Origin: Oculatellaceae cyanobacterium bins.114
GTDB lineage: Bacteria; Cyanobacteriota; Cyanobacteriia; Elainellales; Elainellaceae
NCBI GenBank assembly: GCA_033764315.1
Contig: JANRJA010000167.1
Coordinates: 1-11,167 of the forward strand
Reading direction: 5' to 3'
DNA length: 11,167 nucleotides
A program made the translations under genes and the position numbers. The notes beneath the pieces were generated by a model, which worked only from the letters and a program-made list of their open reading frames with translations, made no database searches and had not been told where the DNA came from. Below, piece after piece: positions 1 through 11,167 of the stretch. Numbering within the stretch: the stretch's first letter is position 1; each line of letters begins with the position of its first letter.

Positions 1-640
1 ATTTGCTACGCTCCATCGGACAATATTATCCTCATCTTTGAGGAGTGGTAGTAGCTCTTCCAGTATTTGGTCTGAAGTCCTGCCTGACCATCCAAGTGCA
101 TTTGCCGCGCTTCCTCGGACGTTGCTATTCTTATCCTTGAGCAGTGGTAGTAACTCTTCCAGTACCTGGTCTGAAGCTCTACCTAACTGACCAAATGCAA
201 CTGCTGCCTTCCATTGGACGTTATTATCCTCATCCTTGAGCAGTGGTAGTAACTCTTCCAGTACCTGGTCTGAAGCTCTACCTAACTGACCAATAGCGTA
301 TGCTGCGCTCCCTCGAACATTATTATCCTCATCTTTGAGGAGTGGTAGTAGCCTTTCCATTACCTGGTCTGAAGCTCTGCATAACTGACCAAGTGCATTT
401 GCTGCTCCTATTTGGACATTACTATCCTCGTCCTTGAGGAGTGACAATAGCCCCTCCAGCACTTGATCTGAAGCTCTACCTAACTGACCAAGTGCATCTG
501 CTACGCTCCTTCGGACATTATTATCCTCATCTTTGAGGAGTGGTAGTAGCCTTTCCAGTACTTGGTCTGAAGCCCTGCCTAACTGTCTGAGTGCATTTAC
601 TGCGCTTCTTTGGACATCGCTATTCTCATCTTTTAGAAGG
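1..640 (-). repeat. Tandem 99-bp (33-aa) HEAT/PBS-lyase-like repeats, at least 6 full units
   Basis: 99-bp period of cctcatctttgaggagtggtag...ggtctgaagctct. Bases 133-194 and 232-293 are identical over 62 bp. Confidence 0.92.
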
Positions 641-2955
641 GTTATTAATGCAGTGATCGCCCCCTCTTCGTCTCCTAATGCAGCGCGATATCTTTGTAGT
701 CGCACTTTGCCAATTTTGTCTGCTGGAATTTGCAGCAATCGTTGCAACGTGAGTTGCTCAAATTTTGTTTCATGCAGGTTACAGAGCGTTTGAAAAACCT
801 GACCTCGGATTTGGCTGGAGACGAGAGGTGAGTTGCTGGTTTCCAGGGCTACCAGTTGATCTAGAATGTTGCCTGCTAAGGTTTCGTCGGTCATCGGGAT
901 ATCTTCTGCGAGGCAAGCCCCTGCAAAGAACAGGTTGCGGTGTAGCCATTTGCCATAGGGGTCGGGGGCATTGAGAATGGACTGGAGGCATTTGGTAGGA
1001 TTGCTACGCTTTTGTTGAGCAATGAGCAACAACAAGACTTCGCGCCAGTGGGGGTCATGCAGGTGGGTTTGAATGTGCTCTAAGACCACGTCAAAGCTTT
1101 CTTCCTGGCGATCGCGGATCTCCTGGGCAGTTAGGTATTCCTGAAAGGTCTTGTGGACAAAGGCATAGCAATCTTGTCCCTGTTCATTGAGTAAGCCTGT
1201 GCGATCGCGAATGTGGCGTAAAAACCGCTCTGCTTCGGCTTTTGCTTCGTTGCGCTCTAGTTTTTTCTCTTCTTTAATGTATTGGCTCAATTGAGTAATG
1301 AGTTCATCACGATCGATCAGGGTGCCGCCTTCGTTATCGCCTGTGCCACCCTGGGTATGAATCCAATAGGCTAACCGTTCCATGAGGTGACGCAGATTAT
1401 CTAGCCGCAGGTATTGCAGTGCTTTGTGAGTCGTAATTTCTCGGCTGGAATCCCAGGTTGTAAGCAGGGTTCTTACTGCTCTGTCGTAGAGTTCATATCG
1501 ATCTCTGGGTAGCTCAGTTTGATAGCGATGAATCAAGGCGATGATGGTCAGCAGGAGTGGGTTTCGGGCTAAAACCTTGATGCGATCGTTATCCTGGAGT
1601 GCTTTTTGTAGATTGCTTTTGCGTCGTTCTGACTCCGCTTGGTCGGGGGTACGGGTGTCATACCAATTGGTAATGAACTGTTTGATCTGGTCATCGCTAA
1701 AGGGTTGCAATTGATAATGGGGATATTCGGCAGTACGGAAGAAATCGCGGCGATATCCAGCGGGGCGAGAGGTGACGATCGCCCGGTTCTGGTCATACTG
1801 TCCTAAAAAGTTTTCAATCTTGCGAACAATCTCCTGCCTGTGCCCTTCTTCTGCCACTTCGTCTAGCCCATCCAGCAGGATTAATGCTCGACCCTCCTGT
1901 ACCCAGGCTTCAAAAAATCCCCCTGGCAACGGCATACAGGACATGGTCGCTTCAGCAAACCGCTTGGCATAATCGAGAATGCTCAACTCTGGATGTAGGG
2001 CTAATTCTCGTATCCGAATCAGGATGGGTAGCCAGTCACTGTCAGCCTCAAGCCCTAATGCCTCCTGCTGTCCGGTTGCCAGCATGACGGCAAGGTAATT
2101 CATGAGCGTCGTTTTGCCTGACCCCGGTGCACCCAGTAGCACGAGCTTTTTAGATTCAGTTTGGCTCAAGAGTTTAGAGGCTGAAACCTTGGGGCCTGAC
2201 CATTGCTGGTCTGTTTGCTGTGCTTGCTGTCGTTGCTCTTGGATTAAGGCTTGCTGGCGATCATCCTCTAGGGAAAAATATGAGTAGTCAATAACATAAT
2301 TCTTAGTTGAGTACGGTACAGAATCGTATTTCCTCAAGCTGTATTTCTTTGCTCTGAAGTGATCAGTGCGATCGCCTCTTACCTCAGCGATCGCATCTGG
2401 CATGACAAAAATATTTTGAAGCTCTTTTGCTTCATCAATGACTTGCCCTTCTACTGCAATTCCAGCAAACTTGACATCGTCGTACCAGTTCACCAGTTGT
2501 TCACAGTAGTCTGCTTTGGCAATTTGAAACTGAATTGCACTAGTTTTATCGAAGTAGGCATTGATAAATGTTTCAAGCCAGGGCTTTAATGCCGTCTCGT
2601 TGAGCTTTATTCCACTTTCGCGCTCTACCTGTCTGAACCCAGCGATTAAAAATTCGAGTCTGGGCTTGCCCTCATTCTGAAAGGGACGCTGTAGCTCAGT
2701 TTGCACGACTGCATCACTGAAGACTGCTTCTTTGAACTTACGAACTTGAATGTCCTGGCAATGATAGAACAGTAGATTTGTTGGTTGGAGTGGTTTCTCA
2801 GCGTTAGTGGCAGCCTCTACTCCACAGGCGATCGCCTGTTGTAAATCGTCTTTATTTAATCGAGTTTTGATCCGATTGCCTGCCTGGTCAAACAACACAT
2901 CAGCTGCTTTTGAAACACCCCAGTCGATTAAAATTCCTGCGATCGCGCCAACCAT
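1..2955 (-). CDS. NACHT (STAND) NTPase with N-terminal helical domain and C-terminal HEAT repeats (bacterial NLR-like), >985 aa, 3' end outside window
   Basis: Hand translation from ATG at 2955 (MVGAIAGILIDW...) stays open to base 1. Walker A LVLLGAPGSGKTTLM, Walker B ALILLDGLDEV, AIVTSRPAGY, LARNPLLLTIIA, YAFVHKTFQEYLTA and HDPHWREVLLLL, followed by LKDEDNNVRxxAAxALGQLG repeats. Confidence 0.93.
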   Translation of the reverse strand, partial: MVGAIAGILIDWGVSKAADVLFDQAGNRIKTRLNKDDLQQAIACGVEAATNAEKPLQPTNLLFYHCQDIQVRKFKEAVFSDAVVQTELQRPFQNEGKPRLEFLIAGFRQVERESGIKLNETALKPWLETFINAYFDKTSAIQFQIAKADYCEQLVNWYDDVKFAGIAVEGQVIDEAKELQNIFVMPDAIAEVRGDRTDHFRAKKYSLRKYDSVPYSTKNYVIDYSYFSLEDDRQQALIQEQRQQAQQTDQQWSGPKVSASKLLSQTESKKLVLLGAPGSGKTTLMNYLAVMLATGQQEALGLEADSDWLPILIRIRELALHPELSILDYAKRFAEATMSCMPLPGGFFEAWVQEGRALILLDGLDEVAEEGHRQEIVRKIENFLGQYDQNRAIVTSRPAGYRRDFFRTAEYPHYQLQPFSDDQIKQFITNWYDTRTPDQAESERRKSNLQKALQDNDRIKVLARNPLLLTIIALIHRYQTELPRDRYELYDRAVRTLLTTWDSSREITTHKALQYLRLDNLRHLMERLAYWIHTQGGTGDNEGGTLIDRDELITQLSQYIKEEKKLERNEAKAEAERFLRHIRDRTGLLNEQGQDCYAFVHKTFQEYLTAQEIRDRQEESFDVVLEHIQTHLHDPHWREVLLLLIAQQKRSNPTKCLQSILNAPDPYGKWLHRNLFFAGACLAEDIPMTDETLAGNILDQLVALETSNSPLVSSQIRGQVFQTLCNLHETKFEQLTLQRLLQIPADKIGKVRLQRYRAALGDEEGAITALITLLKDENSDVQRSAVNALRQLGRASDQVLERLLPLLKDEDNNVRRSVADALGQLGRASDQVLEGLLSLLKDEDSNVQIGAANALGQLCRASDQVMERLLPLLKDEDNNVRGSAAYAIGQLGRASDQVLEELLPLLKDEDNNVQWKAAVAFGQLGRASDQVLEELLPLLKDKNSNVRGSAANALGWSGRTSDQILEELLPLLKDEDNIVRWSVAN

Positions 2956-3090
2956 ATTAGCTTTGCTCTGGTGTCAGACTCATTGAACGTCATGATGTAA
3001 CGTTTAAGCCGTCGTGCTTGTGAATAGCTTCTCAGTGTTTAACTGTAGGGAGGCTAATTGAGACACTGTTGTTCTGGGGATAATTAACTG

Positions 3091-3125
3091 TGTCAGATTA
3101 TGGCAAAAAGTGTCAGGAAGTGCCA
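3091..3125. promoter_or_regulatory. Four TGNCA boxes at 10-bp spacing in the divergent intergenic region (candidate regulator binding array)
   Basis: tgtca 3091, tggca 3101, tgtca 3111, tgcca 3121; an additional gtgtcag at 2971. Confidence 0.4.
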
Positions 3126-3285
3126 AGATCAGCGATTAATCGGTATACAGGTTTACGTTTATCGAATGGGGTATTGAGTGGGGCGATCGCTCTGTTTCTG
3201 ATTTGCCTATAGGTTGAGAGCTTTAGAAGCCAGGAATTTAAATGGCAACAAACTTTGTAGATAGGGTTTGACGGCATCCAGAGTC

Positions 3286-4632
3286 ATGAAAAAAAGTAAA
3301 CAAGTTCGCCCGATTGCTACTTCTTTCTCTGTAAGAACTGCCGTTCTTTTAGGCATTCTCATTCTGCTAGTAGCTTGGCAAGTACCCAAATGGCAAACAT
3401 CAAATGTTGGACCCAGCAACAAAGATCAAGCGGATGTAGAAAATGCTTATCGACAAACCATACTGCAAGCGATCGGTGGACTCTTTTTCTTGGCTACTGC
3501 TTATCTCTCATGGAAAAACCTTCAAATTAGTGAGGATAAGCAAATTACGGAGCGTTTTAGTAAAGCCGTTGAGATGCTTGGAAATGAAGACTTGATTGAG
3601 GTTCGTCTAGGTGGCATCTATATTTTGTCACGCATTGCCAAAGACTCGCCTGAAGACCACTGGACAGTGATGGAAGTGTTAACTGCTTTTATTCGGGAGA
3701 GATCTGCAAGCCAGCGGCTTAAGGCAGAGGATGCAGCTGATCCTTCTCAGGAACCCGCGAGCGTCACTACAGATATTCAAGCAGCTATCAATGTCGTTGG
3801 GGAGAGAAATGTGAGCAACGACCCTAGAGGAAGACGTTTGGATCTCACTGAAGCTAACCTCGCTGGAGCTAATCTCAGCAACACCGACTTCACTGGAGCT
3901 AAACTCACTGGAGCTAATCTCAGCAACATCGACTTCACTGGAGCTAAACTCAACAATGCAGACCTCCACGTTGTTAATCTCAGAAATACCAACCTGACTG
4001 GGGCTGGACTCAACAATGCAAACCTCTGCTTTGCTAATCTCAGAAACACCAACCTGACTGGGGCTGAACTCAACAATGCAGACCTCTGCTTTGCTGATCT
4101 CGATAAGGTTGTTATTGATGAAAAAACGCAGTTGGATGCTAAATGGCGTTTAGTTTGGAGAGTTGTTAACGAAAGGGTTACTGGTGCCAACCTTGGTAAT
4201 GAGGATCTTAGTTGTGCCAACCTAACTGGAGTTAACCTCAGCAATGCTAACCTCGGTTACGCCAATCTCAGCAAAGCTATCCTTGACAGTGCTAACCTCA
4301 CTGAAGCCAATCTCAGTGGTGCTAACCTCGTTGATACTGACCTCAGGAGAAGTAACCTCACTGAAGTCATCCTTAACGGTGCTGACCTCACTGAAGCCGA
4401 TCTCCAAAACGCTATCCTGTGTAAAGCCGCCCTCAGTGGTGCCAACCTCACTTTCGCGTCTCTCGATGGTGCTAACCTCAATAAAGCCGACTTTAGTGGT
4501 GCTACTCTCAAATGGACTAGTTTCAGTAATGCTAAAAACTGGACAGATGAACAATTGGACACTGCCAAGCTTTGTAAAACTCAACTGCCAGAGGGGAGTA
4601 ATCTAGACCCAGATCGAGATTGTTCAAAATGA
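3286..4632 (+). CDS. Pentapeptide-repeat protein with N-terminal hydrophobic segments
   Basis: Two hydrophobic stretches, then the QITERFSKAVEMLG...VRLGGIYILSRIAKDS...VMEVLTAFIRE...DIQAAINVVGER block, then two A(N/D)Lxx repeat tracts separated by TQLDAKWRLVWRVVN. ATG 3286 preferred over TTG 3268. Confidence 0.92.
   Translation: MKKSKQVRPIATSFSVRTAVLLGILILLVAWQVPKWQTSNVGPSNKDQADVENAYRQTILQAIGGLFFLATAYLSWKNLQISEDKQITERFSKAVEMLGNEDLIEVRLGGIYILSRIAKDSPEDHWTVMEVLTAFIRERSASQRLKAEDAADPSQEPASVTTDIQAAINVVGERNVSNDPRGRRLDLTEANLAGANLSNTDFTGAKLTGANLSNIDFTGAKLNNADLHVVNLRNTNLTGAGLNNANLCFANLRNTNLTGAELNNADLCFADLDKVVIDEKTQLDAKWRLVWRVVNERVTGANLGNEDLSCANLTGVNLSNANLGYANLSKAILDSANLTEANLSGANLVDTDLRRSNLTEVILNGADLTEADLQNAILCKAALSGANLTFASLDGANLNKADFSGATLKWTSFSNAKNWTDEQLDTAKLCKTQLPEGSNLDPDRDCSK
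3863..4100 (+). repeat. Near-identical 45-bp and 60-bp tandem duplications inside the pentapeptide tract
   Basis: ctggagctaatctcagcaaca(c/t)cgacttcactggagctaaactca x2, then about 2.5 copies of aacaatgca(g/a)acctc...ctgactggggctg(g/a)actc. Confidence 0.85.
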
Positions 4633-4667
4633 GCAAAGATTTTTGGTTTCACCTAATCCATACTCTA

Positions 4668-4919
4668 CTAACGGTAAGCGGCTGGGACTGCCCGTAACTC
4701 ATTGATGGCAGTGAGGTTGATTTTGATGATGGCTTTTGCGCTGTCACGGGCGCGATCGTCTATCCAATGAAGCCCTTCAACCCACTCACCAGATTTGATA
4801 CGGCGAAAGATGCTGCGTCGTGAGTAGCCTTTTCCTAATCGCTTGGATGCCTCGTTGATGTCTACCAATTCGGCATTGTCAGGGATGCGAGGTAGTTGTT
4901 TGAGTTTGGCTTTGCTCAT
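4668..4919 (-). CDS. Excisionase/AlpA-like small HTH DNA-binding protein (83 aa)
   Basis: LVDINEASKRLGKGYSRRSIFRRIKSGEWVEGLHWID...IKINLTAI resembles MerR/Xis-like winged HTH proteins; basic; ATG 4919 lies just after the upstream stop at 4924. Confidence 0.7.
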   Translation of the reverse strand: MSKAKLKQLPRIPDNAELVDINEASKRLGKGYSRRSIFRRIKSGEWVEGLHWIDDRARDSAKAIIKINLTAINELRAVPAAYR

Positions 4920-4923
4920 AGGT

Positions 4924-5154
4924 CTATTTTGCCTGATATTTTGTGGGTGGCTCGGAGATAACAAACCGTTCTCGAAGTGCCTTAGCGGTGCGCTCTATCT
5001 CGGCGGCTTCGAGGCTCTGTAGAATGTCGGCGGCTTCGCTGTCTGGAAGCTGGGATTCTAGAAAGCGTTCAATCTGGTCAAACAGTTCTGCATCAATTTG
5101 AACTAATAGCCTCACGGTCTTCACTCCAAAATAGGTAGCGATCGAGGTCTTCAT
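4924..5154 (-). CDS. Hypothetical protein (76 aa from ATG 5154; GTG 5205 is an alternative start)
   Basis: Fills the gap between co-oriented genes; helical, acidic sequence. Confidence 0.65.
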   Translation of the reverse strand: MKTSIATYFGVKTVRLLVQIDAELFDQIERFLESQLPDSEAADILQSLEAAEIERTAKALRERFVISEPPTKYQAK

Positions 5155-5205
5155 TTTCTTGCGCGATTGGGGTGATGTAATCTTTTGGGTTCTCGTTGGG
5201 GCCAC

Positions 5206-5730
5206 TCATAATTGTGGAATTTTGCGGGTATTAGTTGCGCTGGTGATTGCCTCGAATGCTTGATTCAATGTCTCCTTGGGTCGTTTCTCAATGGTGGCTA
5301 GTATTTCATCCACAGAACATCGAGCGTCAATCATCGCTCTGACCTGATCTACCTGTTTCACTGGGATGTAAATCGTGCGCTTTTTCCCGGCGTCCAACCA
5401 TTCGTAGAAGTAACTGATGCTGGGGCGATCGCGTTTGGTGTTCCCCTTGCGCTCCTTGATAGTTCCACTGGCTTTGCCTTTGGGGGAGTGTCGCCGCTGA
5501 CGTTTGGGAGGTTGGGGGGTGGATTCTGGGGGTAATAGGCTCTCACTGATGTGTGGCTGTTCAATGCCGCTGCCATAGTCAGCAAAGATGATTTGCTCAT
5601 TCCCTGCTGGCTCTGTGCGGGTGATGGTGGCGATTCCAGATGTTGTAGAAGTCGCCTCTCCCAGTGATGGATTTTCAAGGGGGTACGGTGCAACGTCGGG
5701 CGTGAAGGAAAGCTGTAAGCCTCTTAGCAT
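5206..5730 (-). CDS. Hypothetical protein with low-complexity N-terminus and basic, probably DNA-binding C-terminal domain
   Basis: KRQRRHSPKGKASGTIKERKG...SYFYEWLDAGKKRTIYIP motif; ATG overlaps the upstream stop (ATGCTAA). Confidence 0.7.
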   Translation of the reverse strand: MLRGLQLSFTPDVAPYPLENPSLGEATSTTSGIATITRTEPAGNEQIIFADYGSGIEQPHISESLLPPESTPQPPKRQRRHSPKGKASGTIKERKGNTKRDRPSISYFYEWLDAGKKRTIYIPVKQVDQVRAMIDARCSVDEILATIEKRPKETLNQAFEAITSATNTRKIPQL

Positions 5731-5873
5731 GACCTTTCTCGCTGTAGCTGCTGATTGAGGTGGTTGGCTAGTGCTCGTGCTACAAGCTTGTTTTGATCGT
5801 CCCTGCTGTTTTCTAGGTGGTCTTTAAGCAGGTTGTAAATGCTATCTGGCAGTTCGATGTAGATGCTGATCAT
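5724..5873 (-). CDS. Small ribbon-helix-helix / DUF2811-like protein (49 aa), not in ORF track
   Basis: MISIYIELPDSIYNLLKDHLENSRDDQNKLVARALANHLNQQLQRERSC; ATGA overlap with the rep stop and overlap with the next start; alternating beta-strand followed by two helices. Confidence 0.72.
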   Translation of the reverse strand: MISIYIELPDSIYNLLKDHLENSRDDQNKLVARALANHLNQQLQRERSC

Positions 5874-6922
5874 GGTTGCTTGATTTCAGTGAGTTTTATT
5901 TTCCAATCGCGGCGAATTGAAAGTAGTTCTCGTGTCTGGTCTGGCTGGCTCTCGTAGAGCTGCTTGAGTTTGGCGATCGCCCAATCTTTATGCCCATCTA
6001 TGAGATAGGTGTCGATTTGCTGAGAGATGGCGATTTCGTCGAATGCTTGTGGGGGACTGGCTCTGAATGGGTTGGTGGTGTGCTTGTCCCTGGCGTTGCG
6101 CTTGGCTTCGTTGGCGGTGAAGTTGCGTTTTATTGCTGCCACGAAAAAACCGCCCGGATTTCGCACTGTTCCTTTTTGTTGTTGTTCTTGGAGTGCTGAG
6201 AGTGCGTTGTCTACGGCGTGGCTAACTTCACTTGGTTTGTGGTGGCGTTGGAGGGTGGCGATCGCTTGTTGAATTGTTTTGTTGGGGTTTAGTCCTGCTG
6301 CTGAGATCTTTTCTAGTAAGGGGTCTTGAGGATGTACCAGGTCTAATCCCTGTTTATCTTCATCTGCTGTGCTTGCACCAATTTGTTTAGTTTTAAAAGT
6401 TTGATCTGTTATTGGTACATTGCTGCTTTTGCTGGAACCGTTACCTTGAAAGGGGTCTGAGAAATTTTCTTCAGAGGATAGTCTCGTAGGTGAGTTTGGC
6501 ATTCTCACAGGTGAGTCTGAATTTCTCATGCATGAGTCTGGTTGTCTCATGGGTGAGACTATTCCTCGACCGCGTAAATTTCTGAAGGCGATTTTGAGGG
6601 GTTGGGTGTCGAACAGTCCATGCTCCTCAAACTTGGCTAAAGCTCGGTAAAAAGTCGCTTTACTGATCTGGCATTCGCTCAAGATGATGATTAAATCAGG
6701 CATCTCTGCATAGCGATCGCCAAAGGGTTCAAGGGTTACCAGGAAACTCCATAACCGCCACTCTGAGGCGTGTAGATTAATCCTTCTGAGTTCTTGGGCG
6801 ATCGCTGGGGATAAGGCATAGTAGAGCTTTGCTGGTAGGTCTGTGCTTCGATCTGCCATGATGCACTTAGATAATTTGATTGGTGTACCCTTTCGCTCTG
6901 CTAAGCGGGGGGGTATTTTCAT
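5870..6922 (-). CDS. Replication initiator-like protein (N-terminal wHTH, iteron-encoded linker, C-terminal helical domain)
   Basis: LHASEWRLWSFL...ECQISKATFYRALAKFEEHGLF HTH; internal 21-bp repeats; VRNPGGFFVAAIKRN motif typical of phage/plasmid initiator C-termini; lies directly downstream of a cro-like gene. Confidence 0.75.
   Translation of the reverse strand: MKIPPRLAERKGTPIKLSKCIMADRSTDLPAKLYYALSPAIAQELRRINLHASEWRLWSFLVTLEPFGDRYAEMPDLIIILSECQISKATFYRALAKFEEHGLFDTQPLKIAFRNLRGRGIVSPMRQPDSCMRNSDSPVRMPNSPTRLSSEENFSDPFQGNGSSKSSNVPITDQTFKTKQIGASTADEDKQGLDLVHPQDPLLEKISAAGLNPNKTIQQAIATLQRHHKPSEVSHAVDNALSALQEQQQKGTVRNPGGFFVAAIKRNFTANEAKRNARDKHTTNPFRASPPQAFDEIAISQQIDTYLIDGHKDWAIAKLKQLYESQPDQTRELLSIRRDWKIKLTEIKQP
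6482..6565. repeat. Four 21-bp iterons with CTCA-N4-TGAG dyad core (putative replication origin)
   Basis: tctcgtaggtgagtttggcat / tctcacaggtgagtctgaatt / tctcatgcatgagtctggttg / tctcatgggtgagactattcc at 6482, 6503, 6524, 6545; AT-rich tract near 6380-6415. Confidence 0.8.
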
Positions 6923-6932
6923 GGATTTGGGA

Positions 6933-7187
6933 TTATGGGGCGATCAGGGCTTCGATGCGCTCGGTGATTTTGGCGGTGGTTTGGTTGTCTTTGCGTCTTA
7001 GCTCAAAGCCTCTAAGGACTTCGGATTTCTCCATTCCCAACGCTTGGGCGATCGCTCCTAGATTCCTTTCGGAGATGTGGCGGTTGTTGCTCCACGCGGC
7101 GAAATTGGATGCATGAATCCCTGTTAATTTTTGAAGATCAACGTTGCGTGCATAGCGGATGTCTTCCGCAGTTAAGGCGGTTAGCAT
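6933..7187 (-). CDS. Cro-like XRE HTH regulator (84 aa)
   Basis: NVDLQKLTGIHASNFAAWSNNRHISERNLGAIAQALGM is HTH_3-like; first gene of the replication operon. Confidence 0.75.
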   Translation of the reverse strand: MLTALTAEDIRYARNVDLQKLTGIHASNFAAWSNNRHISERNLGAIAQALGMEKSEVLRGFELRRKDNQTTAKITERIEALIAP

Positions 7188-7199
7188 AATAATTTCCAA

Positions 7200-7332
7200 T
7201 TTTCCTGCAATATATTACCCGTTCCGATAATAACTATTACGAACGTGTGCTAAATCATATCTTCTTATGATTTGAAATTCAATTAAATTGGCATAAATTG
7301 CAGGAAGTTATAATTTATACACTGTTTATGTA
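7200..7332. promoter_or_regulatory. Divergent promoter/operator region
   Basis: AT-rich; perfect dyad aaatcata-N6-tatgattt 7252-7273; inverted pair ttcctgcaat 7202-7211 and attgcaggaa 7297-7306; caattaaattg 7280-7290; TATAAT at 7309-7314. Confidence 0.65.
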
Positions 7333-7587
7333 ATGAGATTTTCTGATGCTTTTAGAGAGACTCTGTTTCGTTTTAGTTTGAAGGGGTCTGATCTGGCTGC
7401 AAAAAGCGGTCTGACTACTACTCAAATCAGTAAGTTTCGTAGGGGTGAAAACCTGCGAATTGATTCAGTGGAGAAGATTTTAGACGCTTTACCCGTTGAA
7501 GCTAGGGAGTACATGTTGATGCTGGTATTGCAGCAGCCTGAAGTGAATCATGTGCCATTACCGACGAAAGGGGCAGATGATGAATAA
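7333..7587 (+). CDS. XRE-family HTH repressor-like protein (84 aa, no peptidase domain)
   Basis: LKGSDLAAKSGLTTTQISKFRRGENLRIDSVEKILDAL is a canonical XRE HTH; divergent from the cro-like gene. Confidence 0.85.
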   Translation: MRFSDAFRETLFRFSLKGSDLAAKSGLTTTQISKFRRGENLRIDSVEKILDALPVEAREYMLMLVLQQPEVNHVPLPTKGADDE

Positions 7588-7696
7588 TCCCTATGACAAG
7601 TATTTAGCTCCTCTCAAGGTGCTGCTGTGGGTGCTGTTTGTGTTGCCTCGGCTGGGGCAGTGGTGGCTGTGGAGGAAGTATAGAAGCCGCAAATAA
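7577..7696 (+). CDS. Putative 39-aa membrane peptide, not in ORF track
   Basis: MMNNPYDKYLAPLKVLLWVLFVLPRLGQWWLWRKYRSRK; overlaps the repressor stop and ends at the terminator. Confidence 0.45.
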   Translation: MMNNPYDKYLAPLKVLLWVLFVLPRLGQWWLWRKYRSRK

Positions 7697-7719
7697 AAAA
7701 CCCCGGCGTGAGCCGGGGG
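7695..7719 (-). terminator. Intrinsic terminator between convergent units
   Basis: aaaaaa-ccccggc-gtga-gccgggg; the U-tract follows the stem on the minus strand. Confidence 0.8.
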
Positions 7720-7751
7720 TGGTGTGGATGATGTCTCTAGAATTGGGTAAC

Positions 7752-8177
7752 TTACCCTAAGTTTGATCGTCCTTTGAGGTAGTCTGTCACCAGGTTTCTA
7801 AGCTCTACTAAGCCTGCTGTCAGTTGAGCGATCGCCTGCATATTGACTTCTTGTTGAGCCTCAATCCTTTCCATGCGTTCTGTGTGGCGTTGCGTTGCGG
7901 CTTCTTGTTCTGCCTGCCACTCTTCGTGTTCTGTGATGCGTCGTTCGTGTGCGGCTTGCCACTCGTTATGTCGGGCGATCGCGGCTTCCTGCTGTCTCTG
8001 CCACTCTTCGTGTTCTGCGATGCGCTGTTCGTGTCGGGCGACTCCTTCGGAGAGCGTTGCTAACGCCTCACTCTGATTGTCGTTGGTGCGCTCGTGCCGT
8101 AGGTTGGACGCTGCGATTTCGAGCATTAAGGCTTCGAGTCGAGCAATGCGGCTGTTGGTATCACTAGTTTGGGTCAC
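7752..8177 (-). CDS. Coiled-coil protein with internal repeats (141 aa from GTG 8177; TTG 8192 alternative)
   Basis: HEQRIAEHEEWQ / HERRITEHEEWQ; ctgccactcttcgtgttctg occurs at 7914 and 7998 (84-bp period); the GTG aligns with the conserved leader seen in neighbours. Confidence 0.8.
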   Translation of the reverse strand: MTQTSDTNSRIARLEALMLEIAASNLRHERTNDNQSEALATLSEGVARHEQRIAEHEEWQRQQEAAIARHNEWQAAHERRITEHEEWQAEQEAATQRHTERMERIEAQQEVNMQAIAQLTAGLVELRNLVTDYLKGRSNLG

Positions 8178-8243
8178 GGTTGTAAATCTCAAATCAAAAT
8201 GACAAATGAAAAAACGTAGGGACTAGCTTAGTAGCTAATCCCT
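8175..8243 (-). promoter_or_regulatory. Conserved leader: hairpin + U-tract + UUUGUCAU + GAGAUUUACAACC-GUG
   Basis: Stem 8218-8243 (its mismatch is a G-U pair only on the minus strand); atgacaaatg at 8199-8208. Confidence 0.7.
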
Positions 8244-8272
8244 GATGATGTCTACCGCTTGTTGTGTTGAAT

Positions 8273-8713
8273 TCAAATGGTGCAAGCCATCGATTGAATG
8301 CACTCATCGGGGGTCTGTGAGAGCGACCCTTGCGGTAACGGCAAAGCCGCCCGCCTTAAGTAGTTAAAGATTCTCACCATCTGCTCACAGTCATCTTCAA
8401 TGGTGGTTGTTGCCTGCCTGGTGGCTGTTTGTGTGGTTGTTGTGGGTGCCGCTGTGGATACAGCTATGCGTCTGGCTTCAAGGGTTTGAAGTAGTTCAGG
8501 AGCTTGAGTGCGCGATAGCCTCCACTTGCCCTTAGATAATTCAGTTGTCACCACATCGCCTGCCTTAAGAAAGTCGGCTATGCCTCCAGCTTTCCAGTAG
8601 AGCCGCTCGTCTCTGTTGGCATCTATCGCTACTACAGTTGTGAACTGTGGTTCATATTGAGATTGAGCATTCTTAGCATCAAATTTGCAGGTAGCGAAAA
8701 CAAGAGTCTGCAT
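8273..8713 (-). CDS. Hypothetical protein (146 aa): beta-rich N-terminus, Thr-rich linker, helical C-terminus; possibly slightly truncated
   Basis: ATG 8713 follows the 30-bp hairpin element; the frame continues IQHNKR-TAG after the TGA. Confidence 0.7.
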   Translation of the reverse strand: MQTLVFATCKFDAKNAQSQYEPQFTTVVAIDANRDERLYWKAGGIADFLKAGDVVTTELSKGKWRLSRTQAPELLQTLEARRIAVSTAAPTTTTQTATRQATTTIEDDCEQMVRIFNYLRRAALPLPQGSLSQTPDECIQSMACTI

Positions 8714-8730
8714 GGTTTTGTTCTGGGGAT

Positions 8731-8760
8731 AATGCCGGGGCGTTACTCCCGGCTGTACGC
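8731..8760. repeat. 30-bp hairpin element, copy 1
   Basis: aatgccggggcgttactcccggctgtacgc, identical to 9572-9601. Confidence 0.95.
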
Positions 8761-9092
8761 TAGTCGTAATCAGGGATGATGATTTCAACGGGTAATCGTT
8801 GGTAGTTAAGAATCTTGCCTTTGGAGTTCAGGCAAACTCTGAACCGTTGGATGTGACAGACTTTGCTGCGACCCCTAGCGGGTATCTCGGAGAGATCGCC
8901 ATCCATTTGGTGAACGGTGCGTTCAAACGTGAGGAACCAGTCACGCTTGTTGATGTGCCTCACTGCCTCAACTAACCAGTAGTCACGCTTGAATTGGTTT
9001 GCAACTTTGCGTTGATCTAGTGTGGCTCTGGCATTAAATCCATGTAGGTTAGAGGCTTTGATTTTTTCCAATGGCTCTAGGTTTTTGATCAT
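8760..9092 (-). CDS. Hypothetical basic protein (110 aa)
   Basis: ATG 2 bp after the upstream stop; its stop codon abuts the 30-bp element. Confidence 0.72.
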   Translation of the reverse strand: MIKNLEPLEKIKASNLHGFNARATLDQRKVANQFKRDYWLVEAVRHINKRDWFLTFERTVHQMDGDLSEIPARGRSKVCHIQRFRVCLNSKGKILNYQRLPVEIIIPDYD

Positions 9093-9094
9093 GC

Positions 9095-9547
9095 CTAGTC
9101 ATCCGTTAGAGTGTTATCTTTGGCAGCGTCAATGCCTCGCATCGCCTCACGGCAAAGTGAAACAATTTCCTCATGGGGCGTTGTGCGTCGGTTGGTCAGC
9201 TCAAAGTAGCGACTGCCAATCCTGCAAAAGATGGTATGTAAGTCTAAGGTAGTTGCCTCGCAAATCATGAAGGATTCGCCACCACTGCCACTGCGCCAAC
9301 GCATCGGCGGCATGATGTTGATCATCTCGTCCCAACGCTCGTAAGTAACCTCGACTGGGGGCGTGATGGTGTTCTCGTAGGTGATTCGCTCAATCTCCTG
9401 AAAGGCTTCGTCAAAATCCCAGATCTCAGCGTCTGGATAGCGTTGGCAGATTTGCTCGAGCGATTCACCTTCGATGAATGACAAGCCAGTATCAGCATCG
9501 ATGGTGTCAATGATGTGAGTTGAACCAGGAACGTAGAAGCATTGCAT
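9095..9547 (-). CDS. DUF1419-like protein (150 aa)
   Basis: PVEVTYERWDEMINIMPPMRW...ESFMICEATTLDLHTIFCRIGSRYFE resembles the recalled DUF1419 pattern; AAGGA RBS upstream. Confidence 0.65.
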   Translation of the reverse strand: MQCFYVPGSTHIIDTIDADTGLSFIEGESLEQICQRYPDAEIWDFDEAFQEIERITYENTITPPVEVTYERWDEMINIMPPMRWRSGSGGESFMICEATTLDLHTIFCRIGSRYFELTNRRTTPHEEIVSLCREAMRGIDAAKDNTLTDD

Positions 9548-9571
9548 GGTGGAAATTTCCTTTAAACGACA

Positions 9572-9601
9572 AATGCCGGGGCGTTACTCCCGGCTGTACG
9601 C
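9572..9601. repeat. 30-bp hairpin element, copy 2, joined to the UUUGUCGU leader motif
   Basis: Identical to 8731-8760; acgacaaatg at 9566-9575. Confidence 0.95.
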
Positions 9602-9607
9602 AGTGGG

Positions 9608-9811
9608 CTATTCTGAAACCTCGAAGCTGATGACTAGCTGTGATTGCGTAGGAACAACCTCTGCTGCATCGACTCGGTAGCCTGGGCTTGCTCTCCAGCG
9701 GTCAAGCTTGCGCTGAACCACTTTTGAGGCTTTTACTAACGGGTCGTCGTCACCTGTTTTTGGTGGTTGCAACATGAGTCGGATCAGGTTGTCATCTGTG
9801 GGGTGAGCCAT
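9608..9811 (-). CDS. Hypothetical protein (67 aa)
   Basis: TAATG overlap with the upstream gene; stop 6 bp before the 30-bp element. Confidence 0.6.
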   Translation of the reverse strand: MAHPTDDNLIRLMLQPPKTGDDDPLVKASKVVQRKLDRWRASPGYRVDAAEVVPTQSQLVISFEVSE

Positions 9812-10029
9812 TAGAACGACACCTCCTCAACGAACCAGTTACAACGAGCGGCAAAGTTGCTCTCTGACTCAAGCAGACACGGCAGATCAACTGAAGCCCT
9901 GAGCTTGCAATAGCTAGGAGCTTGAATCGAAATACCAAACAGCGACAACTCTCGCGCTGGCTGGAAGTGCTTGCACATTCCGCAGACTGGCTGAACTTGA
10001 ACTGAATCAATCTGTGAGAGACTAGACAT
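9811..10029 (-). CDS. Small Cys-rich (CxxC...C...C...C) putative metal-binding protein (72 aa)
   Basis: VCGMCKHF...YCKLR...PC...RCNWFVEEVSF; GAGG RBS inside the conserved leader. Confidence 0.7.
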   Translation of the reverse strand: MSSLSQIDSVQVQPVCGMCKHFQPARELSLFGISIQAPSYCKLRASVDLPCLLESESNFAARCNWFVEEVSF

Positions 10030-10106
10030 GTTGTGAACCTCATTCACGACAAATGGAAAAAACTAAAGCGATCGCCTCGTACACGCATATGCCGGGGCGA
10101 TCGCTT
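10027..10106 (-). promoter_or_regulatory. Conserved leader: hairpin built from two HIP1 sites + U-tract + UUUGUCGU + GAGGUUCACAAC-AUG
   Basis: aagcgatcgcctcg...cggggcgatcgctt stem 10066-10106; acgacaaatg at 10046-10055. Confidence 0.7.
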
Positions 10107-10157
10107 CTTTATTGCCATGAGCAGATTTGTAATGCGCCTGTGGCTCGGCGCGGTGAA

Positions 10158-10595
10158 CTATTTAATCGGGCAACTGCATAACCCTCTGGCGATCGCTTCA
10201 AACTCTGGTCTGATGCTTTTGCCCTCTAGCCAATCGGCGCAATATTCAGCGATCAACCATGCATCGAGAACGCTGTAAATCGGAACCAGTGACCCGTAGA
10301 AGTAGTTCACAATCTCGTCTCTGGTTGGGTGAGGCTGTGGCGTGTGGGCATGAGCTACCCCAAGATGCCTGCGGATCAACCTCATATAAATCGCCTTGGC
10401 GTTGGGGCTAATGGTGCAAAGCTTTGAATCGCTTAACCCTGGCTTGTACCGAATGACCAATTCCAATCGAGCGGCGATCGCAAACTGCAACTTACTCACT
10501 CGCTCGTAGTCGTAGTGCATCCCTCGGTAAAGGGTGAGGAATGCGAAGTGGTGGTAAGCGGCAGCAATGTCGAAGCGGTCGAAGTATGTAAACAC
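10158..10595 (-). CDS. Hypothetical protein (145 aa), phage-like YFDRFDI N-terminus
   Basis: GTG start with GAGG RBS in the conserved leader; YFDRFDIAAAYHHFA...ISPNAKAIYMRL. Confidence 0.75.
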   Translation of the reverse strand: MFTYFDRFDIAAAYHHFAFLTLYRGMHYDYERVSKLQFAIAARLELVIRYKPGLSDSKLCTISPNAKAIYMRLIRRHLGVAHAHTPQPHPTRDEIVNYFYGSLVPIYSVLDAWLIAEYCADWLEGKSIRPEFEAIARGLCSCPIK

Positions 10596-10650
10596 GATGT
10601 AAACCTCAAAAACGACAAACGAAAAAGCTGAGAGCCGAAGCCCTCAGCTA
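10593..10650 (-). promoter_or_regulatory. Conserved leader: UUCG hairpin + U-tract + UUUGUCGU + GAGGUUUACAUC-GUG
   Basis: Minus strand agctgagggc-ttcg-gctctcagct-ttttcgtttgtcgtttttgaggtttacatcgtg. Confidence 0.75.
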
Positions 10651-10668
10651 GAAACCGACTAAACGAAC

Positions 10669-11026
10669 TCACGCGCCAAACACCCAGAAGCCAGCACCAA
10701 CCGAGCGGAAACCCCAAGCAGGAACCCAAGTGGAACACGGAACCCAAACCACAACGGGCAACCGAAGCCCACAGGCAAAGGCAACCGAAGCCCACGAACC
10801 GGAACCCAACCCACAGAAGCAGCGAGAGGACAGGGGAGAAGGAGCCAACCCAACCGGACACGGCTGACCGGGGAACGAAACCAACACGCCACCAGCAGCA
10901 GCAAGAGCACGAACAAACCGAATGGAACGAGCGGCAAACGCCCCACGACCGGAACCCTCAACCCGGAAAACCTCAGCACCTGGCAACGCAGACCGCACTG
11001 ACGAGTCAACACCCCGCGCGTCACCG
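10669..11026 (-). pseudogene. 3' part of a SLOG/DprA(Smf)-like Rossmann-fold gene, interrupted by an IS
   Basis: GDARGVD, FAARSIRFV, VLVSFPG and GSGSWASVAFA match SLOG-superfamily motifs; the MKFHTENC start in the ORF track is IS-derived. Confidence 0.7.
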
Positions 11027-11167
11027 CAGCAATTCTCAGTATGGAATTTCAACTGGTGTTGGGTGGGATCTCCAACTCTAGACCTTCAAGCATAAAGGTG
11101 AGCAGATGATCCCAACTGTCGAAATACAGATAACGGGTCAAGGCTCGCAAGTCATCGAAGAAGGTCT
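11027..11167 (-). mobile_element. End of an insertion sequence (ISNCY-like), continues outside window
   Basis: Abrupt compositional change at 11027; terminus CAGCAATTCTCA; transposase-like C-terminus ends 22 bp inside. Confidence 0.7.
11049..11165 (-). CDS. Transposase C-terminus (partial)
   Basis: TFFDDLRALTRYLYFDSWDHLLTFMLEGLELEIPPNTS* resembles recalled C-termini of cyanobacterial ISNCY transposases. Confidence 0.7.
   Translation of the reverse strand, partial: TFFDDLRALTRYLYFDSWDHLLTFMLEGLELEIPPNTS

Follow-up and report, generated by a model that had tools for sequence, protein, structure and literature searches.

Hairpin-leader units that look like seams for gene-cassette swapping beside anti-restriction genes in a cyanobacterial gene array

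The window analysed here is a whole stretch of 11,167 nucleotides (contig JANRJA010000167.1) from Oculatellaceae cyanobacterium bins.114, whose 6.6-Mb genome (G000) was compared with an 8.1-Mb sister genome (G001). It carries a minus-strand row of small mobile-element genes joined by five units of hairpin and short leader (Table 1; leaders are labelled U in the window and V in the sister genome). Four of the five units, ahead of the starts at 10595, 10029, 9547 and 8177, share one layout: a hairpin comes first, in most cases a T-run follows, and then come the box CRTTTGTCRT, a ribosome site of the GAGG type and the start codon. The strings and start codons quoted for them in the initial annotation were all found on the minus strand as stated. 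The unit at 8713, described there as a degenerate version, turned out not to hold such a box. It repeats the hairpin segment at 9572-9604 (33/34 nt), has the hairpin and CATT in common with the other units and nothing more, and continues with neither box nor Shine-Dalgarno. Hairpins resembling hairpin 3 are also present in the sister genome and at loci L035 and L071. Genes 1, 2, 3, 4 and 5 found no family match in Pfam and PHROG searches, and the Rfam search returned no matches.

Table 1. Features of the array and its surroundings in window coordinates
Feature	Positions	Strand	Description
Array-closing hairpin	7701..7718	-	strong, terminator-like: 7 GC pairs, then TTTTTTATTT
Gene 5	7752..8177	-	ORF, 141 aa, coiled-coil-like repeats
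Leader U5	8175..8217	-	T-run, box CATTTGTCAT 8199-8208, GAGATTTAC, GTG start
Hairpin 5	8218..8243	-	11-bp stem, one G-U pair; T-run 3 nt downstream; terminator-like (scan)
Gene 4	8273..8713	-	ORF, 146 aa; no box or ribosome site before start
Hairpin-3 segment, second copy	8731..8764	-	33/34 identity to 9572-9604; ends at CATT
Gene 3b	8760..9092	-	ORF, 110 aa; 2 nt past gene 3; without leader
Gene 3	9095..9547	-	ORF, 150 aa
Leader U3	9545..9575	-	box CATTTGTCGT 9566-9575 abutting stem, AAGGAAA ribosome site, ATG start
Hairpin 3	9575..9594	-	GCCGGG-N8-CCCGGC; terminator-like (scan)
Gene 2b	9608..9811	-	ORF, 67 aa; start overlaps gene 2 stop; without leader
Gene 2	9811..10029	-	ORF, 72 aa, Cys-rich; orthologue in G001
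Leader U2	10027..10064	-	T-run, box CATTTGTCGT 10046-10055, GAGGTTCAC, ATG start
Hairpin 2	10065..10107	-	11-12-bp stem from two GCGATCGC palindromes; T-run 3 nt downstream; conserved in G001
Gene 1	10158..10595	-	ORF, 145 aa; first 270 nt 82% identical in G001
Leader U1	10593..10625	-	T-run, box CGTTTGTCGT 10612-10621, GAGGTTTAC 10599-10607, GTG start 10593-10595
Hairpin 1	10626..10649	-	10-bp stem, UUCG loop, then T-run; terminator-like (scan); also in G001
Head gene, 3' part	10669..11026	-	DprA/SLOG-like protein of about 170 aa, conserved, adenine-poor
IS-like repeat end	11027..11167	.	ends contig, truncates head gene

The head gene stands upstream of the array. Both contig ends are breaks, and the repeat that cuts the head gene off matches the ends of contigs C1, C2, C92 and C181 over 140-142 bases (99-100% identity) and contig C23 over 149 bases (98% identity); homology to the sister genome ends at 11025. 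The head protein is 88% identical (aa) to an ORF of the sister genome. It has no Pfam domain, and 181 homologues were detected at E<=0.001. Its AF2 model reached a pLDDT of 92, and the best fold matches were TM1055 and DprA (Z 9.1-9.4). Adenine makes up 4.7% of the head gene coding strand in the window versus an average of 3.2% over 157 loci, and the level of about 3% across phyla is a striking, unexplained trait of the same elements.

The box was found four times in the window, always on the minus strand and within the leaders of Table 1, against an expected 0.10, and none of 200 shuffles reached four. The two-box form TTGTCRT-N2-12-GAGRTTYAC was observed three times in the window (0.00 expected). 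Across G000 the 10-mer has 51 copies on both strands; this contig alone holds more than two of them, and only here is the box flanked by a hairpin and the start of an ORF. T-run plus box (TTTTYCRYTTGTCRT) was found three times in each of the two genomes, every time within the syntenic array, and the reversed-pattern control gave one match in each. The combination was not found in 55 other genomes of the family, about 400 genomes of the phylum and 156 related loci. The observation made in the initial annotation is borne out, with the box well above chance in the window and T-run plus box confined to the array in both genomes. The window leader is carried by G000 and G001 only, and evolutionary inferences thus depend on a single comparison.

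Alignment of eight leaders revealed that TTGTCGT is kept in seven, with TTGTCAT in U5. The start-proximal boxes read CACTTG in 4/4 leaders of the sister genome versus C(A/G)TTTG in 4/4 of G000, and this change is concerted per genome even though U1 is the orthologue of V2 and U2 that of V3. Second-box spacing ranged from N2 to N8 in five two-box matches, and the distance from box to start also varied. One explanation is that the box is the operator, in DNA or in the mRNA leader, of a single element-encoded repressor, and that the cassettes form a transient 'establishment regulon'. Models for such a system are the CUP elements, reportedly treated by Delver and Belogurov in 1997, with ArdK of IncN plasmids; EGeRS2/Reg576 of pLS20-family plasmids; and RegA, the translational repressor of phage T4. 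We consider this unlikely. A short invariant core at a fixed place ahead of each start, the identical deviation of all copies of one genome from the sister genome, and the lineage-specific leaders of related elements, expected under site-reader co-evolution, fit an operator; ArdK sites (PMC6289460) and repressor-controlled establishment promoters (PMC8708921) are precedents. However, scans of both arrays found no promoter overlapping the box, which is not a dyad and has variable spacing to the second box and to the start, and no RNA-binding protein was recognised among the array genes by Pfam or PHROG. Nor is there a box in 7200-7332, the divergent promoter region of two neighbouring Cro/CI-type genes, which has its own inverted repeat (TTCCTGCAA/TTGCAGGAA).

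The 13-nt ArdK sites of plasmid pKM101 (IncN) lie upstream of ardB, ardK and repA and, like the window leaders, are short conserved upstream sequences repeated before anti-restriction and establishment genes; CUP are repressor sites at promoters, the repressor's own included (PMC6289460), whereas the window leaders lack a promoter and the neighbouring Cro/CI-type regulator genes lack the box. EGeRS1 and EGeRS2 of the pLS20 family are conserved sequences that directly precede ribosome sites in several establishment operons, ardC included (PMC8708921). EGeRS1 is there described as having no strong sigma-A promoter and many inverted repeats, but it spans 420-750 bp with a complex structure, whereas the window unit is 60-100 nt with one simple hairpin before single genes.

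We then considered the hairpins as RNA. A GC-rich stem-loop lies past a stop codon in 5/5 units, and folding was strong in three of the five (z about -3.4 to -3.6) and weak for hairpins 3 and 4 (z -0.9 and -0.5). Hairpin 1 gave an RNA centroid of -17.5 kcal/mol (z -3.45) and the 96-nt stretch of hairpin 2 a fold of -32.6 kcal/mol (z -3.42). Three of the hairpins had been said to look like intrinsic terminators; hairpins 1, 3 and 5 scored terminator-like in the scan. Hairpin 2 itself folds at about -27 kcal/mol, with a loop too long for the terminator scanner. The U-tract adjoins the stem at U1, lies 3 nt off at U2 and U5, is reduced to ATTTGTCGTTT at U3 and is missing at U4. T-run and box were unpaired in 7/9 folded leaders (centroid structures); at U2 the box is able to pair with ACA before the start codon, which would leave the ribosome site in a loop. 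Hairpins 1 and 5 each contain one G-U pair, which is a mismatch on the opposite strand. Given these G-U pairs and the C(UUCG)G loop of hairpin 1, folding of the sense-strand RNA is favoured over that of the template DNA strand.

This preference bears on the suggestion that the hairpins act as single-stranded DNA signals in the leading region of a conjugative element, as a Frpo-like promoter or a primase/ssi site. Genes for ArdA, for ArdC and for ssDNA binding or annealing do occur in such arrays, a DprA-like fold is predicted for the head protein, and a single strand carries all genes, as where hairpin signals precede leading-region anti-defence genes. Frpo, however, needs a long single-strand fold-back that pairs -35 with -10 boxes (PMC11541004), and the 6-14-bp helices (10-14 bp for the longest ones) are too short for a duplex of -35, spacer and -10. 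Moreover, no relaxase, oriT or transfer gene was found in the window, locus L009 or eight related loci scanned, and several relatives look phage-like instead. We regard an ssDNA signal as the least probable of the explanations. The leading-region analogy drawn in the initial annotation thus fits the gene content (ArdA in the sister array; ArdA, ArdC and others in related arrays), but the Frpo-type promoter itself finds no support.

The claim that there is no room for an ordinary promoter was confirmed: the hairpin-to-start gap is 27-40 nt, and the promoter scan found no sigma-70-like site on the gene strand, either within 8175-11050 or in the sister array. T-run plus box could still be a non-consensus promoter (-10-only, alternative sigma or element-specific), each unit being its own transcription unit; the units would then be true terminator-promoter cassettes, like PeSL or a phage moron. 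TAnnnT hexamers in U2 (TAGTTT) and U5 (TACGTT) would place the transcription start at the CA of the box, and TATAAT promoters stand at the equivalent place in many related elements. On the other hand, no -35/-10 pair occurs on the gene strand of either array, TAnnnT is absent in U3, V2 and V3 and imperfect in U1, V0 and V1, and neither the window nor L009 yielded a recognisable RNA polymerase or sigma gene, all of which makes a promoter here quite improbable. In the sister genome the leader also stands ahead of the first gene, as a promoter would, and is preceded by merely a weak hairpin, indicating that T-run plus box is not simply a terminator tail.

Phage morons bring their own promoter, and REP elements are genome-wide. 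The array resembles morons and REP/BIME stabiliser hairpins in that a gene with a terminator or stabiliser hairpin is inserted between neighbours, but the window leader occurs in one array only. In T4-type phages, the cassettes known as PeSL (promoter-early stem-loop; PMC4122927, PMC2839356) also have a short composite motif with a terminator stem-loop, repeated among small ORFan genes in a plastic region, whose sequence is lineage-specific and which bounds indels between close relatives. PeSL differs in its sigma-70-like -35/N17/-10 promoter, of which none was found in the window or the sister array. The conserved part here is instead a 30-35-nt leader up to the start codon, and the element that carries it is no T4-type phage.

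Comparison of the two genomes placed several breakpoints at leaders. The sister genome has a gene for the anti-restriction protein ArdA (E=3.6e-23) exactly between two leader copies, window positions 10603-10626 match both leaders bordering this 583-nt ardA cassette, and a tandem box follows ardA. The gene 3-gene 3b module of the window is flanked by the 33/34-nt hairpin repeat, whose end falls inside the box, and gene 3b has an approximately 40% aa match to an ORF located elsewhere in the sister array. Before gene 5, the hairpin is conserved up to ...CCCTACG, and homology ceases at the hairpin/T-run border. One rearrangement between the genomes lies inside gene 1, and breakpoints are thus not all at leaders. 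Three readings had been offered at first: an antitermination or RNA-processing signal, a hairpin/ssDNA promoter, and a shared recombination joint for gene shuffling. The last is the best supported, by the ardA cassette, gene 3-gene 3b and the gene 5 border, with the gene 1 breakpoint as an exception. As judged from these comparisons, the hairpin/leader units look like seams for gene-cassette swapping, here beside anti-restriction genes.

Could the units correspond to attC sites, in a cassette array of the integron type, or is their similarity a neutral relic left by duplication? Integron attC sites have RYYYAAC ... GTTRRRY cores and are 55-140 nt long. The array is similar in having an imperfectly conserved palindrome after each promoterless cassette, with variable stems and a short conserved core at the cassette borders. 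However, no integrase or recombinase domain was found in the 11 kb of the window and 18 kb of L009, and the hairpins are far shorter (20-43 nt, perfect stems), by inspection without RYYYAAC/GTTRRRY ends or R''/R' cores. A relic fits poorly with a leader kept in both genomes at about coding-DNA divergence while flanking genes and stems are unrelated. Either origin seems very improbable.

Related elements share the architecture. Dispersed repeats of at least 20 nt that end just ahead of ORF starts, on the head-gene strand and downstream, were found in 22/104 non-redundant related loci, versus 2/104 on the opposite strand and 1/73 and 0/73 in the upstream flank. About one-fifth of these elements thus have their own repeated leaders at the same place, and the leaders are lineage-specific. 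Conservation in related elements, which the initial annotation had expected, applies to the architecture and not to the box, which is not kept beyond the genus. In Nostocales arrays, 102/325 homology ends fall within -90..+15 of a leader-marked start versus 7.8% expected, although these ends are non-independent and gene borders by themselves would yield some enrichment. The related arrays encode ArdA, ArdC, DdrB-like and Rad52-like proteins and an orphan C5 methylase, and the phage-like relatives have terminase, Bro-N and Gp157. At locus L032, one leader sequence was found behind a TATAAT promoter in some cases and behind a GC hairpin in others, which points to a role in the mRNA leader. The L032 sequence past the hairpin is also the predicted 5' end of the promoter-led units. 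This would suit an endonuclease site (RNase E type) in the U-rich box, converting a polycistronic RNA into hairpin-protected monocistronic messages with identical 5' ends, as would the single-stranded AU-rich stretch immediately 3' of a stable stem; we rate such processing as improbable.

We favour, at about even odds (probability roughly 0.5), the reading that each unit is a cassette junction, composed of a terminator/stabiliser hairpin acting in RNA and a 5' leader of standard form, which doubles as homology for cassette exchange. The array would be operon-like, with cassettes that are probably mobile-element genes of the establishment or anti-defence type. In the sense RNA, the hairpin would serve the preceding gene as a partial intrinsic terminator and would stabilise the 3' end of its message. 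On read-through transcripts, T-run, box and GAGG-N7-9-start would make up a standard 5' leader, U-rich and for the most part unpaired, that drives translation of the gene that follows. A common 30-35-nt leader on every cassette may provide short homology for cassette gain, loss and reordering, and the same recombination would keep leaders alike within an element. Several observations run against this proposal. A terminator tail and a ribosome site leave the conservation of TTGTCGT unexplained, and this conservation and the genome-wide T to C switch fit a trans-acting reader equally well. Gene 4 is retained without box or ribosome site. Finally, at least five internal terminators and no promoters would strongly lower distal expression unless the terminators are leaky.

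A trans-acting reader could also mean that the leaders function as operators in RNA (or in a single strand), specific to each lineage, for an element-encoded factor, possibly the DprA/SLOG-like head protein, to which we assign a rather small chance. If true, a family of mobile elements that is undescribed yet widespread, in cyanobacteria as well as several further phyla, would have its variable anti-defence cassettes under post-transcriptional control as one 'establishment regulon', with site and reader co-evolving. The leaders are predicted to be compact promoter-free expression modules, built from a leaky terminator and a standard leader or served by a specific reader. Because they are small orphans that evolve fast, the anti-defence and establishment genes that mobile elements carry are difficult to detect. 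A conserved head gene with repeated leaders offers a sequence-only means to mark out such cassettes in cyanobacteria, a group with few known examples, and also reveals where cassettes get exchanged.

The array on the minus strand comprised seven ORFs of 67-150 aa, none of which matched a Pfam or PHROG entry. It lies on contig C232 (11,167 bp), which forms the entire window, is broken at both ends and belongs to a 6.6-Mb draft genome (G000). A GC-rich hairpin stood ahead of five of the seven ORFs. The leaders that the initial annotation had placed before four starts were all seen, each with hairpin, box (C(A/G)TTTGTC(G/A)T), GAGG-type ribosome site and start codon; a T-run preceded the box except at the third leader (U3). 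The box lay 16-21 nt from the start codon in these four leaders, and 13-21 nt in the nine leaders of G000 and the sister genome G001. The fifth unit, previously called a degenerate version, proved to be a duplicate of the hairpin-3 segment over 33/34 nt; it ends at CATT and carries neither box nor ribosome site. Two ORFs abut the previous gene and have no leader, indicating that the leader marks modules and not each gene. The 3' end of the 16S rRNA was sought in the assembly and not found, and an Rfam search of the whole window (E<=1) gave no match. Separately, two segments of about 35 nt within genes 3b and 4 had many matching sites in several related genomes (identity 85-100%, mostly 90-97%), with the appearance of a short dispersed repeat within coding sequence.

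Positions of the features discussed (window coordinates unless a related locus is named)
Feature	Position	Strand	Remark
NACHT-type STAND NTPase	1-2955	minus	
Pentapeptide-repeat protein	3268-4632	plus	
Divergent promoter region	7200-7332		
Array ORFs	7752-10595	minus	
Starts with leader and box	10595 (U1), 10029 (U2), 9547 (U3), 8177 (U5)	minus	
Copy of hairpin-3 segment	unit at 8713	minus	
ORF starts without leader	9811, 9092	minus	
Dispersed segments	8319-8355, 8866-8901		in gene 4 and gene 3b, respectively
Hairpin GCCGGG-N8-CCCGGC	9575-9594, 8734-8753; L009 10404-10423; L035 10885-10904; L071 9428-9447		
Low-adenine head gene	10669-11026; L009 7917-8411; loci L017-L178	minus (window)	
Repeat at contig end	11027-11167		
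Non-coding stretch	L009 7166-7916		upstream of head gene
Arrays of ~72-bp period	L009 1-3300 (G001:C65); L028 1-1530; L053 5938-6940		

As to whether the box is commoner before the array genes than chance would allow, the window held four copies of the 10-mer against 0.10 expected, a count reached in 0 of 200 shuffles, and three copies of the two-box form against 0.00 expected. Counting both strands, the 10-mer occurred 51 times in G000 as a whole, with at most two copies on any other contig, and the full setting of hairpin, T-run, ribosome site and start occurred at none of the remaining copies. T-run plus box was found three times in G000 and three times in G001 (8.1 Mb), always within the syntenic array; the reversed pattern matched once per genome. 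The two-box pattern was absent from 55 other family genomes. A phylum sample of 400 genomes gave two single matches, equal to the reversed control and with no hairpin or ORF context. The exact leader pattern was likewise absent from 156 loci (1.33 Mb) encoding the family of the head gene, the DprA/SLOG-like gene at the upstream end of the array. A leader profile (R1) recovered its eight training sites and two weak matches (E 0.04 and 0.07) in the 55 genomes and nothing in 98 of the 156 loci; the plain 8-mer YTTGTCRT matched chance expectation in the first 76 loci. Among the genomes searched, G000 and G001 were the only carriers, and the exact leader is confined to the genus within what was searched. 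Literature searches with the motif strings returned primers and CpG oligonucleotides only, and no paper describing these arrays was found in literature searched without supplements.

To score the architecture in related loci, we looked for direct repeats (20 nt or longer) whose ends lie no more than 25 nt from ORF starts. Of 104 non-redundant loci, 22 had such repeats downstream of the head gene and on the same strand as this gene, a figure that is an underestimate since the test is blind to short boxes; ten of the 22 had repeats at three or more starts. The controls gave 2/104 on the opposite strand and 1/73 and 0/73 in the upstream flank. Judged from these sequences, the leader architecture is common among relatives. 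One relative (L038) had a GC hairpin, CTCTACTACTTAAGGA and ATG; two others (L081 and L133) had a conserved hairpin followed by GGAG; and in Nostocales, GTATCCGACC stood immediately 5' of ATG, on the plus strand and in the array only. In L032, some copies of one leader are preceded by a TATAAT promoter and others by a GC hairpin. Clear TATAAT promoters stood ahead of the head gene and of the following unit in many relatives, and in several the U-tract was missing after the hairpins. An initial 9-mer repeat listing was uninformative. In four Leptolyngbyaceae genomes, elements carry the hairpin GCCGGG-N8-CCCGGC after genes that differ from site to site, which gives the hairpin itself the look of a portable module.

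The proposal that the leader is a recombination joint for gene shuffling was assessed by comparing G000 with G001. Homology from the head gene ran through hairpin 1, T-run, box and GAGG and then ended (window 10603, L009 8478), and the homology of gene 1 started at the T-run of a second G001 leader (window 10626, L009 9062). Therefore, window 10603-10626 matches both G001 leaders, between which lie the 583 nt of an ardA cassette; a tandem pair of boxes follows ardA. In addition, the gene 3-gene 3b module of G000 was flanked by the 33/34-nt hairpin repeat. Ahead of gene 5, the two genomes agreed as far as the last bases of hairpin 5 (...CCCTACG); from there, G000 continues with T-run, box and gene 5, and G001 with unrelated sequence and another gene. 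A further two homology ends fell just past stop codons and one fell within gene 1, of which G001 retains an 87-aa remnant followed directly by a gene 3b homologue. With the ardA, gene 3-gene 3b and gene 5 borders at leaders and this exception inside gene 1, most, not all, content differences end at hairpin/leader borders, and the proposal is supported to that extent. In Nostocales arrays, 102 of 325 homology ends lay near leaders against 7.8% expected, a figure inflated by non-independent pairs and a gene-border tendency. Finally, the third box position was C in 4/4 start-proximal G001 leaders and T in 4/4 of G000, across orthologous pairs. This genome-specific base suggests that the copies are homogenised within one element or follow a shared reader.

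The hairpins look like RNA features: the loop of hairpin 1 is C(UUCG)G, G-U pairs in hairpins 1 and 5 break the helix on the other strand, and the stems are followed by T-runs. T-run and box were mostly unpaired in the predicted RNA; in two leaders (U2 and V3 of G001), the box was predicted to pair with ACA 5' of the start codon, leaving the ribosome site in a loop. No sigma-70-like promoter was found on the gene strand of either array. An Frpo-like hairpin/ssDNA promoter, as suggested earlier, is not supported, as stems of 6-14 bp are unable to mimic a duplex promoter. Given the RNA-like hairpins, the short stems, the unpaired T-run and box and the lack of such a promoter, we favor a reading in which each unit would begin with a leaky terminator or a stabiliser and continue as a standard translation leader. 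The leader would travel with each cassette and supply homology for cassette exchange. The PeSLs of T4-type phages, as described in PMC4122927, are similar in placing a terminator-type unit at cassette borders, whereas the present units have no promoter.

The terminator/leader reading leaves the retention of TTGTCGT itself unexplained. Therefore, a specific reader of the box, whether a repressor, an RNase or an unusual promoter, is a real possibility, and CUP/ArdK (PMC6289460) and EGeRS2 (PMC8708921) may offer repressor precedents by analogy. The neighbouring Cro/CI-type genes lack the box and possess a separate inverted repeat, which makes them poor candidates for this reader. The AT-rich divergent promoter region between these two HTH genes has promoter-like sites on both strands and the inverted repeat TTCCTGCAA / TTGCAGGAA, and looks like an immunity-type switch. 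On inspection against consensus sequences, we dropped as the main explanation an NtcA/CRP-type dyad (variable spacing, poor half-sites), an HLR1-like TTTACA repeat (U1 only, wrong period) and an ECF-type -10 (GTC/CGT; -35 not conserved).

Rather than being non-coding, the GT-rich stretch upstream of the array holds the 3' portion of the gene for a conserved ~170-aa protein, the head protein, with 181 homologues at E<=0.001 (alignment A1) and no Pfam domain. Its predicted structure (pLDDT 92) best matched TM1055 and three DprA structures (Z 9.1-9.4, rmsd 3.0-3.3, 122-124 residues), followed by LOG, YpsA, ShosA and ThsA-SLOG. Since these Z scores are just slightly over the background of such fold searches, we limit the label of this model to 'DprA/SLOG-like fold'. 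The coding strand is almost free of adenine (mean 3.2% over 157 loci vs 25.5% in flanks), so all three forward frames are open. Such loci span cyanobacteria, Competibacteraceae, Bacteroidota, Acidobacteriota and others; a literature search on adenine-free genes found nothing relevant. In the window, the gene is truncated by a repeat that encodes the C-terminus of an ORF; over the final 140-149 bases of the window, the identity to five other contig ends (C1, C2, C92, C181 and C23) is 98-100%. This repeat is probably an IS copy that cut away the 5' part of the head gene together with its promoter. The gene is intact in G001, where T-run, box and ribosome site stand before it as well. Upstream of it in G001, a stretch of ~750 nt is non-coding, contains C-rich and G-rich runs and lacks a consensus promoter; its counterpart is missing from the window, and the array promoter or an origin could be located there.

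An ArdA gene (PF07275, E=3.6e-23) came next after the head gene in G001, and Bro-N/MarR and RHH genes lay upstream. We scanned 94 of 150 listed ORFs from eight related loci for domains, leaving out the 56 shortest. The arrays downstream of the head gene encoded ArdA (L020 and L028), ArdC (L102), DdrB-like and Rad52-like proteins, Gp157, DUF4326, DUF7222 and a C5 methylase; the Rad52-like gene of L081 is on the strand opposite to the head gene. SNase and helicase genes, and a terminase in L035, lay near related arrays. The window, the G001 locus and the scanned ORFs yielded no relaxase, transfer gene or integrase. This gene content marks the array as a mobile-element region of establishment or anti-defence type; the element may be a plasmid, an ICE or phage-like. 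In three loci, arrays of a CRISPR-like repeat with a period of about 72 bp lay within a few kb of the head gene, on its upstream side. The window also encodes a NACHT-type STAND NTPase that has an NNH2 domain and HEAT repeats and is cut off by the contig end; a 454-aa pentapeptide-repeat protein adjoins the element.

Follow-up and report, generated by a model that had tools for sequence, protein, structure and literature searches.

The thymine-poor tract near the right-hand end of the window (the window being the whole stretch of 11,167 nucleotides of Oculatellaceae cyanobacterium bins.114 DNA that was analysed) is the remnant of a protein-coding, minus-strand, DprA-like gene of cyanobacterial mobile elements, truncated by an insertion sequence. 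The gene belongs to a family whose members largely avoid adenine on the coding strand, and this avoidance reflects selection on the nucleotide rather than on the protein. That this is a gene, and that selection against adenine acts across its family, is in our judgement almost certain. The family-wide avoidance has apparently not been described: searches of the literature outside subscription journals, for genes free of adenine, cytosine or thymine and for the family member on the Synechocystis plasmid pSYSX, produced nothing relevant.

The remnant comprises the 3' part of the gene, about 120 codons at positions 10672..11031 (minus strand), as delimited by conservation and by comparison with the full-length ORFs of relatives L001-L005; the same comparison places its stop codon, TGA, at 10669..10671 (minus). 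The copy begins near the conserved G-x-A-x-G-V-D motif and lacks, relative to L001-L005, the N-terminal 45-50 codons or so, including the GFSGSR motif. It shares 66% identity over 116 residues with a copy on a Microcystis plasmid (L002). In the window, homology to the five relatives breaks off beyond position 11026 and the transposase ORF stops at 11049, which sets the approximate junction between the gene and the insertion sequence at 11027..11048. The remaining positions, 11049..11167 (minus), encode the 3' end of an ISNCY-family transposase, its last 38 codons and stop, which runs off the window; in a tblastn search against plasmids, which matched seven records, this segment is 81.6% identical over 38 residues to a transposase that is annotated as ISNCY in Nostoc punctiforme PCC 73102 (E 5e-13). 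The claim of an earlier note on this DNA, that the 5' part of the gene had been lost to an insertion sequence, is thus borne out by the transposase C-terminus at the right end of the window. About 20 nt past the stop codon lies a hairpin resembling an intrinsic terminator, with 10 pairs, a TTCG loop and a T-run behind it (10616..10649, minus), called by a consensus scan only, in which three sites were found compared to 2.3 expected in the region. The next downstream ORF (10158..10595, minus; 145 residues, ordinary composition) opens a leftward array extending from 10595 to 4668, and shows no match in Pfam, PHROGs or PADLOC.

The base composition of the tract is shown by a simple count. On the plus strand, the 357 nt of 10670-11026 contain 133 C, 126 A, 89 G and only 9 T, the latter at positions 10731, 10865, 10923, 10958, 10973, 10981, 10999, 11006 and 11021. 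The longest T-free run (10732-10864) is 133 nt in length, compared to 57, 28 and 26 nt for the longest runs in the window that are free of A, C and G, respectively. Outside the tract T accounts for 29.6% of the window, giving a probability of 4e-41 for nine or fewer T in 357 nt, and among 500 shuffles of the window the longest run free of any single base was 35 nt on average and 57 nt at most. Only 9 of the 120 codons in the minus frame contain A: in seven of these the residue leaves no alternative (D, D, E, E, I, Q and T), and the other two, one Ser codon (TCA) and one Pro codon (CCA), represent synonymous choices. On the coding strand, A accounts for 21-34% of the remaining ORFs of the window. 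The recount therefore confirms the scarcity of T, the 133-nt T-free run, the division of the codons into seven forced and two synonymous, and the ordinary composition of the neighbouring genes, as they had originally been claimed.

DNA that lacks adenine on one strand also lacks stop codons, and its frames are then open mechanically, from which it could be argued that the tract is not a gene and that its open frames are a by-product of low-complexity, non-coding DNA. All three minus frames and two of the plus frames are indeed open in the window tract; Pfam shows nothing for the window's own frames, or for the A-free members of the family, up to E<=10. In five RefSeq plasmid records, moreover, the place of the gene carries no CDS in two cases, a CDS on the wrong strand in two and the correct one in a single case. 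We give this argument practically no credence, as it is already contradicted by data on conservation, reading frame, fold and Pfam affiliation. The alignment of six homologous tracts is free of gaps and varies at every third base, with 4 of 68 columns invariant in one phase versus 43 and 40 of 68 in the other two, a period-3 conservation that is confined to one frame. The minus frame is open in all six tracts, whereas the plus frame contains stops in three of them; together with the periodicity, this upholds the minus-strand gene that had been proposed. The size of the family (733 clusters in one search and 645 homologues in another), its confidently predicted fold and the existence of homologues with ordinary composition that carry the same motifs, one of which matches the Pfam DprA family, are likewise difficult to reconcile with non-coding DNA. 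Two further candidates were rejected. A non-coding repeat or RNA is contradicted by the period-3 conservation; an Rfam scan gave nothing relevant in 10000-11167, its sole weak match (E 0.55) lying elsewhere. A disordered protein encoded on the plus strand would require a start codon, which is impossible in the tract, and its frame is stopped in three of six homologues. The whole window, examined by megablast against plasmids, gave no match, and the window copy had none in PHROGs or PADLOC.

The members of the family are about 170-190 residues in length (typically about 178) and consist of a single domain, predicted to be a Rossmann domain of the DprA type. The AF2 model of the family has a pLDDT of 92.6 and a pTM of 0.89. 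Its most probable Foldseek matches are DprA (4ljk_D, probability 0.93, TMq 0.49, E 0.077) and ShosA (8zva, probability 0.89, TMq 0.45), both with weak E values (0.05-0.08) and none at E<=0.001; a sequence profile of the family found no chain in the PDB. The Pfam family DNA_processg_A was matched by 5 of the 48 homologues scanned. One of these, P0140, a homologue of ordinary composition, exceeds the curated cut-off (31.3 bits versus 29.6; E 1.4e-7) and also matches ShosA in PADLOC (E 1e-6), and the other four score below the cut-off. The likeness to DprA and the SLOG fold that had been suggested from the sequence is supported by structural matches of weak E value and by the Pfam score of P0140. 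It resides in the predicted Rossmann-type core with its glycine-rich GFSGSR, VGCAxGVD and GSGSW motifs, shared with DprA/Smf (PF02481, SLOG) and with ShosA of the ShosTA system, and in a tie to incoming or replicating DNA. Canonical DprA, a recombination mediator that binds single-stranded DNA and loads RecA, carries an N-terminal SAM-like and a C-terminal winged-helix-like domain on either side of the central one; unlike it, the family comprises the central domain only, and neither flank is present in its single-domain proteins. The near-total exclusion of adenine is a trait of the family and not of DprA, and many members differ from both DprA/Smf and ShosA in having a C-terminus of the clamp-binding type. 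H. pylori DprA reportedly lowers the barrier posed by restriction (PMC3597690). Another 35 proteins of the family are longer and contain no Pfam domain in addition; we read them as putative read-through of stop-free, A-free DNA. A tblastn search of 50,697 phage records with family member P0001 returned nothing.

Proteins that bind the beta clamp share a consensus C-terminal peptide of the QL[SD]LF type. The full-length relatives have such a peptide, ending in QLSLF with the Gln column kept in 41 of 43 sequences, and its predicted location is the clamp cleft. In a complex model with Synechocystis DnaN, the score was 0.65, versus 0.01 for the best of three controls; the mark applied to such models is reached by 116 of 157 solved complexes and by 2 of 215 mismatched pairs. 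At least 93% of the contacts agree among runs, the partner has a pLDDT of at least 85, and the modelled interface is formed by partner residues 171-179, i.e., the C-terminal QLSLF, in the sliding-clamp cleft. Because clamp-peptide complexes have already been solved, this result may reflect mere likeness to them. The window copy ends in ...GFWVFGA and thus lacks the clamp motif, as do its closest relatives. Since it is both interrupted and devoid of the motif, the window copy is probably inactive.

Adenine avoidance extends across the family. The A content is at most 8% in 62 of 74 genomic loci, which are labelled with nine phyla, and at most 2% in 25 of the 74; the other 12 loci exceed 8%. In the flanks of these loci the mean of A and T is 13-34%. 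The earlier note had named homologues of normal A content as the observation that would speak against it, and the check failed to refute the avoidance. At four-fold sites, A makes up 3.0% in the family (7317 codons, 59 genes) and 23.1% in 330 flanking ORFs (39,529 codons); for the window copy the corresponding values are 2 of 88 sites versus 32.6%. Adenine is excluded at all three codon positions, and the protein consequently consists nearly entirely of F, L, S, C, W, P, R, V, A and G, a ten-letter alphabet, imposed by the removal of a whole nucleotide from a conserved gene, that accounts for a median of 92% of the residues. The claim that the constraint shapes amino-acid as well as codon choice is well founded in this alphabet and in the four-fold sites. 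Most of the residual A sits in three places: an invariant Asp codon, a C-terminal Gln codon and the stop codon. Codons with A occupy the Asp column in all 60 of 60 sequences, and they occupy the Gln column in 41 of 43. An ATG start is absent from 20 of 59 genes, which have GTG or TTG instead, and 56 of 64 genes end in TAG or TGA, with a single A, the other 8 in TAA. The depleted zone consists of the gene plus about 30-45 nt on each side; in the extreme case (locus L055, 5381-6479), 1.1 kb with two genes contains 2 A, and the spacers between genes are also A-free. Members of ordinary composition are scattered on the tree, requiring five changes, at least two of which are forced by well-supported branches, a pattern suggesting that the avoidance is maintained by selection. 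A separate candidate, an unstructured single-stranded template, was rejected, as the T-free strand folds to roughly the same extent as its shuffles and as control regions (14 loci).

The family inhabits cyanobacterial plasmids as well as integrated prophage-like elements labelled with several phyla. Its neighbours include genes of anti-restriction and recombination, namely ArdA, ERF, Rad52-type, DdrB, Gp157, YqaJ and others, and several relatives adjoin phage terminase, portal and capsid genes. An ArdA or zincin-like (ArdC-type) gene is located downstream in 4 of 5 plasmids; ArdA itself is found downstream in 2 of 12 genomic loci and on pSYSX of Synechocystis PCC 6803, where the family member occupies NC_005232.1 23270-23833, and a Pfam scan of the window detected neither an ArdA nor an ArdC-type gene. 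The pSYSX copy is preceded by an ordinary TATAAT box, with no stable ssDNA-promoter hairpin upstream (z 0.31). Neither relaxase or T4SS domains nor a reverse transcriptase were found among the 137 flanking ORFs of 12 loci, and the 19 plasmids that matched the family by tblastn were all classified as non-mobilizable by MOB typing. Early anti-defence genes are placed and oriented for earliest expression, according to PMC11541004. The family resembles such genes (those of plasmid leading regions, with ArdA, SSB and ssDNA promoters, and the first-expressed genes of phages) in its position at the head of an array, and the array headed by its members contains ArdA, SSB or DdrB, and ERF or Rad52-type genes. 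From plasmid leading regions, however, the relatives differ: neither a relaxase in the loci surveyed nor an Frpo-like hairpin was found, the plasmids are typed as non-mobilizable, and some relatives stand beside phage genes. A conjugative leading-region setting is not borne out. The text of PMC11541004 contains neither "DprA" nor "cyanobacteri", and that of a paper on leading-region composition does not contain "adenine".

Some loci possess, in addition, a second gene that is free of A, or an AlkB-like gene that is free of cytosine, and these neighbours likewise keep the banned base only in essential codons. The AlkB-like gene has 2 C in 465 nt, both in His codons of the HxD...H pattern, and is composed of 43% A and 75% A+T. 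Its product exhibits weak cupin/2OG oxygenase likeness and is not similar to NADAR, the known guanine-ADP-ribose hydrolase. The second A-free family is modelled with a pLDDT of 74 as a generic alpha-beta-beta-alpha-beta-beta unit; it has no significant match in the PDB (the best being the PulL C-terminal domain, E 0.03) and no usable match in the ESM Atlas.

On balance, we favour the general reading that the family is immune to a base-directed attack, whereby the exclusion of a base would render expression of the gene refractory to an agent that acts on that base. The specific version to which we commit is tentative and, in our estimate, less likely than not: the relevant strand would be the thymine-free template, which would be spared a DarT2-type attack on template thymine. 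The element could then still produce its DprA-like recombination mediator, handling single-stranded DNA, and the mediator could aid replication past damage or the repair of damaged DNA. What makes DarT2 the leading candidate is the DarG-type macrodomain at the N-terminus of one homologue, P0128 (PADLOC DarG, E 3e-73; PDB 5m31, E 1e-49; Pfam Macro, E 3e-22). This fusion, which provides circumstantial support, is a singleton among the best 150 of the 733 clusters and is of ordinary composition; the macrodomain is absent from the window copy and from P0001, P0140, P0189, P0239 and P0219. The targets in DNA are thymidine for DarT2 and guanosine for DarT1, and orphan antitoxin-like enzymes that counter both occur in phages, according to PMC11543638 and PMC11825919. 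The excluded bases, A and C, correspond to T and G in the template, the bases modified by DarT2 and DarT1. P0128, by joining a DarG-type macrodomain to a DprA-like domain, recalls the orphan anti-DarTG counter-defence of phages (NADAR and DarG2-like proteins), whereas typical members and the window copy lack the macrodomain, and the DprA-like domain has no predicted hydrolase activity. That the template of such a gene might evade a toxin by its composition is a new proposal.

Several observations stand against the DarT2 version. DarT acts on single-stranded DNA, and many prophage-like relatives would enter as duplex; the pSYSX copy is preceded by a TATAAT box of the ordinary kind and by no hairpin of the ssDNA-promoter type; the non-template strand, exposed in the transcription bubble, is T-rich (35-40%); and the C-free partner is not NADAR-like. 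In addition, 12 of the 74 homologues exceed 8% A, and the clamp motif is absent from the window copy and its closest relatives. It is possible, and we put it forward with due reserve, that bacterial mobile elements carry "lipogram" genes, each written without one nucleotide and still open to transcription and translation during an attack of host immunity on that base in DNA or RNA. The set would include the A-free DprA-like gene, the second A-free gene and the C-free AlkB-like gene, the banned base being restricted to codons of indispensable residues, and ADP-ribosylation of template T or G by DarT2- or DarT1-type toxins would be an example of such an attack.

Sequence alone cannot separate a DNA-level from an RNA-level cause, because every A of the mRNA is a T of the template. 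The protected molecule might thus be the mRNA, an explanation that we consider unlikely while according it real weight. An A-free transcript would escape adenine-dependent effectors (sequence-specific toxin RNases, ribosome-dependent RelE/HigB-type nucleases, A-specific CRISPR-associated RNases or A-directed mRNA ADP-ribosyltransferases) and would remain translated while other messages are destroyed. The extent of the depleted zone corresponds to that of the transcription unit or CDS, the GTG or TTG starts and the prevalence of one-A stops agree with this explanation, and it is independent of the mode of DNA entry, which suits a family that occurs in plasmid as well as prophage contexts. Engineered ACA-less mRNAs, which resist MazF, illustrate the principle. 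There, as in restriction-site avoidance, protection lies in the sequence and not in a protein, but those strategies remove a motif of 3-8 nt, whereas the family removes a whole nucleotide from a conserved gene. ADP-ribosylation of cytidine, reported in PMC12945103, could provide a parallel for the C-free gene. The link to an RNase or RNA-modifying system is nevertheless putative, and the A-free mRNA is predicted to be far more structured than control regions (-88 to -168 versus -50 to -102 kcal/mol per 300 nt), which is not obviously good for rapid translation; the DarG macrodomain fusion, the sole informative one, points to DNA.

Other causes appear to us less compelling. ATP-degrading effectors and viperin-type ddhCTP are known defences, and independence of the nucleotide pool, by which an A- or C-free transcript would be made despite ATP or CTP depletion or a chain-terminating analogue, would explain both the exclusion of different bases by different genes and the extension of the constraint over the transcribed unit. 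It is improbable in view of the A that persists in the 5' leaders and a few codons, and of the ATP needed by translation itself; moreover, the C-free gene is rich in A and the A-free gene has 24-33% C, so that each would fail under the other's condition, and we know of no ATP analogue of the chain-terminating kind. Avoidance of DNA sites, in which an A-free strand, holding no A/T-containing palindrome or Type I site, would shield the first-entering DNA until ArdA is made, is very improbable. ArdA does occur downstream in many relatives, and the elements as a whole avoid 6-mer palindromes (ratio 0.70), but GC-only 6-mer palindromes are no more depleted in the gene (0.45) than in its flanks (0.47), leaving the restriction-site argument of the earlier note without specific support. 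A single cut elsewhere would still kill the element, the promoter adjoining the gene has A and T on both strands, a ban on a whole base is unnecessary for this purpose, and the A+T-rich, C-free gene is left unexplained. There is, finally, an outside chance that the trait is a functionless mutational footprint, left on the transcription unit by an adenine-specific mutator such as a diversity-generating retroelement or a non-template-strand deaminase. The retention of A only at invariant residues is what a one-way ratchet would give, and the trait is lost in scattered lineages. Such a mutator is at odds, however, with the lack of a reverse transcriptase among the flanking ORFs surveyed, with the sharp, gene-sized borders of the trait in loci labelled with nine phyla, and with the replacement of A by both T (40%) and G (33%) at four-fold sites; in a separate gene the excluded base is C, and the GTG or TTG starts and A-free intergenic spacers resemble selection.

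Whatever its cause, adenine avoidance in this family is an extreme natural case of nucleotide-level selection that overrides amino-acid choice. It explains why annotation pipelines miss such genes or assign them to the wrong strand, and the stop-free DNA creates putative false long ORFs in protein databases. The presence of a copy on pSYSX in Synechocystis PCC 6803 makes the question directly testable. If the reading in terms of lipogram genes is true, mobile elements would possess a general form of counter-defence that lies in base composition and not in a protein, with natural, well-folded proteins of about ten amino acids as a by-product. If the protective reading is true, it would extend the arms race of hosts and mobile elements by a new layer, in which a gene is shielded by its spelling, and it would provide both a simple sequence signature for first-line counter-defence genes and a guess at the base targeted by the host's weapon.

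The + strand segment at 10670-11026 contains only 9 T in 357 nt, with a T-free run of 133 nt (10732-10864). Thymine makes up 29.6% of the window outside this tract, so that nine or fewer T would be expected with a probability of 4e-41; every other base-free run in the window is 57 nt or shorter, and 500 shuffles of the window gave single-base-free runs of at most 57 nt. The T-poverty described in the earlier note is thus borne out. Since stop codons on the - strand need A, i.e., T on the + strand, a T-free + strand makes stops impossible on both strands, so all three frames of the - strand and two of the + strand are open in the tract; an open frame by itself proves nothing about coding. A sensitive blastn search of plasmids, using positions 10100-11167 as query, revealed the tract in five cyanobacterial plasmids, from Synechococcus elongatus (two), Microcystis aeruginosa (one) and Nostoc (two), each with a similarly oriented T-poor tract 328-582 nt long. 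In the gap-free alignment of the six tracts (204 + 70 columns), one phase is almost never invariant (4/68 and 1/24 columns) and the two other phases are mostly invariant (43/68 and 40/68; 11/23 and 10/23). In all six tracts the - strand frame is conserved and free of stops, and the + frame is interrupted by stops in three of them, which corroborates a gene on the - strand. The frame and codon count proposed from the first reading also hold: A occurs in 9 of the 120 codons, specifying D, D, E, E, I, Q and T, together with the synonymous TCA and CCA.

The window copy is incomplete. Full-length relatives comprise ~165-190 aa and begin with a GFSGSR motif; the window frame enters the family homology only at the G-x-A-x-G-V-D motif, and the homology stops near 11026. 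The C-terminus of an ISNCY-family transposase lies at the break (11049-11165, - strand, running off the right end; 81.6% identity over 38 aa, E 5e-13) and is matched in 7 plasmid records, from which it follows that an insertion sequence severed the first 45-50 codons from the copy, as the 5' truncation suggested earlier had implied. A terminator-like hairpin is located 3' of the stop codon (10649-10626). The nearest versions are those of Microcystis (64-66% over 116 aa), and the C-terminal motif seen in the Nostoc-type proteins is missing from the window copy.

A word-based search over 2205 candidates identified 645 family proteins (E<=1e-3); in the 120 of these that were listed, no Pfam domain is present and "hypothetical" is the only name given. 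The full profile search yielded 733 clusters (50% identity) at E<=1e-3, of which 554 also pass E<=1e-10. A confident AlphaFold model built from a 42-row alignment (pLDDT 92.6, pTM 0.89) had no Foldseek match at E<=0.001; the most probable matches were Helicobacter pylori DprA (4ljk_D, probability 0.93, TMq 0.49) and the DprA-like ShosA (8zva, 0.89). For the A-free members, i.e., those nearly devoid of A on the coding strand, Pfam gave no match even at E<=10, and a profile search found no PDB chain. The matches to Pfam DNA_processg_A come from homologues of ordinary composition: cluster P0140 scores 31.3 bits (cut-off 29.6) and also matches the PADLOC ShosA model (E 1e-6), and 4 of 47 other scanned homologues match below the cut-off. 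Taken with the Foldseek matches, the P0140 score upholds the original SLOG/DprA-like assignment. We accept the family as DprA/SLOG-like with respect to the Rossmann domain only; membership in canonical DprA is not accepted.

Adenine avoidance is a property of this family and acts on the nucleotide. A genome scan with one genome per species gave at least 600 matching stretches, and 74 loci were confirmed. Coding-strand A is 8% or less in 62 of the 74 loci and 2% or less in 25, compared with flanks of 13-34% (mean of A and T); the family-wide check of A content called for at the outset thus supports the finding. The 12 loci above 8% are L020, L030, L032, L037, L061, L063, L065, L066, L067, L074, L076 and L078. 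The third base of four-fold boxes is A in 3.0% of 7317 codons from 59 genes versus 23.1% of 39,529 codons from 330 flanking ORFs, and in the window copy in 2 of 88 versus 32.6% of 936 in other - strand ORFs. A is present in 771 of 9620 aligned codons, and two columns retain it nearly always, the Asp of G-V-D (60/60) and the Gln of the C-terminal QLSLF (41/43). The ten amino acids encodable without A supply a median of 92% of residues, an ATG start is absent within 40 codons of the first motif in 20 of 59 genes, and TAG predominates among 64 stop codons (TAG 49, TAA 8, TGA 7). The A-poor zone begins 30-45 nt 5' of the first motif, approximately at the start codon, and ends 30-45 nt 3' of the stop.

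The loci carry labels of Cyanobacteriota, Acidobacteriota, Rhodothermota, Bacteroidota, Pseudomonadota (Competibacteraceae), Thermodesulfobacteriota, Chlorobiota, Ignavibacteriota and Abditibacteriota; because MAG contigs are numerous among them and some contigs recur identically in different bins, the host labels are partly unsafe. The contigs of L022/L023 and of L024/L025 are identical, each pair being split between two bins, and these pairs and L074/L076 represent identical or near-identical gene-bearing contigs in MAGs of different genera or phyla. In a quick tree, which omitted L019, L071, L078 and L079 and which unequal composition can distort, 10 of 70 rows are of ordinary composition, with five state changes, at least two of them forced by well-supported branches. 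Their scattered placement indicates that the trait was kept in most lineages and repeatedly lost or gained.

The phenomenon is broader than the earlier note had envisaged, extending to several gene families, two excluded bases and many bacterial lineages. Two loci harbor a second, divergent A-free DprA-like copy with ~45% identity to the family protein P0001, on the opposite strand ~4 kb from the first (L009:9854-10408 and L026:11429-12038, both - strand). A second A-free family of ~115 aa, with the motif VRPSxRSFSxW...VSVP, lies close to the DprA-like gene on the - strand at L010:10381-10725, L007:10215-10559 and L011:9331-9678, and also at L012:3469-3807, L061:4347-4667, L042:5626-5961, L049:5620-5958 and L068:5593-5934, where the last three share a stop-free frame with the DprA-like gene. 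Its model (pLDDT 74) shows a generic alpha-beta-beta-alpha-beta-beta fold with no significant PDB match. Competibacteraceae carry two A-free genes per block of 1.0-1.35 kb, and low-A blocks of 1.0-1.4 kb also occur in L047, L050, L056, L057 and L069. The 1.1-kb two-gene block at L055:5381-6479 contains two A in total, one within the first gene's TAG stop and one in an Asp codon of the second, whose GTG start lies two bases 3' of that stop.

Cytosine is the other excluded base. The gene adjoining the A-free gene is nearly C-free in the Synechocystis plasmid pSYSX (L080:6089-6553 = NC_005232.1 22487-22951), in a Nostoc MAG (L009:10502-10977) and in Synechocystis salina (L027:5188-5652), where the only 2 C in 465 nt fall within His codons of an HxD...H pattern. 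The proteins of the nine homologous clusters contain almost no P, T, A or Q. One source names a homologue AlkB, and Pfam gave only weak cupin/2OG-oxygenase matches. A low-C or low-G tract is present in 7 of 81 loci.

On plasmids the gene heads an array encoding ArdA, a zincin-like (ArdC-type) peptidase, SSB, ERF, DUF4326 and a YspA-type SLOG protein; in pSYSX of Synechocystis PCC 6803 it is followed by ArdA, Gp157 and a Rad52/Rad22-family gene. Pfam analysis of 137 flanking ORFs from 12 genomic loci identified ArdA (2 loci), DdrB (2), ERF (1), Gp157 (2), YqaJ (1), DUF3799 (1) and tyrosine integrases (2), as well as large terminases (2), one portal, one capsid and one scaffold protein. This content places the gene in a module for early recombination and anti-restriction, carried by plasmids and prophage-like elements. 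A conjugative leading-region setting gained no support: the 137 ORFs include no relaxase, and upstream of the pSYSX copy there is a TATAAT box, ~45 nt away, and no ssDNA-promoter-type hairpin. A tblastn search with P0001 matched 19 plasmids, each of them cyanobacterial and typed as non-mobilizable, and none of 50,697 phage records. In the window, the downstream array (10595->4668) encodes only HTH proteins and unknowns; beyond it lie a 454-aa pentapeptide-repeat protein (3268-4632, + strand) and an NACHT NTPase with an NNH2 N-terminal domain and C-terminal HEAT repeats (1-2955, - strand, running off the left end), which looks like a STAND-type defence protein with PADLOC HEAT-type matches. A 146-aa ORF (7752-8192, - strand) has 12.9% coding-strand T and a repeated H-E-E-W-Q / A-R-H motif in which E, Q, A, R and H abound; the skew of this ORF looks like an effect of amino-acid content, not base exclusion.

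From sequence one cannot tell whether the responsible agent targets A in the mRNA or T in the template, and the only functional pointer is cluster P0128 (320 aa), a singleton of ordinary composition in which an N-terminal DarG-type macrodomain (PADLOC DarG E 3e-73, PDB 5m31 E 1e-49, Pfam Macro E 3e-22) is fused to the DprA-like domain. Thymidine is the target of DarT2 and guanosine that of DarT1 (PMC11543638); orphan antitoxin-like enzymes that counter DarTG1 are carried by phages (PMC11825919), and ADP-ribosylation of cytidine has been reported (PMC12945103). Opposite the excluded A and C, the template carries T and G, the bases targeted by DarT2 and DarT1. On the strength of this fusion and these targets, we rank first of five the possibility that a template without thymine would be immune to thymine-directed ADP-ribosylation. 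Protection of the mRNA from nucleases or modifiers directed at A may be placed second, independence from one nucleotide pool third, site avoidance fourth and a mutational footprint fifth. Still-possible palindromes show no extra depletion (0.45 in the gene versus 0.47 in the flanks), an unusually unstructured single-stranded template was unsupported when tested, and a retroelement mutator is likewise unsupported, as Pfam detected no reverse transcriptase in the 137 ORFs of the 12 loci.

Many family members end in QLSLF, the consensus of the beta sliding clamp-binding peptide. A complex model with Synechocystis DnaN scored 0.65 (best of 3 controls, 0.01), passing a mark that 116 of 157 solved complexes and 2 of 215 mismatched pairs also attain; contact agreement among runs was at least 93%, partner pLDDT at least 85, and the predicted interface comprises exactly residues 171-179. 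The model supports clamp binding by the QLSLF-ending members, and because solved clamp-peptide complexes exist, the pass may reflect likeness only.

At the A-free gene of the five blastn-matched plasmids (L001-L005), RefSeq has no CDS in two, a CDS on the opposite strand in two and the correct CDS in one. Protein databases hold 300-550-aa "proteins" without any Pfam domain, taken to be putative read-through of stop-free DNA. A full-text literature search with partial journal coverage returned nothing on natural adenine-, cytosine-, guanine- or thymine-free genes, and a search of similar coverage on pSYSX, ArdA and DprA returned no study of this gene. The available portion of a paper on anti-defence leading regions (PMC11541004) mentions neither "DprA" nor "cyanobacteri", and that of one on leading-region composition (PMC13478746) does not mention "adenine". 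Since a model cyanobacterium carries the phenomenon, base exclusion is directly testable there.
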